In this document: one piece after another, positions 1-64,000 of the stretch
How positions within the stretch are numbered: position 1 is the first letter of the stretch
Layout: the number at the start of each line of letters is the position of its first letter
Assembly: GCA_963756005.1 (NCBI GenBank)
Contig: CAVWMC010000008.1
Location: 438,541 to 502,540 of the forward strand
From: an uncultured delta proteobacterium
GTDB lineage: Bacteria; Desulfobacterota; Binatia; Binatales; Binataceae
Direction: 5' to 3'
Length of the DNA stretch: 64,000 bases
The notes under the pieces: generated by a model
Database searches by the model: none
Told to the model about the DNA's origin: nothing
The model's input: only the letters and a program-made list of their open reading frames with translations
Position numbers and translations under genes: made by a program

Positions 1-970
1 GGCTCGCCCGCCAACGTCGCCGTATATTTCGCGCTGCTCAAGCCCGGCGACACCATCATGGGTCTCGCCCTGCCGCACGGCGGCCATCTGACGCACGGCT
101 GGCCGGTGAGTATCACCGGCACGTTCTGGAAGTCGGCGCAGTACGTGGTCGATCGCGAGAGTCACGTCGTCGATTTCGACCAGGTCCGCGCGATGGCGCG
201 CAAGGAACGGCCGAAAATAATCGTGACCGGCGGCACTGCGTATCCGCGCCTGTGGGACTTCAAGAGTTTCAGCGAAGTGGCCAAGGAAGTCGGCGCGCTG
301 CTGCTCGCCGATATTTCACATGTCGCAGGCCTCATCGTTGGCGGCGTCCATCCCGATCCTTCGCCGTACGCCGACGTGATCATGACGACCACGCACAAAA
401 CGCTGCGCGGCCCGCGCGGCGCGATGATCATGTGCCGCAACGAATACGCCGAGGCGATCGACAAAGCCGTCTTCCCCGGCCTGCAGGGCGGTCCGCATAA
501 TCACACGACGGCGGCGATCGCGGTCGCGCTGAAGGAAGCCGCGACGCCGGAGTTCAGGGACTACGCAAAAAAAGTCGTGAGCAACGCGAAGACGCTGGCC
601 GACGAACTGCTCGCGCGTGGCTTCAGCCTCGTCTCCGGTGGCACCGACAATCATTTGATACTGGTCGATCTGACGAGCAAGAAAGTCATCGGCAAGAAAG
701 GCGCGAAGGCGCTCGACGCCGCCGGCATCGTCTGCAACTACAACACCGTGCCCGTACGATCCACGCAAACCGTTCAGCCCCAGCGGTCTTCGCCTCGGCA
801 CGCCGGCGGTAACTTCGCGCGGAATGGGCGACGCCGAGATGCGCCAGATCGGAAAATTCATGGACGAAGCAATCTCACACGCCGGCGACGAAGCGGCGCT
901 AAGACGCATCGCCGCCGCCGTAACCGAGATGTGCCGAAAATTCCCGGCCCCGGGAATTTCGGTGAATTGA
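1..970 (+). CDS. glyA: Serine hydroxymethyltransferase (5'-partial; apparent +1 frameshift at ~751-753)
   Basis: Motifs GGHLTHG, TTTHKTLRGPRG, FPGLQGGP and GGTDNHL. Removing one C from gtgCCCgtac restores ...[27 protein letters not shown]...FPAPGISVN, ending at TGA 968-970. Confidence 0.95.
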
Positions 971-1104
971 CGTTCCAGCGTGTCCCGAAGGGTTGGGGAT
1001 TAGTTGATCATGCAATACACGCACCCTGATGGATGAAAGCGAACAGCAAATCTGTCACGCCCCTGAGAGCAAAGTAGCGCGCCGCGCGCAACTTTGCGCT
1101 TCTC

Positions 1105-1129
1105 ACTGGGTGCAGGGGTCACCCCTGCC
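1105..1129 (-). repeat. REP-like hairpin family A, partial copy
   Basis: Reverse complement is identical to 7770-7794 (ggcaggggtgacccctgcacccagt). Confidence 0.8.
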
Positions 1130-1194
1130 GCTCGCCGCGCAGGCGATTATGTGCCCGCCTTGACAGCACCCGCGGGGTGACGCGATAAACGCGG

Positions 1195-2274
1195 ATGGCA
1201 AAAGTAAAAATCGAACGCGGCCTCAATCTTGGCACGGCGTACACGCCCGACATGCAGGATGGCACCAAGCGGCCCGAGCCAACGTGGAGCGGGATTCGCG
1301 ACCAGGTGCGCGACGCCGATGCGCTCGGCTACGACGCAATCCTCGCGGTCGAAACCCAGCACGATCCGTATCTCGAGCTTGCGATCGCGGCGCAGGAACC
1401 GTCGAAGATTGAGCTGGCGACCGGTATCGCGCTCGCCTTCACCAAGAGTCCGGTCGCGACCGCGTACACCGCGTGGGATTTGCAGCGGATGAGTGGCGGG
1501 CGGCTGAACCTCGGCCTCGGCTCGCAGGTCAAAGGCCACGTGACGCGGCGCTTCGGGATGCCGTGGTCGAAGCCGGCGCAGCGGATGAAAGACTACGTCG
1601 GTGCGATGCGCGCGTGCTGGCGCACGTGGCAGACGCGCGAGCCGTTCAACTTTCAGAGCGAACACTACAATCTTTCGCTGATGACGCCGAACTTCGCGCC
1701 GCCACCGGTGTCGAATCCGCATATTCCCGTGCTGATTGCGGCGGTGCAGGAGCGGATGCTGCAAGTCGCGGGCGAAGTCTGCGACGGCGTGCGCCTGCAC
1801 GGCATCGTCACCCGCAAATACCTCGATCAAATCGCGTTCCCGAATCTGAAAAAAGGCTTCGACAAGTCAGGCAAGCCGGCCGCCGAATGGAACAATTTTG
1901 AAATCGGCGGCGGCGGCTTTCTGTGCGCCGGCAAAGACGCGGACGCGCTCGCTCGCGCCGTCGCCGGGATGAAATCGACCATCGCGTTTTACGGCTCGAC
2001 TCGCTCGTATCGTTCGAGCTTCGAGATCGACGGATGGGGCGACACCGCCGACAATTTGCACAAACTATCGGTGCAGCAGAAATGGCCCGAGATGGCGAAG
2101 CTGGTGACCGACGAGATGGTGCACGCGTTCGCGGCCGTCGGCACTTACGATCAGATCGCGGCCGTCATCAAGCAGCGCTTCGCCGGCGTCAACCGGCTCT
2201 CATTCGACATGCCGGTGAGGAACGAACACGATCGCGGCGTCCTCAAGGAGATCCTGCAGGACCTGCGCCGCTGA
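1195..2274 (+). CDS. LLM-class, probably F420-dependent oxidoreductase (TIGR03617/MSMEG_2256-like)
   Basis: Motifs ETQHDPYL, ATGIALAF, GRLNLGLGSQVKGH, EVCDGVRLH and IAFYGST, typical of this luciferase-like family. Confidence 0.85.
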   Translation: MAKVKIERGLNLGTAYTPDMQDGTKRPEPTWSGIRDQVRDADALGYDAILAVETQHDPYLELAIAAQEPSKIELATGIALAFTKSPVATAYTAWDLQRMSGGRLNLGLGSQVKGHVTRRFGMPWSKPAQRMKDYVGAMRACWRTWQTREPFNFQSEHYNLSLMTPNFAPPPVSNPHIPVLIAAVQERMLQVAGEVCDGVRLHGIVTRKYLDQIAFPNLKKGFDKSGKPAAEWNNFEIGGGGFLCAGKDADALARAVAGMKSTIAFYGSTRSYRSSFEIDGWGDTADNLHKLSVQQKWPEMAKLVTDEMVHAFAAVGTYDQIAAVIKQRFAGVNRLSFDMPVRNEHDRGVLKEILQDLRR

Positions 2275-2276
2275 CG

Positions 2277-2978
2277 TCATGCGAGCGGCGGGTTGATGTC
2301 GGACCACAGGCGGCGCATCAGCTCGATATGAGTCTCGACCGCCCACAGCGTTTCGGCCGCGGCGCTTTCGGGGATCGCGCGGAAGATCGAACCGGCGCTC
2401 GAGTCGCCGTGATCTTTGTCAACCTTGACGTGAACACTGAAGAACAACAGCGCGTCGTCGGAGAGCTTGTAGTGCCGGCTGAGCCCGTCGATCACTCGGA
2501 CGTACGCATCGGGATTGAACAGCTCGGAGCCGAGGCTGATGCCGGCCAGCGTCACGTACCACGGCTTCGACTCGGCCAGCCAGTACATCCAATGCATCAT
2601 CGCAGTCGCGTCGGCGGTCATGCTCGCGCTGAGCAGATCGGCGCGCGGGATTCCGATCGCTTCGCCGAATTCGAGGTAGAGCTCGGGATGCGATCGGTTG
2701 GCGCCGGAGACGCGGCCGAGTTCCTCTTCGATCAGATTCTCGACGATGGCCTTGCGCGCGGGAAAGTCGTCGCACTTGGCGTAGATGAGGCCGAGGATAT
2801 TGGCGTTGTGCGCCTTGTTGCCGATGAACAGTTGTGTCGCCCAATGCCGCAGCTGCGCCTCGGACAGTTCACCGCGCTCGATCTTCTCGATCGTCGGATG
2901 CGAGCGCAGCGTGCGATTGTTGCGCTCGAGTTTTTCGATCAGGCTTCTGAGCTGGCGCGTTCCTTTCTCGACGTCCAT
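2277..2978 (-). CDS. PqqC/TenA/CADD-like heme-oxygenase-fold diiron oxidase
   Basis: HP...GELS...W start; NLIEEE..SHPELY, GSE and FFSVHVKVDKDH metal-ligand pattern. Confidence 0.8.
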   Translation of the reverse strand: MDVEKGTRQLRSLIEKLERNNRTLRSHPTIEKIERGELSEAQLRHWATQLFIGNKAHNANILGLIYAKCDDFPARKAIVENLIEEELGRVSGANRSHPELYLEFGEAIGIPRADLLSASMTADATAMMHWMYWLAESKPWYVTLAGISLGSELFNPDAYVRVIDGLSRHYKLSDDALLFFSVHVKVDKDHGDSSAGSIFRAIPESAAAETLWAVETHIELMRRLWSDINPPLA

Positions 2979-2980
2979 GA

Positions 2981-4630
2981 TCAATTTCCTTGTGGCGCGG
3001 TGGCTCCGGGAGCCAACGCGGCGCGTTCGGCGGCAAGTTTCTCCGCGATGTCACGGCGCAGTTCAGACTTCCGTATCTTGCCGACGTTGGTGACCGGGAG
3101 TTCGCGCACGATCTCGATTCGCTCGGGCCATTTGAATTGGGCGACGCCGCGCGCCGCCAGAAACTCGCGCATCGCGTCGAGCGCGAAGGTGTCTCCATCA
3201 CGCAACGACAGATAGGCGCACGCTTTCTCGCCGAGAAGCGCGTCGGGCATCGCCACCACCGCGGCGGTGCGGACCGCGGGATGCGCAATGAGGTGCGCTT
3301 CGATTTCCTCCGCGTTGATCTTCTCGCCACCGCGGTTGATCAAGTCCTTGATTCTTCCTTCGACGACCAGGTTCCCGGACGGATCCTGCCGCACCAGGTC
3401 ACCGGTCCGGTAGAAGCCATCGGCGGTGAACGCTTCGCGATTGCGCTCGGGCGCACGGTAGTAGCCGCGGAGTGTGTAGGGTCCGCGACACCACAATTCG
3501 CCAACCGCACCGGCCGCCACATCTGTTCCCTCGGGATTCACGATCCGGATCTCGTCGGCGGGGGAGAGTGGACGGCCTTGAGTGGTGAAGGCGACTTCGT
3601 CGCGCTCATCGAGCCGCGTGTAGCACAACAATCCTTCGGCCATGCCAAGCACCTGCTGCACGGCGACCTGCGGCAGAGCGCGCTTGAGTGCGCGTGCGGT
3701 TGGCTCCTGGAGCCGCTGACCGCCAACCGTGATGACGCGCAGCGAGGCGAGGCTGCCACGCAACGATTCCGCAAGACCGAGCAGGCCGATCGCAATCGTG
3801 GGAACGCATGGCAGATGGGTGATCCGCTCACGCTGAATGACGTCGGCGAGATCAGCCGCCTTGGTGGACTGACTGAAGAACGTACGCGCGCCGCTGAGCA
3901 GCGCGCCGAGCAAGCCGGGACACGCCAGCGGGAAGTTGTGCGCCGCGGGAAGTGCAATCAGGATGCGCGATTCCGAGGTGAGGCCGCATACAGCGGCGGA
4001 CTCGCGCGCGTTGTACAGAAAGTCGGCGTGCGTGCGTGGAATAAGTTTCGGCATCCCGGTGGTGCCGCCGGAAAGGAGAAACAGCGCGACGTCGAATGGA
4101 TCGCGAGCCGAAGATGCAGGCGGGCGCGATGCGTCGCCATGCTCGTGCATCGGGATGCATCCTTCGGCCGGCAATGTAGAGAGGATGAGGCGAGACTTAA
4201 GATCGCGGGCGAGCGCGGCGTGATCGAACCCGCGATACTCGGGCGCAATCGCGATCGCCTTCGCGTCCGAGAACGACAGCAGGTATTCGAGTTCGGCGCG
4301 GCGAAAAGCCGGCAGCGCCATCACCGGAATCGCGCCAACTTCGAGGCATGCGATGGTCAAGGTCGCGAATTCGACGCAGTTGGGGAGCTGGATGACGATG
4401 CGGTTGTTGCGCTCGATCCCATTGCGAGAGAGGAGGGCGGCGAGGGTTCCCGCTTCAGCGATCAGTTGAGAATAGGTGATGCTTCGGGTCGAATCGGCGA
4501 CGGCGATGGAATCGGGACGATCGAGCGCCGCCGTTGCGATCGCGTGCGGTATGGTTTCGCGGCGCCAGATGCCCTCGCGGACGTAGCGTTCCGCAAAGTC
4601 GTCAGGGAATGGCGTGCATCCTTCGAGCAT
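2981..4630 (-). CDS. Aryl-acid adenylating enzyme (EntE/DhbE/salicylate-AMP ligase-like)
   Basis: Motifs LSGGTTGMPKLIPRTH, HNFPLACPG, QVLGMAEGL, GFYRTGD, INRGGEKI and VGKIRK. Confidence 0.88.
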   Translation of the reverse strand: MLEGCTPFPDDFAERYVREGIWRRETIPHAIATAALDRPDSIAVADSTRSITYSQLIAEAGTLAALLSRNGIERNNRIVIQLPNCVEFATLTIACLEVGAIPVMALPAFRRAELEYLLSFSDAKAIAIAPEYRGFDHAALARDLKSRLILSTLPAEGCIPMHEHGDASRPPASSARDPFDVALFLLSGGTTGMPKLIPRTHADFLYNARESAAVCGLTSESRILIALPAAHNFPLACPGLLGALLSGARTFFSQSTKAADLADVIQRERITHLPCVPTIAIGLLGLAESLRGSLASLRVITVGGQRLQEPTARALKRALPQVAVQQVLGMAEGLLCYTRLDERDEVAFTTQGRPLSPADEIRIVNPEGTDVAAGAVGELWCRGPYTLRGYYRAPERNREAFTADGFYRTGDLVRQDPSGNLVVEGRIKDLINRGGEKINAEEIEAHLIAHPAVRTAAVVAMPDALLGEKACAYLSLRDGDTFALDAMREFLAARGVAQFKWPERIEIVRELPVTNVGKIRKSELRRDIAEKLAAERAALAPGATAPQGN

Positions 4631-4636
4631 CGTCGC

Positions 4637-5299
4637 TCAGCGGGCGGAAAGAGTCCCCGCGATCATGCGGAAGCATTCGTCCATGATGCGGCCGCGCTGT
4701 TCGTAATCGCGCGCCGGCTCGTACCACGTGTAAAACCAGTTCATCGCACCAAACAGCAGCGACGTGAGGATTCGCGCCTGCTCGCGATCAAGAGTCTTGT
4801 TGCGATGCGCGGCGTAGGCTTCGAGCAGGCGGCGGCAGATGCGCGAGTACTCGCGCTTGAGGCGCGTGATGTCGGCGGCGTAGCGGCCAGTGAGAGAGTC
4901 CGCCTCGCGCACCAGCACTTTCATCTCGGCCAGATTGCTCATGTGATATTCGAGATGGCTGCGGATGAAGAGGCGCAGGCGCTCTTCGGGATCGTCGGTC
5001 GCCGACATCCGCGATTCGGCGAGCGAGACGAGTTGCTCGAACGCGCGCCGCGAGATCAGGTAGAGCAGCTCTTCCTTGTTGCGCAGGTAGTAGTAGATGC
5101 GGGGGAAGGAAATTCGCGCGCGCGCGGCGATGTCGCGAATCGAGGCGAGGCCGAAACTCTTTTCGGCGAAGACGGTGGCCGCGGCGCGAAGGATGTGATC
5201 GATGTTGGCGTCGTAGCGCTCCTCGGGCGCCATCGCACGCGCGGCGGGCTTGATTCGCGCGACGCGCTTGTGCGCTTCCTCGAGATTCGACTTTTTCAA
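4637..5299 (-). CDS. TetR/AcrR family regulator (KstR2/PaaR-like C-terminus)
   Basis: HTH ILRAAATVFAEKSF..SIRDIAARA..IYYYLRNKEELL; GAMNWFYTWY; TTG start with GAGGTG RBS. Confidence 0.88.
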   Translation of the reverse strand: MKKSNLEEAHKRVARIKPAARAMAPEERYDANIDHILRAAATVFAEKSFGLASIRDIAARARISFPRIYYYLRNKEELLYLISRRAFEQLVSLAESRMSATDDPEERLRLFIRSHLEYHMSNLAEMKVLVREADSLTGRYAADITRLKREYSRICRRLLEAYAAHRNKTLDREQARILTSLLFGAMNWFYTWYEPARDYEQRGRIMDECFRMIAGTLSAR

Positions 5300-5308
5300 T
5301 TCGTCACC

Positions 5309-6049
5309 TCAGCTGAAGCGGCGGCCGGCGGCCGGATCAGGAATCGGAATCTCGAGCTTGGTCAGCAGATTGTTGACCTCCTCGGTGAATTCATCGCGCA
5401 TCTGCTCGTTGCTGCGGCGCCGCAGGCCCCAGCGGACGTAGTCGAACTGGCGCTTGGATCCAGATTTTCCAAACATATCAAGTCCTGCGGGGTACCACTT
5501 TGCCAGGTGCTTCATCAACAGTTCGCGTCCGCGATCGCCTTCACGCTGCAAGTACCTGCGGATCAGCCGATAGCCGAACGCGGCGTGGCCGAGCTCTTCC
5601 TTATGCACGCGCTCCGCGATTCGCGCGAGCGGTTCATAGCTGCATCCGACCCATTCGAAGCCCATGTAGGCGCCTTGCCGATCGGCGAAGAAGCTGAAGA
5701 GGCCGTATTCGAGCCAATCTTCGGCCTGGTCGCGCATCTCGAAAATGTAAATCGGCATCGGCGACGCCATGAACTTTGCGTCAACGGTGACGCCGAGATC
5801 TTCGAGCAGCTTCATCCAGTAGCTCGCGTGACGGACTTCATCGGACCAGAACGCCGCGTACTCAGCCTTGTCTTCGGCTGTGGGAGCCAACGCGAGCGGT
5901 TTGATGAGAGTGCGCTCGGGGGCGAGCATGTATTCGGACTCGATCCGCGACTGGATCGACAGCATCCGGATCAAGAGATCCTTGTAGTCGGCGGGCAGGC
6001 CGTCGGGGCTCGAAAATCGGACGTCGGTCGCGGGCGCAGGATTACTCAT
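5309..6049 (-). CDS. PaaA/PaaC-family ferritin-like diiron protein (ring-epoxidase subunit-like)
   Basis: Motifs APT, DEVRH, FADRQG, CSYEPLAR, KEELGH, WYPAGLDMFG and WGLRRRSN. The diiron ligands appear intact. Confidence 0.82.
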   Translation of the reverse strand: MSNPAPATDVRFSSPDGLPADYKDLLIRMLSIQSRIESEYMLAPERTLIKPLALAPTAEDKAEYAAFWSDEVRHASYWMKLLEDLGVTVDAKFMASPMPIYIFEMRDQAEDWLEYGLFSFFADRQGAYMGFEWVGCSYEPLARIAERVHKEELGHAAFGYRLIRRYLQREGDRGRELLMKHLAKWYPAGLDMFGKSGSKRQFDYVRWGLRRRSNEQMRDEFTEEVNNLLTKLEIPIPDPAAGRRFS

Positions 6050-6115
6050 TCGATTGCTCTGTGGTCCGGTTCTTGGCTTGATGTTCTGAACGATAGTTCA
6101 GATGGCGGCGCAATA

Positions 6116-6874
6116 TCAACCCGCCATCGTCAGGCCGCCGCTCACGCTCAGCACCTGGCCGGTGACGAAGTCCGAATCGGAACTGGCGAAGAAAGCGACT
6201 GCGCCGGCCAGGTCCGCGGGCTGGCCGAGGCGGCGAAACGGGATGCCGCGCGCCATCGCGTCGAGCACCTTCTCTCGCCCGGCCATCGCGGTCTTGAGCA
6301 GATTGGTGTCGGTTGGGCCGGGGCAGACGACGTTGACGTTGATGTGATTGGCGGCGAGCTCGCGCGCGAGGGTTTTCGAAAAGCCGATGATCGCGGCCTT
6401 GCATCCCGCGTACACCGCTTCGCCGCTGGAGCCGACGCGGGCGGCGTCGGAAGAGATCGAGATGATTTTGCCGGAGCTTCGCGATTGCATGCGGGGCGCA
6501 ACGGCTTTGCAGCAGTTGAGCATGCCGCGATAGTTGATCGCGATCACCTTGTCCCAAAAATCGGGGGTGGACTCGACGAATGGCATCAAAACGTCCCAGC
6601 CGGCGTTGTTGACGAGGATGTCGATTGGTCCCAGTTCGCGCTCGACGCGATCGGCAGCGGCGAGCGCGTCGTCGAGTTTGGTGACGTCGAGCGCGACTGC
6701 GATTGCGGTGCCACCGCCGGCGCGAATTTCGGCCGCGGCCTGCTCGGCAGCATCGAATTGGATGTCCGCGAGAGCGACTTTTGCGCCTTCGTCGGCGAGT
6801 CGCGCCACGATTGCGCGCCCGATTCCCTGGGCGGCGCCGGTTACGATTGCAACTTTGCCTGCGAGGCGTGCCAT
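6116..6874 (-). CDS. Short-chain dehydrogenase, BadH-like (2-hydroxycyclohexanecarboxyl-CoA dehydrogenase family)
   Basis: Motifs TGAAQGIG, NNAGWD, SDAARVGSSGEAVYAGCK, CPGPTDT and GQVLSVSGGLTM. Confidence 0.85.
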   Translation of the reverse strand: MARLAGKVAIVTGAAQGIGRAIVARLADEGAKVALADIQFDAAEQAAAEIRAGGGTAIAVALDVTKLDDALAAADRVERELGPIDILVNNAGWDVLMPFVESTPDFWDKVIAINYRGMLNCCKAVAPRMQSRSSGKIISISSDAARVGSSGEAVYAGCKAAIIGFSKTLARELAANHINVNVVCPGPTDTNLLKTAMAGREKVLDAMARGIPFRRLGQPADLAGAVAFFASSDSDFVTGQVLSVSGGLTMAG

Positions 6875-6901
6875 TGCTTCACTTCAACTGGCGCACTTTA
6901 T

Positions 6902-7658
6902 CTAACTTGCAATCCAGCCGCCGTCGATTATGAACGGTGCGCCGGTGGCGAACGGCGCTTCGTCGCTCGCGAGAAACAGCGCGGTGTGCGCGATTTCGTC
7001 CGGATTGCCGACGCGCCCGAGCACCGAACTGCGCTGGATAAACCTTGGCTGTAGTCCGTCGGGCCCGGTGATTCGATCGACCATCGGCGTGTGGATTACG
7101 CCGGGGCAGATGCAGTTGACGCGAACGTTGTAGCGGCCGTACTCGAGCGCCGCGACGCGCGTCAGAGAGATCACGCCGGCTTTGGCGGCGCAGTATGCAG
7201 CCGCGCCCTTGAGCCCGACGATTCCCGCGACCGACGCAGTGTTGATCACGGAGCCGCCGCCGCGCTCGACGATTCGCGGCAGTCCGTATTTCATTCCGAG
7301 CCATACGCCGCGCAGGTTGATCGCGATCACGCGGTCGAAGGCCTCTTCGCTGAGCTGCGCGATGAAGCCGGACTCGCCTTCGATGCCGGCATTGTTGTAG
7401 AGGACGTCGAGTCCGCCGAAGGCGCGTACCGTTTCTTCGACCATCGCGCGCGAGTCTTCGGAGTCGGACACGTCCGCGCGCAATCGAAATGGCCTCGCCG
7501 CCCGACGATTTGATCATCCGCGCGGTTTCGGCGGCGGACGCCTCAGTTACGTCGATCGCGGCGACTTTCGCACCTTCGCGCGCGAACAGCACTGAGGCCG
7601 CACGCCCCATCCCAGAGCCAGCGCCGGTGATCAGCGCTACTTTTCCTTTGAGTCTCAT
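6902..7658 (-). CDS. Short-chain dehydrogenase/reductase (apparent +1 frameshift at ~7480-7487)
   Basis: N-half TGAGSGMG (ORF 6879..7658) continues as RADVS..NNAG..YCAAK..IDGG in ORF 6902..7483. Confidence 0.85.
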
Positions 7659-7725
7659 TGGTACCGCTCCATTTTGAGCGGAGACTAGCGCATTTTGATG
7701 GGATGCGGTTAGCGGGACTCAATTC

Positions 7726-7794
7726 ACTTGATTGAATGTGAAACCCACCGTGGGTTTCACGCTTCCTTGGGCAGGGGTGACCCCTGCACCCAGT
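7726..7794 (+). repeat. REP-like two-hairpin element family A
   Basis: gtgaaaccc-N5-gggtttcac-gcttccttgg-gcagggg-tga-cccctgc; near-identical copy at 33794-33860. Confidence 0.85.
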
Positions 7795-7800
7795 ATTCAG

Positions 7801-7840
7801 AAAAGACGGGGTCGCAGCTTTTGACGGCCGCGACCCCGCC
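7801..7840 (-). terminator. Rho-independent terminator of the Spy/CpxP gene
   Basis: Minus strand ggcggggtcgcggc-cgtcaaaa-gctgcgaccccgtc stem followed by TTTT. Confidence 0.7.
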
Positions 7841-7868
7841 GGGTCCGAGGGAGGTATCGGACTGGTTG

Positions 7869-8414
7869 CTACTCGGTCGGGGTTGAATCGCTCGAGCTGC
7901 CACTTTGCGCCCACAGCGCTTTCATCTCGGCGTGGATCGAATCGAGTTTGGCCTTGGTCGCGGAGATTTGCGCGAGCTGCGTGGGAGTCAGCACGTTGCG
8001 AATCGCGATCGCGTCCTGAATCTGCTCGTTCGTCATCTGATCCTGAATTTGAGTCATCGTCGCAACCGGGCTGGCCAGGTCGCTGGCTGCGACCGTGCCG
8101 GTGGACGTGAACTTGGCCGCGATTGCTTCCTTGGCGGCGTGGAGCTGCTGATATTCAGTCTTGCGCGCGGCGCGGCGGTTTTCGAAGATAGTGTGAATCT
8201 GCTGCTTCTGCGCGTCGGTCAGGTTGGCGGTCCTCAGCAACAACGGCAGCGGCACGCCGAGCGCATCCATGCCGCCGTGCATGCCATGAAAGCCGTGATG
8301 CCCCATCGGGCCGCTCATTCCGCCGGAGCTCGATGAAGCGACGTGTGCGACGGCGGCAACCAGAACGATCGCCAGGATTGCGGGAACGATACCGCGAGAC
8401 AACTTCGATACCAT
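7869..8414 (-). CDS. Spy/CpxP family periplasmic chaperone
   Basis: Signal peptide, G/M/H-rich linker, two LTXXQ motifs (LTDAQ, LTPTQ); ATG 8414 with AAGGAG RBS. Confidence 0.85.
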   Translation of the reverse strand: MVSKLSRGIVPAILAIVLVAAVAHVASSSSGGMSGPMGHHGFHGMHGGMDALGVPLPLLLRTANLTDAQKQQIHTIFENRRAARKTEYQQLHAAKEAIAAKFTSTGTVAASDLASPVATMTQIQDQMTNEQIQDAIAIRNVLTPTQLAQISATKAKLDSIHAEMKALWAQSGSSSDSTPTE

Positions 8415-8475
8415 AAAAAACACTCCTTGTATGGAGCGGCCTCCTTGATTGGCGGCATTCGCTCTCACCTAACTG

Positions 8476-8500
8476 TACGTTAATCCGGAAAACCGGTTAC
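8476..8500 (-). promoter_or_regulatory. Putative ECF sigma promoter
   Basis: Minus strand GTAAC-N16-CGTA upstream of the Spy/CpxP gene. Confidence 0.5.
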
Positions 8501-8522
8501 GCACGCCGCATCCGGACCTCGA

Positions 8523-9371
8523 TTAGCTACGGCGGGTCGCCATCAGCCGGTTCGCGTCGGCGAAGTTGATTGCGCCGTCGAGCGTCGAATCGTATGTGCC
8601 AGCACTCAACAATTCTGCCACGGTCCTTTTCAATGCCGATATGGCGTTTAGCGTCAGCCGTGTGCCGAGACTCAGCCGCGCGACGCCGAGACGCTCGAGT
8701 TCGTCGATCTTCGGGATGCCGGGGAAGGCGAGCAGGTTGAGCGGGCCGTCGAGTGCCGGGACTATTCGCTCGATGTCGGCGCGACGAACGACGGCTGGCA
8801 GGAACAAGCAATCGGCGCCGGCCTTGCGGTAGGCGTTGGCGCGGCGGATGGCATGCTCGAAGCGCGAAGCGGGATCGCCGACGCCGAGCAGGTACACGTC
8901 GGTGCGGGCGTTGATGACGAGTGGCACGCCAGCGGAGTCGGCGGCCGCGCGCGCGGCGCGAACGCGATCGACCGCGACGTCCAAATCGTAGAGCGAATGA
9001 GTACCGTCGTGAACCTGGTCTTCGAGGTTGATGCCGACGGCGCCGGCGTCGATCACTCGGCGAACGGTTTCGGCGAGGTCGCGAGCGTCATGTGCAAAGC
9101 CGGATTCGATGTCGGCAGTGACGGGAATCGTCACGACGCGAGCGATACGCGCAATCGCGGCGATCATCTCGTCGCGCGGCATCGCCTCGCCGTCCGGATA
9201 GCCGACTGAGAACGCGACGCCGGCGCTGGTGGTCGCGATTGCGCGCGCGCCGGCTTCTTCGATTACGCGCGCGCTCATTGCGTCCCATGCGTTGGGCAGC
9301 ACTAAAATCCGCGAGCGATCGTGCATCGCTCGAAATGCTTCGGCCTTGGCTCGTTGGGTGTCGCGGTTCAT
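8523..9371 (-). CDS. Isocitrate lyase/PEP mutase family protein
   Basis: Motifs LPNAWD, ATTSAG, ADIESG, GINLED, INARTD and AGADC; GGAGG RBS. Confidence 0.88.
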   Translation of the reverse strand: MNRDTQRAKAEAFRAMHDRSRILVLPNAWDAMSARVIEEAGARAIATTSAGVAFSVGYPDGEAMPRDEMIAAIARIARVVTIPVTADIESGFAHDARDLAETVRRVIDAGAVGINLEDQVHDGTHSLYDLDVAVDRVRAARAAADSAGVPLVINARTDVYLLGVGDPASRFEHAIRRANAYRKAGADCLFLPAVVRRADIERIVPALDGPLNLLAFPGIPKIDELERLGVARLSLGTRLTLNAISALKRTVAELLSAGTYDSTLDGAINFADANRLMATRRS

Positions 9372-9434
9372 GGTGACCTCCTTGGCACTGTTGATTACAT
9401 ACAACACCGCGGCGGGCTTCGTGTGAAATCGCAA

Positions 9435-12400
9435 TCAATGAAAATCATGCGAGGGCGGAACTGTTCCGGGGATTTTGATTTCCTCGAAGCGGCGCGCGCG
9501 GATCGCGGTCACGCCGTCAACTTGTTGCAGAACGCCCTCGGCCAGCAGGATTCCGGCACTGCGCAGCAGCAAACGGTTTTGCTGAAACAAGTCGGGCGTG
9601 ACGATCAGATTTGAAATTCCGGTTTCGTCTTCGAGCGTGATGAACAAAAAGCCCTTGGCAGTGCCGGGACGTTGGCGCACGATCACGACGCCGGCGGTCT
9701 TCACCCACGACTGATGCGTGGCGCGCGTGAGGTCGTCGGCGCTGAGAATTCCGCGCGCGGTCAAATCTGTGCGCAGATACGCCATCAGATGAGGCCCGGT
9801 GGTGAGGCCGGTCGCGGCGTAGTCTGCGAGCGTCTCATCGATTGGCGACATCGATGCGAGTGGAACCTCGCCGTCGCGCGGATTCACGCCCGCCAGCAGA
9901 CTCTTCGGATCGCGCTCGACGGCGGCCGCATTCCACATCGCGTCGCGCCGCGCCATGCCGAAGGCGGCGAACGCGCCGGCGTAGGCGAGCGCGTCGAGCT
10001 CGCGGCGGTTCGGTCCGACGCGCGCGGTAAGGTCTGCAATCGAATCGAATTGCCGCCGTGCGCGCTCGCTTTCGATTCGGAGCCCGACTTCCTCGCGCAG
10101 GCCGGTGACGTATCGCAGTCCCATCCGTGTCGCGGGCCGCCCATCCACAATCTCGATCGTGCACTTCCAGTCCGAGCGCGTCGCGTCGATTGGCAACGCG
10201 ATGACACGGTGACGCGTGGCGTCTTTCACCAGCGTCGAAGGATGGTAGAAGCCGAGCGGGTAGCAGTTCAGCATCGCGGCCAGGAACGCCGCCGGATGAT
10301 GATACTTCAGGTACGCCGACGCGTACGCGATCAGCGCGAAGCTGGCGGCGTGCGATTCGGGAAATCCGTACAGCGCGAACGACGTGATCGAGCGCACGAT
10401 GTCGTCGGCGACGCTGCCTTGCAGGCCGTTGCGCAACATCCCGGCGCGCAAGCGTGCCTCGATTTTCTCCATCCGCTCGGCCGAGCGCTTGAATCCCATC
10501 GCGCGGCGCAACTCCTCGGCCTCGCCGCCGCTGAAGCCCGCCACCGTCATCGCCATCCGCAGCAACTGTTCCTGGAAAAGCGGGACGCCGAGCGTGCGTT
10601 TCAGAATCGGCTCGAGCGACGGATGCGGATACTCGATGGGCGCGCGCTGGTTGCGGCGATCGAGATACGGATGCACCATTTTGCCGACGATGGGGCCGGG
10701 GCGAATTATCGCGACCTCGACCACCAGGTCGTAAAATCGCGCGGGCTTCATCCGCGGCAACGTCGCCATTTGCGCGCGGCTCTCAATTTGGAAAACGCCG
10801 ACGGTATCCGCGCGCCGCAGCATCGCGTACACGTCGGGATCGTCGGCTGGCAGATGCGCGAGGTCGATCTCGACGCCTTCGTGCGTGCGGATCATCGGAA
10901 TCGCCTCTTTCAGCGCGGCCAGCATCCCGAGCCCGAGCAGATCGATCTTGATGATGCCGAGATCGGCGCAATCGTCCTTGTCCCACTGAATCACCACGCG
11001 ACCGGGCATCGAAGCCGGCTCGAGCGGGACGATTTCGTCGAGCGGTTGCGCGGCTATCACCATGCCGCCACTATGCTGCCCGAGATGGCGCGGCAAACTT
11101 TGAATTTTGCGCACGAGATCGACCATCATCATGATGCGCGGCGCTTCCGCATCGACGCCGCCGCGCTTGAGCAGCGACACCAGGTCGTCGTGATGGTCGC
11201 GGAACTCGTACGCCTGGTTGAGCTTGGCGAGCCGATCAACCTGTTCGGGCGAAAAGCCGAGGGTCTTGCCGACCTCGCGCACGGCGCTGCGCGTGCGATA
11301 GGTGATCACGTTCGCGGTCATCGCGGCGCCGCGTTCGCCGTAGCGGCGATAGACGTATTGAATCGCCATCTCGCGATCGTCGCCGCTGGGCAGGTCGAGG
11401 TCGATGTCGGGCCATTCGCCGCGCTCCTCTGACAGGAAGCGCTCGAACAGCAGTTCCATCTTGACCGCATCGACCGCCGTGATGCCGAGCGCGTAACACA
11501 CGGCGCTGTTGGCCGCGGAGCCGCGTCCCTGCACCATGATTCGATTCTCGCGGCAGAACTGCACGATGTCCCAAACGATCAAGAAGTAGCCGGCCAGCTT
11601 GAGCTTCGCGATGACGCCGAGTTCATGTTCGAGTTGGCGGCGCGTACGAGCGTCGATCGCGCCGCGCCATCGCTCGCTCGCGCCCGCATACGTGAGAATC
11701 CGCAAATAACTGTCGGGTGTTTCGTTCGGCGGGAGCGGATAGTCGGGGAAGCGATAGCCCATGTCGCAGAGCTGGAAATCGCATCGATCGGCAATCGCGC
11801 GCGAGGCGGTGACGGCCGTCGGCAGATCGCGGAACAGCGCACGCATCTCGGCCGGCGATTTCAGATGACGCTGGCTGTTGATCCATAACGCGCGGCCCGC
11901 TTCCTCGAGCGTGGTCTTGAGCCGGATGCAGGTCAGGACGTCGAGCAGCCTGCGATCCGAGCCGCCATGGCATACGTCGTTGGTCGCGACCATCGGAATT
12001 CGCGCGGCGTCCGCCAGCGCCGCGAGCTTGCGATTAAGGCGCTCCTCACCGGCGTCGAGATGCCGCTGCAAATCGATGTAGAAATTCCCCGCGCCGAAAA
12101 TTCCGGCGAGCCGCCGACTTAACTCGACGGGATCCTCGCCACGCACGAGCATGCGCGACAGCGGACTCATCACGCCGCCGCCAAGACAGATCAGTCCGAG
12201 GCCGTAACGTTCGAGCTCGTCGAGCGTGATGCGGCTCTCGCCCTTACCGGGATAGACCGGCGCCGCGACGGAGCCGTCGCGGGCGATCGCGCCGGGATTA
12301 AGCACGCGCATCTTCGAGTCGGTGATCATGCGGCAGAGATTCTGGTAGCGCTTGCGATCCGGCGCGAGTACGTAAAGCCGCGAGTCGTCGTCGAGCGTCA

Positions 12401-12605
12401 GCTCCGCGCCGACGATTTGCCGGATGCCGGCGGACTTGGCGGCCTGGTAAAAGCGCGGCGCGCCGTAGAGTCCGTCGCGATCGCCAAGCGCCATCGCGCT
12501 GTAGCCAAGTTCCGCCGCGCGCGCCGCGAGATCCTCAGGCGTCGTCGCGCCTTCAAGAAAACTGAACGCACTGCGCGCGCGGAGCTCGATGTAATCGGAA
12601 TTCAT
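9435..12605 (-). CDS. dnaE2: Error-prone DNA polymerase III alpha (DnaE2/ImuC)
   Basis: PHP domain SAFSFLEG; GRGSAANS, PDIDLD, HSGG, YGFPESHA, RQRPGTAKG; C-terminal SHDFH. Confidence 0.95.
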   Translation of the reverse strand: MNSDYIELRARSAFSFLEGATTPEDLAARAAELGYSAMALGDRDGLYGAPRFYQAAKSAGIRQIVGAELTLDDDSRLYVLAPDRKRYQNLCRMITDSKMRVLNPGAIARDGSVAAPVYPGKGESRITLDELERYGLGLICLGGGVMSPLSRMLVRGEDPVELSRRLAGIFGAGNFYIDLQRHLDAGEERLNRKLAALADAARIPMVATNDVCHGGSDRRLLDVLTCIRLKTTLEEAGRALWINSQRHLKSPAEMRALFRDLPTAVTASRAIADRCDFQLCDMGYRFPDYPLPPNETPDSYLRILTYAGASERWRGAIDARTRRQLEHELGVIAKLKLAGYFLIVWDIVQFCRENRIMVQGRGSAANSAVCYALGITAVDAVKMELLFERFLSEERGEWPDIDLDLPSGDDREMAIQYVYRRYGERGAAMTANVITYRTRSAVREVGKTLGFSPEQVDRLAKLNQAYEFRDHHDDLVSLLKRGGVDAEAPRIMMMVDLVRKIQSLPRHLGQHSGGMVIAAQPLDEIVPLEPASMPGRVVIQWDKDDCADLGIIKIDLLGLGMLAALKEAIPMIRTHEGVEIDLAHLPADDPDVYAMLRRADTVGVFQIESRAQMATLPRMKPARFYDLVVEVAIIRPGPIVGKMVHPYLDRRNQRAPIEYPHPSLEPILKRTLGVPLFQEQLLRMAMTVAGFSGGEAEELRRAMGFKRSAERMEKIEARLRAGMLRNGLQGSVADDIVRSITSFALYGFPESHAASFALIAYASAYLKYHHPAAFLAAMLNCYPLGFYHPSTLVKDATRHRVIALPIDATRSDWKCTIEIVDGRPATRMGLRYVTGLREEVGLRIESERARRQFDSIADLTARVGPNRRELDALAYAGAFAAFGMARRDAMWNAAAVERDPKSLLAGVNPRDGEVPLASMSPIDETLADYAATGLTTGPHLMAYLRTDLTARGILSADDLTRATHQSWVKTAGVVIVRQRPGTAKGFLFITLEDETGISNLIVTPDLFQQNRLLLRSAGILLAEGVLQQVDGVTAIRARRFEEIKIPGTVPPSHDFH

Positions 12606-12624
12606 GGCGATTCGCCGCGAGCAA

Positions 12625-14337
12625 TCAGTCGTAGGCGCCGTCGAGGAACCACTTGTGCGTGTTGGCGTCGCGGAAGACGCGGTAAACGCCGCCGTCTTCG
12701 AGCGCGAGTTCGTAGTAATCGCGGATGAAACCGCATTTTTCTCCGCTGTTTATTTCCGGTTTTGCAATGCCATTGCCATTGAGATGCGGTGCGGGCGCGG
12801 ACGTTGGCGTGAGCGCGGACAGTGCTTTGAGATTTTCCGCCGAGACCTGGCGCGGATGCGCGCCGAACATGCGCCCGTCATGCAGTTCGAGGCCGTGCTT
12901 CGGTGCGGAATTGGTTTTATCGGATGAATCCGCATCGCTATCAGCCGTGAATCCAAGCCACCATTCGCCGTCGCGACGCCATGGCCCGGCGATCGAGATC
13001 ACGCGCGCGCCAAGATTCTCGCCGCGGACGAACTCTGGAATCTCGCGCGTGCACATCACTTCGATTTCGCGCGCCGGTCGAACCGCGCGTATCACGAGCT
13101 GCGTCACATTCTTCGCCGTCGCGGTTTCGGGGATCGGCGGTGCGGGCGGCGGTGCGAACGGATCGAGCCGCGTCGCTTCGGGCCGATGCGAATTCTCAGC
13201 ACTCAGCATGCCGACGTTGCCGGGACCGCATAGCGCCGACAAGCGCGCAATCGTGGTCTGCAACTTGTCGGGCGCGGGACTCGGCGGCAGGAACATGTCG
13301 GTCTGCGCGGGGCGCGGGACGCGCGGCGCAATCTCGATGCGAATCGATTCGACGGCGGCCTCGGGCGGCCCCGCCTCGAGGCTCAGGTTGATGAGCGTGA
13401 GAATCGCGCGGACTTCGTTCGACGGCGCCGCCACCTCGATTCGCCGATTGAAACTGCGATGACCGCTCATCCCGAACGCGAGCGTGATATCGCCGGCGAC
13501 CATGCCGCGAATCAAAAGCCGCTCGGCCAGCCGCTCGAGCATCGCTCGCATGACGAATCCCAGCGGCTCCAGGAGCTCGATGCCGTATTCGAGCTCGACC
13601 GACTCGACGAAAAACTCGGCGCGGCGTCGCGGCACCATCGGCGCGTGAGTCCCGCCGCGCGCGAGGCGGACCAGCTCGACGCCACGGCGTCCGAGCCGCG
13701 TGCCGACCGCGTCGGGATTGAGGCGCGCCAGCTCGCCAAGGCGGCGCATCCCCCATCGCGCGAGCGTGGTTTCGAGATCGTCGCCGCGATCCGATTTGCC
13801 GAGCCCGAGCATGTCGAGCGGCAGCCAGTTGAGGAATTCGCGCTCGCGGCCGGCTTCGATCACGCGCACACCGCCGCATCGCGCGGCCAGATGCGCGATT
13901 TCCTTGTTGGCGGCGACGCCGGCGGCCGGCTCCATCCCGACTCTGCGCACGCATCGCAAAAGCTCGGCGGTGATTTCTTCTTCGCCGTTGTAGATGCGAT
14001 GGAGGCCCGCAAGATCGACCCACGCGCATCCCGGCGCGCCCGCTTCGACCACCGGCGAAACCGATTCGACCGCGTCGAGCAGCGCTGAATGCGCCGAGCT
14101 TTCGGCGGCGGGCGAGCGATGGACTACGATCAGGTCCGAAGAGATCGCACGCGCCTGCGCGATCGTCATCGCGGGGCGGATTCCCAGCGCACGCGCGCGC
14201 GGCGAGATAGCATCGAGCTCGGCATGCGGCGCGAGGCTTTTTCCGAGCGCCAGCACCTTGTCCGCGAGCGCGGGATTCGATCGCACAATCGCAGCAATGG
14301 AAAAATCGGCGACCATAATGCACGCGATACGAGCCAT
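12625..14337 (-). CDS. imuB: ImuB, Y-family polymerase-like mutasome protein
   Basis: Motifs ARALGIRPAMT, SPVVE, QTDMF clamp-like motif, HRPE, GPWR..EWW, RDYY and WFLDGAYD; lies between imuA and dnaE2. Confidence 0.9.
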   Translation of the reverse strand: MARIACIMVADFSIAAIVRSNPALADKVLALGKSLAPHAELDAISPRARALGIRPAMTIAQARAISSDLIVVHRSPAAESSAHSALLDAVESVSPVVEAGAPGCAWVDLAGLHRIYNGEEEITAELLRCVRRVGMEPAAGVAANKEIAHLAARCGGVRVIEAGREREFLNWLPLDMLGLGKSDRGDDLETTLARWGMRRLGELARLNPDAVGTRLGRRGVELVRLARGGTHAPMVPRRRAEFFVESVELEYGIELLEPLGFVMRAMLERLAERLLIRGMVAGDITLAFGMSGHRSFNRRIEVAAPSNEVRAILTLINLSLEAGPPEAAVESIRIEIAPRVPRPAQTDMFLPPSPAPDKLQTTIARLSALCGPGNVGMLSAENSHRPEATRLDPFAPPPAPPIPETATAKNVTQLVIRAVRPAREIEVMCTREIPEFVRGENLGARVISIAGPWRRDGEWWLGFTADSDADSSDKTNSAPKHGLELHDGRMFGAHPRQVSAENLKALSALTPTSAPAPHLNGNGIAKPEINSGEKCGFIRDYYELALEDGGVYRVFRDANTHKWFLDGAYD

Positions 14338-14349
14338 CGGAACACCGTG

Positions 14350-15193
14350 CTAGCTGCTTGCGGAAACTCGAACTGGAAATTCTTTGCGGTCGAGATGCGG
14401 ATGCACCTCGGCTGGAATTTGAATTGGATCGATGAGCGCGCGGACGCGAACTCGCCGCCCGGTCCCGCCCATCTTGTTACGCGCGACCATCGCATCGACC
14501 GCGAGGCCGTCGAACATTACCGGTGAGCCGGGAGCGAGCCGGCTGAACGACGCCTCGGCGCGGCTGGCAGACAGGCTCAGCGCCGCGAACGTCCCGCACA
14601 TCCGCCACGGCGCGATCGCGATCACGGCGGCGCCGCTGCGCTCAGCCGCGCGCGCGATCCGCAACGATGACGCATAAGTGAGTGAGCGGACTGTCTCGCC
14701 GAAATCGACGACAACCAGGCCGAAGCCGCCGGCCTCGAGCACGAGTTCCGCCGCTTTGACGATCGACCTCACCCCTGGACCCCTCTCCCTTCTGGAGAGG
14801 GGAACGAAGGTCCTTCGATCCTCGCTTCATCGACGCCCACAGCATCCGGCGCAGATCGACTCCGGCCGCCGCCATGCTTTCGGGATCGAAACTGCCCGAC
14901 GCGTCGAGCCATGCGGCGACCTCGCCGCGACGGGTGGCGAAACTGGCGAACGATGCGGCAATCGAGGTCTTGCCCGAACCGGCGCGCCCCGTGATTTCGC
15001 TGATTCGCCCGCGCGGAATCCCGCCGTCGATCAGAGCGTCGAGCGGCGCAAGCCCGGAGCTTAGTTTGCGATCCTTGCGAGTAAGCTCATGCCCCCGAAA
15101 AACCCCTGAAAATTCAAGCTGTTGCGGCCGTTTGACGACCTGAATAGGGATTGAAGGTTCGATCCATGACAAGGGTTTTGGAAGAGCAGCCAC
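14350..15193 (-). CDS. imuA: ImuA, RecA-like protein (apparent +1 frameshift at ~14805-14813; start uncertain)
   Basis: SSGLAPLDALIDGGIPRGRISEITGRAGSGKT and WLDASGSFDP..AAAGVDL, continuing as KAAELVLEAGGFGLVVVD in ORF 14350..14772. Confidence 0.82.
14767..14802 (+). repeat. REP-like hairpin (cctcacc..cctctccc..ggagagggg) inside imuA
   Basis: Same pattern as the intergenic copy at 61928-61964. Confidence 0.7.
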
Positions 15194-15203
15194 AAGATAC
15201 GTT

Positions 15204-15229
15204 TTCGCTCTTTCTTCGCCATATGTCAA
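15204..15229 (-). promoter_or_regulatory. -35 box TTGACA plus TTCGC-N6-TTCGC direct repeat (candidate SOS operator)
   Basis: tgtcaa at 15224-15229; ttcgc at 15204-15208 and 15215-15219; immediately upstream of imuA. Confidence 0.45.
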
Positions 15230-15290
15230 ATGGTGATTATCCGTTATGAACTTGCTGCAAGAGATTCGCGACAAGTTGCGTTGAAAAGCG

Positions 15291-15318
15291 AAAAGGCCGA
15301 ACCCTTGCGAGTCCGGCC
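15291..15318 (-). terminator. Rho-independent terminator
   Basis: Minus strand GGCCGGACTC-GCAA-GGGTTCGGCC-TTTT downstream of ORF 15342..15626. Confidence 0.75.
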
Positions 15319-15341
15319 CTTCAAAGATGCGCGAGACGCGC

Positions 15342-15626
15342 CTATTTCTTGGCTTTAGCGAGGAGCGCGTCTAGTTCGCGATTGACGCCATCCATCGTCT
15401 CGATGAGACGATCCAAGGCGCTATCAAGCGTGGCCTTATCCAAACCCTTTCCGTTCGACGCGGAAGCCTGATTCAGTGCCTTCATCGTCTTTTGGCTTTT
15501 CTGTACGCGCTCCATAAGTCCTGCTGCTTTCGCTTTCGATTCGGGGTCAAGCGCGAATGTCTTTAGCTCGCGTGCTTTCCCCAGTGCTTCAATTACAAGA
15601 TGTATGAATCTTTCGCGTCTGTCCAT
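15342..15626 (-). CDS. Hypothetical helical protein (94 aa)
   Basis: Fills the gap, co-oriented with neighbours, followed by a terminator; coiled-coil-like composition. Confidence 0.65.
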   Translation of the reverse strand: MDRRERFIHLVIEALGKARELKTFALDPESKAKAAGLMERVQKSQKTMKALNQASASNGKGLDKATLDSALDRLIETMDGVNRELDALLAKAKK

Positions 15627-15689
15627 GATCTGAGAAAACCTGCAATTTTGGGTTCCAGCGTCTGCTGCAAATCACCATATCAACCGCGA

Positions 15690-16892
15690 CTACTGCTCCA
15701 TCACGACGCGGGTTACGCCGTTCAGGAAGGGGTCGAAGCGGTGGGCGATGAAGCCGGCGAGGAAGATTTTTGCGAAGGCGATCATCGGCGCGCTGGTGAC
15801 GACGCGGCTGAGCAGTGAGTTCGACGCTACGAACCGCGGTGCGATCTGCTGCATGTCCTGGATCGTTGTGATCTCGGGCCAGCGCTCGGCCTGGATGTTG
15901 CGGGCGGCGAAGTCGAGCGTGGCTTCGTCGGATCGCATCATGAGCGCGCGACCGAGATGGTTCGCTGCGACGACCGCGTCGCGGAGTGCGACGTTGATTC
16001 CCTGGCCGCCGACGGGCGACATCGGATGGGCCGCGTCGCCTATCAGCAGCAGGCCCGGCGCGGTCCATTCGCGCAGCCGATCGCAAACGACGTCGAGCAG
16101 GAACGGATGCGCGAGCCCGGTCTTGTTCGCGACGAGAAAATTTCGCAGGTCGGGCGACACGTGCGGCGCAAGCTCGTTGATCCATCCGTCGGCGCCCATC
16201 TTTTTGATATCGCCGAAGGTGCCTTTGTCGATCACCCATCCGATCTGCATGTGCCCCTCGGGCGACGGGTACAGGATGAGCAGGTGGCCGCTGCCGATGT
16301 AGCCGCGGGCGGTGCGGCCGTCGAGAAAATGGCCGGCGACGTGGCCCCAGACGACGTCGAAGCCTTGCATGATGCGGTCCTGGGGAAGCGCGACGCGTTT
16401 GCGAATCGCGGACGCGCGCCCGTCGCATGCGACTACGAAGTCGCCGCGAAAATCGCGCGGACCTTCGAGCGTGTCGGCATGCACGCCCATCACGCGATCT
16501 TTTTCGTAGATCAGATCGCGCACGGTGACGCCGCGCTCGAGCGTGAAGGCGGGGAATTTCGAGGCCTCGGCAACAATCATCTCGAGCATCGCAGGCTGCG
16601 GCGCGACGCGCGGCGCCGGATCGAGGCGGTCGATTGGAATGGTGAGCACGCGCCGTTCGCCGCGAAAAAGCTCGACCGTTTTGATCAGCAGATTCGGCAA
16701 AGCGTCGAGCGGCTGGCGCAGGCCGGCCTCGTGCAGCGCCGCGATTCCCGACGGCATCAGGATCTCGCCGCGGAACTCGCGCGAGAAGTCAGTCTGCCGT
16801 TCGAGCAGCGTCACCGCGACGCCGCGCCGCGCGAGCAGGTAAGCGAGCAGGGCGCCCGCCGGTCCGGCGCCGACGATTACTGCATTCGGCAT
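15690..16892 (-). CDS. FAD-dependent monooxygenase/oxidoreductase (UbiH-like superfamily)
   Basis: Motifs VGAGPAG, FRGE, VACDGRAS and IGDAAHPMSPVGGQGIN. Confidence 0.88.
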   Translation of the reverse strand: MPNAVIVGAGPAGALLAYLLARRGVAVTLLERQTDFSREFRGEILMPSGIAALHEAGLRQPLDALPNLLIKTVELFRGERRVLTIPIDRLDPAPRVAPQPAMLEMIVAEASKFPAFTLERGVTVRDLIYEKDRVMGVHADTLEGPRDFRGDFVVACDGRASAIRKRVALPQDRIMQGFDVVWGHVAGHFLDGRTARGYIGSGHLLILYPSPEGHMQIGWVIDKGTFGDIKKMGADGWINELAPHVSPDLRNFLVANKTGLAHPFLLDVVCDRLREWTAPGLLLIGDAAHPMSPVGGQGINVALRDAVVAANHLGRALMMRSDEATLDFAARNIQAERWPEITTIQDMQQIAPRFVASNSLLSRVVTSAPMIAFAKIFLAGFIAHRFDPFLNGVTRVVMEQ

Positions 16893-16937
16893 CTCAGCCG
16901 ATCCGGGCAAACAAGCTGGCGAAGGGCCGACGCGTCA

Positions 16938-17594
16938 TCAGCCTTCGCGCTTGCCGACCAGCGCTCCGTATTCTTCGAGCGTGATAGTTCCGCCGAGCGA
17001 TTTGGCAATGCCGCGATCGTGCGCGGGCAAACTGTCCTGAATCGCGTCGATCCGTTTCCATTGCGGTGCGGGCGGCGCGGCGGAACCGGCCTGCGGCGCA
17101 TATTTGGAGGTTTGCAGGCGCTGGTATTTGTGAATGTAGCGCGGGCAATTGACGAAAGCTTCGGTGACGGCGACGCGGACCAGAATTTCCGCTCCGATAA
17201 ACTCCGCGAGCATCGGATCGTTCCGATCGATAGTCGCGACGCCATGCACTCGCACGCGATTGGGCGTCTCAAAGTCGATGAATAACATCCCGACCTTGCG
17301 ACTGGTGTTGATATTGCCCATCGACAGATACATCCCGTTGCCGTTGTAGCTCGGGAACACGATGGTCGTCGGAGTCGGCACCCTGACGAAGCCGGGCGCG
17401 CCGCCTTTGTAGGAGCAGGTGGGATAGCCGCGATGATCGATGGAAGTGAGGAAGAACATATCGCGGCTTTCGACGAATGCTTTCTGATCGCCCGCCAGCT
17501 CCGGCCGTGCCATCGCTTCCAGCCGATCGGCCAGCCGCGTGGTATCAAAGGTCTGCTGCAGGGCCCGATGCGCTGTGCTGTAAAGCTCGCTCAT
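16938..17594 (-). CDS. Pyridoxamine 5'-phosphate oxidase-like split-barrel flavoprotein
   Basis: Motifs PTCSYKGGAPGFV, YNGNGMYLSMGNI, LFIDFE and NCPRYIH. Confidence 0.85.
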   Translation of the reverse strand: MSELYSTAHRALQQTFDTTRLADRLEAMARPELAGDQKAFVESRDMFFLTSIDHRGYPTCSYKGGAPGFVRVPTPTTIVFPSYNGNGMYLSMGNINTSRKVGMLFIDFETPNRVRVHGVATIDRNDPMLAEFIGAEILVRVAVTEAFVNCPRYIHKYQRLQTSKYAPQAGSAAPPAPQWKRIDAIQDSLPAHDRGIAKSLGGTITLEEYGALVGKREG

Positions 17595-17622
17595 GTTCCC
17601 TCCGAAGGACTTGGATGCAGGC

Positions 17623-18633
17623 TCAGACTTCGCGGGAGGTTTGATCGTCGATCAGCGTCGCCAGGCCGTCGCGGTAGGGCGACGGTTCGAGCTCGCCGAC
17701 GATCGTGCGCGCGATCGCGACCTGCTCGGCGGCGAGCCGGCGCGCGGCGGCGATAATTTCAGGATCGCGCAGCAAGTCGAGCGCGCGCTCGAACGCCGCG
17801 CCTTCCATCTGCGTCCCGTTCTGAAAAAGCGTGCGCAACTCGGCGCTGCGCTCGACCCCGAGCACCACCGGCAACGACGGAATGCCGGCGCGCAAATCGG
17901 ATCCAACCGGCTTGCCGATTTTTTCTTCCGGCCCCAGGATATCGAGCAGGTCATCGACCATCTGGAACGCCAGGCCCATCGCGGTGCCGAGCTTCGCCAT
18001 CGAATCGATGGTCCGGGTCGATACGCCGGCCAGTTCCGCCGCGAGCCTGCCACCCGCATAGAACAGCGACGCGGTCTTGCGATCGATCACGTTGATATAA
18101 TCGGTCAGGGTCGCGGACGCGTTGTGACGGAACCTGCTCTCCATCACTTCGCCTTCGGTGAGTTGGATGCATGCCTGCGCCGCGGTGCGCACGAGACGCT
18201 CCTCGAAGCGGCCGGAAACCTCGAACGCGCGGCAGAACAGGTAGTCGCCCGCGATCAGCGACGGGCCGAATCCGTAACGCGCGAAGGCCGACGGCTTGCC
18301 GCGGCGCAGGAGGCCGCGGTCGATGATGTCGTCGTGGAGCAAGGTCGCGGAGTGAATCAGTTCGAGCGCGATCGACGCGTCGATCGGCTGATCGACGGTG
18401 GCCTCGAGCCCACCGCACGCGCGGTACACCAGCATGATGAAGGTCGGGCGCAAGCGCTTGCCGCCCGCATCGACCAGGTAGTGACAGATTTCCGCGATGA
18501 TCGGTTCTTTCGAGTCGAGCAGCCGCGACAGTTTCGCTTCGACTGCCGCGAGATCGGCTTCGACGAGGCGTGCGGGGTTCAACGCCTCAGGCGTCGATGC
18601 GGCAGCGAGTTGAGTGGCTTTGGCTCTTTTCAC
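17623..18633 (-). CDS. Polyprenyl diphosphate synthase
   Basis: Motifs GGKRLRP, LHDDIID..RRG, KTASLF, FQMVDDLLD and GKPVGSDL. Confidence 0.92.
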   Translation of the reverse strand: MKRAKATQLAAASTPEALNPARLVEADLAAVEAKLSRLLDSKEPIIAEICHYLVDAGGKRLRPTFIMLVYRACGGLEATVDQPIDASIALELIHSATLLHDDIIDRGLLRRGKPSAFARYGFGPSLIAGDYLFCRAFEVSGRFEERLVRTAAQACIQLTEGEVMESRFRHNASATLTDYINVIDRKTASLFYAGGRLAAELAGVSTRTIDSMAKLGTAMGLAFQMVDDLLDILGPEEKIGKPVGSDLRAGIPSLPVVLGVERSAELRTLFQNGTQMEGAAFERALDLLRDPEIIAAARRLAAEQVAIARTIVGELEPSPYRDGLATLIDDQTSREV

Positions 18634-18669
18634 TTTCTACTTTTCGTTGTTTTCGGTGAATTTGTGCGA

Positions 18670-19431
18670 TCAGCGGAATAAATCGGCTTCGGCCGGGCGA
18701 ATCAATATCTTCGCGCTGCCCTCGAACGGTTCGTATTGATAGCCGCGCACGACCACCACCGGAATGGCGCCGGCTTTTTCCATCAGCAGGCCGGCGGCCG
18801 AGGCGATCTCGTCGGCGATCGCGACGACGGTGTGATGCAATTCGCGGCCGCCCAAGTCGGTGGTCCCGCGCAAGTCGAGAATTGGATTCATGCCCGCGAT
18901 GCCGAGGCAGATTTCAGTGAGACCGTCGCGCCACGGACGGCCGAAGGTGTCGGTTATCAGCACGGCGATCTCGACGCCAAGCCGCCGGCGAAGCTCGTCG
19001 CGTAACTTGCGCGCGGACGCGTCGGGATCTTCGGGCAGCAGGATGGCGCGCTCATCTTCGAGGCTGTTGGACTCATCGACGCCGGCGTTGGCGCAGACCC
19101 AGCCGGGGCCGGTCTCGACGATCATCACGCCGCGATCGTTGCGCACGATTCTGCTGGTCTGCCGCAGCACGATTTCGACCGCGCGCGGATCTTTCTCCCA
19201 TCGCTTGGCGTAGGCCTTGGCGAATTCGGAGGGCTCGAAATCCTTGAAGTCCACGATGCGACCCTCTGACTTCGAGACTACCTTCTGACATACAACGAGA
19301 ATATCGCCGGCCGCGAGCTTGAAGCCGGTGTCGTCGAGTCCCTTGACGATCAGCGCGGCGAGATCGTCGCCCGCCTTCACCATCGGGATGCCCTCGACCG
19401 CTGTGAGACTTATCGTGCGCATCGGCGGCAC
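18670..19431 (-). CDS. cofE: Coenzyme F420-0:L-glutamate ligase
   Basis: Motifs QKVVSKSEGR, CANAGVDESN, LPEDPDASA, DTFGRPWR and ADEIASAA. Confidence 0.92.
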   Translation of the reverse strand: MPPMRTISLTAVEGIPMVKAGDDLAALIVKGLDDTGFKLAAGDILVVCQKVVSKSEGRIVDFKDFEPSEFAKAYAKRWEKDPRAVEIVLRQTSRIVRNDRGVMIVETGPGWVCANAGVDESNSLEDERAILLPEDPDASARKLRDELRRRLGVEIAVLITDTFGRPWRDGLTEICLGIAGMNPILDLRGTTDLGGRELHHTVVAIADEIASAAGLLMEKAGAIPVVVVRGYQYEPFEGSAKILIRPAEADLFR

Positions 19432-19438
19432 CAGAGTA

Positions 19439-20405
19439 CTACACCTGCAGCCCTTGCAGAACCACTTTTGCCAACGCCGCCGCCCGCTCGGGAGTGGTCA
19501 TGATCGTGTCGGTTGCAATCGCGCGCATCCCGAGCCGCTCGATCGGTTCGACGTAGCTGCGATCGGCGTGGTCGAGAACCAACAGCCCGACGATATCGCG
19601 ATAGAGCCGCGCGACGCCGAGCGGCGAGACTTCCATCCCAAGTCCGCGCAGCATCTTGTCGGCGGGACCTTTAATCGTCTTGCCGCCGACGATCGGGCTG
19701 ATAGCCGCGACGCGCGATTTCACGCGGCGCAGCGCCTCGCGCACGCCTTTCAATTGCAAAATCGGGCCGATCGAGACGAAAGGATTCGACGGCGCCAGGA
19801 TAACCGCGGCGGATTTGCGAATCGCGTCGAGGACCGGCGGCGGTGGGGCGCGCGTCGGCGATTCCTCGCAGTTCGATCTTCTCGACGGCGCCGCGCGCGC
19901 GACCGCGCACGAAATATTCCTGGAACGGGATCGCTCGACGCCCGCGCAGTTTCACGAAGGTCCGCACGCGATCGTCGCTCATCGGGATAATTCGCGACGT
20001 GACTCCGAACGCGGCCGCGATCTCCGCGGTGATCCGACTTAGCGATACGCCCTGGCGCATCCGTTCGGTGCGATATAGATGAGTGGCGAGGTCGCGATCG
20101 CCAAGGCCGAACCACGGCTTGCCATAAAAGCGCTCGAGCGCCGGCAGTACGTTGAATGATTCGCCCGCGAGGCCCCAGCCCTGCGCACGATTCACCGCGC
20201 CCGCGAGCGTGTAGGTGACGGTGTCGATATCCGGCGAGACGTGCAGCCCGTAAAAGGTTTCGTCGTCGCCGGTGTTGACGACGACGGTCAGCCGCGCCGG
20301 CTCGATTCGCCGAACCAATCCGCGGATGAACTTAGCCGCACCCACTCCCCCCGCTAGCGTGGTTATCTGCCGTGACGGTAGGGTTCGCGATTGGCCGCGC
20401 GCCAT
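19439..20405 (-). CDS. cofD: 2-phospho-L-lactate transferase (apparent +1 frameshift at ~19834-19840; start approximate)
   Basis: LAGGVGAAKF, VNTGDD, SPDIDTV, GDRD and FQEYFV; after the shift come PSNPFVSIGPIL, ISPIVGG and GPAD. Confidence 0.9.
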
Positions 20406-21585
20406 TGGGTGCCTTTTTGCCGTAGAGCTTTTTGTAGAGCGTGGTGCGTTCGACCGCGACGCGGCCCATCTCGCGCGCCTTGTCCTCGAACACGTCAACC
20501 GGGATGAACTCGCCCGAGTCGCCGCCCGCTTGCGCGGTGATGCTTTCCTCCATCAGTGTGCCCGACAGATCGTTGCATCCGGCCTTGAGCGTCAGCGCCG
20601 CGAGATCGATGCCGCACTTCACCCACGAGGTCTGGAGATTGTCGATCTGCCCGCGCAGGAACAGCCGCGAAGTCGCGTACATCTGGAAATCGAGCTGCCC
20701 GCGATCGACCGGCGACACCAGGCCCTTGCGATAGAGCATCGTGTTCTGATGGATGAAGCGCAGCGGCACGAACTCGGTGAAGCCATGCGTCTGTTTCTGG
20801 ATGGTGCGCAGCAAGTCGAGATGATTGACGACGTGCTGCGGACTCTCGACGTGCCCGTACATCACGGTTGAGGTCGTCGGCACGCCGACCGCATGCGCGG
20901 TGGTGATTATCTCGACCCACGCGGCGACATCGACTTTCTTGTGACTCAGAATTTCGCGCACGCCGTCGTCGAGGATTTCCGCCGCGGTGCCCGGAATCGA
21001 GCCGAGCCCGTGCTCCTTGAGCATCGTGATGTATTCCGGGTAGTCCATCCGCACGCGCTTGGCGCCGTACATTATTTCCATCGGCGAGAACGCGTGGATG
21101 TGAATCTCGGGGAACGCGCCCTTCATCGCGTCGAGCAGGTCGCGATATTTGAACGGCGGCATCTCGGCGTTGATGCCGCCCTGCATGCAAATCTCGGTGG
21201 CACCGCGCGCGACCGCGTCGGCAACTTTGTTGACGATCGCTTGGTCGGAATGATCGTAGGCGTCGGCCTCCCAGCGCTGGCGCTTGAAGCCGCAGAACTG
21301 GCATCCCACGAAACAGATATTGGTGAAGTTGATATTGCGATTGACGACGTAGGTCACTTCGTCGCCGATATCCTCGGCGCGCGCGAGGTCCGCGCATTTC
21401 ACCGTCGCGCGCAAGTCGTCGCCTTCCGACGTGTAGAGCAGCAGCCCCTCTTCGGGCGTCAACTCTTTTTTCGCGAGAGCGTGTTCGAGCGCGATGCGCA
21501 CCGCGGGCGACGACCGGCCGAGCAAAGCTTCGACGGGGGTCGCCTCGATTTCATCGACGTAAGTGCGCCAGTACTCCAGGTTCAT
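20332..21585 (-). CDS. cofH: FO synthase subunit CofH (radical SAM)
   Basis: NRNINFTNICFVGCQFCGF, PGTAAEIL, MYGHVE, QTSWVK and GTLMEESI; ATGA overlap with cofG. Confidence 0.9.
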   Translation of the reverse strand: MNLEYWRTYVDEIEATPVEALLGRSSPAVRIALEHALAKKELTPEEGLLLYTSEGDDLRATVKCADLARAEDIGDEVTYVVNRNINFTNICFVGCQFCGFKRQRWEADAYDHSDQAIVNKVADAVARGATEICMQGGINAEMPPFKYRDLLDAMKGAFPEIHIHAFSPMEIMYGAKRVRMDYPEYITMLKEHGLGSIPGTAAEILDDGVREILSHKKVDVAAWVEIITTAHAVGVPTTSTVMYGHVESPQHVVNHLDLLRTIQKQTHGFTEFVPLRFIHQNTMLYRKGLVSPVDRGQLDFQMYATSRLFLRGQIDNLQTSWVKCGIDLAALTLKAGCNDLSGTLMEESITAQAGGDSGEFIPVDVFEDKAREMGRVAVERTTLYKKLYGKKAPNGARPIANPTVTADNHASGGSGCG

Positions 21586-22781
21586 GATTGGCCTCCGACA
21601 GGTCGATCCCATATCGCGCGCACTTTAGTCGCGACCGCCGGGTCGAGCCATTCATCATTGATGTATTCGTTATAAATTGCGAGCCTTTCACCTAGCGCGA
21701 AACCTGCTCGCGCACACGCCTCTCCGAGCTTTTCAATATGCGGCCACGGCGCCTCGGGATTCACGTAGTCCTTGCTGAGCGGCGAAATCCCGCCCCAGTC
21801 GTTGATTCCCGCGTTCAGGAACAATTCGATCTGACGCGGCGACAAGTTCGGCGGTGCCTGCACGTTCATCGTCGGACCGAGCACCAGCCGCGCAGTCGCG
21901 ATCGCGCGCGCCATGTCGTAAGCGTCGGGCTCCGGCGCGTCGGCCATCGCAATCTCAGGCTTCGCGCGAAAATTCTGGATGATCACTTCCTGGATATGAC
22001 CGTGACGCTCATGCGTGTCGCGAATCGCCGTCAGACTGAGCGCGCGCTCGGCCGGAGTCTCGCCGATGCCGAGCAGAATTCCGGTGGTGAACGGAATCCG
22101 CAGTGCGCCTGCGTCATCTATCATCTTGATACGCAGCGCGGGATCCTTGTCCGGCGCCGCCTGATGCACTCCGCCGCGCGCACGCAGCCGTGGCGAGATA
22201 TTTTCGAGCATCAAGCCCATGCTCGCGTTGAGCGGACGCAGTGCGCGCATCTCTTCGACTGTCATCAGCCCTGCGTTGGTATGCGGCAGCAGTCCTTCGG
22301 CAAGCGCTATTTCGCAGGCGCGGCCGACGTATTCAATTGTGGTGCGGACGCCGAGCGATGCGAGCGTGTCGCGATATTCTTTGAACGCGACTTCCGGCTT
22401 GTCGCCGAGGCACATCAGCGCCTCTTTGCATCCGAGTTCGGCGCCGCGCCGCGACCACAGCGCAATCTCGTCGGGCATCATCGTCCACGCGCCCGGGTCG
22501 CCGGGATCTTTGCGGAAGGTGCAATAGGTGCATCGGTCGCGGCATAAATTGGTGATCGGTAAAAAAACTTTGCGCGAGTAGGTAACGTCGCGACCCTTGC
22601 CGCGATCGCGCAGCTCAGCCGCCGCAGAGAGCATGACGTCGAGATCGCTGTCCGGACATTCGATCAGCGCGATCGCGTCGGCATCGCTAAGGCGCGCGCC
22701 CGCGAGCGCTCGATCGAGAATCTCGCGAATCGGCGCGCGTTCGCGTTGCTCGGAAGCGAGCGATGAATGTAGCGACGCCAT
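21582..22781 (-). CDS. cofG: FO synthase subunit CofG (radical SAM)
   Basis: TYSRKVFLPITNLCRDRCTYC, LPHTNAG, SMGLMLE, FTTGILLGIGE, QAPPNL and DWGGISP. Confidence 0.92.
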   Translation of the reverse strand: MASLHSSLASEQRERAPIREILDRALAGARLSDADAIALIECPDSDLDVMLSAAAELRDRGKGRDVTYSRKVFLPITNLCRDRCTYCTFRKDPGDPGAWTMMPDEIALWSRRGAELGCKEALMCLGDKPEVAFKEYRDTLASLGVRTTIEYVGRACEIALAEGLLPHTNAGLMTVEEMRALRPLNASMGLMLENISPRLRARGGVHQAAPDKDPALRIKMIDDAGALRIPFTTGILLGIGETPAERALSLTAIRDTHERHGHIQEVIIQNFRAKPEIAMADAPEPDAYDMARAIATARLVLGPTMNVQAPPNLSPRQIELFLNAGINDWGGISPLSKDYVNPEAPWPHIEKLGEACARAGFALGERLAIYNEYINDEWLDPAVATKVRAIWDRPVGGQS

Positions 22782-22819
22782 CAATCGCGTTTATAAGACA
22801 TCAGGTACGAGGAGGCAAC

Positions 22820-22936
22820 CTAGTTGCAAAACAAAACCGCAGTCGCAGCGGCCGCGATGATAATCAAGGGCTCTCCGTGCGCGACGCGAATGAGTTCAGG
22901 AAAAAGATGTAACCAAATCGCGCCGCGAGCGTCCAT
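22820..22936 (-). CDS. Putative 38-aa membrane peptide
   Basis: MDARGAIWLHLFPELIRVAHGEPLIIIAAAATAVLFCN; resembles the peptide at 23071-23193. Confidence 0.4.
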   Translation of the reverse strand: MDARGAIWLHLFPELIRVAHGEPLIIIAAAATAVLFCN

Positions 22937-23070
22937 TTGGGGAGCTTGGCTGAGATTCTCTCCCCCCCGGGGTTTTTCCAGTCGGCTTCGGGCTGGCGAC
23001 GGGACCCCTCCTCGCTGGCCCGTTCCATTTTTCAGGCGAGCGTGGCGCAGCTTGACGACTCTCGATGTCT

Positions 23071-23193
23071 CTAGATTCCCGAAAAATAAATTAGAATCGC
23101 CGCGCCGACGGCCGCGATTATTATGATCGGCACGTAGTGGCTCTCTTCGACCTTCGGCCACCACGGGAACCATGGGAAGGGGTTCGTCTTCAC
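23071..23193 (-). CDS. Putative 40-aa membrane peptide
   Basis: GTG start; MKTNPFPWFPWWPKVEESHYVPIIIIAAVGAAILIYFSGI with a C-terminal TM helix. Confidence 0.5.
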   Translation of the reverse strand: MKTNPFPWFPWWPKVEESHYVPIIIIAAVGAAILIYFSGI

Positions 23194-23245
23194 TCTTCAA
23201 CTTTACTCTCCAGTCGTTTGATGCGCGAATTCCGGTGGCCATACT

Positions 23246-23322
23246 GTGGCACAGGCTTTAGCCTGTGATTTTCTGGTCCATGCAAAGCCAGGCTGAGGAC
23301 CACAGGCTAAAGCCTGTGCCAC
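23246..23322. repeat. REP doublet (REPIN-like): perfect 22-bp inverted pair GTGGCACAGGCTTTAGCCTGTG
   Basis: 23246-23267 is the reverse complement of 23301-23322; each arm is itself a hairpin cacaggct-N-agcctgtg. Confidence 0.85.
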
Positions 23323-23335
23323 TGGAGGACGCATC

Positions 23336-24259
23336 ATGATGCCGACCGACCAACTCGCACACACCTACTCGATTGTCGCGCGCGATGCTGACAGCGGGCA
23401 GCTTGGCGTTGCCGTGCAGTCGCATTACTTCTCCGTCGGCTCGGTCGTCACGTGGGCGGAAGCGGGAGTCGGCGCGGTCGCGTCGCAAGCGTTCTCCGAT
23501 CCGGCGTATGGAAAGCTCGGGCTCGACTTGATGCGCGCGCGCAAGAGTGCGCCGGACGCGCTCGCGGGTCTGCTCGCCGCGGATCCGATGAAGGAGGTTC
23601 GGCAGGTCGCGATGGTCGATGCGCTTGGCCGGGTCGCAGCGCATACCGGTTCGACGACGATTCCTGAAGCCGGACACATCGTCGGCGACGGTTTTTCCGT
23701 GCAGGCCAACATGATGCTCAAGAACACGGTGTGGCCGGCGATGGCCGCGGCGTACCGCAGTGCCAAGGGTGAACTCGTCGATCGATTCCTCGCCGCGCTC
23801 GACGCGGCCGAGGCTGAAGGCGGCGACATTCGCGGGCGTCAATCTGCGGCGATTTTGATCGTCGAAGCGAAGAGCACCGGCCGTCCGTGGATCGACACCA
23901 TCTTCGATCTTCGCGTGGACGACGCGGCCGAACCGCTGGTCGAGGTTCGCCGACTCGTCGCCGTCCGCCGCGCGTACATTCATATGCGTCTTGGTAACGA
24001 GGCGGCTCAGCGCGGCGATCTGGATGCCACCGTGCGCGAGTTCACCGACGCCGAGCGGCTGATAGGCGACAATCCTGAAATGCGCTACTGGCACGCGATT
24101 GCGTTGCTTCAGCTCGGCAAGATCGACGCCGGTCTCGCGATCCTGCGCGAAGTCGGGCACCGCGATCGCAACTGGATCGAGCTCACACTGCGATTGCCCG
24201 CGTTGCTGCTTATCGGCGACGCATCGTTGAAAGACCGTGTTAGAAAATTGCTGGAATGA
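23336..24259 (+). CDS. DUF1028 (Ntn-hydrolase-like) protein with C-terminal TPR-like helices
   Basis: HTYSIVARD..GQLGVAVQSH, GVGAVASQ, GGDIRGRQSAA and DLRVDD. Confidence 0.88.
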   Translation: MMPTDQLAHTYSIVARDADSGQLGVAVQSHYFSVGSVVTWAEAGVGAVASQAFSDPAYGKLGLDLMRARKSAPDALAGLLAADPMKEVRQVAMVDALGRVAAHTGSTTIPEAGHIVGDGFSVQANMMLKNTVWPAMAAAYRSAKGELVDRFLAALDAAEAEGGDIRGRQSAAILIVEAKSTGRPWIDTIFDLRVDDAAEPLVEVRRLVAVRRAYIHMRLGNEAAQRGDLDATVREFTDAERLIGDNPEMRYWHAIALLQLGKIDAGLAILREVGHRDRNWIELTLRLPALLLIGDASLKDRVRKLLE

Positions 24260-24346
24260 CTGTCGCCTTGGAGACAAAAGCGTTTTGCCCCGCTCCCCTG
24301 TTGGAGTTAGTCTGAACGGGATAGCTGAGACCGGAGTACACGCAAG

Positions 24347-25387
24347 ATGCCCGAAACCAATGTTGCGCGCGGTGTTGCCGAGCCGGCTCCGCGCGTCGAG
24401 TACGAGCTGCAACTCTATTACTGGATGAAGTTGATTCGTGCGTTCGAGGAACGCGTCTCGCGCTTGCATCGCCAGAACAAAATCCTCGGCGGCGTTTACT
24501 CGGGCGCCGGACAGGAGGCGATCGTCACCGGGATTTGCGCGCCGCTGCACGACGGCGACTTCGTCGCGCCGCTCCATCGCGACATGGGCGTGTTCATCAT
24601 GCGCGGCGTCGAGCCGGGCCGGCTGATGGCGCAATTGATGGGCAAGGAAACCGGCTTGTCGCGCGGCAAAGATTCGTTTCTGCACGGCGGCGACTTGGAG
24701 CATGGCGTATTCGGATCGACCTCGATGCTGGGGTCGTCGCTGCCGGTCGCGGTCGGCGCCGCGCTCAAATTCAAAATGAAAAAGAATCCCAACGTCGCGG
24801 TCGCCTTCTTTGGCGAAGGCGCGGCCTCGCGCGGCGACGTGCATGAGGCGATGAACTTTGCCGGCGTGCACAAACTGCCGGTGGTGTTCGTGTGCGAGAA
24901 CAATCGCTACGCGTATTCGACGCCGCTGGAAAAGCAGATGGCGATCGAAGACGTCGCGGATCGCGCGGTCGCCTACGGCTTCAAGGGTTACGTGTGCTCG
25001 GGCAACGATCTGCTCGCGGTGCTCGAACTGAGCGAGCGGATGATTGCCAAGACGCGCGCCGGCGAGGGTCCGGTGCTGATCGAATGCAAGACCTATCGCT
25101 ACCGCGGGCATAGCGAGCACGACGCGGCGCTGTATCGCGACCAGGAAGAGCTGATCGAATGGCAGAGCCGCGACCCGATCCCGCGCTTCGAGTTCTATCT
25201 CGAAAAGAAAGGCCACGAGATCAAGAGTATCCGCGAGCAGATCGACGAACGGGTGAACAAGACGGTGCAGGCGGCGGTGGATTTCGCCGAAAGCAGCCCG
25301 CTGCCAGAATCTCAAGAAGCACTTGAAGATATTTACGCGCCGCCTTCGGCCACCGCGCCCAACTCTTCGTCCAACGGTAACCGCTAA
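24347..25387 (+). CDS. 2-oxoacid dehydrogenase E1 alpha (pyruvate/branched-chain)
   Basis: GQEA; TPP motif FGEGA..GDVHEAMNFA..ENN; TYRYRGHSEHD. Confidence 0.92.
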   Translation: MPETNVARGVAEPAPRVEYELQLYYWMKLIRAFEERVSRLHRQNKILGGVYSGAGQEAIVTGICAPLHDGDFVAPLHRDMGVFIMRGVEPGRLMAQLMGKETGLSRGKDSFLHGGDLEHGVFGSTSMLGSSLPVAVGAALKFKMKKNPNVAVAFFGEGAASRGDVHEAMNFAGVHKLPVVFVCENNRYAYSTPLEKQMAIEDVADRAVAYGFKGYVCSGNDLLAVLELSERMIAKTRAGEGPVLIECKTYRYRGHSEHDAALYRDQEELIEWQSRDPIPRFEFYLEKKGHEIKSIREQIDERVNKTVQAAVDFAESSPLPESQEALEDIYAPPSATAPNSSSNGNR

Positions 25388-25390
25388 ATC

Positions 25391-26371
25391 ATGGAAGTCA
25401 CTTACATCAAGGCGATCAACTCCGCGCTGCATGAAGAAATGCGCCGCGACGAGAACGTGTTCGTCATGGGCGAGGACGTCGCGGACCTGGGCGGCGCGTT
25501 CAAGGCGACCGAAGGACTGCTCGACGCGTTCGGCGAGGAGCGCGTTATCGACACGCCTATCTCGGAGGCGCTGATCGTTGGCGCGGGAATCGGCGCGGCG
25601 GTGCTCGGGATGCGTCCGGTGGTCGAGATGCAGTTCGCGGATTTCATTTCGTGCGCCTTCGATCAGATCGTCAACATGGCGGCGACGCTGCGTTACCGTC
25701 ACGGCGGCAAGGCGGCGTGTCCGCTGGTGATTCGTGCGCCGTCGGGCGCGGGCGTTCACGGCGCGCTGTTTCATTCGCAGAATCCCGAAGCGTGGTTCAC
25801 GCGCGTGCCCGGACTCAAGGTGGTCGCGCCGGCGACTCCGTACGACGCGAAAGGAATTTTGAAAAGCGCGATTCGCGACGGCAACCCGGTCGTGTACTTC
25901 GAGCACAAGCGGCTCTATCGCAGTATCAAGGAAGACCTGCCGGAAGGCGATTTCACGGTGCCGATAGGGGTCGCGGAGATTCGTAAGGAAGGCGGCGACT
26001 TGTCGATCATCACCTACGGCGGCACGCTCGGGCAGTCGCTCGACGCGGCGCGAATCGTCGAGAAGGAAGACGGGCTCGCAGTCGAGGTGCTCGATTTGCG
26101 CACGCTGCTGCCGCTCGATCGCGAGGCGATACTGGCGACGGCGCGCAAGACCGGCAAGGTGCTGGTGGTGCACGAAGATCGTCTGACCGGCGGCATCGGC
26201 GGCGAGGTCTCGGCGATCATAATGGAGAACGCGTTCGAGTTTCTCGACGGTCCGGTGCGCCGGGTCGCGGCGGCCGACGCGCACGTCGCGTTCAGCCAGC
26301 CGCTCGAGGACTTCATCCTGCCGAGCACCAACAAAATCGTGGACGCGATTCGCAGCCTGGCGGCTTATTGA
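25391..26371 (+). CDS. 2-oxoacid dehydrogenase E1 beta
   Basis: GEDV, DTPISE, EMQFADF, HSQNPE, FEHK and DLRTLLPLD. Confidence 0.93.
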   Translation: MEVTYIKAINSALHEEMRRDENVFVMGEDVADLGGAFKATEGLLDAFGEERVIDTPISEALIVGAGIGAAVLGMRPVVEMQFADFISCAFDQIVNMAATLRYRHGGKAACPLVIRAPSGAGVHGALFHSQNPEAWFTRVPGLKVVAPATPYDAKGILKSAIRDGNPVVYFEHKRLYRSIKEDLPEGDFTVPIGVAEIRKEGGDLSIITYGGTLGQSLDAARIVEKEDGLAVEVLDLRTLLPLDREAILATARKTGKVLVVHEDRLTGGIGGEVSAIIMENAFEFLDGPVRRVAAADAHVAFSQPLEDFILPSTNKIVDAIRSLAAY

Positions 26372-26372
26372 A

Positions 26373-27764
26373 ATGGCGATCGACGTAACGATGCCGCAGA
26401 TGGGCGAGAGTGTCGTCGAAGGCACGATCACGAAGTGGCTGGTCAAGGAAGGCGACGTCGTCATCGAAGATCAGCCGCTGGTTGAGATTTCAACCGACAA
26501 GGTCGATACCGAGATTCCGTCGCCCGGCGCGGGGCGAATCGCGAAGATTGTCGCCGCGGAGGGGCAGACGCTGCCGGTCGGCGCGACGCTCGCGGTGATC
26601 GAGCCGGCGGGCGCCGAGGCTCCGGCAAAACTGAAGGTCGTCGCGCCGAAAGCCGCGCCCAAACCGGAACCCGCGCCTGTGCAAGTGAAACCAGTACCGC
26701 CGCCGCGGCAACCGGCGCCGACGCCGCAGCCGATGCAAGCGGCGGGCGCGGGACTTCGTGAAGCCGAGCCGGACGAGGGCGGTCCGCGACGGTTCTCGCC
26801 GGTCGTGCTGAAGATCGCGGCGGAAGAGGGCATCGATCTGAGTCGCGTTCCCGGGACGGGAATCGGCGGACGCGTCAGCAAGCGCGATCTCCAGCGCTAC
26901 CTCGATACGCTGCGCAAGGGTGGGACGCCGAGCGTCGCGCCGCAGCCGCAGACCAATGGCGCCGCGCAAAGCAGTCCGCGTCCGATGACGACGGCTACCG
27001 CGACGACGCAGCCGTCGATTCAATCGGGTCCGGGGTTCAAGCCGCCCATCTATCAGCCGAACGAAGGCGACATCGTCGAGCCGTTCACGCGGCGGCGCAA
27101 GCTGATCGCCGAGCACATGGTGTACTCGAAGACGCATTCGCCGCACGTCGGCACCGTCGCGGAAGTCGATGTTACCAATGCGATGCGCTTGCGCGAGAAG
27201 CACAAAACTGAGTTCGCGCGGCGCGAAGGATTCAATCTCACCTTCTTGCCGCTGGCGGCCGCGGCGACGGTGCGCGCGCTCAAGGAATTTCCGCGGATGA
27301 ACGCGTCGGTGGTCGGCGATTCGGTGGTGACGCGCCGCGAGATCAATCTCGGCATCGCGATGGACACCGACGAAGGCCTGCTGGTGCCGGTGATCAAGGC
27401 CGCGGAAGGAATGTCGGTGGTGGGGATCGCGCGCGCGATCGAGAGTCTGCGCCGCAAAGTCGCCGAGAAGAAGATCACCGCCGACGATCTCGCGGGCGGC
27501 AGCTTCACGCTCTCGAATCCCGGGCGCGAGGGTAATCTTTACGGCTTCGCGATCATCAATCAGCCGCAAGTCGGAATCCTGCGAATGGGTGAGGTCAAGA
27601 AGCGGCCGGTGGTGGTCGAAGTTGACGGCGCCGACGCGCTCGCGATTCGCACCATGATGTACCTGGCACTGTCGTACGACCATCGCGTCGTCGACGGCGT
27701 CCTCGGCAACAGCTTCCTGTATCGCGCCGCCCGCATCCTGGAAGAAGCCGACTTCGAATTGTAG
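26373..27764 (+). CDS. Dihydrolipoamide acyltransferase E2
   Basis: Lipoyl motif EISTDKVDTEIPSP; E3-binding domain GTGIGGRV; SYDHRVVDG. Confidence 0.93.
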   Translation: MAIDVTMPQMGESVVEGTITKWLVKEGDVVIEDQPLVEISTDKVDTEIPSPGAGRIAKIVAAEGQTLPVGATLAVIEPAGAEAPAKLKVVAPKAAPKPEPAPVQVKPVPPPRQPAPTPQPMQAAGAGLREAEPDEGGPRRFSPVVLKIAAEEGIDLSRVPGTGIGGRVSKRDLQRYLDTLRKGGTPSVAPQPQTNGAAQSSPRPMTTATATTQPSIQSGPGFKPPIYQPNEGDIVEPFTRRRKLIAEHMVYSKTHSPHVGTVAEVDVTNAMRLREKHKTEFARREGFNLTFLPLAAAATVRALKEFPRMNASVVGDSVVTRREINLGIAMDTDEGLLVPVIKAAEGMSVVGIARAIESLRRKVAEKKITADDLAGGSFTLSNPGREGNLYGFAIINQPQVGILRMGEVKKRPVVVEVDGADALAIRTMMYLALSYDHRVVDGVLGNSFLYRAARILEEADFEL

Positions 27765-27766
27765 CC

Positions 27767-28423
27767 TCAGGTCGTATGCGCACCTCGCTGCGAGCGCAAT
27801 TGTTGCAGCATGTTCGCGATCTGGCCGCTGAGGTCGCCGATTGTGCGGCTGAGTGCGGCGGCGGCCTCGGTCATGTCGCCGGGTTTTGAGGGTTGGGTCA
27901 GATTGGATTCCACCGTGTAGAGGATGTTCTTGCCGGTCGAGTCCAGGATTGTCCATTTAGCCGACAGCGTCGCCGTGCCGTTGGCGTCGGTCTCGAAGCG
28001 ATAGACGTCGATTTGCACCTGCATGTCGATGTGCACGGTGTTGTACCACGGGAATACGATCACCGTGGCGCCGGCTTGCGCGGCGAGGTCGCGCTCGATC
28101 GCGCTGGTGAAGCCGTTTTGGATCGACTCGCCCCATCGATCTTCCTTCGAGAGCTCAAGACGGTTCGGCGCCGCGCGGGTCACTACCTCCGGACGATCGA
28201 GGTAGGGAGGAAGCTTGATCGGTCCCAGTCCCAGCGTGAAATTGCCGCTGGTGGCGGCGGCTGCTTGCGCCGGCGCTGCGGTGTCCGCGGTGGGCGTGAG
28301 GAGATAGAACTTCGAGACGTCTTTTTGCGGGGCGAGGACCTGCCTCGCCATGTATGAGCATCCGGTCATCGACGGCGCAATTACGCCCGCCAGGAAAATT
28401 CTGAAAAAACTGGTCAAGGTCAT
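27767..28423 (-). other. pqiC: PqiC-family ABC auxiliary lipoprotein
   Basis: Lipobox TGC; FYLL, LGPIKLPPYLDRP, RWGE and W.I motifs. Confidence 0.82.
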
Positions 28424-28426
28424 CGG

Positions 28427-29404
28427 TTAGTCCTGGCTGAAGTCGCGGCCGCGAACGATCGCGCTCGGGTTACGTTGCAGGTAGTCCGCCAATTCCTTGA
28501 TCGAGTGCGCGGCGGCGGAGACATCCTGCAGCGTCTGCAGGGCCTGGTAGTTGATCGGCGAGTTGGGCTCGATCGTCGTCTGCACGGTGCCGAGCGTCAA
28601 TGTTGCCTGCCTGGCGGCGGCGTCGGCCGAGGTCGAGGTTTTCTGCAACGATTTCGACAGCGGCGGTATCTGGTCATTCGCGGTGCTGAGCGTCTGCTGC
28701 GCGCCGGCGAGAGTGTGGTCGAGTTGCTCGCGCGTCTTCTCGGAGTTGTTTACCACCTGCTTGAGCGCGGGCGAGTTGGTGATTTCCCTGATCGATTCCA
28801 GCATCCCGGTCATCTGGGTGAAGACGGCGTTGAAATCGACCTTGTCGAGCCGCTCGAAGATTCGGACCGCGACGGCCTGCGCTTGTTCGAGGGTGTTGGG
28901 TATGGCGGGAATTTCCTGGAGCGGAGATCCGGGCGGCGCGACCATCTGAATCGGCGTATTCGGCTCGATATCGAGCGCAACGTACATCAGGCCGGTGACG
29001 AAGCTGTCCGAGCCGAGTTGCGCGCGCATCCCCTCGCGAATCAGGTTGGGAATCGTATGCGGGTCGTCGAGGTCGATGGAGGTGCCGCCGTGGGAAACAA
29101 TTTTCTCCTCGTCGAGCTCGATAATCACCGGGATGCGCACGTCGGCGCGCAACTGGCCGTTGTAGCGGTTGACGTCCTGTTCGAGGCGCAGCTTGATGCG
29201 CTTGACCGCGCCTATTTCGACGCCCTTGAACTTGACCGGCGCGCCGACGCGGAGGCCGTTGATGTCGCCGCCGAAGTAGATGACGAATTCGTGGGTCTTG
29301 CGGAACAGGCTGCCGGATCCGAAGACCACGACCGCGGCCAGGATGAGCCCGACCGCGCCCAGAACGAACGCGCCCACCGTCGCCGGATTGATTCGTTTAC
29401 CCAT
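28427..29404 (-). CDS. mlaD: MlaD/MCE domain protein
   Basis: VGAFVLG TM; GLRVGAPVKFKGVEIGAV, GMRAQL..VTG and LADYLQRNPSAIVRG. Confidence 0.88.
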   Translation of the reverse strand: MGKRINPATVGAFVLGAVGLILAAVVVFGSGSLFRKTHEFVIYFGGDINGLRVGAPVKFKGVEIGAVKRIKLRLEQDVNRYNGQLRADVRIPVIIELDEEKIVSHGGTSIDLDDPHTIPNLIREGMRAQLGSDSFVTGLMYVALDIEPNTPIQMVAPPGSPLQEIPAIPNTLEQAQAVAVRIFERLDKVDFNAVFTQMTGMLESIREITNSPALKQVVNNSEKTREQLDHTLAGAQQTLSTANDQIPPLSKSLQKTSTSADAAARQATLTLGTVQTTIEPNSPINYQALQTLQDVSAAAHSIKELADYLQRNPSAIVRGRDFSQD

Positions 29405-30251
29405 GATGCCCCTCTGCTTTTCCGTTTTTGTTCTCTTCGCCGCCGCGGGTCAGGAAAGTCTGCACGCGTTGATCGGTGGAATGGGCCAGCAGGTCCTTGG
29501 GGTCGCCGTGCGCGATCATCGTTCTGCTTTCCGCGTCGAGAAAAACACTGTTGTTGCCGATTGCAAAAATACTCGCGAGCTCGTGGGTCACGACCACCAC
29601 CGTCGCGCCGAGGTTGTCGCGCAGCTCGAGGATCAAGTCGTCGAGCAGGCGCGAGCTTATCGGATCGAGGCCGGCCGACGGCTCGTCGAAGAAAAGAATC
29701 TCCGGGTCGAGCGCGATCGCGCGCGCGAGTCCCGCCCGCTTCTGCATGCCGCCGCTGATCTGACTCGGATAGTAGCCCTCGAAGCCCTTGAGCCCGACCA
29801 GCGCCAGCTTGAGCGCGGCGACATCGCGAATTTCCGACTGCGACAGATTGGTGAATTCGCCGAGCGGCAGTCCGACGTTTTCCGCCAGCGTCATCGAGCT
29901 CCACAGCGCGCCGCCCTGGTAGAGCACGCCGAAATGCCGCAGCATCTCCTCGCGCTGTTGCGGCTCGCCCTTGGTGAAATTGAAATCGCCATACCAGACT
30001 TCGCCCTTGGCCGGCTCGATCAATCCGAGCATGTGGCGGAGCAGGGTGCTTTTGCCGCTGCCGCTGCCGCCCATGATTACGAAGATGTCGCCGTGATTGA
30101 CGGTGAAGTTTATATCTTTCATCAAGACGAAGGTCCCGTACGCCATCGTCAGATTCTTCACGGTGACTGGCGGCGGTCCGTCTTTGGGAAAGGAAACGAC
30201 CGAGGCCGGCTTCCCGTCCGACGCTTTGATTGATGGATGCGGAGTCGTCAT
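29397..30251 (-). CDS. mlaF: MlaF-like ABC ATPase
   Basis: GGSGSGKS, SGGMQKRAGLARA, FFDEPSAGLDP and VTHEL. Confidence 0.9.
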   Translation of the reverse strand: MTTPHPSIKASDGKPASVVSFPKDGPPPVTVKNLTMAYGTFVLMKDINFTVNHGDIFVIMGGSGSGKSTLLRHMLGLIEPAKGEVWYGDFNFTKGEPQQREEMLRHFGVLYQGGALWSSMTLAENVGLPLGEFTNLSQSEIRDVAALKLALVGLKGFEGYYPSQISGGMQKRAGLARAIALDPEILFFDEPSAGLDPISSRLLDDLILELRDNLGATVVVVTHELASIFAIGNNSVFLDAESRTMIAHGDPKDLLAHSTDQRVQTFLTRGGEENKNGKAEGHHG

Positions 30252-31525
30252 TTCAGCGCGTCGCGCTCGACGCGACTGTAACTCTGGTCAATTTGCCCGG
30301 CGATATACTTAAACACTTCGCGCCATTGCCGCGGGTCGATCCCGTCTTCGTCGGCCGTCCGCACGATCACGACTTTCGCTTTTGGCGAGACGAAGATGAA
30401 CTGGCCGTAGGTGCCGATACCCATATAGCTGTAGTCGCCCGCGCTTTGCGAAATACCCCACCAGAAATATTTGTAATAACCACCGTTGTCCTGCCATCGA
30501 GTGAAGGTCTCCCATGGACGATGGTCGCCCGGATCGGGAGCGGTTGATCGGACGACCCAATCCGCGGGAACGATCTGCTTGCCGTCCCAATTGCCGTTAT
30601 CGAGATACAGCCGTCCGAACTTCGCCAGGTCTATAGCTCTCGCGTTGAGCAGTATCGGCGTTAGCTCGAAGCCATCAGCGCGGCTGTCGATGCTCCAGGT
30701 GGCGGGATACTCCATGCCGATAGGTTTCCAGATTTTCTCCTGGAGATATTGGCTAGGCGTGCGGCCCGTAGTCCGTTCCAGGATCATGCCTATGAGTTCG
30801 GCATTGAAGTTGTTGTAGTGAAATGATTGATCGGGCGGCTCGACGATCTTCAGATCGGACAGCAGCAGGCGCCGTAGATTGGGATAGTAGCCGGCCAGCA
30901 CGAATTCGTCCCATGGGAAGAAATTGATTCGGTATTGAATCCCCGACCTCATCGACAAGAGGTTTCTGATCGTGATCGCGCCGAAGCCCTGGTCTTTCAA
31001 CTCAGGCAGGTAGTTTACGATGGGGTCGTCGAGGCTCTTGATATAGCCCTCGGCGATCGCGATACCGACCAGGGCCGAGGTGACCGACTTTGACAGCGAC
31101 CATGCGGTGCATAGAGAGGCGCGCTCGAAGCCGTTGAAATAATCTTCGGCGAGCAGCCGGTTGTCGCGAACGACGATGAACGCATGAGTACCGGTCGTGC
31201 GCAGGAGCTCGTCGAGCGCGACTCGCTTGACCGCTTCGCCGTCTGTGTATTCCACCATCGCCGGAATCCGATCGCGGTTTCCCGGCGCGAAATGAAACGC
31301 GGCCGATGACTTGTCGATGCTGTGATACTCGTAATGCCGGTAATCGCCGGAACGGGATGAGACGAGGAATTGTGCGCCCCAAACGAAATAGCGGTAGAGG
31401 TAGCCTGGTTGTGTCCACGGTGCGGCGCTCGCCGGCGCGGCGAAAAGCAGACCAGCCGCCGCGCTGACCAATATCGCCAGGAACGACGCCGCGCCCCAGG
31501 GTTTATGAACTAGCGAGATAATCAC
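30248..31525 (-). CDS. Serine hydrolase, beta-lactamase class C/NylB-like, with signal peptide
   Basis: SxxK (WSLSKS), LLSMRSG, YxN (FHYNN), DLAKFGRLYL.NG.W and G.YGQ. Confidence 0.88.
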   Translation of the reverse strand: MIISLVHKPWGAASFLAILVSAAAGLLFAAPASAAPWTQPGYLYRYFVWGAQFLVSSRSGDYRHYEYHSIDKSSAAFHFAPGNRDRIPAMVEYTDGEAVKRVALDELLRTTGTHAFIVVRDNRLLAEDYFNGFERASLCTAWSLSKSVTSALVGIAIAEGYIKSLDDPIVNYLPELKDQGFGAITIRNLLSMRSGIQYRINFFPWDEFVLAGYYPNLRRLLLSDLKIVEPPDQSFHYNNFNAELIGMILERTTGRTPSQYLQEKIWKPIGMEYPATWSIDSRADGFELTPILLNARAIDLAKFGRLYLDNGNWDGKQIVPADWVVRSTAPDPGDHRPWETFTRWQDNGGYYKYFWWGISQSAGDYSYMGIGTYGQFIFVSPKAKVVIVRTADEDGIDPRQWREVFKYIAGQIDQSYSRVERDALK

Positions 31526-32677
31526 CTAAATACCGATCACGTTGAAGATGAAGGCGAAGAGTCCGCAGGCGACGATCACGTAAACGATTCCCGTGACCAC
31601 CGCCTCTGTCGCCGCGTCGCCGACCGCCGACGAGCTGTTGCCGCACTGGAATCCGCGCAGGCATCCGGCGACCGCGATGATGATGCCGTAAACGGCAGCC
31701 TTGAAAACACCGCCGAAGATGTCAGTCAGCGTGACCGCCGCGCGCGTCTCGCGCAGATAGGTGCCGAGCGGGATATGGAGCATCGTCGCGCTGACGAACG
31801 CGCCGCCGGCCACGCCGAGGCAATCGGAATACACGCACAGCAGCGGAATCATCAGGAACAGCGCGAGCACGCGCGGCAGCACCAGGAATTCGAGCGGTGA
31901 GATTCCCATCGTGGTCAGCGCGTCGATTTCCTGAGTCACTTTCATCGAGCCGAGCTGAGCGGCGAACGCGGCGCCGGTGCGGCCCGCCATGATAATCGCC
32001 GCCATCATCGCGCCCATGTCGCGGCTCATCGCGATTCCCACCAGGTCGGCGACGAAGATCGACGCGCCGAACTGCTGCAACTGCACCGCACCCTCGAAGG
32101 CGAGAATCACGCCGACCAGGAACGTGACCAGCGTCACGATGCCGAACGCGCTGGCGCCGCAATCCTGGATTATGATCATCAGATCGACGCGGCGAAACCG
32201 CGCCTTGCCGACCGCCAGCTTGGCAAACGCGATCGCGACTTCGCCCAGGAAGCGTAAGAAATCGTCGAGTCCCTGCGCATAGGAAATAGCTTCGTGGCCG
32301 AGCTCCTCGATGAACGTGCTATGCGACGCCTCGTGACGCGCGCCGGTTTTTTCCGGCACCGCTTCCGCCAACTGGATCAGACTGCGCACGCCTTCGGGCA
32401 GCGGGCTCCAGTCGGCGGGCAACTTGCGCTTATGGCATAGCTCGCTGATGCTCATCAGAAACGTGAGCAGGCCGCTGTCCCAGTCGCGCAGATCGGCGGC
32501 GTCGAAGGTCAGCCTGGTCGGTTTCGGATCGGCGTCGAGTTGTTTCTCTACCAGAGTCGCCGAGGGCAGGCCGTGACGAAGATGCCAATCGCCGGCGAGC
32601 CGGACGACCAGCGTGGATTTGTCGGCGCGCGCGAACGAGAGTTCGTTATTCGGTTGGGTTTGCTTTTGCGCCTGCAT
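31526..32677 (-). CDS. mlaE: MlaE-like ABC permease with N-terminal STAS-like domain
   Basis: WDSGL, GRTGAAFAAQLGSMKVTQEIDAL..MG, LPR and VGDAAT.AVV. Confidence 0.9.
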   Translation of the reverse strand: MQAQKQTQPNNELSFARADKSTLVVRLAGDWHLRHGLPSATLVEKQLDADPKPTRLTFDAADLRDWDSGLLTFLMSISELCHKRKLPADWSPLPEGVRSLIQLAEAVPEKTGARHEASHSTFIEELGHEAISYAQGLDDFLRFLGEVAIAFAKLAVGKARFRRVDLMIIIQDCGASAFGIVTLVTFLVGVILAFEGAVQLQQFGASIFVADLVGIAMSRDMGAMMAAIIMAGRTGAAFAAQLGSMKVTQEIDALTTMGISPLEFLVLPRVLALFLMIPLLCVYSDCLGVAGGAFVSATMLHIPLGTYLRETRAAVTLTDIFGGVFKAAVYGIIIAVAGCLRGFQCGNSSSAVGDAATEAVVTGIVYVIVACGLFAFIFNVIGI

Positions 32678-32788
32678 TCGTGCGGCTCAATAGCACGCGG
32701 GTAAACGGTAGCACAATTCTTGGCCGTTCGATGATTTAACCGACCCTTTCATGAGCCTACGGTCAGGGTATCGAATACAATATTTCCA

Positions 32789-33790
32789 ATGAAGGCGATG
32801 GTGGTCGAGCAGCCCGCGCCGATCGAGTCGGATCCGATCCATGCGATCGACGCGCCAATACCCGAACCGGGGCCGGGAGAAATTCTGGTGCGCGTGCGCA
32901 CTTGCGGAGTTTGCCGCACCGACCTCCACGTCGCCGAAGGCGACCTGCCGCCGCGCCATCCGCGAATCATCCCGGGGCACGAAGTGGTGGGCGTCGTGGA
33001 CAAGCGCGGCGTCGGCAGTGCTCGTTTCAAGCAGGGCGATCGGGTCGGCATCGCATGGCTGCGCGAGACCTGCGGCGTATGCGTCTATTGCCGTCGCGGC
33101 CGCGAGAATCTATGCCCCAACGCGCGCTTCACCGGCTACGATCACGACGGCGGCTACTGCGAATACGCCGTCGTGCGCGAGGACTTCGCGTACGCGATCC
33201 CCGCTTCGCTCGGTGACGAAGAAGCGGCGCCGCTGTTGTGCGCCGGAATAATCGGGTTCCGCGCAATCAGGCGCGCCGACATCAAGCCCGGCGCGACGGT
33301 CGGCCTCTACGGCTTCGGCGGCTCGGCGCATCTGGCGATCCAGGTGCTGCGGCATTGGGGATGCCGCGTGTTCGTCATGAGCCGCGGCGGCCCGCATCGC
33401 GATTTGGCGAGAGAGCTCGGCGCCGAATGGATCGGCAACGCCGAAGACGCGCCACCGGCGCCGCTCGACGCGGCAATCCTGTTCGCGCCGGCGGGGAACC
33501 TCGTGCTGCCAGCGATGCAAGCGCTCGATCGCGGCGGGATTCTCGCTGTCGCGGGAATTTACCTGAGTCCGATCCCCTCGCTCGATTATCAAAAACATCT
33601 GTTCTACGAAAAAGAACTTCGCAGCGTGACCGCCAACACTCGCGCCGACGGCGATGAGTTCCTGAAACTCGCGGCCGAGATCCCGATTCGTATCAGCACG
33701 ATGGCCTTCGGCCTCAGCGAAGCGAACGTCGCGCTCAAGATGCTCAAGCACGACGAAATCAAAGGCGCCGGCGTCCTCCGAATTTGGTGA
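32789..33790 (+). CDS. Zinc-dependent alcohol dehydrogenase family protein
   Basis: CGVCRTDLH, PGHEVVG, CGVCVYC..ENLC, LLCAG and GLYGFG. Confidence 0.92.
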   Translation: MKAMVVEQPAPIESDPIHAIDAPIPEPGPGEILVRVRTCGVCRTDLHVAEGDLPPRHPRIIPGHEVVGVVDKRGVGSARFKQGDRVGIAWLRETCGVCVYCRRGRENLCPNARFTGYDHDGGYCEYAVVREDFAYAIPASLGDEEAAPLLCAGIIGFRAIRRADIKPGATVGLYGFGGSAHLAIQVLRHWGCRVFVMSRGGPHRDLARELGAEWIGNAEDAPPAPLDAAILFAPAGNLVLPAMQALDRGGILAVAGIYLSPIPSLDYQKHLFYEKELRSVTANTRADGDEFLKLAAEIPIRISTMAFGLSEANVALKMLKHDEIKGAGVLRIW

Positions 33791-33793
33791 GGA

Positions 33794-33860
33794 ACTTGAT
33801 TTAAACGTGAAACCCCTCCTGGGTTTCACACTTCCTTGGGCAGGGGATAACCCCTGCACC
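33794..33860 (+). repeat. REP-like two-hairpin element family A
   Basis: Near-identical to 7726-7790. Confidence 0.85.
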
Positions 33861-33926
33861 TTAGCGAGAAGAAATCGCGAAATGTCGAGGACGCCATTTC
33901 GCTCGAGGGGTTAGTGAGGATCCGAC

Positions 33927-33997
33927 TCTTACCTCGCCCGTTATTTCACGGGAGAGGCGGCCGACCGCACCGCGGTCGGTAGGTGAGGGTGCTGCGA
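33927..33997 (+). repeat. REP-like element family B
   Basis: tacctcgcccgttatttcacgggagagg..hairpin..taggtgagggtgctgcga; also at 38242 (+) and 38445-38548 (-). Confidence 0.88.
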
Positions 33998-34027
33998 AAT
34001 CATCTCAACGGCTAGACGCTTAGCGCT

Positions 34028-34061
34028 TTGTGTCATTCTCGAGCCCAGCGAAGAATCCCGG
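34028..34061 (+). repeat. REP-like element family C (tgtcatt..gagc..agcgaagaatccc)
   Basis: Near-identical to the reverse complement of 38408-38440. Confidence 0.8.
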
Positions 34062-34092
34062 AAGCAGTGCTCAAGGTATCAAGAGGCCCGAC

Positions 34093-34638
34093 TTAGTGCC
34101 CGGGACCTCGAAAGGCGCACAATTTCTCGTCGTCGCAAATTGCGTAGATGGTGGCGTCATCACCGAGTACGGGACTTCCGACTTCATGCTCATATTTCCA
34201 CTTGAGCGTGCCGTTCGGATTTACAGCCCATAGACCATCACCGCTGAGAAAAACTGTGCCCTCCGCACCAATGGCGGGTCGCCACGAAACTCTCCCCGAT
34301 TCCGCATCGAAAAACTTCCACTTGACTTTGCCGTCGGGAGTCATCGCGTCCAGGTATGCCGCTTATGGCGTAAAGATGGCTCGAATGTGTATGGCGTTTG
34401 CTCCGATCGCTGGAATCGAAAATCGATGCCACGCGGCACGCGGCTGATACTTCCATTTAAGTACGCCGGAGTTCGCGGCGGCGCCGCGCTCACCTCTGCC
34501 ACTATGAGCGGGATCGTTCCCCAGCATCGGCCACCCAGGTGGATTCGTCTGTTGGGGTGCGGCAAGTCCAGCAGCCACATAGATCAAGGCTGCGACACAG
34601 GTGGCTAGAGCCCCAACTCGATGCAAGTTTTGCTTCAC
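34093..34638 (-). pseudogene. Degraded secreted PQQ-like (BamB-type) beta-propeller repeat protein
   Basis: Signal peptide; WPMLGND..HSG, LKWKY, PAIG, DGKVKWKF and NGTLKWKY repeats; in-frame TAA at 34363-34365; HLYAI motif out of frame. Confidence 0.65.
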
Positions 34639-34742
34639 TCAGAGCCCCAGCTTCATTAGAGTTCGTTGACGTGCTGACGCGTGAGGCTTGCTAGCCTTCA
34701 ACTGTAGCGAATTAACGTATATATCAAGCGCCAGAGGCTTCA

Positions 34743-35276
34743 ATGGCATTAGTTAAAAGCGGGCTCGAGTCGGCCAAGGGCGACGAGATTCTGCTCGGCG
34801 ATACCGCGGTCCTGACCCGGCTCGACAAGGCGCTGGGCTGGGCGCGAAAATTTTCGATCTTTCCTTATCCATTCGCGACGGCGTGCTGCGCGATGGAATA
34901 TATGTCGCTCTCGATGACGCCCTACGACATCGATCGCTTCGGCGCGCTGCTGCCGCGCTTCACGCCGCGGCAAGCCGACCTGCTGATGGTGATCGGCACC
35001 GTGACGGTTCGCCAGGGACCGATTCTGCGCCGCGTTTACGAGCAGATGGCGGAGCCGAAGTGGGTGATGGCGTTTGGCGCGTGCGCTTCGACCGGCGGCT
35101 TCTACGACAATTACGCGACGCTACCCGGCATCGACCGGATCGTCCCGGTTGACGTGTATGTTCCCGGATGTCCGCCGCGACCCGAGGGCGTGCTTGACGC
35201 GCTGATGGCGTTGCAGCGCAAAATCCAGGGGCAGAAACAGAAACTGATGGCGCTCAGCGAAAAGCATCCCGCCTGA
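34743..35276 (+). CDS. nuoB: NADH-quinone oxidoreductase subunit B
   Basis: ATACCAME, RFTPRQADL, QMAEPKWV, GACASTGG and YVPGCPPRPE. Confidence 0.93.
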   Translation: MALVKSGLESAKGDEILLGDTAVLTRLDKALGWARKFSIFPYPFATACCAMEYMSLSMTPYDIDRFGALLPRFTPRQADLLMVIGTVTVRQGPILRRVYEQMAEPKWVMAFGACASTGGFYDNYATLPGIDRIVPVDVYVPGCPPRPEGVLDALMALQRKIQGQKQKLMALSEKHPA

Positions 35277-35307
35277 ACCACGAACACAACGAGCGAACCG
35301 GATTCAC

Positions 35308-36597
35308 ATGGAACGGATACTGACTCGCTGGCTGGATATCCCTGATCTTCGCAAACTCGACGTGTACGTCGGCAACGGCGGATACAAGGCGCTGCGCAAA
35401 GCGCTGTTCGAGATGAAGCCCGAGGAGATTATCAACGAGGTCAAGAACTCGAATCTTCGCGGACGCGGCGGCGCGGCGTTTCCGACCGGCGTCAAGTGGA
35501 GCTTCATCCCGAAGGACTCGAAGAAGCCGGTGTACCTGTGCTGCAACGCCGACGAGAGCGAGCCCGGCACCTTTGCCAATCGCTACGAGCTGGAGCTCGA
35601 CCCGCACTGCATCATCGAGGGTATCGCGATCGCGTGCCGCGCAGTCGGTGCGCATACGGCGTACACGTACCTGCGCGGCGAGTTCACGGTGCAGAAGAGA
35701 ATCTTCGACGCCGCGGTCGCGGAGGCATACGCCAACAATTACCTCGGCAAGAACATCCTCGGCAGCGGCTTCGACCTCGACGTGTTCACGCATCGCGGTG
35801 CGGGCGCGTACATCTGCGGCGAGGAAACCGGCCTGCTCGAATCGCTCGAAGGCAAGCGCGCGTATCCGCGCAACCGTCCGCCGTTCCCCGCGATTCAGGG
35901 CGCCTTCCAGAGCCCGACGGTCGTCAACAATGTCGAGACGCTGTCGAACGTCCCGCACATCATCAATCGCGGCGCCGACTGGTACAAATCGATCGGCCCC
36001 GAGAAGAGTCCCGGCCCGAAACTTTTCTGCCTCTCCGGCCACATCAACAAACCGGGATTGTACGAATTGCCGATGGGCTTTCCGCTGAAGGATCTGATCT
36101 ACGATGTGGGCGGCGGAATCCTCGGCGGCAAGGCGCTCAAGGGCGTCATCCCCGGCGGATCGTCGTTCCCGATCTTCACCGCGGAAGAGGCGGTGAAGGT
36201 CAACATGGATTTCGATTCCGTGCGCGCGGCCGGCTCGCTGATGGGCACGGCCGGCGTGATGGTGATGGCCGAAGGCACCTGCATGGTCGATATGCTCAAA
36301 ACGATCGCGCATTTCTATCATCACGAATCATGCGGACAGTGCACGCCATGCCGCGAAGGATGCGGCTGGATCGAGAAGTTGCTGATCGACCTCGAAGCGG
36401 GCCGCGGCAAGATGGAAGACCTCAAGGTCATGTACGACGCCGCCGCCAACATGGAGGGCAACACGATTTGCGTGCTGGCCGACAGCCTCTCGATGCCGGT
36501 GAAGAGCTTCCTGCCCAAGTATCGCGACGAGTTCGAGGCGCACATCAAGCTCGGACGCTGTCCGTTCAAGACTGCGACCGCGCAGCAGGCTGCCTGA
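35308..36597 (+). CDS. nuoF: NADH-quinone oxidoreductase subunit F
   Basis: LRGRGGAAFPTGVKW, NADESEPG, GAGAYICGEET and HESCGQCTPCREG. Confidence 0.93.
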   Translation: MERILTRWLDIPDLRKLDVYVGNGGYKALRKALFEMKPEEIINEVKNSNLRGRGGAAFPTGVKWSFIPKDSKKPVYLCCNADESEPGTFANRYELELDPHCIIEGIAIACRAVGAHTAYTYLRGEFTVQKRIFDAAVAEAYANNYLGKNILGSGFDLDVFTHRGAGAYICGEETGLLESLEGKRAYPRNRPPFPAIQGAFQSPTVVNNVETLSNVPHIINRGADWYKSIGPEKSPGPKLFCLSGHINKPGLYELPMGFPLKDLIYDVGGGILGGKALKGVIPGGSSFPIFTAEEAVKVNMDFDSVRAAGSLMGTAGVMVMAEGTCMVDMLKTIAHFYHHESCGQCTPCREGCGWIEKLLIDLEAGRGKMEDLKVMYDAAANMEGNTICVLADSLSMPVKSFLPKYRDEFEAHIKLGRCPFKTATAQQAA

Positions 36598-36598
36598 C

Positions 36599-38185
36599 AT
36601 GCCGAAACTCACAATCGACGGCAAGGAAGTTGAGGCTGGCGCCAACCTGAACGTGATTCAGGCGGGGGAACTGGTCGGCGTCGAGATTCCGCACTACTGC
36701 TATCATCCCGGCCTGACCATCGTCGGCAACTGCCGGATGTGCCTGGTCGAAATCGAAAAAGCGCCCAAGCTGCAGATCGCCTGCAACACGCGCGTCGCCG
36801 AGGGCATGGTGGTCCACACCAAGAGCGCCAAGGCCGTCGCCGCGCAGAAGGCGGTGCTCGAATTTCTGCTGATCAATCACCCGATCGATTGTCCGGTTTG
36901 CGATCAGGCCGGCGAGTGCAAGCTGCAAGACTACTACATGGATTACGATCAGCAGCCGTCGCGCTTTCCGCTGCCCGAGAAAAATCACAAGGGCAAGGCG
37001 ATCGACATCGGATCGGGCGTGATGCTCGATCAGGAGCGATGTATCCTGTGCGCGCGATGCACGCGGTTCTTCGATGAAGTGACGAAGACGTCGGAGCTGG
37101 CGATTTTCGAGCGCGGCGATCACAACCGCATCGACATCAATCCCGGCCAGCCGGTCAACAACAAGTACGCGGGCAACGTCGTCGATATATGCCCGGTCGG
37201 CGCGCTCACGGAAAAAGAATTCCGCTTCCGGATGCGCGTGTGGTACCTGCATCGCACGGCGTCGGTGTGCGGCGGATGCGAGCGCGGATGTGCGATCGAC
37301 ATCCATCATCATCGCGGACGCATCTACCGCTTCAAGCCGCGCTACAGCGCCACGGTCAACAGCTACTGGATGTGCGACGAGGGCCGTCACAGCTTTCCCG
37401 CGCTTCAAAACGAGACGCGGCTGACGTCGCCGCTCGTGCAGTCGAAGGATCAGCTGGTGGTCGAGCCGTGGGGCGAAGGCGTCAGGCGCGCGGCGTCGAT
37501 CATTGCGGATTACAAACGATCGTACGGCGGCAATTCGATCGCGGCGGTCGTCGATGCGACCTCGACTAACGAGGAAGCGTTCGCGCTCAAGCAGTTGATG
37601 AAGACCGCGATTGGTTCCGACCGAATCGCGACGCTAAGTTGGTCGCCGCCGGACGCGAGTGGCGATGACGAGCTGCTGATCCGCGCCAACAAGAATCCCA
37701 ACACGCGCGGTCTCGCGGCGCTCGGACTCTCGGCCGGCGGACTCGACGGGCTCGCATCCGCGGTCGCGTCGGGCGAACTCAAGATGCTCATTTCATTTCG
37801 CGCCGACCTGGTTCGCGCGATAGGCGAAGAAGAATTCGTCAGGCGCTTCGGCGCGCTCGACTACATGATGGTGCTATCGACCGACGCCAACGAGACTTGC
37901 CAGATGGCGAATCAGGTCTGGCCGATCGCGGCGTATCCCGAAATCGACGGCAGCTTCACGAACTTCCAGGGCCGCGTCCAGCGAATCCACGCCGCGTTCC
38001 CGCCGCCGGGAAGCGCAATCGCCGGCGTCGAGGCAATCGCGCGACTCGGCCACGCACTCGACGGCATCGATCGTCCGAAATCAGCGGACAGCATCTTCGC
38101 CGCGATGGCGTCCACGGAGCCCGCGTTCAAAGGGCTGGCATTCGCGAATCTCGGCGAGCAGGGCTCCGACCTCGTCGCGAGTTAG
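36599..38185 (+). CDS. nuoG: NADH-quinone oxidoreductase subunit G (short form, 528 aa)
   Basis: N1b CYHP..GNCRMCLVE; N5 HPIDCPVCDQAGEC; N4 CILCARC..CPVGAL; N7 CGGCERGC..CDEGR. Confidence 0.88.
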   Translation: MPKLTIDGKEVEAGANLNVIQAGELVGVEIPHYCYHPGLTIVGNCRMCLVEIEKAPKLQIACNTRVAEGMVVHTKSAKAVAAQKAVLEFLLINHPIDCPVCDQAGECKLQDYYMDYDQQPSRFPLPEKNHKGKAIDIGSGVMLDQERCILCARCTRFFDEVTKTSELAIFERGDHNRIDINPGQPVNNKYAGNVVDICPVGALTEKEFRFRMRVWYLHRTASVCGGCERGCAIDIHHHRGRIYRFKPRYSATVNSYWMCDEGRHSFPALQNETRLTSPLVQSKDQLVVEPWGEGVRRAASIIADYKRSYGGNSIAAVVDATSTNEEAFALKQLMKTAIGSDRIATLSWSPPDASGDDELLIRANKNPNTRGLAALGLSAGGLDGLASAVASGELKMLISFRADLVRAIGEEEFVRRFGALDYMMVLSTDANETCQMANQVWPIAAYPEIDGSFTNFQGRVQRIHAAFPPPGSAIAGVEAIARLGHALDGIDRPKSADSIFAAMASTEPAFKGLAFANLGEQGSDLVAS

Positions 38186-38241
38186 ACTCCGAGTCTGTTT
38201 CCTAGTTTTGTGTTCTTTTGAGCGGCCGCTGCGGCCTCTGA

Positions 38242-38548
38242 TACCTCGCCCGTTATTTCACGGGAGAGGAGGCCAGCCGCATCGCGGCTGGTAGGTGAGG
38301 GTGCTGCGACTCAAGCTGAGCGCGCGCAATGTCGAGTTATTTTTCTTCGGAGCAGATCGATCCGCGAGGCCGCAAGTGAAGGCGAAGTGCTTTACATCGA
38401 GAAAGAACCGGGATTCTTCGCTGCGCTCTGAATGACACAAGAATAATAACTCGACATTGCGCGCCTGCAGCTTGAACCGCGGCACCCTCACCTACCGGCG
38501 GCTGCGCCCGCCGGCCGCCTCTCCCGTGAAATAACGGGCGAGGTAAGA
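38242..38548. repeat. Composite palindromic element: two inverted ~100-bp family-B arms around a family-C copy
   Basis: 38242-38342 is approximately the reverse complement of 38445-38545; family C at 38408-38440; lies between convergent genes. Confidence 0.88.
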
Positions 38549-38576
38549 TTCGCTGCGCTCAACAAAACAAAAGTCA

Positions 38577-39326
38577 TCAACTGTGACAGTTGAAACGGAA
38601 GCTTGATTTGCCGCTGCGAATTCTGGCGATTCTGGTTTTGATCTTCGGCGTGATTGGCAGGTCCGGGAATGCTTTGACGAAGGCTTGCAAGCCGGCGGCG
38701 GTCTTGTCGGCGTTGTCGCAGGTGCAGATGCCTGACAGCAGTTCCGATTCGAGGCTGTCGATTTCGCCTTGCGCTTCCGACGCGTAGTTGTCGGGATAGG
38801 TTGTGCGGAAGGTCATCCAGCCGCGGTAGAGATCGATCATCAGCTTGCCATCGAAACGCGTGCATCCGGTCTCGCCGGTCTGCTGCTGGATGTAGGCGGG
38901 GAACGGGCCGTTGCCGTCGGGCTCGGTGCGCGAGTAGATGTCGAAGAAGGCGCGGTCGGCTTTGGTGCCCTGTTTGCGAGCGAGGGCTTTGAAGTAATCG
39001 ACGCTCGGACGCACGACTATCACCGCTTCGCGCACCACGATGAAGCCCTGCATCTGGCGCTGGACTTGCTGATACTGCGATTCGCTGAGATCGGGCAGGA
39101 CGGCTTGCACTTGCGGACTCGCCTGCATGCCGGCCTCGAAGACCGGCTCGATGGAACTCTTGCCGCGCGCCGTTCGTACTTCGTCCAGCGCCGCCGCGTA
39201 GTCGGCCACCGAGGGCGGGATCTCAACGCCGGCCGCGGCTGCCCGGATCGCAAAGCAGGCAATCGCGATTGCGATGGCGAGTTGCCAGCGGAAGAGGGCG
39301 GGCGACGGATTAGCCGACGTGTGCAA
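38577..39326 (-). CDS. Hypothetical secreted protein
   Basis: Signal-peptide-like N-terminus, GC-biased codons, several Cys; start uncertain. Confidence 0.7.
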   Translation of the reverse strand: MHTSANPSPALFRWQLAIAIAIACFAIRAAAAGVEIPPSVADYAAALDEVRTARGKSSIEPVFEAGMQASPQVQAVLPDLSESQYQQVQRQMQGFIVVREAVIVVRPSVDYFKALARKQGTKADRAFFDIYSRTEPDGNGPFPAYIQQQTGETGCTRFDGKLMIDLYRGWMTFRTTYPDNYASEAQGEIDSLESELLSGICTCDNADKTAAGLQAFVKAFPDLPITPKIKTRIARIRSGKSSFRFNCHS

Positions 39327-39384
39327 GCGGTTTCGATCGCTAGCATCGCGATCGCACCGCGCGCAACCGCGACGCGCCGCCGCG

Positions 39385-39699
39385 TCAGTCTTTGGATGGC
39401 TGGAATACTACCTCTACGTGATCCAGGTAGCTTAGCAACTGGCGCGCGAGCGTCGTCACCGCGCCGTCGTCGCGGATCGCGGCGGCATTTTCGAGCCCGC
39501 GCCCCATCTCGGTCATCGAGTCGAAGCCGTAGCTGCCGCCTTCGCCCTTGAGGCGATGCGCGATGCTGCTGATGGCGGCGTAGTCGCGGTGCGAGACCGC
39601 CTCGAAAATCGTGGCGATGTCGTTGCGCTTGTGGATCAGAAAATCCGGGATCAGGTCGCTCAGATCCTCGTCCACTTCCACTATTACTCGGTCCGGCAT
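39385..39699 (-). CDS. Hpt domain protein
   Basis: AHRLKGEGGSYGF motif; adjacent to the hybrid kinase. Confidence 0.88.
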   Translation of the reverse strand: MPDRVIVEVDEDLSDLIPDFLIHKRNDIATIFEAVSHRDYAAISSIAHRLKGEGGSYGFDSMTEMGRGLENAAAIRDDGAVTTLARQLLSYLDHVEVVFQPSKD

Positions 39700-42600
39700 G
39701 CTGCCTCCTTGAGACTGGCGTGGTCCGCCGTCCCGTCGTCCAACTGGGGTTCACTGACCGCGTCGCGAATCGCCTCGAGCAGTGTCGATCTTGTGACCGG
39801 CTTGGTCACGTGCGCGTCGCATCCGGCGGCTTGCGTGCGATGCGCCGCTTCTTCCAGCGCCGACGCGGTCAGCGCGACGATCGGCGTGCGGCGGCGGCCG
39901 TTGGCCAGCTCCCAGACTCGAATCGTGCTGGTCGCTTCGTAGCCGTCAACGATCGGCATCTGGATGTCCATCAGCACCAGGTCGAAATTGCCGGCGGTAA
40001 ATTTGTCGATCGCCTGCTGGCCGTCTTCAGCCTCTTCGAGACGGTAGGGCGTTTTTTTCAGGTAGGCGCGGATGAGCGCACGGTTGTCGCGCGAATCGTC
40101 GGCCATCAGAATTTTCAGCGGCCGATCGAGGACCGCGGGCAAAGCCGGTTTCGCCGCGATTGGCGGAGGCGCCGCCCGATCGTCGCGCGCCTTCAGCTGC
40201 GAGCCGGCGCGCGCCCGCGCGACCGCCGCGAACAACTCAGCGCGCCGCACCGGTTTGACGAGGTAGTTATCAATTCCCATCGCGCGCAGACCGGCAACCT
40301 CGCAGGTCAAGTCGTTGGTGCCGAGCATCATCACGAGCCGCCGCCGGTCCAGTCCCTCGCGGACGAGTTGCCGGGCCGACTCGAATCCGCCGCGCCTCGG
40401 GAGCGCGCTGTCGAGCAATACGATTGGGTCCGCTGAGCCGGGGGAATTGTCGCGCCGCAATCTCGCCGTCGCTTCCGCCGCGGACGCCGCCGCGACGACC
40501 TGCGCCCCTTGTGCGGTGAGCAGATCCGACAGAATCGAGCGGCTGGCGGCGTTGTCGCCGGCCACGATAATTCGCATGCCGCCGAAGAGCGGTGCCGGTG
40601 TCGCGATGGCCGGCGCCGTGCCGAATCGCGCCGTGAATGAAAACGCGCTGCCCGAGCCTGCTTCGCTCGACACCTCGACCGTGCCGTGCATCAGCGCGAC
40701 CAGCCGCGCGACGATCGCCAGTCCGAGCCCGCTGCCGCCGTATTTGCGCGAGGTCGAAGAGTCGGCCTGGCTGAACGGGTGGAACAGCAGGTGGCGCTGA
40801 TCGGCGGCAATTCCGATGCCGGTGTCGCGCACCGTGAATTTGAGAGCGCCCGCCGCGGTTGAGCCGGGGTCGTGCTCGACCGTCACCATCACCTGCCCTT
40901 TGTGCGTGAATTTGATCGCGTTGCCGACCAGGTTGATCAGGATCTGGCCGAGCCTCAACGAATCGCCGAGCACGAGATCGGGAATCTCGGGCGCGAATCG
41001 CACCATCAGCTCGAGGCCTTTTTCGTGCGCGCGAATCGCCAGCGTCTCGAGCACCTTCTCGATGGCGTCCTTGAGGTCGAACTCGATCGCCTCGAGGCTG
41101 ATCCGCCCGCTCTCGACCTTGGCGAGATCGAGAATGCCGTTGATCAATGCGAGCAGCGCATGGCCGTTGCTGATAACGGTGCTCAAATATCTTCGCTGCT
41201 CGTCGTCGAGCGCGGTTTCCATCAGCTGATCGGCCATTCCGAGAATCGAGTTCATCGGCGTGCGAATCTCGTGCGACATGCTCGACAGGAATTCCGACTT
41301 GGCGCGCGACGCCGCCAGCGCCGCCTCGCGCGCCGCGACCAGCTCGCGCTGGGTCATCTTGAGGTCGGAGATTTCGCGCGAAATTGTCAGGCAGCAGAGT
41401 TGTCCGTGCAGCTCCAGGTTCAACGCCGACAGGAGTACCGGCTGCTCCGCGCCGCCCTTCATGCGGAACATAACTTCGAGGTTGCGGACTTCGTTGGTTT
41501 TCGAGAGTTGATCGCCGAAGGCAATCATTTCGTCCGGATGAATCCACATGTTGAGATCGGTGAAATGATGGCCGATGGCTTCTGCGCGCGAGAACCCCGT
41601 CGCCTTGGTGAATTCCTGGTTCACATCGATGTAGTTTCCGTCGGTGCCGGTGAGCGTCATGCTGTCGAGATTGGCGTCGAAGAGCTTGCGGAAGGTCTCT
41701 TCGCTGTCGCTGAGCGCTTTGACCTGCCGCGACAATTCCTCGCGCGCCGACAGCAGGTCGCGCTCGATCTGCTTTCGGGGCGTGATGTCGCGAATGTAGG
41801 CGACGACGCAGGGCTGATGCCGATAGTCGATCAACGCGGCGGAAATCAGCGTCGGGACGATGGTCCGGTCGTGGCGAAGAAAATCGACCTCGAGGTTGCG
41901 TACCTGACCCTGGCTGACGAGGGTCGCGCTGAATCTTTCGCGGTCCGACGGCTTGGCCCACACGCCGAGTTCGAGGTCCGACTTGCCGATCGTTTCTTCG
42001 AGGATGTGACCGCCCAGTCGTAGAAATTCCGCGTTGACTGCCACATATCTGCCGTCTAACGCGTCGGCGACCGAAATCGCGTCCGGGCTGAGGTCGAAGA
42101 TCGCGCGCTGGGCGGCTTCGTTCTCTGCCAGCGCGCGTGACGCTTGCTTGGCTGCGGTCAGGTCGCGAATCATCGTGACCACGCAGTCTTCGCCTTCGAG
42201 TTCGACCCGCACCGCCGCCACCAACGCCGGCATCAGGCGACCGTCGGGAAGAATGAAATCGACCTCCATGTTGCGCACCACGCCGTCGGCCGTAATGCGG
42301 GCGCGAAACACCTGGTGTAGTGCCTCGCTCGCCCAGATCTGACGCCGGCCCTTTAGGGAGTCGTCGAGATCCTTTTGCCCATATCCAAGCCGCTCGAACT
42401 GCTGATTGAAATCGATGTAAGCGCCGTCGGACAGCCGCGTGACCACGATAATGTCGAGCGTCGCGTCGAAGATCTTGCGCAAGGCGGCGTGGCTGGCGCG
42501 CAAGCTGGTCTCGACGCGCTTTATCGCCGTGATGTCCCTGACCATTGAAATCACGCACGCGTCGCCGTTGACTTCGACCATCGAGGCCGAGATGAGATGG

Positions 42601-43655
42601 GTTTCGTTGGCGCCGCCGTCCTTGCGCCGCTGCGTGATTTCCATGTTCTTGACGCGCCCGGTGCGCCGAATTTTCTCGAGAAACTGCTCCATCTGCTGGT
42701 CGTCCGGCCACATCCCAAGCGCGATGATGCTGTTGCCAATCACGTCGGCGCGGGTGTACCCGGCGACCTGGTAGTCGTCGTTAACCGCGACAAAGCGTCC
42801 GTCGGCGAGACTGTTGACCGCGATATTGTCCGGCGACGCTTCGAACATCTTGCGCAGCATCGCCTCGCTGGCCTGCAGCTGAACGTGGTCGCGCTCACGG
42901 GCGGTCGCGGTTTCCGCGCGCAGGTATATCTCGCGCCTGAGCAAGCGATCGTTCCGGGCCAGCGCTGTCAGTTGATCGGCCAGCTTCCGACGATAGCGGG
43001 CGCCCAGCACCGCACTCAGTTGCGACCATAGTGCCGCGCTCACGAGCACCATCCAGGCGATCCCGAGACGCGGATTGGGGTCCTCGGTTCGCGCCGAGTA
43101 GGCCAGCAACGCGAGCGCCCCAATCGCCTCGAGCGCCGCCTGCCAGCGCGCGTTCCACGGCAGCAGAGTCCCGGCTGCAAAGAAGGACATCGCCAGTGAC
43201 GCCACCAGCACGTCGCTGTCGCTGTTTATCAGCGCAATCGACGCGGTGGCCGCCATGATCGACGCGAGAATCAGCAGGGTAAGCGCCTGCCAGTTGCGCA
43301 TCGCACGCGGCGATAGCGTCAAGACGAGGGCAGCGACGCCGAATGCCACGATCGCCACATGCAGCGGCAGCGTCCGCGCGAGAGTCTGCGGATACTCCAC
43401 GCGGTCGAGCAACGTGTATCCAATTTCAAAAGCGACGATTGCCAACGCGCCCACGCGCAGGATTGCGCGCGCGTCCGGGACCTCGAGCGCGGCCGGATGC
43501 ATCGTCGCGTCGTCCGGTTCGCGCGGTACGCCGGCTCGCTCATGCGCGATAGCGTCGATTATCGGCGCGGCGCCCGACGCAGCATCGCCATTGGTCGAAT
43601 CGAGCGGGCTGGAACGGCGAACGCCATCGGCGGACGGATCTATCTGGAGGTCCAC
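39684..43655 (-). CDS. Hybrid sensor histidine kinase (TM region, ~4 PAS, HisKA, HATPase, 2 REC)
   Basis: SEFLSSMSHEIRTPMN, NLVGNAIKFT, DTGIG, GGSGLGL and LMDIQMP; repeated PAS units. Confidence 0.93.
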   Translation of the reverse strand: MDLQIDPSADGVRRSSPLDSTNGDAASGAAPIIDAIAHERAGVPREPDDATMHPAALEVPDARAILRVGALAIVAFEIGYTLLDRVEYPQTLARTLPLHVAIVAFGVAALVLTLSPRAMRNWQALTLLILASIMAATASIALINSDSDVLVASLAMSFFAAGTLLPWNARWQAALEAIGALALLAYSARTEDPNPRLGIAWMVLVSAALWSQLSAVLGARYRRKLADQLTALARNDRLLRREIYLRAETATARERDHVQLQASEAMLRKMFEASPDNIAVNSLADGRFVAVNDDYQVAGYTRADVIGNSIIALGMWPDDQQMEQFLEKIRRTGRVKNMEITQRRKDGGANETHLISASMVEVNGDACVISMVRDITAIKRVETSLRASHAALRKIFDATLDIIVVTRLSDGAYIDFNQQFERLGYGQKDLDDSLKGRRQIWASEALHQVFRARITADGVVRNMEVDFILPDGRLMPALVAAVRVELEGEDCVVTMIRDLTAAKQASRALAENEAAQRAIFDLSPDAISVADALDGRYVAVNAEFLRLGGHILEETIGKSDLELGVWAKPSDRERFSATLVSQGQVRNLEVDFLRHDRTIVPTLISAALIDYRHQPCVVAYIRDITPRKQIERDLLSAREELSRQVKALSDSEETFRKLFDANLDSMTLTGTDGNYIDVNQEFTKATGFSRAEAIGHHFTDLNMWIHPDEMIAFGDQLSKTNEVRNLEVMFRMKGGAEQPVLLSALNLELHGQLCCLTISREISDLKMTQRELVAAREAALAASRAKSEFLSSMSHEIRTPMNSILGMADQLMETALDDEQRRYLSTVISNGHALLALINGILDLAKVESGRISLEAIEFDLKDAIEKVLETLAIRAHEKGLELMVRFAPEIPDLVLGDSLRLGQILINLVGNAIKFTHKGQVMVTVEHDPGSTAAGALKFTVRDTGIGIAADQRHLLFHPFSQADSSTSRKYGGSGLGLAIVARLVALMHGTVEVSSEAGSGSAFSFTARFGTAPAIATPAPLFGGMRIIVAGDNAASRSILSDLLTAQGAQVVAAASAAEATARLRRDNSPGSADPIVLLDSALPRRGGFESARQLVREGLDRRRLVMMLGTNDLTCEVAGLRAMGIDNYLVKPVRRAELFAAVARARAGSQLKARDDRAAPPPIAAKPALPAVLDRPLKILMADDSRDNRALIRAYLKKTPYRLEEAEDGQQAIDKFTAGNFDLVLMDIQMPIVDGYEATSTIRVWELANGRRRTPIVALTASALEEAAHRTQAAGCDAHVTKPVTRSTLLEAIRDAVSEPQLDDGTADHASLKEAACRTE

Positions 43656-43800
43656 ATCTGGATAGCAAGCAAGTCCAATGCCCCGTGCCGGGATTGCAAC
43701 GACCTGCTATCGCCGTCCGAGGTTGGCTTCCGTGGCCGAAGTTCAACGCTGTCGCGGCCGGTGTCCCAAAATGCGTTGGCTCCGCGCCTTGAAATGTCTT

Positions 43801-44957
43801 TCAGCCGCCCAGCGCCGCCTCGAAATCCTCGATCAGGTCGTCGCTCGATTCCAGACCGACCGACAACCGCACCAGGCCGTCGCCGATTCCCGCCCGCGCG
43901 CGCTCGGCCGCCGACATCCCCGAATGCGAAGTCGTCGCCGGCCGCGTGATCAGAGTCTCGACGCCGCCAAGGCTGGGCGCGCTGATCGGTATCGTCACGC
44001 GCTCCATCAAACGCCGCGCCGCGTCGAGACCGCCCGCGAGCTCGAAGCTCAGCACGCCGCCGAAGCCGTCGAACAGCTCGCACGCGCGCAGGTGATTCGC
44101 GTGGCTCTCGAGGCCGGGATAGTTCACCCGCGCGACGCGCGATGCTGTTCGAGCCATCGCGCAAGCTTGAGCGCACTTTCATTCTGATGGCGCACGCGGA
44201 CTGCGAGCGTCTTCATCCCGCGATGCAGCAGGAAGCATGCGTGCGGATCGAGACTCGCGCCAAGATGGTTCTGCGTATGGGTGATGCGTTCGACCAGGTC
44301 GGCGCGCCCGATCACGGCGCCGGCGACGATATCGGTATGGCCATTGAGATACTTGGTGCCGCTATGAATCGAGAGGTCGAAGCCGATTTCCGCGGGCCGA
44401 AAATTGATCGGGCTCGCGAACGTGTTGTCGATGATCGAGACCAGCCCGTTCTCCGCCGCGAAATCCACCGCCGCATTCAAGTCGCTCACTTGCAGCAGCG
44501 GATTCGACATCGCCTCGACGTAGATGGCCTTGGTGTTGGGCCGCAGCGCCTCGCGCCACGTGGCCGGCTCGTCGCCATCGACGAAATCCACCGCGAGTCC
44601 GTAGCGCGGGAACTCCTCGACGAACAGATCATGCGTGCCGCCGTACACGCAGTCCTGCGCGAGCAGATGCCCGCCGCCGGCGAGCACCGTGAGGAGCGTC
44701 GCCGATATCGCCGCCATCCCGCTGCCCGCAACCAGCGCCGCTTCCGCGTTTTCGAGCGCCGCCAGCTTGGCGTGCAGCACCGCGTGATTGGGCGTGTTAT
44801 TAAGCCGGATGTAGCGCAGGTCGTGGTAGCTGGTCTGCCCCGCATACTCGTAGGTCGAGGACTGAAATATCGGCATCGTGACCGCGCCACCGATGAGCGG
44901 CTCCGGCTCGCCGGCGTGAATCAGCTTGGTATCGAGTCCTTTGATAAGTCGCGCCAT
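43801..44957 (-). CDS. PLP-dependent trans-sulfuration enzyme (cystathionine gamma-synthase/methionine gamma-lyase family); apparent -1 frameshift at ~44140
   Basis: PIFQSSTY, SGMAAI, YGGT, DNTFASP and HSGTKYLNGHTD; continues as VNYPGL..SLGGVETL..RLSVGLE in ORF 43801..44157. Confidence 0.9.
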
Positions 44958-44960
44958 GGA

Positions 44961-45019
44961 GCCTCCGATGCCACGACATTTATCACCCGGCGCGTCAGGG
45001 AAAATAGGTGTCGGCAGGC
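44961..45019 (+). repeat. 59-bp direct repeat, island boundary (att-like)
   Basis: Identical except 1 nt to 50325-50383. Confidence 0.93.
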
Positions 45020-45237
45020 CCCCTGCTCGCTCCTGGGCTTCGTGGAGCGTCTGTTCCAGTTGATGGTTGCTCTGGAGTTCCGCCGGTATCTTCGGGTGAT
45101 GCGTCTGCCAGCGCTTGAGAATCATCTGGCCCAACCGCTCTGGTGAAATCTGTGGGTCTGCCGGAGAAGAGATTGAGCTGCGCGTAGTCGCGCGGCGGCC
45201 GGCGGAACCCCTTGCCATGGTAAAGTGTCGAAGCCAT
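45020..45237 (-). pseudogene. Truncated small mobile-element protein remnant (TnpV-like, tentative)
   Basis: ..LGQMILKRWQTHHPKIPAELQSNHQLEQTLHEAQERA, cut off by the repeat; frame disrupted. Confidence 0.35.
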
Positions 45238-45503
45238 GCGTCGAAAGTTCCCTCCGTTAGCTCCGGCGAACCAACCGCCAGATCACCACGGGTATGAGAA
45301 ACTTACGGATGTTGCTCACGCGGTGTATTATCAACCAAAAGTTTTGAGGAATGGTTAAGCGCCTATGGCAAAGGGGCCGAAATAGTAGTGCGTAGGCATG
45401 GGTAATCGTTGCGAGCGTAGCCGGAGCGCAGACGCTAACATGCCTAGATCTCGGGAGAATAGAGCGGCAAAACCGCTAACGCAGCTCGTTGGGCGCACGC
45501 ATC

Positions 45504-46625
45504 TCAGTTGAGCACAATGATGGTCGATGGAAATCCGAGGTTGGGAATTCTTATTTCGTGATCCGGAGATACATCGCCATTGCTACCCGCTTTGAACTCC
45601 AGGAGTCTGTCTCCATCCTCGACATAAATCGTCCCTCGTTGGTCAATTGCGATGGTGCAAGGGTCTCTCAGTCCGGTCCTCGGGCCAAAGATACTTGCTA
45701 TAGGAGCACTGCCCTCGTGACTCCCAGGTTTGTACACCGTAATGCTGGGTCCTCCTCTATTCGCTACATAGAGGTTTCCTTCTCCATCGAAAGCAAGACG
45801 GTCAGGGCGAGCCAAGCCGGTGGTAGGCCCCCAAAGTGTCGTGATGGGCGTCACCGTGCCGGAGGCGTCCGCGGACAATTCTGAAATGCAGTTATTGAGG
45901 CCATCGGCGATCCAAAGATTCCCATTGAGATCCAAGGTCATGCCGCCGTACATGCCGCAGCTATAGCCCGGCCGGAATGTGATCTTGGCCTCCGGCGTGC
46001 TGTTGCCGTTTGCATCGGAACGGAACTTGAGAATGCAACTGACGCTCGGCTCCGAGCCGCAGGCGCTTGCGACGAAAATGTGACTGCCATCTGGAGCGAC
46101 CGTTATGGCCAGGCCGCCCAAAAGACTCGTCGCGGGACCGGCTATAATTTTCATGGGGCTGGCATCTCCGCTGCTTCCGGCAGAGAATTTTAGGATGGTG
46201 CTACCACCTTGGAGGACATAGATGTCTCTGTTGTTATCCATGTCCATATCTGTAGGAAAGTCTGATTGGTTCATCGCAGTGAGTGGGCCTGAGATGCTAG
46301 TCACCATGGGAGCGTCGGCTTTTGCTGTTAGGTCGTATACCTGTACGCCGTGCGGTCCTAGAGCGACTAATTTGGTCGCGCCCGATTCATGTGGGCTGTC
46401 GACGCCTCCCACAGAAGGAGCAGGTGAGCGCACGACCGACTCGGCTTCCCTCTCGTGTAGCAGCCACATTCCGAGCAGCACACCCGCAGCGAAACACGTC
46501 ACCCCGGTTAAACTGATCCCCCTTAAGGCTGCAGGGGCGCGCCGCCAGCGGATGATTACGTATATCGCTACGACCGCGAGCACCGATGCGCTAAAGAAGG
46601 GCACAATCCGCCAAACGTCTATCAT
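45504..46625 (-). CDS. Membrane-anchored NHL-repeat beta-propeller protein
   Basis: Two TM segments, then repeats DNNRDIYV, DLNGNLWIAD, FDGEGNLYVAN and IDQRGTIYV with GP.T.L linkers. Confidence 0.75.
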   Translation of the reverse strand: MIDVWRIVPFFSASVLAVVAIYVIIRWRRAPAALRGISLTGVTCFAAGVLLGMWLLHEREAESVVRSPAPSVGGVDSPHESGATKLVALGPHGVQVYDLTAKADAPMVTSISGPLTAMNQSDFPTDMDMDNNRDIYVLQGGSTILKFSAGSSGDASPMKIIAGPATSLLGGLAITVAPDGSHIFVASACGSEPSVSCILKFRSDANGNSTPEAKITFRPGYSCGMYGGMTLDLNGNLWIADGLNNCISELSADASGTVTPITTLWGPTTGLARPDRLAFDGEGNLYVANRGGPSITVYKPGSHEGSAPIASIFGPRTGLRDPCTIAIDQRGTIYVEDGDRLLEFKAGSNGDVSPDHEIRIPNLGFPSTIIVLN

Positions 46626-46749
46626 TTGGTTACTAGCTCCGTTCGCTATGAATCTCCTGAACTCTACGCGTTCGAATTTGTGGTCGTAGATCCAGCGGGC
46701 AAACAGATAGCTGTCCGCGAGCCACCGGCGGTCGCGCTCCGGACAGGCA

Positions 46750-47238
46750 CTAAGGCTTCTTCTTGCAGCCGGGCTGCCCGCAGTTACTCGGCCTTCTGCG
46801 GTTCTGCAGCCCTGGGGATCGCTGCTGCACCTTGGGATTACCACTCTTAGGATTATGATGACAGAAGAGGTCTTGTTCGGCAGGAACTGGACAAGTGTCT
46901 TTCGTCGGCCGGACAAGCCAACCTAAATGAAGCTCGAAGGGATTTATCCCCTTCAGTCGGCAGTACTTAGACAAAAGGATGCCGCCATGACCGTGGCCTG
47001 CGACTTTTCCCCAAAACCCTAGGGCGGAGGCAACTTCGGCGCCGATTCGGTGCCGCATATTTGTGTTCTTAGTCGCATGGCCGGAACCTAGATAGAGCAG
47101 GCCCGCTGGCTCCTGTTCCCACGGCTCCAACGAGAAAACATATAACCCGTAAGTCTCGGGGAAAATTGTCAGAGACGGATCGGCACCACCAACTCGGTCC
47201 AACAATTCGCGTAGCTTATACGGCCCTTCCCAAGGCAT
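46750..47238 (-). CDS. Putative GIY-YIG superfamily nuclease
   Basis: PETYGLYVF..LLYLGS..NMRHRI..AEQ..N pattern; GGAGG RBS. Confidence 0.55.
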   Translation of the reverse strand: MPWEGPYKLRELLDRVGGADPSLTIFPETYGLYVFSLEPWEQEPAGLLYLGSGHATKNTNMRHRIGAEVASALGFWGKVAGHGHGGILLSKYCRLKGINPFELHLGWLVRPTKDTCPVPAEQDLFCHHNPKSGNPKVQQRSPGLQNRRRPSNCGQPGCKKKP

Positions 47239-47408
47239 TTTACTTCTCCTCCGAGTATCGCTTTGCGTTCCCGGGCTTCAAATCTTCGCTCCCCAGGTAA
47301 GCTGCCATCGTCGATCCTACCTCTCCCGCTCGAAGTCTGCTCGCCAGCTGAGCCGGTAAGCCGGCAGCTCGTACTTCGCAGGATCGGCGGGTTCGCCGGC
47401 CGGAGGAC

Positions 47409-47692
47409 TGTGTTCGTGCCATCATTCGTGAGGTTGCCGTTGGCATCGTAGCTCAGCGTCGTTCCGTTGAAAGCGGTCATCTCGTTGTCCGCGTTGAACA
47501 TATTCCCGGTCACCGCCTGCGGCAGATTGGTCTGCGCGAAACTTCCGGTCTTTCCGATCACGCGCCCATCCGCGTCATACGAATATTCCAAATCACCCAC
47601 CCGATTATTGCCTAGCGTCCAGGTCGTCGCTTTCACTCGGGAGTCACCGTCATAGGTGTATGCCGCCAGAATGCCGTTGGGCAGCGTCAGCC
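47409..47692 (-). pseudogene. Rhs/YD-repeat fragment (paralogous to 49279-49562)
   Basis: LTLPNG..YTYDGDSR..YSYDADGR..YDANGNLTNDGTNT; collinear with the other copy at an offset of 1870 bp. Confidence 0.85.
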
Positions 47693-48328
47693 CTTTGGCG
47701 CTGTGCATTTGAACGACCGGAGTACCTGCAAGAACAAGGGCATGGCCTCATTTAATCCTGATGGACTAGTCGAGAGAGTGACATCATAGGCTATGTCGCC
47801 ATACTTTTCCCTCGGCCGGAGCGTGAACACTCCATAATTTATACCTGGTGTTCCAGATACACTATCTTCATATTCCACCGTCTGACGAACCGCTGGCAGG
47901 TTGCACAGCATAGTGCTCTCGCGCTTGATCTTTATCTTGGAAGCTCCACCAAAATTTTTAAGACCGTTCACCTGCAAGTCAGCAATCTGTTTTGCTGTAG
48001 TAAAATCTAAAGCATTATATTCTGCTTCTACACTAACGTAAGAATCCGCGTCATCGTCAAGATCAATGCGTATTCCGTGATTCGGAGCTTCCGGCACCGC
48101 ACCGACTCCTACCAAGTTGTCAGGTATGATTACCGAGTATCCAAATATTGGGTTGTTGTACGATTCGCGAAAGGTCAGACAATCAGAACAATTACGCGTC
48201 GGACCGCGGCCCGTGATGGTACTAGCGCCGGACGGTCGTCCGTCGCTCGGCCCTGTCCAGGCGGAATTCGCTGTTAGCACGCACGAGAAAACTGTGAGTA
48301 TGGTTATGAAGCTCCAGTTGCCTTTCAT
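47687..48328 (-). CDS. Putative periplasmic immunity protein
   Basis: Signal peptide; ATGA-coupled to the upstream Rhs toxin stop; AT-rich. Confidence 0.65.
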   Translation of the reverse strand: MKGNWSFITILTVFSCVLTANSAWTGPSDGRPSGASTITGRGPTRNCSDCLTFRESYNNPIFGYSVIIPDNLVGVGAVPEAPNHGIRIDLDDDADSYVSVEAEYNALDFTTAKQIADLQVNGLKNFGGASKIKIKRESTMLCNLPAVRQTVEYEDSVSGTPGINYGVFTLRPREKYGDIAYDVTLSTSPSGLNEAMPLFLQVLRSFKCTAPKG

Positions 48329-49562
48329 CTTCCTAAACATACCTTCTTCCACTTTAATATATCTTCGTAGTATGAGTCACTCACTCCCTGAGCCCACAGG
48401 CTAGTATTGGCAGTGTTATAGTTAGCGTCAATGAGGAAAGCCAGAAAAGTATCCATCGTCGGCGCGGAGTCAACGTCGCTTGCCCATTGGTTTGACCAAT
48501 CTTGGGCCGAAGCATCAAAATTACTGTAAGGTTGAATTTGCGACCCACTGTTGAAATCTTCGCCGAACATATTGTTTTCATTCGTCGCGCCAGGGCTAGT
48601 CAGGTATGTGCTTTCTAGCCATGATAGAGCCGCTATAAAGTCAGGATTGGTGTTCGCGAATTGCGCGATTTCCTGAAAAAGGTAATAGTGTGTGAAGAAT
48701 GTTCGATACTTTGGCGGACATTTATCGGGGCACATTCCTAGCGGGTCAATCAAATTAACCGGGCTATTACGCACATATCCATAAAGATTGGCATCGCCGC
48801 CAGCGAAGCCGATCGGATCTTGCGCGATGAACCTCTGGAGCGTCGGGCTGTAGTACCTGGCACGATAGTAGTACAGCCCGGTGGCGTCGTTTTCGCGGCC
48901 GGTGTATTGGTAGGAGTTGAAGCTCGACGCGCCGCTAGTAGTCGTGTTTCCGAAAGGCTCATAGGCGTACTGGGTCTGGATCGCGCCGGTAGCATCCGTC
49001 AGAGCCAGGGTGCTTCCAAGATTGTCGGAAAGATAGCTCCGCGCGCCGACTGAGTCGGAGCGTTGGAAATATTCGTCAATCTGGGCGCCGGTCAATAAGT
49101 TTGCGCTGGGCGTATCGCTCGCATCGAGTTCTTGCACTGGATTAAAACCATCATACAGGATCGCGGTAGTGCTGGCTGCAATGGATTTGCTCATCCGACG
49201 ACCCAGAGCGTCATAGATGAAACTGGCCATTGCGCCGCCGCTCATCGCCGTCAGGTGATTGCGAGCGTCCCACGTATATGTGTTCGTGCCATCATTCGTG
49301 AGGTTGCCGTTGGCATCGTAGCTCAGCGTCGTTCCGTTGAAAGCGGTCATCTCGTTGTCTGCGTTGAACGTATTTCCCGCCACCGCCTGCGGCAAGTTGG
49401 TCTGGGCGAAGCTGCCGGGCTTTTGAATCACCCGACCGTCCGCGTCGTATGCGTACTCAAGGTCGCCCACCGGATTGCCCGCTAGCGTCCGGGTCATCGC
49501 CGTCACGCGCGAGTCGTTGTCGTAAGTATTTGCGAGCACGATCCAGTTGGGCGGGGTCAGCC
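48325..49562 (-). CDS. Orphan Rhs core with C-terminal toxin (glucosaminidase/GH73-like); 5'-truncated
   Basis: YD repeats; core YTGRE..GLYYYRARYYSP..RFIAQDPIG..NLYGYV.NSPVNLIDPLG; CT with AALSWLES..NNMFG..Y.NFDAS..W..YN. Confidence 0.85.
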
Positions 49563-49596
49563 ACCCGTTGTACTGTTTAGTTGCTCCGGACCAAGA

Positions 49597-50082
49597 TCAG
49601 TTGTCTACCTCCAAATCGTAACTGGAAGGCAATGACTCAATGCACCAACCCTGGGTGTACCCTTTACAATCTTTTGTGCGTCCTACTTGAATGGAACTCC
49701 GGTAACTCGAACCGGTCGTCTCTCCGTTATAGTAGAAGTAGAGGGTCACTGGAAATTCGAAAGTCTGCACACCCTTCTGAATGCGTTGGCCGCACCCAAC
49801 GATGAAGGAACTATGGTACGGGTCAGAGAGACCCGAAACGTAGTAATGCAGTTTTTCGTCACCCACTCTTTTGCGCAAGCTGTCCGATACATACTCGATA
49901 CCTTTGCTTTCATCTCTAAGGTTCCAAGCCCCAAGGAATTGATCTACGACTCCCAGAGCAAGCAGATACTCAGCGTCCGGCGGATCGGGACATGGAGACG
50001 AGCCATTCGCAGAAGCAACGCATCGCATAGAGCTCACGACTGCCATAAGAACTGCGAACGGCCAGACCATTCTTCGGTACAT
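49597..50082 (-). CDS. Putative periplasmic immunity protein (NTF2-like, tentative)
   Basis: Signal peptide; VVDQFLGAW..YVSDSLR..GWCIESLP; GAGG RBS; follows a toxin remnant. Confidence 0.65.
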   Translation of the reverse strand: MYRRMVWPFAVLMAVVSSMRCVASANGSSPCPDPPDAEYLLALGVVDQFLGAWNLRDESKGIEYVSDSLRKRVGDEKLHYYVSGLSDPYHSSFIVGCGQRIQKGVQTFEFPVTLYFYYNGETTGSSYRSSIQVGRTKDCKGYTQGWCIESLPSSYDLEVDN

Positions 50083-50116
50083 ATGTAACCTCTACGCAAC
50101 GGGGTTAGCGACGAAC

Positions 50117-50324
50117 TCAAAGACCCTGCCAGCACACCGTCGTTGTGCCAGTAATCGCCTAATTCGTTCGCCAACGGTTGCGATATGTCAATACCAGCGC
50201 CATTCGGGACCGTGTCGTTATACTTCTGTACGCAGGATGTACTCGTCAATTAGGTTGCTGTTTGGGTCGTAGGTGAACCTGGTCAGGTTGCCGTCCTCGT
50301 CCATGGTCTGGATGAGGTCGTGTG
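50117..50324 (-). pseudogene. Collapsed Rhs gene: YD fragment joined to an RlpA/DPBB-like toxin tip
   Basis: DEDGNLTRFTYDPNSNL, then YNDTVPNGAGIDISQPLANELG/ITGTTTVCWQGL* across frame breaks. Confidence 0.55.
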
Positions 50325-50383
50325 GCCTCCGATGCCACGACATTTATCACTCGGCGCGTCAGGGAAAATAGGTGTCGGCAGGC
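50325..50383 (+). repeat. 59-bp direct repeat, island boundary (att-like)
   Basis: Contains the last codons (PADTYFP*) of the 50359..51906 gene. Confidence 0.93.
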
Positions 50384-51906
50384 TTGCCGTTGGGGCCAGC
50401 GACGTTGCCGACCACGGGCGCCTCACCGGGGGGCGCGTTGCGGCCGAACAGCGCGGCGATTTGATCGCTATATAGTAGATGCCAGCGCGGGTCCTTCCTG
50501 ACGAGGTCGGCGCCCTTGGTGTTCACGCCCATCAGCACGTAGTCATGCGGATAGGCGTCGAGCAGGGCGGCTGATCCTTCCATCCCATAGTAAAATCTCG
50601 CGTAGTCGCCTTCCTGCTTGTCGGTGTAAACCAGCTCGCCACGCGGATCGATATAGACCTTGAACGCGTCGCCCATGTGCCACAGCACGTACGAGCCCCA
50701 TTCGAACTGGGGCAGGAGATTGCCGTGCAGGTGATGCTGCTGCATGAACGCGAGCGCGCCGGTCGGCATCGGCTTCCAGGTTTTGAGCCGATTCGAGAAG
50801 GTTCCACCGACCAGCGCCAACGCAATCGCGCAAATCGCCATCAGCGCCGCTGGCGGTTCGTCGTTGCCGGCCGGCTGCGCATCAGTTCTGCTCGCGGCCC
50901 CGCGTTCCAGCGCGAGGCTTGCGTGACGTGCGAGCGGGATCGCGACGGCGATAGCGCCGATCGCCACGTTGCGCGCGGCATAGAAGGCGGCGCCGATAAA
51001 GATCGTGGCGACCGCGAGGATCGGTGCGTCGTCGAGGTCGGGGCTGAGCGCGACCGCCGCGACAAATCCGGCGAACAGCAGCAGCGGCGTCACATCGCCA
51101 AGCAATTCGGTAGGGGAGCTTCGCCACAGCGATAGCATCATCGTCGGCAGCGGCACCCAGTCGGCGATTACCTGCCGAATCAACGGGTCGCCGACCGAAT
51201 GCGCCACGCCAAACCACAAGCCCACGCCGAACGGATTGACAATCGTAGCCGCCGCGCATCCAAGCGTGATCAGTGCGAGCCGCCATGCCGACGCCCAGCG
51301 GCGTGAGTCGCCAAACCATCCTTGAACGAACAAGGCCGCGGCCGCGATACCCAACGCGCCGAGACCGACGATGTAACCGCCGTGAAGATTGGCCCATAAC
51401 GCGAACATCGGAATCAGCGGCCACAGGATCGCGCGGCCGCGATAGACTTCGAGCGCGAGCGCCATCATCACGACCGCGATCATCATGAAGGTGAAGAGCT
51501 GCGGCCGAAATTGCATCTGGGTCGAGATGGCGACGGCGCTGAGAATCAGGGTGAGGCGCTGCACGCGGGCCGCGGCGCCGGTGGCGGAAATGCCGACGGC
51601 TAGCGCGACGATGAGGATGCTCGAGCAGGCAAGCTTCAGAAGCTTGAGGCCGAAGACGCCGAGATGCGCATAGAAAAACGCCAGCGCCACCTGCGACAGC
51701 CATTCGTGATTGTGCCAGGGCGCGCCGACCGCGCTGTAGGAATAGGTGTCGAAACGCGGGATGTGGCCGGTGCGCAGGGTGGTCTGGCCGGTCAGCATGT
51801 GAATCCACAAGTCCGGCTCGGCGAAATTGTCGGCCGTCGCGAGCGCGATCGACAGGACTACGGTCCATCGCGACGAGGAAAGGAGCGAGTAACGTTGAGG
51901 TATCAA
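50359..51906 (-). CDS. Polytopic membrane protein (GT-C glycosyltransferase-like); start uncertain
   Basis: DLWIH..G, W.NHEWL, RPQLFT, LWANLHGG, WGSY and IDPR motifs; many TM helices. Confidence 0.75.
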   Translation of the reverse strand: MIPQRYSLLSSSRWTVVLSIALATADNFAEPDLWIHMLTGQTTLRTGHIPRFDTYSYSAVGAPWHNHEWLSQVALAFFYAHLGVFGLKLLKLACSSILIVALAVGISATGAAARVQRLTLILSAVAISTQMQFRPQLFTFMMIAVVMMALALEVYRGRAILWPLIPMFALWANLHGGYIVGLGALGIAAAALFVQGWFGDSRRWASAWRLALITLGCAAATIVNPFGVGLWFGVAHSVGDPLIRQVIADWVPLPTMMLSLWRSSPTELLGDVTPLLLFAGFVAAVALSPDLDDAPILAVATIFIGAAFYAARNVAIGAIAVAIPLARHASLALERGAASRTDAQPAGNDEPPAALMAICAIALALVGGTFSNRLKTWKPMPTGALAFMQQHHLHGNLLPQFEWGSYVLWHMGDAFKVYIDPRGELVYTDKQEGDYARFYYGMEGSAALLDAYPHDYVLMGVNTKGADLVRKDPRWHLLYSDQIAALFGRNAPPGEAPVVGNVAGPNGKPADTYFP

Positions 51907-51990
51907 CGACGTGCGAGTGAATCATCGACGGCGCGCCTTCGCAATAGGCCGCCGCTTTCGCCGACTCAATCGCGCCGGTAATCTGGTTGC

Positions 51991-53133
51991 GTGAAAGCTC
52001 TCGTCATTGGCGGCGGCATTATCGGCGGCTCGGTCGCGTGGCGGCTCGCGTCTGAAGGCGTCCAGGTCAGCGTCTTCGAGCGTGGGCGTCTGGGACAGGA
52101 AGCGTCGTGGGCGGCGGCCGGACTTATCGGGCCGCAGGCTGAGGCGCACGAGCCGGGGGCGTTTTTCGATCTCGCACTGGCCGGCAAGCGATCCTTCGAT
52201 TCCATAGTTGAGCGCCTCACGGCGGAGAGCGGCGTCGATCCCGAGTATGACGCTCACGGCGTGCTCTACGTTGCGTTCGACGACGCGGCTCGCGCCGTAT
52301 TGCAGTCGCGCGCGCGATGGCAGCGCGCGGCGGGCGGCGAGGTCGAGGAGTTGTCGCCGCGAGAGGCGTTCAGGCTGGCGCCGGTGCTGTCGGAAAAGAT
52401 CATCTTCGCGCTGCACATGCCGAACAATCGGCGGGTCGAGAATCGCAAGCTGACACTCGCCTACATCAATGCCGCCACCAACGCCGGCGCCGAGTTCCGC
52501 GAGGGCGCGCGGGTCAACTCGATCGCAATCGAGAGCGGGCGCGCGACCGGTCTGCGGCTGGCGGACGGATCGCTCGAGACCGGCGACGTCGTCATCAACG
52601 CGGCCGGCGCGTGGGCGGGCGACATCCGCGGCCTCGAAGACGATCGCCTCCACTTCTATCCGGTGCGTGGGCAGATTTTATGCTTCGACGCGCGCCCCGG
52701 CCTGATTGGCCCATCGATTTTCTCAACCTCGGGAATATTGGTGCCGCGGCGCGACGGGCGCATCCTGGCCGGCTCGATTTTCGAGGAGGCCGGCTTCAAC
52801 AAGTCCGTCACGCTCGACGGGATGGAACGAATCCTGCGCGCGGTGCGCACGCTGGCGCCATCGATCGCCTCGATTCCGTTTCGCGAAGCATGGGCGGGAC
52901 TGCGCCCGGCGAGCGACGACCTGCTGCCGGTGCTCGGCCCCTCGCCGACCGTCGCCAACGTGCTTTACGCCGCCGGCCACTTCCGCAGCGGCATCCTGCT
53001 GTCCGCGGTGACCGGCGAAGTGATTGCAGACCTCGTCAAAGGCCGTCAGCCGTCGATCGATCTCGCGCCGTTTTCACCGGCGCGCTTCCGCAACGGCACC
53101 GCACGCCCGGTGAAACTCGCCGACATGATATGA
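51991..53133 (+). CDS. thiO: Glycine oxidase ThiO / DAO family
   Basis: IGGGIIG, ASWAAAGL, PVRGQ, WAGLRP and GHFRSGILL. Confidence 0.85.
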   Translation: MKALVIGGGIIGGSVAWRLASEGVQVSVFERGRLGQEASWAAAGLIGPQAEAHEPGAFFDLALAGKRSFDSIVERLTAESGVDPEYDAHGVLYVAFDDAARAVLQSRARWQRAAGGEVEELSPREAFRLAPVLSEKIIFALHMPNNRRVENRKLTLAYINAATNAGAEFREGARVNSIAIESGRATGLRLADGSLETGDVVINAAGAWAGDIRGLEDDRLHFYPVRGQILCFDARPGLIGPSIFSTSGILVPRRDGRILAGSIFEEAGFNKSVTLDGMERILRAVRTLAPSIASIPFREAWAGLRPASDDLLPVLGPSPTVANVLYAAGHFRSGILLSAVTGEVIADLVKGRQPSIDLAPFSPARFRNGTARPVKLADMI

Positions 53134-53483
53134 AGGCGCTGGGATTAATCCGCGACTTGTTCTTCCGCGCAAAGATCGACGCCGTAGCAGCTGCCGTCGG
53201 CGCAGAGGTCGAGTACGCGTCGTCTTTAGATGTGATCGCCGCGCGATGCGCCCAGCTTCGCCCCTCGATCATCTTCACCGATCTCTCAGACGCGACATTT
53301 CCGGCCCTCGAGACACTTAAACAAATCCGCGCCGCCGCGCCGGATGCGCGCGTGATCGGATTCGCCTCGCACGTCGATCTGAAACCGCTGAAGGCCGCCC
53401 GCGAAGCGGGCTACGAGATGACGCTTTCGCGCAGCGAATTCACCGCCCAACTTCCGGTCTTACTGAAAGGATCGACGCGCTGA
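53130..53483 (+). CDS. Stand-alone atypical receiver-domain protein (117 aa)
   Basis: MKALGLIRDLFFRAKI..IFTDL..IGFASHVD..AREAG..SRSEF; ATGA overlap with thiO. Confidence 0.75.
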   Translation: MKALGLIRDLFFRAKIDAVAAAVGAEVEYASSLDVIAARCAQLRPSIIFTDLSDATFPALETLKQIRAAAPDARVIGFASHVDLKPLKAAREAGYEMTLSRSEFTAQLPVLLKGSTR

Positions 53484-53549
53484 CTGTGAAACGGTGCGAT
53501 TTCATCTGGCGCGAACACTTGTCGCAAAGTGATCGCTTGAGGTGACCCT

Positions 53550-54341
53550 TTGCGCAGCGCGGTGGACCCGCTTACCAGCCTGGAGAAGATCAACCTGGCG
53601 TTCGCAATGACGTGGGCGGCGGGCTTTGTCGATCTGGTCGGGTTCGTCTCACTTTACGGCTTGTACACTTCGCACATGACCGGCAACACGGTCGGGATGG
53701 CGCGTGAAATCTCGCTGCTGGACTGGCCGGGCGTCGTCCGTCACGGATGGCCGATCGCGACGTTCGTCTTCGGTCTGATGCTCGGCGCGTTCATCTACGA
53801 GGCCGAGAAGCGGCGCAGCATCCCGGTCCCATTTCCACCGGCAATACTTCTCGAAGCGATACTGCTCGGTATCTTCATCGCGGCGGCAACCGGCACCAAC
53901 TTCAAGGCCGACATCCCGCCTCAGCCCGCGGCCAAGTTCTTCCTGATGGTCGCGCTGCTGGCGGTGCCGATGGGCATTCAGAACGTTGTGATCAGAAAGG
54001 TCGGCGGCATCAATGTGTACACGACCTTTGTGACCGGGTCGCTGGTCAAGTTCGCCGAGAGCCTATCCGAATACCTGTTCTGGCTGCGCGATCGAACGCG
54101 CGGCCGCTTCCGCGTGCGGATTCTCAAGGCTTTGCGGGTGACGCCGCGGCTGGTTACCGCGCAGCATGCAGCGCTGACGTTCGGGCTGTGGGCTATCTAC
54201 CTGACAGGCGGGGTGTGCGGCGGCTTTGCTCTACAGCAATGGAGGCTGTTGGCGATGCTTGCGCCGTTCACGCTGCTGGCGTCGGTAGCACTCTACGGCA
54301 TGTTCCGCCCGCTGGTGCCGCTATCAAAAAAAGAGTGGTGA
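53550..54341 (+). CDS. YoaK/DUF1275 membrane protein
   Basis: AGFVD, SHMTGN, MGIQN and TTFVTG. Confidence 0.88.
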   Translation: MRSAVDPLTSLEKINLAFAMTWAAGFVDLVGFVSLYGLYTSHMTGNTVGMAREISLLDWPGVVRHGWPIATFVFGLMLGAFIYEAEKRRSIPVPFPPAILLEAILLGIFIAAATGTNFKADIPPQPAAKFFLMVALLAVPMGIQNVVIRKVGGINVYTTFVTGSLVKFAESLSEYLFWLRDRTRGRFRVRILKALRVTPRLVTAQHAALTFGLWAIYLTGGVCGGFALQQWRLLAMLAPFTLLASVALYGMFRPLVPLSKKEW

Positions 54342-54414
54342 AGCGGTAGAACGATCGCATGTCGTCATCTTCAGTAAGTTCTTCTGGAGCATGCAGCGGT
54401 GATATAAATTTTGC

Positions 54415-57400
54415 ATGCGCACGCCGTTAGACGATTTTCACCCCGCCGTTCGCAGTTGGTTTGAGCGGCGATTCGCGGCGCCCTCGCGCGCGCAGGAGCT
54501 CGGATGGCCGGTCATCGGCGCGGCTAACGAGACGCCCGGGTTCGACGTCCTGCTCTGCGCGCCGACCGGCAGCGGCAAGACGCTTGCCGCGTTCATGTGG
54601 GCGATCAACGGCCTGGTGCTCGAGGCGGCGCGCGACGCGCTCCGCGATGAAGTCTCGGTGCTGTACGTTTCGCCGCTGAAGGCGCTCGCCAACGACATCC
54701 GGCTGAATCTCGAGGAGCCGCTGCACGGCGTGCGCGACGCGGGCGTGGAAGCGGGACTCGATCTTTCGCGCATCCGCGCCGGCCTACGCACGGGTGACAC
54801 GTCGGCGAGCGAGCGCACTGCGATGCTCCGCCGGCCGCCGCATATTCTCGTCACGACGCCCGAATCGCTGTTCATCCTGCTGACCTCGCCCAAGTTCCGC
54901 GAGAAACTCGCCAATGTTCGCCACGTGATCGTCGATGAACTCCACGCGCTCGCGGGCAACAAGCGCGGGGCACATCTCGCGCTGACGCTGGAGCGGCTGG
55001 AACGCTTCGTGACGAGTCGCGGGAGTGCGCGGCCGAATCGAATCGGGCTGTCGGCGACGTTGAATCCGATCGAAAAGCTCGCAGGATTCCTGGCCGGCTA
55101 CGACGTGGCTCGCGACAACACGCGCACGCCGCGCCCGATCAAAATAGTTCGCGCCGACGATCGAGTGCGTGTGATGGATCTCCAGGTTATCGCGCCCGGC
55201 CCCGAGCTGGGGCCGCTCGCGACGCATCCGCATTGGGAGGCGATGTACGACGAAGTCGCGCGGCTCATCGGCGAGCACCGCACGACGCTGGTCTTCACGC
55301 TGAGCCGCCGGCACGCGGAGCGGGTTGCGATAAATCTGCAGAAGCGGCTCGGCACTGATGCCGTGATGGCGCATCATGGCAGTCTCGCGCGCGCCGAGCG
55401 CCTGCTGGCCGAGCAGCGGCTCAAGCGTGGCGAGCTGAAAGCGATCGTGGCGACCGCGTCGCTCGAACTAGGTATCGACGTCGGCGCGGTCGAGCTCGTA
55501 TGCCAGCTCGATACGCCCAAATCGATCTCGGCGGCCATTCAGCGCATCGGGCGGTCGGGTCACAGCCTCGGCGCGACGCCCAAGGGCCGCTTTTTCGCGC
55601 TGACCACGGACGACTTGATCGAATGCGGCGCGGCGGTGCGTGCGATTCGCCGCGGGCATCTCGACGAAGTGGAAATCCCGATGGGATGCGTCGATATCGC
55701 GGCGCAGCAAATCGTCGCGATCGCCGCCGAGGAGGAAGAAATCTCCGAAGCCGACCTGCTGCGCGTGCTGCGTGGCGCGTACAACTTCGCCGAACTCGAC
55801 GCCGCCAAGCTTCGTCATCTGCTGGAACAGCTTGATGCCGAGTTAGCTGAGCGAATCATGGGCGCGGCGCCGAAAATTTTCTTCGATCGCGTCAACGCCC
55901 GCGTTCGACCGCGCCGCTCAGCGCGCCTGTCGGCGATCACGTCGGGCGGAACGATTCCCGAAGCGGGCAACTATGATGTCGTGATCGAATCCGAAGGCCG
56001 CAAGATTGGCGACGTCGAAGAGGACTTCGCGCAGGAGTCGTCGCGCGGCGACGTCTTTTCGCTCGGATCGATGCCGTGGCAGATTCGGCGCATCTCGCGC
56101 GGACGCCTGATGGTCGAGCCGGCGCCCGGGATGGCGCCGACGCTGCCGTTCTGGATCACCGAGGCGGGTGGCCGCTCGCAGGCGCTGTCGGCGGAGATAA
56201 GCGACCTGCGCCACGAAATCTGGAGTCGCCTCGAGCGCAACGAATCAGCCGAAGAATGGCTGATGAGCGAATGCGCGATGGCGGAGCGTGCGGCGACGCA
56301 AGCGGCCGACTACGTGCGGCGCGGGGTCGAGGCGCTCACTGCGATTCCCGACGCGAAGACGGTGGTCGTCGAGCGGTTCTTCGACGGCCTCGGCGGCACG
56401 CAAATCGTCATCCACACTCCGTTCGGGATTCGCCTCAACCGCGGACTCGGGCTCGCGATCCGAAAGCGCCTGTGCCAGTCGTTCGATTTCGAAATCCAGG
56501 CGTCGGCGATCGACGACGGCGTGCTGCTCGCGCTGAATTCGCGCCACAGTTTCCCGCTTGAGACGCTGTTCAGCATGTTGAAGGCGCGCACTGCCCGCGA
56601 CGTGCTGATCCAGGCGTTGCTGGCGGCGCCGATGTTCGAGGTGCGCTTCCGCCACGTCGCGACGCGCGCGCTGGCCGTAATGCGGTCGTCGCGCGGCAGG
56701 AAAGTTCCGGCATGGATTCAACGTCTGCGCTCGCAGGAACTTCTTTCGGCGATTTTTCCCGGGCAGCAGGCATGCTTCGAGAACCGGCCCGGCGCGATCG
56801 AACTGCCGGATCATTTTGTGATCGACGAAACGATCCGCGAATGCCTCGAGGAATCCACCGACCTGCCGCGCACAATCAAGCTGCTCGAAGGAATCGAGAG
56901 CGGCGCGATTCGCACCGTCGCGGTTGACGGGATCGCGCCGTCGGTGTTTGCGCATCGCCTGTTGCTGGCGTGGGACTACTCGTTTCTCGACGACGGCGAG
57001 CGCGCCAATCGCCGCTCGCGCACCGTTTCGATGAACCGCGGGATGGCCGAGGACGTGTTCCGCAAGGAGGACCTGTCGGAGCTGCTCTCGGCGGAGGCGG
57101 TGGACAGCGTCGTCGCGGAAGTGACAGGGCGCGCGCCTGGACGCAGGCCGCGATCGCGCGACGAGTTGTACGAAATGATTCGGGCGCACGGATCGATGAC
57201 GCCAGCTGAAGTTGAGGAACGCGTCGGCGAAGGCGCGCGCGCGATGATAGCAGAGCTGGACGCTGAGGGCAGAATCGCGCGCGTCATTGTCAGCGGCGAA
57301 TCAGCCGAGAGAATCATCAGCAGCGAGGACAGAGCAATCTTCGCGGCCGCCTACGACAAGAGCGGCGGCGGCGACGATGCGCGCGTCGAGCTTGTGCGGC

Positions 57401-58896
57401 GAGCACTGAAAACTTGCGGGCCGACGAATGCGGCTGAAGTTGCGGCGCGACTGTATCTCAAAGTGTCGGATATCGAGCAAAGTCTCGCGGCGCTGGAAGG
57501 GCAGGGGGCGATTTTTCGCGGCCATTTCACGCGCGCCGACATGACGCAGTGGTGCGACCGCTACAACCTCGAACGGATTCATCGGATGACGCTGGCGCGC
57601 GTGCGCGCCGAAATCGAGCCGTGCGCCGATCACGAGTATGCGGCGTTTCGGCTGATGTGGATGCATGTTGGCGGCGCGGAACTTCCCGCGGATCAGACTG
57701 GCGTTGCGGCGGTGCTCGAGCAGCTTTCAGGAATCGCAGCGACGCCGGAAATTTGGGAGCATGCGATTCTGCCGGCGCGAATCGCCGGCTATCGGCCCGA
57801 GATGCTCGACCTCGTTTGCATGAGCGGGCAGATGAAGTGGGTCGCCGTTCCGGCAGAAACCATCGACGGCGCGCATCCGGCGAGTACGCCGTCGCGGGTC
57901 ACATTCGTCGCGCGCAAAGCAAATCTGTTTGCACCGGAGATTGATGCTCCCACTGAGGACGCCAAGGAGAATGCGGTGCTGGAGGCTCTGGGAGCCGCCG
58001 GCGCGCAGTATCTCGACGAGGTTGCGGAGCGCGCGAATCTTTCCGAGCGCGACGCACTGTCGGCGCTGTGGCGGATGGCGGCGGCGGGACGTGTGAGCAA
58101 CGACAACTTCGCGCCGCTCAGGATGTTTGCCGACGATCGCGGCGCCGAGCGCGCGCTCGAGTCGGTCGCGCGCCGCCCGACGACGCGTCACGACGCTGCG
58201 GTTCGCGCGCGGTTGAAGTCGAGCCTCGCGGGACGCTGGTCGCTGATTCGCGCGGCGGAGACGCCCGCAGTCGGTGCCGACGACACGCGTGAGCTGGCGC
58301 TCAAGCTGCTCGAGCGTCACGGGATTCTTGCGCGCGAAATGCTCGGAGTCGAATCGACGCATATTTCGTGGAGCGAAATTTCGTTCGCACTGCGGCGGCT
58401 CGAGTATGGCGGCACGATTCGGCGCGGATGGTTCGTGCGCTCGCTCTCCGGCGAGCAGTACGCGCTGCCTGAAGCGGTCGAGATGCTGCACGCGGCGCGA
58501 ACTCTGATTCCAGCGCGCGAGAAGCCCGTCGCGCTCAGCGCGATCGATCCCGCCAATCCGTACGGGGTAGTGATTCCCGGATGCGGTATTGCGCGCGAGG
58601 CCGGCAACGTCGTCGTGCTGCGCGCGGGACGCGTGATTGCGGGATTGCAGGGACGCGCGATGATCAGCGGCGGCGACACTGAGGTAGATGACGAGAGTTT
58701 CGGCGCGGCGGTCGCTGCTCTGATGACGTTAAAGCCGCGTATCGTCGTCGATTCGATCGATGGCGTGGCGGCGCTCGAATCGCCGCGGGTCGGAATCCTG
58801 GCCGCGATGCGCTTTCATTCCGATGGGCGATCGCTGGTCTTCGACGGCCTGCACGGGCCGGCGCCGGCACGGTCAAGACAAGCAAATCTAAAGTGA
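54415..58896 (+). CDS. lhr: Lhr ATP-dependent helicase (full length, with C-terminal wHTH region)
   Basis: APTGSGKT, YVSPLKAL, RTGDT, TTPESL, VDELH, HHGSL, SLELGIDVG, QRIGRSGH and SGGTIP; C-terminal GEQYA and DPANPYG. Confidence 0.92.
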   Translation: MRTPLDDFHPAVRSWFERRFAAPSRAQELGWPVIGAANETPGFDVLLCAPTGSGKTLAAFMWAINGLVLEAARDALRDEVSVLYVSPLKALANDIRLNLEEPLHGVRDAGVEAGLDLSRIRAGLRTGDTSASERTAMLRRPPHILVTTPESLFILLTSPKFREKLANVRHVIVDELHALAGNKRGAHLALTLERLERFVTSRGSARPNRIGLSATLNPIEKLAGFLAGYDVARDNTRTPRPIKIVRADDRVRVMDLQVIAPGPELGPLATHPHWEAMYDEVARLIGEHRTTLVFTLSRRHAERVAINLQKRLGTDAVMAHHGSLARAERLLAEQRLKRGELKAIVATASLELGIDVGAVELVCQLDTPKSISAAIQRIGRSGHSLGATPKGRFFALTTDDLIECGAAVRAIRRGHLDEVEIPMGCVDIAAQQIVAIAAEEEEISEADLLRVLRGAYNFAELDAAKLRHLLEQLDAELAERIMGAAPKIFFDRVNARVRPRRSARLSAITSGGTIPEAGNYDVVIESEGRKIGDVEEDFAQESSRGDVFSLGSMPWQIRRISRGRLMVEPAPGMAPTLPFWITEAGGRSQALSAEISDLRHEIWSRLERNESAEEWLMSECAMAERAATQAADYVRRGVEALTAIPDAKTVVVERFFDGLGGTQIVIHTPFGIRLNRGLGLAIRKRLCQSFDFEIQASAIDDGVLLALNSRHSFPLETLFSMLKARTARDVLIQALLAAPMFEVRFRHVATRALAVMRSSRGRKVPAWIQRLRSQELLSAIFPGQQACFENRPGAIELPDHFVIDETIRECLEESTDLPRTIKLLEGIESGAIRTVAVDGIAPSVFAHRLLLAWDYSFLDDGERANRRSRTVSMNRGMAEDVFRKEDLSELLSAEAVDSVVAEVTGRAPGRRPRSRDELYEMIRAHGSMTPAEVEERVGEGARAMIAELDAEGRIARVIVSGESAERIISSEDRAIFAAAYDKSGGGDDARVELVRRALKTCGPTNAAEVAARLYLKVSDIEQSLAALEGQGAIFRGHFTRADMTQWCDRYNLERIHRMTLARVRAEIEPCADHEYAAFRLMWMHVGGAELPADQTGVAAVLEQLSGIAATPEIWEHAILPARIAGYRPEMLDLVCMSGQMKWVAVPAETIDGAHPASTPSRVTFVARKANLFAPEIDAPTEDAKENAVLEALGAAGAQYLDEVAERANLSERDALSALWRMAAAGRVSNDNFAPLRMFADDRGAERALESVARRPTTRHDAAVRARLKSSLAGRWSLIRAAETPAVGADDTRELALKLLERHGILAREMLGVESTHISWSEISFALRRLEYGGTIRRGWFVRSLSGEQYALPEAVEMLHAARTLIPAREKPVALSAIDPANPYGVVIPGCGIAREAGNVVVLRAGRVIAGLQGRAMISGGDTEVDDESFGAAVAALMTLKPRIVVDSIDGVAALESPRVGILAAMRFHSDGRSLVFDGLHGPAPARSRQANLK

Positions 58897-58916
58897 TACT
58901 TGAAGGCAGAACCTAA

Positions 58917-58938
58917 CCCCTTCCTGCGCGAGAAGGGG
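58917..58938. repeat. Short REP-like hairpin ccccttc..gaagggg
   Basis: Hairpin just downstream of lhr. Confidence 0.4.
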
Positions 58939-59108
58939 AAACGGTCGCTGAGACCCAGCCGACGCTGTGTTCCGCGATTTGCCAGTTGAATCGGCGCGCT
59001 CGCGCGCTATTCTGAACGCATAACAAATTAATCGGATTGGCCGGCGCGCAGGCTTCGCGACACCTGCGTCAAATTCCATCATCGCACTCAACAGGCAGGG
59101 CTTTATCA

Positions 59109-61871
<2,763 letters not shown>

Positions 61872-61927
61872 CGAGCGAGCGGAGGCAGAATCTTGAAGCG
61901 CGCGCGAAAGAGCGCGCTGAATAAGGA

Positions 61928-61964
61928 CCCTCACCTTCGATCCTCTCCCTTACAGGGAGAGGGG
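61928..61964 (+). repeat. REP-like hairpin ccctcacc..cctctccc..gggagagggg
   Basis: Lies between convergent genes; same family as 14767-14802. Confidence 0.7.
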
Positions 61965-61970
61965 AAGAAC

Positions 61971-62279
61971 CTATTGCATGTGGCTGGCGGCGGCGCCGGA
62001 GACGGTCGAGACGCTCGGCGCGCCGGCGGCGGCTGGAGCTTTCTTCTTGAGTGCGGGGTCGTCGCTCGAAACGCATTTGTAGAAAGGCTGAACCTTCTTC
62101 AATTGCGCCTTGCATCCCGCCTCGGATTTAAGCGTCTTGAACGTGAGCCATTGGGACATGGGCGCCGCGGTATTCATCTTGTAGTCGCCCGACGCATCTT
62201 TGACCGGCGGATAAACCGGCGGCGGCAGCATCAGGTACCAGCTAATCAACACCGCCGCGGTCGCATAACACTTTCGCAT
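61971..62279 (-). CDS. Small secreted hypothetical protein
   Basis: Hydrophobic N-terminus, WYLMLPP, APMSQW, C..C and DDP.L. Confidence 0.65.
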   Translation of the reverse strand: MRKCYATAAVLISWYLMLPPPVYPPVKDASGDYKMNTAAPMSQWLTFKTLKSEAGCKAQLKKVQPFYKCVSSDDPALKKKAPAAAGAPSVSTVSGAAASHMQ

Positions 62280-62333
62280 GTCCAATCAGTTACCGATTTT
62301 TCCGGCTGAATGCGATAGCCGCGTGAGCGCGGC

Positions 62334-63419
62334 TCACACCGGCTGCGGCGCGACTGCGTCGAGGCGGACTGACGCGCCGCTCTTGCGCGTGGCGTAGCGG
62401 CTCAGCAGGCGCACGACCGCGGGCGTGACTTCGTTGATCGCCTCGCGCCGGAAGCCGACGACCTCCGGGCCGCGCGCGCGCATCATGCCCATCATCGAGA
62501 GCCGCAGCAGCGCCGCGACCGCCTGGCAGTAGCGGAAACGCTCGAGGTCCATCGGCGCCATCGCGTGGTAGAGCGGCATGTACAGCGCCGCGAAGCTCGC
62601 GCGCAGGCCGTTGCCCGCGAGGTTGTCGCGCATCCATCGCGGATGCTCCATCGCCGACGACGAGAGGATCACGGCCGTCATCGCGGCATCGAGATGGCGG
62701 TCGCCGACGTCGGTATTTACCCAGTCGATCACGCCGGTCACGCGCACGCCCCGCACCATCACGTTTTGCGGATGGTAGTCCATGTGCACGAGCGAATCGC
62801 CGCTATGACGGAACCTGGCGGCGCGTTCGGTGACGAGCTTGAGCGCCTCGCGCAGGCCGGGCAGCGGGCCGTTCTCGACGCGATTGGCGATGATCGCGAG
62901 CACCCGATCGAGCAGCGGCGAGACCGAGGTCATGCCATCGATCGGCGCATACGCATGCGGAATCTCGCTCAGGCCGGCGCTCGCCGAATCGAGTTTGTGC
63001 AATTTCGTCTGGGTGCGGACGAACGAATAAAACGCCATCGAGAAAGTCTTGAACGCGCTCGGAAAGCTGCGCACCGCGAATAGCGGGCCGCCCGCCAGCC
63101 GCTGCATGATGAGGAACGGCGCTCCGAGTGCGCGATGGTCGGGCTCGAAGGCGTAGGCCTGCGGCACTGCATAGCCGACGGCGAACAGGCGATCGATCGT
63201 GGTGTTCTCGCGCGCGCCTTTGTTGTCGGCGGCGGAGCCTTGATAGAAGCGCAAAACCATCGGGATGCCGACGGGGATCGACGCAAACCGCTTCGACGGA
63301 GCCTCGAGCGTGAATTCGAAGACGGTGGTCTCCCATCCGCTGGCGAGGACGCTCAAGCGCGCGACCGGCGCGCCGAGATAGACGGATAGACGTTGCGCGA
63401 TGTCGCGAGGGTCAAGCAT
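62334..63419 (-). CDS. Aminoglycoside phosphotransferase-like kinase family protein
   Basis: MVLR, E......L, VP, LGAPFLIM, LVHMDYHPQNVM and GVIDW. Confidence 0.85.
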   Translation of the reverse strand: MLDPRDIAQRLSVYLGAPVARLSVLASGWETTVFEFTLEAPSKRFASIPVGIPMVLRFYQGSAADNKGARENTTIDRLFAVGYAVPQAYAFEPDHRALGAPFLIMQRLAGGPLFAVRSFPSAFKTFSMAFYSFVRTQTKLHKLDSASAGLSEIPHAYAPIDGMTSVSPLLDRVLAIIANRVENGPLPGLREALKLVTERAARFRHSGDSLVHMDYHPQNVMVRGVRVTGVIDWVNTDVGDRHLDAAMTAVILSSSAMEHPRWMRDNLAGNGLRASFAALYMPLYHAMAPMDLERFRYCQAVAALLRLSMMGMMRARGPEVVGFRREAINEVTPAVVRLLSRYATRKSGASVRLDAVAPQPV

Positions 63420-63486
63420 TGAATAGGCGCGCGCGGAAAATCCGCGCGAAGGGCAGCGTAGTACACGCGCGATAAAGTCGCAATTG

Positions 63487-63506
63487 ACCTGACACGCGTG
63501 TCAGGT
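63487..63506. promoter_or_regulatory. Perfect 20-bp palindrome, candidate operator overlapping TTGACC
   Basis: acctgacacgcgtgtcaggt in a divergent intergenic region. Confidence 0.55.
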
Positions 63507-63744
63507 GACGAGCTTTAAGGGACCTTTCGGTTGGATCGCGGCGGGCGCGAAGACTTCTGTCCGTTATCGCGGCGGGGGCAACCGACGGGTTTGATAATCG
63601 CGCAGCGGTCATAACGGCGAGCTCGTCGCCAGCGTGCTTGGAATGACACAAAGAAACTAAGACGACACACTGTTTGCTCGCTTACACTATTTGTGTTGAA
63701 CATCAAATGGTGACAAATCGAAACCACGAGCGAACCGCACGCCG

Positions 63745-64000
63745 ATGAGGCGGTCCCCGATCGGCACAATAGCAGTCGCAACGGCGTGTGCTTTGGCGTT
63801 CGCATTTACGGTGCCACCAGCGGCGCTCGCCCAATATGGCAAGTCCAATTGGGGACAAATCCTGATTGCCGGTGGACGCGAGCGCAATACTGACGAAGAC
63901 ACCATCGATAACAGCATCGATTTGTACGACCCGGCGTCGAATCGGTTTGCGCCCGAAATTGCAACGACGCAGATGAAAGAGCGCATGCGTGCAACCGCGA
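63745..64000 (+). CDS. Secreted kelch-repeat protein (3'-partial)
   Basis: MRRSPIGTIAVATACALAFAF..ALA signal, then QILIAGG..NSIDLYDPASNRF; open to the window end. Confidence 0.7.
   Translation, partial: MRRSPIGTIAVATACALAFAFTVPPAALAQYGKSNWGQILIAGGRERNTDEDTIDNSIDLYDPASNRFAPEIATTQMKERMRATA

What the first reader, a model, noticed from the sequence alone, without database searches (positions are those of the whole stretch)
44961..50383. Integrase-less island bounded by a 59-bp, dyad-symmetric direct repeat in a protein-coding 3' end
Seen: 44961-45019 equals 50325-50383 (1 mismatch). The repeat carries the last codons and stop of the membrane gene plus the RBS of the downstream trans-sulfuration gene, so both neighbours stay intact. 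It is itself an imperfect palindrome (gcct..tgcc..gacatttat..ccc-ggcg|cgtc-a-ggg..ataggtgtc-ggca-ggc). It is too long for a transposon TSD and is not a tRNA. Inference: attL/attR of a decayed or trans-mobilised element using an undescribed attB, now acting as a toxin/immunity and defence cargo depot.
Basis: partly seen in the sequence, partly recalled or inferred. Interest (0 to 1): 0.7.

Follow-up and report, generated by a model that had tools for sequence, protein, structure and literature searches.

The report
Repeat-bounded gene-swap site without integrase
A 59-base repeat really does bracket a 5.3-kb patch of foreign, partly decayed genes between two housekeeping genes, and related soil bacteria carry other gene modules or nothing at the same spot, but no integrase is found and the swapping looks more like ordinary homologous recombination than a dedicated attachment site.

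Summary
The 59-nt direct repeat (44961-45019 / 50325-50383, 1 mismatch) is real, has only these two copies in the genome, and is far beyond chance. It duplicates the native junction: the last 7 codons and stop of a membrane gene, then the 34-nt spacer with the RBS of a Cys/Met PLP-enzyme gene. Its dyad symmetry is not significant (z 0.35).

It bounds a 5,305-bp low-GC insert holding orphan Rhs toxin fragments, candidate immunity genes, an NHL propeller, and a truncated remnant of a dispersed small-ORF/methylase-helicase element.

The site varies across the genus. 22 of 47 genomes and 10 of 13 metagenome contigs have the single-copy empty site. 7 genomes and 3 contigs carry unrelated modules (PDC-M61, TIR effector, DinB±MTase-TetR, HEAT, BNR), singly, in tandem or in permuted order. 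These are bounded by junction copies of about 20-107 bp.

No recombinase lies in any insert, or within 80 kb in the 6 genomes checked.

The island-side repeat arms are chromosomal junction sequence and follow each host's own variant. This favours homologous exchange between junction copies (about 0.45) over a trans-acting site-specific recombinase (about 0.3).

Interest is moderate.

The parts
44961..45019 (.). Repeat copy next to the PLP gene (L copy). Read on the minus strand: 7 membrane-gene-like codons, a stop, then a 34-nt spacer ending in the RBS GGAGGC, 3 nt before the PLP ATG.
   Evidence: junction alignments
50325..50383 (.). Repeat copy at the true 3' end of the membrane gene (R copy). 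It holds the last 7 codons, the stop at 50359-50361 and the spacer with the RBS. It is followed directly by an RHS-repeat fragment instead of the PLP gene.
50359..51906 (-). 515-aa multi-pass membrane protein gene with no Pfam or NCBIfam match. Its nearest ESM-Atlas clusters are GT-C-type ('dolichyl-phosphate-mannose-protein mannosyltransferase family', Binatota/Acidobacteriota). That is a lead only.
43801..44957 (-). Cys/Met-metabolism PLP enzyme gene. It is split into two frames (44124-44957 and 43801-44157) by a missing G near 44136.
45020..45125 (-). First ~35 codons of a small ORF of a widespread ~99-aa family. The ORF is cut off exactly at the L copy and reads in frame through it into the PLP gene.
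   Evidence: weak TnpV match (E 0.001, below cutoff)
45126..45364 (-). Conserved leader of that small ORF. Together with the truncated ORF it makes a 345-nt stretch. That stretch is shared with the island end of G006 (75%) and dispersed in 13 of 47 genomes of the genus.
45504..46916 (-). 470-aa ORF with NHL / beta-propeller repeats in its C-terminal half.
46750..47238 (-). 162-aa ORF with no match in Pfam, NCBIfam or PADLOC.
47169..47708 (-). Truncated Rhs/YD-repeat fragment (179-aa ORF). Its 5' part (47409-47692) repeats 49279-49562 at 81% over 284 nt.
47687..48352 (-). 221-aa protein with an N-terminal hydrophobic, signal-like segment, lying directly downstream of the Rhs C-terminal module. 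It is a candidate immunity protein by inference from position only.
   Evidence: no family match
48325..49539 (-). Orphan Rhs C-terminal module of 404 aa: YD repeats, the Rhs-associated core domain (TIGR03696, E 9.4e-25), and a ~135-aa tail with a sub-threshold glucosaminidase-like match (E 1.1e-5, 26.5 bits against a cutoff of 30.2).
49597..50082 (-). 161-aa protein with a signal-like N-terminus and no family match.
50218..50343 (-). 41-aa ORF holding one RHS repeat (E 2.7e-4). It is a gene fragment abutting the R copy.

Best explanation
The repeat is a duplicated copy of the native junction between a membrane-protein gene and a PLP-enzyme gene. This junction is a genus-wide gene-swap site. 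Between two (in one genome three) copies of the junction lie interchangeable modules. In this genome the module is a 5.3-kb, low-GC stretch of decayed foreign DNA: orphan Rhs toxin fragments with likely immunity genes, an NHL propeller, and the stump of a dispersed small-ORF/methylase-helicase element.

Most likely mechanism (inferred, not shown): modules are gained, lost and reordered by the host's own homologous recombination acting on the junction copies. A module can loop out between two copies. A module circle carrying one junction copy can re-insert Campbell-style. A module can also transfer together with its conserved flanks. Cargo inside the repeats is further replaced by illegitimate joints. 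No dedicated integrase is needed. The repeats are the product and the handle of this traffic, not a specialised att site.

Shown: the repeat, the empty sites, the alternative modules, tandem and permuted module orders, the absence of recombinases, and the chromosomal nature and within-genome similarity of the repeat arms. Inferred: that RecA-type recombination is the agent, and that circles are intermediates.
For: 1. One site, many states. In one search (47 genomes) 22 show a continuous empty allele and G019 is nearly so. Seven have extra DNA between duplicated junction copies: G000, G006, G015, G032, G036, G067 and G062. Of 13 metagenome loci, 10 are empty and 3 occupied.

2. The cargo is unrelated between sites. 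G006 holds PDC-M61A/B (E 1.6e-66 and 7.5e-143). G032 holds a CAP12/Pycsar-type TIR protein. G015 holds DinB, G036 a BNR propeller, G067 TetR-MTase-DinB plus HEAT, L080 HEAT, and L085 HEAT-end, then TetR-MTase-DinB.

3. The modules behave as units. HEAT occurs alone (L080) and in tandem (G067, three junction copies). G067 and L085 are 96% identical over 2,017 nt of TetR-MTase-DinB, yet HEAT lies on opposite sides of it.

4. Duplication length varies: about 107, 59, 50, 43, 25 and 20 nt. All versions share GCGTCAGGGAAAATAGG.

5. The island-side arms are chromosomal junction sequence. They include the PLP ATG plus codons (G015, G067), 48 nt of PLP (G006), and 86 nt of diverged membrane-gene end (G062). 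In G027 and G069 whole second membrane-gene copies show the same topology.

6. The two copies within a genome share that host's own variant. Both L080 copies have GTGCTGCGG. Both G067 copies have the short spacer. Both G000 copies have the GGCAGGC tail, against CGCRGGY in both G006 copies. This is concerted evolution, as expected from exchange between the copies.

7. No recombinase. No Pfam integrase, resolvase or transposase hit appeared in the island ORFs scanned. Six-frame scans put the nearest tyrosine recombinase 80 kb away in G000, and 116-392 kb away or on other contigs in G006, G015, G032, G036 and G067. No serine recombinase lies within 1 Mb on the same contig.

8. No further copy of the junction (a would-be attP) was found elsewhere in any genome searched or in the metagenome scan.

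9. The G000/G006 island end is a joint inside a truncated ORF with CCT microhomology. That is an illegitimate joint or a deletion endpoint.

10. On a tree of the PLP flank, all 10 occupied alleles sit within one clade of 26 rows, interleaved with 16 empty ones. This needs several gains or losses.

11. [quoted passage not shown]
Against: Homology of 20-59 nt is short for RecA-dependent exchange.

The module-side boundaries of the PLP-side copies cluster within about 13 nt (11-24 nt before the end of the stop codon), while the other boundaries spread over more than 150 nt. A preferred crossover point would explain that clustering better.

In the three cases where the two copies differ (L083, G015, G032), the identical stretch always includes GGAAAATAGG. 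This is also what a fixed crossover site predicts.

Homologous recombination cannot by itself create the first duplication for each new module.

The flank identities on the PLP and membrane sides correlate (r 0.61, 210 pairs) without clear outliers, so no recombination breakpoint at the site was demonstrated.

The junction core is not the longest identity tract in the region. The PLP 5' end is as conserved or more so.

Reads were available only as contigs, so no excised circle and no empty allele within the population could be seen.
Confidence: 0.45

Rival explanations
1. The repeat copies are attL/attR of decayed, integrase-less elements (CIME-like). An unlinked site-specific recombinase mobilises them in trans, crossing over within the shared core GCGTCAGGGAAAATAGG. 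New modules accrete in tandem at either att copy.
For: The empty site, the repeat-bounded inserts, and the tandem and permuted modules fit accretion at att sites as described for CIMEs (PMC5704250, passage read). The PLP-side boundaries cluster within about 13 nt. The invariant stretch between differing copies always includes GGAAAATAGG. A remnant of a mobile-type element lies at the island end. The genomes do encode unlinked tyrosine and large serine recombinases.
Against: None of the 10 occupied alleles has a recombinase. None lies within 80 kb in the 6 genomes checked in six frames. No attP-like extra copy of the core was found anywhere. The island-side arms are chromosomal sequence and follow the host's own variant, whereas precise site-specific exchange should keep the module's own arms. 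The G000/G006 island end lies inside a truncated gene. The dyad symmetry is not significant.
Confidence: 0.3
2. A single old duplication of the junction created two copies. It could have been a tandem duplication, or the insertion of a second membrane-gene unit as still seen in G027 and G069. The DNA between the copies is dispensable space in which cargo is replaced in place by illegitimate insertions and deletions. The repeats are passive leftovers whose inner ends are nibbled to different lengths, and they also allow precise loss.
For: G027 and G069 have two tandem membrane-gene copies, each preceded by the core, and G027 also has PLP 5' fragments. G062 keeps 86 nt of a diverged membrane-gene end at its inner copy. 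G000 and G006 share the PLP-side junction and 345 nt, but differ in the rest of the cargo and in the length of the other copy, 59 against 107 nt. Joints show microhomology or fall inside genes.
Against: The same modules (HEAT, DinB±MTase-TetR) recur in different lineages, alone, together and in different order. Occupied and empty alleles are interleaved on the flank tree. Both observations need movement of modules, not only in-place decay. The repeat copies stay nearly identical within genomes (58 of 59 nt here, 43 of 43 nt in L080), although the shared G000/G006 remnant has diverged to 75%.
Confidence: 0.17
3. This is an integron-like cassette array. The junction copies act as attC-type sites for an integron integrase encoded elsewhere (a CALIN-like cluster).
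For: The modules are short, often single-gene units separated by copies of a ~40-60-nt site, and they occur in variable number and order.
Against: The site does not fold better than shuffled sequence. It lacks the terminal RYYYAAC/GTTRRRY boxes of attC sites (consensus recalled from memory, compared by eye). It is native coding and RBS sequence present once in every empty allele. At most three copies are seen. Gene orientation within modules is mixed. No recombinase is nearby.
Confidence: 0.03
4. This is an assembly artefact: a chimeric join at a 59-nt repeat placed foreign DNA between the two genes.
For: The genome is a 17-contig assembly. Public contigs often break at the repeat, for example an X6 contig that ends at 44990.
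Against: Contigs from other public runs bridge both junctions and cover most of the island, in runs of four studies. The PLP-side junction with the same 345-nt remnant recurs in the one-contig genome G006. The same architecture is found in 6 other genomes and 3 metagenome contigs.
Confidence: 0.02

Closest known systems
CIMEs (cis-mobilizable elements) and tandem accretion at att sites of ICEs/IMEs (PMC5704250, passage read)
   Same: Like CIMEs, these are integrase-less DNA segments bounded by direct repeats. The repeats include the 3' end of a target gene, so the gene stays whole. Tandem arrays form, and remnants of mobile-element genes are present.
   Different: No integrase-bearing relative or attP was found at this site. 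The repeat arms are host junction sequence that follows the host's own variant. The repeat length varies from about 20 to 107 nt. The target is a junction between two protein-coding genes, not a tRNA gene.
Integrase-free HGT hotspots and core defence hotspots between conserved core genes (PMC5635113, passages read; PMC10250203, passages read)
   Same: The flanking genes are conserved. Gene content is highly variable, low-GC and often defence-related. No mobility genes are present. The proposed turnover is by homologous recombination.
   Different: The passages I read of those papers do not describe duplicated junction repeats. Here every insert is bounded by a duplicated copy of the junction itself, and small modules recur singly, in tandem and in permuted order.
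Integron cassette arrays and CALINs (recalled from memory, no paper read)
   Same: Both have short modules separated by a repeated ~40-60-nt site, with variable number and order and no adjacent integrase.
   Different: The site is native coding/RBS sequence without significant hairpin potential or attC boxes. At most three copies are seen, and gene orientations are mixed.
Orphan rhs toxin/immunity clusters (recalled from memory)
   Same: Both have truncated rhs 3' fragments with the Rhs core motif and variable C-terminal tails, each followed by a small gene, plus an internal repeat between the core-encoding pieces.
   Different: There is no full-length rhs gene next to them, and none was found in the genome. 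So the usual route of swapping tails into a main gene is not available here.
Genomic islands in tandem at the ssrA 3' end of Dehalococcoides (PMC3146451; search listing and start of abstract only)
   Same: Islands are integrated at the 3' end of a single-copy gene with repeated target fragments.
   Different: From the title and abstract start only, that system is described as site-specific mobilization at ssrA. I did not read further, so no detailed comparison is made.

Membership tests
Integrative element att sites (attL/attR), including CIME | Direct repeats flank the insert, and the same sequence occurs once at the empty site of relatives | tested here: met
Integrative element att sites (attL/attR), including CIME | A tyrosine or serine recombinase lies in the element, or in more intact relatives at the same site | tested here: not met
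   None of the 10 occupied alleles has one. In one search I scanned 94 of the 168 ORFs listed. Six-frame scans of 6 genomes show none within 80 kb.
Integrative element att sites (attL/attR), including CIME | An attP copy on a free or resident element, or a circular junction | tested here: not met
   No extra core copy was found in the genomes, or in the 13 metagenome loci. No joint across the island was seen, but that call had contigs only, so rare forms are invisible.
Integrative element att sites (attL/attR), including CIME | Element-side arms belong to the element and stay with it across hosts | tested here: not met
   The arms carry the host's own spacer variant and pieces of the PLP and membrane genes. 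Only a few informative sites were available.
Integrative element att sites (attL/attR), including CIME | A fixed crossover region | tested here: inconclusive
   In the 3 informative alleles the identical stretch includes GGAAAATAGG. This stretch is also the most conserved part of the junction.
Integrase-free HGT / defence hotspot between core genes | Conserved flanking genes with variable, horizontally acquired content and no mobility genes | tested here: met
Integrase-free HGT / defence hotspot between core genes | Raised homologous recombination in the flanking genes | tested here: inconclusive
   Flank identities correlate (r 0.61) with no clear outliers. No formal recombination test was run.
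Integron / CALIN cassette array | attC sites: imperfect palindromes that fold, with conserved terminal boxes | tested here: not met
   z 0.35 and 0.28. The boxes are absent by eye; the consensus is recalled from memory.
Integron / CALIN cassette array | An integron integrase next to the array (not required for CALIN) | tested here: not met
Transposon with target-site duplication | A short duplication of fixed length, terminal inverted repeats, and a transposase | tested here: not met
   The duplications range from 20 to 107 nt. No transposase domain was found in the inserts. Only G036 has inverted 27-nt hairpin ends.
Rhs orphan toxin/immunity cluster | rhs 3' fragments with the core motif and a variable tail, followed by small genes | tested here: met
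Rhs orphan toxin/immunity cluster | Location downstream of a full-length rhs gene | tested here: not met
   Only two Rhs core matches exist in the genome, in open frames of 423 and 270 aa. The genome is 95% complete.

The most novel reading that the evidence does not exclude
The ~40-nt conserved junction (ACGACATTTATCAYYCGGCGCRTCASGGAAAATAGGTGTC) is a true recombination site for an unlinked, still unidentified recombinase. This would make the locus a small cassette-exchange platform. It would be functionally like an integron array, but it would be built on a protein-coding 3' end plus RBS, with no attC-type structure. It would shuttle defence and toxin modules among soil Binatota-like bacteria.
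Probability: 0.12. Interest if true: 0.75.

Novelty: new variant of a known kind. Interest (0 to 1): 0.4.

Why it matters
How integrase-free variable regions and defence hotspots are built and turned over is an open question. The discussion of PMC10250203 says so, and PMC5635113 infers homologous recombination only indirectly.

This locus offers a concrete handle on that question. Every insert is bounded by a copy of the junction. The same small modules appear alone, in tandem and reordered in close relatives. Empty alleles are common. These features give clear, opposite predictions for a RecA-driven and a recombinase-driven mechanism, and both can be tested.

The limits are that the organisms are uncultured soil bacteria known from assemblies, and that the cargo in this particular genome is mostly debris.

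Tried and rejected
- **Riboswitch or other known RNA in the repeat.** The repeat sits before a met-type gene, but there is no Rfam match at E<=1 in 43500-52500.
- **tRNA or tmRNA target.** None in the window.
- **Sigma-70 promoter or intrinsic terminator in 44800-45600.** None found.
- **Dispersed REP/MITE-type repeat.** Rejected; the genome has only 2 copies.
- **Hairpin or dyad function.** No better than shuffles.
- **Conservation of the core.** My first estimate was biased, because I had selected alleles with a core regex and 7 of 24 alleles failed it. I redid it by BLAST coordinates on 26 alleles.
- **The core as the best homology anchor.** Not supported; the longest identity tracts mostly lie in the PLP 5' end.
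- **Discordant flank histories.** Inconclusive.
- **PADLOC on the window's own cargo.** No hit for 5 of 5 proteins.
- **Origin of the 345-nt remnant.** I inspected three more complete copies with 20-kb contexts (G028, G034, G004) and scanned 34 of the 58 listed ORFs. These copies are also fragments in variable regions, next to Mrr, an IS3-type transposase and kinases. None of the scanned ORFs is a tyrosine or serine integrase.
- **Read-level search for an empty allele or a circle.** Only contigs were served. No joint across the island was seen. One weak joint inside the PLP gene (44518 to 44883, one X10 contig, side 28) is disregarded.
- **Earlier notes of this scan.** Nothing for this place.
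- **Not used.** Structure prediction, complex prediction and the phage/plasmid collections, because they would not bear on the mechanism.

Full report
**The observation.**
Positions 44961-45019 and 50325-50383 are a 59-nt direct repeat with one mismatch. No shuffled window gave any match at up to 3 mismatches (0 of 100). The genome (17 contigs, 4.70 Mb) holds only these two copies, so this is not a dispersed REP- or MITE-type repeat.

All genes here are on the minus strand. In gene order the locus reads as follows:
- A 515-aa membrane-protein gene (50359-51906).
- The repeat copy at its true 3' end. It covers the last 7 codons, the stop, and 34 nt ending in GGAGGC.
- 5,305 bp of inserted DNA.
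- The second repeat copy.
- Three nucleotides later, the ATG (44957) of a Cys_Met_Meta_PP gene, Pfam E 1e-84.

The insert has GC 0.45-0.60 against 0.60-0.69 outside it. There is no tRNA or tmRNA and no Rfam family.

- The dyad symmetry is no better than chance: z 0.35 as DNA and 0.28 as RNA, with 124 and 117 of 200 shuffles folding at least as well.
- The PLP gene is not intact. It lacks one G near 44136 that three relatives have. This splits it into 44124-44957 and 43801-44157. The frameshift may be real or an assembly error.

**Is it an artefact?**
Contigs of four public soil-metagenome runs from four studies cover large parts of the island at 93-100% likeness. One contig spans 44905-45828 and another spans 49579-51000, so both junctions are bridged. 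These two runs are one sample, which may be the assembly's source. Independently, the PLP-side junction recurs in the single-contig genome G006. I consider misassembly very unlikely.

**What is inside.**
Read in gene direction, the insert holds:
- A 41-aa RHS-repeat fragment abutting the repeat.
- A 161-aa protein with a signal-like N-terminus.
- A 404-aa orphan Rhs C-terminal module. It has the Rhs-associated core domain (TIGR03696, E 9.4e-25) and a ~135-aa tail with a sub-threshold glucosaminidase-like match.
- A 221-aa signal-like protein, a candidate immunity protein by position only.
- A second truncated Rhs fragment. Its 5' part repeats the first at 81% over 284 nt.
- A 162-aa ORF with no family match.
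- A 470-aa NHL-propeller protein.

None of these matches PADLOC. The genome has only two Rhs core-domain matches, in open frames of 423 and 270 aa, and no full-length rhs. These are therefore orphans without a carrier gene.

**The last 345 nt before the PLP-side repeat (45020-45364).**
This stretch is shared with the island end of G006 at 75%. It is also dispersed in 13 of 47 genomes of the genus, with up to 5 places per genome and only one in this genome.

Alignment shows a conserved leader followed by the first ~35 codons of a small ORF. In G034 and G028 the ORF continues to ~99 aa. That ORF belongs to a real family with 163 database relatives, mostly unnamed. It has a weak, sub-threshold TnpV match (E 0.001).

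The frame downstream of it matches the N-terminus of fused methylase/SNF2-helicase proteins of about 1,600-1,800 aa. A source names these 'N12 class adenine-specific DNA methylase'. My impression that such proteins are typical of conjugative elements is recalled, not tested.

In both G000 and G006 the small ORF is cut at the same codon, exactly where the repeat begins, with CCT microhomology. This end of the island is therefore an illegitimate joint or a deletion endpoint, inherited from a common ancestor, and not an intact element terminus.

Three more complete copies, inspected with 20-kb contexts, are themselves fragments in variable regions. None of the 34 ORFs scanned there is an integrase.

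**The site in relatives.**
I used an empty allele as the query against all 47 genomes of the genus. Searches gave supporting coordinates.
- 22 genomes have a continuous empty site. This count includes the unpublished G023, which I used only in this count.
- G019 is nearly continuous.
- 7 genomes have extra DNA between duplicated junction copies: G000, G006, G015, G032, G036, G067 and G062.
- G027 and G069 have two tandem membrane-gene copies, each preceded by the core.
- G014, G016 and G024 lack the membrane gene, and in them PLP lies next to the DAO gene.
- G030 is split over contigs.
- 10 genomes have only a distant membrane-gene match.
- 2 genomes have no match.

A metagenome scan with a degenerate 35-nt core returned 13 loci, all at this same locus. 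Ten are empty and three are occupied.

The cargo differs between sites:

| Genome or contig | Cargo |
|---|---|
| G006 | Complete PDC-M61A/B pair (E 1.6e-66 and 7.5e-143) |
| G032 | CAP12/Pycsar-type TIR protein |
| G015 | DinB |
| G036 | BNR propeller |
| G067 | TetR-methyltransferase-DinB plus a HEAT-repeat protein |
| G062 | DinB-methyltransferase-TetR |
| L080 | HEAT |
| L085 | HEAT end, then TetR-methyltransferase-DinB |
| L083 | About 500 bp without a family match |

No integrase, resolvase or transposase domain was found in any insert. In one search I scanned 94 of the 168 ORFs of at least 90 aa listed. I left out ORFs lying in the flanking genes and short frames overlapping larger ones.

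Six-frame scans put the nearest tyrosine recombinase 80 kb away in G000. In G006, G015, G032, G036 and G067 it is 116-392 kb away or on another contig. No serine recombinase lies within 1 Mb on the same contig.

**Anatomy of the junction copies.**
Every occupied site has the topology PLP, core, (membrane-gene remnant), cargo, (PLP or spacer remnant), core, membrane gene.

The duplicated length varies:
- About 107 nt in G006, running 48 nt into PLP.
- 59 nt here.
- About 50 nt in G015 and L083.
- 43 nt, identical, in L080.
- About 25 nt in G036.
- About 20 nt in G032.

All versions share GCGTCAGGGAAAATAGG, which is the stop and last codons of the membrane gene. G067 has three copies and therefore two inserts in tandem.

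The modules recur:
- DinB is 85-91% identical among G015, G067, G062 and L085.
- TetR-MTase-DinB is 96% identical over 2,017 nt between G067 and L085.
- HEAT is 82% identical between G067 and L080.

Between G067 and L085 the HEAT module lies on opposite sides of the otherwise nearly identical TetR-MTase-DinB module. Modules bounded by junction copies are thus gained, lost and reordered.

On a tree of 725 nt of the PLP flank, all 10 occupied alleles fall in one clade of 26 rows (support 85/81), interleaved with 16 empty ones. Cargo type does not follow the tree.

**Mechanism.**
Two readings fit the topology equally well. One is site-specific recombination at a core by an unlinked enzyme (a CIME-like situation; PMC5704250, passage read). 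The other is homologous exchange between junction copies, with loop-out, Campbell-type re-insertion, or transfer together with the flanks. This second reading matches integrase-free hotspots (PMC5635113 and PMC10250203, passages read).

Four observations tip me towards the second reading.
1. The island-side arms of the copies are chromosomal junction sequence. They include lineage-specific long, mid or short spacer variants, the PLP start codon and following codons, and up to 86 nt of membrane-gene end.
2. Within a genome both copies carry that host's own variant: L080, G067, and G000 against G006. Precise site-specific exchange keeps element arms apart from host arms, whereas gene conversion homogenises them. 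The number of informative sites is small.
3. No recombinase and no attP-like extra copy was found anywhere I looked.
4. The G000/G006 island end lies inside a truncated gene.

Four observations count against it.
1. 20-59 nt is short for RecA-type exchange.
2. The module-side ends of the PLP-side copies cluster within about 13 nt, while the other ends spread over more than 150 nt.
3. In the three alleles whose copies differ, the identical stretch always contains GGAAAATAGG.
4. Homologous recombination cannot create the first duplication for each new module.

The core is conserved about as well as the PLP coding region, but it is not the longest identity tract nearby. Flank identities give no clear breakpoint.

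I therefore give about 0.45 to homologous exchange and about 0.3 to a trans-acting recombinase. I give about 0.17 to a single old duplication with purely in-place cargo turnover. Little remains for an integron-like system or an artefact.

**Comparison and novelty.**
The locus works like an integrase-free HGT or defence hotspot, but with an unusual, explicit signature. Each insert is bounded by a duplicated copy of the gene junction, and small modules behave like cassettes.

It resembles CIME accretion in layout but fails three defining tests: a recombinase, an attP, and element-owned arms. It fails the integron tests of attC structure and boxes; the attC consensus is recalled from memory. It is Rhs-orphan-like in content but has no main rhs gene. 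I file it as a new variant of a known kind.

I searched the paper library only twice. I make no claim that such repeat-bounded hotspots are absent from print. I did not consult any supplements.

The organism appears to belong to Candidatus Binatota. This rests only on source names and Atlas taxa, and is a lead.

**Verdict.**
The repeat and the island are real. The att-site interpretation is possible but not the best-supported one. The dyad symmetry is not meaningful. The cargo in this genome is mostly debris.

Noticed in passing
window ~44136 (within 44124-44157): The PLP (Cys_Met_Meta_PP) gene lacks one G that G006, G029 and G008 have. This splits it into two frames. It is either a real pseudogene or an assembly indel.
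   Followed up: partly
window 45020-45364; also L064, L066, L067-L072: A conserved leader of about 100-240 nt plus a ~99-aa ORF family (163 database relatives, mostly unnamed; two clusters are labelled 'Cas1' by one source, probably a misnomer). It is dispersed in 13 of 47 genomes of the genus. It often appears as leader-only fragments next to HEPN, RES, HNH, Mrr or IS3-type genes. Its function is unknown and it has no Rfam match.
   Followed up: partly
window 44955-45125, minus strand; G006 L043 ~1000-1230: The truncated small ORF reads in frame, without a stop, through the repeat copy into the PLP gene in both G000 and G006. This gives a possible N-terminal fusion, or borrowed expression signals for PLP after the island cut it off from the membrane gene. 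It could be chance.
   Followed up: no
L044 ~1010-1050, L046 ~3670-3710, L053 ~3325-3350 and ~4235-4260, L085 ~160-190: The same GC-rich hairpin (GGCGGGCACGGCGGCCCGCC) lies at module boundaries next to the junction copies in G015, G032, G067 and L085. In G067 it extends the repeated unit to about 88 nt. It may be a terminator or a REP-like element.
   Followed up: partly
L045 ~1055-1085 and ~2600-2630 (G036): The 1.6-kb insert of G036 has 27-nt inverted copies of a hairpin sequence (1 mismatch) near both ends. No other insert shows this.
   Followed up: no
L047 (G027) and L056 (G069): Two tandem, diverged copies of the membrane gene (about 75-86% to the query). Each is preceded by the core, and in G027 also by 110-160 nt of PLP 5' sequence, while a full PLP gene was not found in G027.
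   Followed up: partly
L043 1638-4830 (G006): A complete PADLOC candidate defence pair PDC-M61A/B (484 and 566 aa, the latter Hsp70/actin-like) occupies the same site in G006, on the strand opposite to the flanking genes.
   Followed up: partly
L057, L058, L059 (G014, G016, G024): These genomes lack the membrane gene and the core. PLP lies next to the FAD oxidoreductase (DAO) gene, directly or with a PAP2 gene between. So the membrane gene with its core is itself variable at deeper level.
   Followed up: no
window 47409-47692 and 49279-49562: A 284-nt internal direct repeat (81%) between the two Rhs-core-encoding fragments. It is the kind of homology that lets rhs tails recombine.
   Followed up: no
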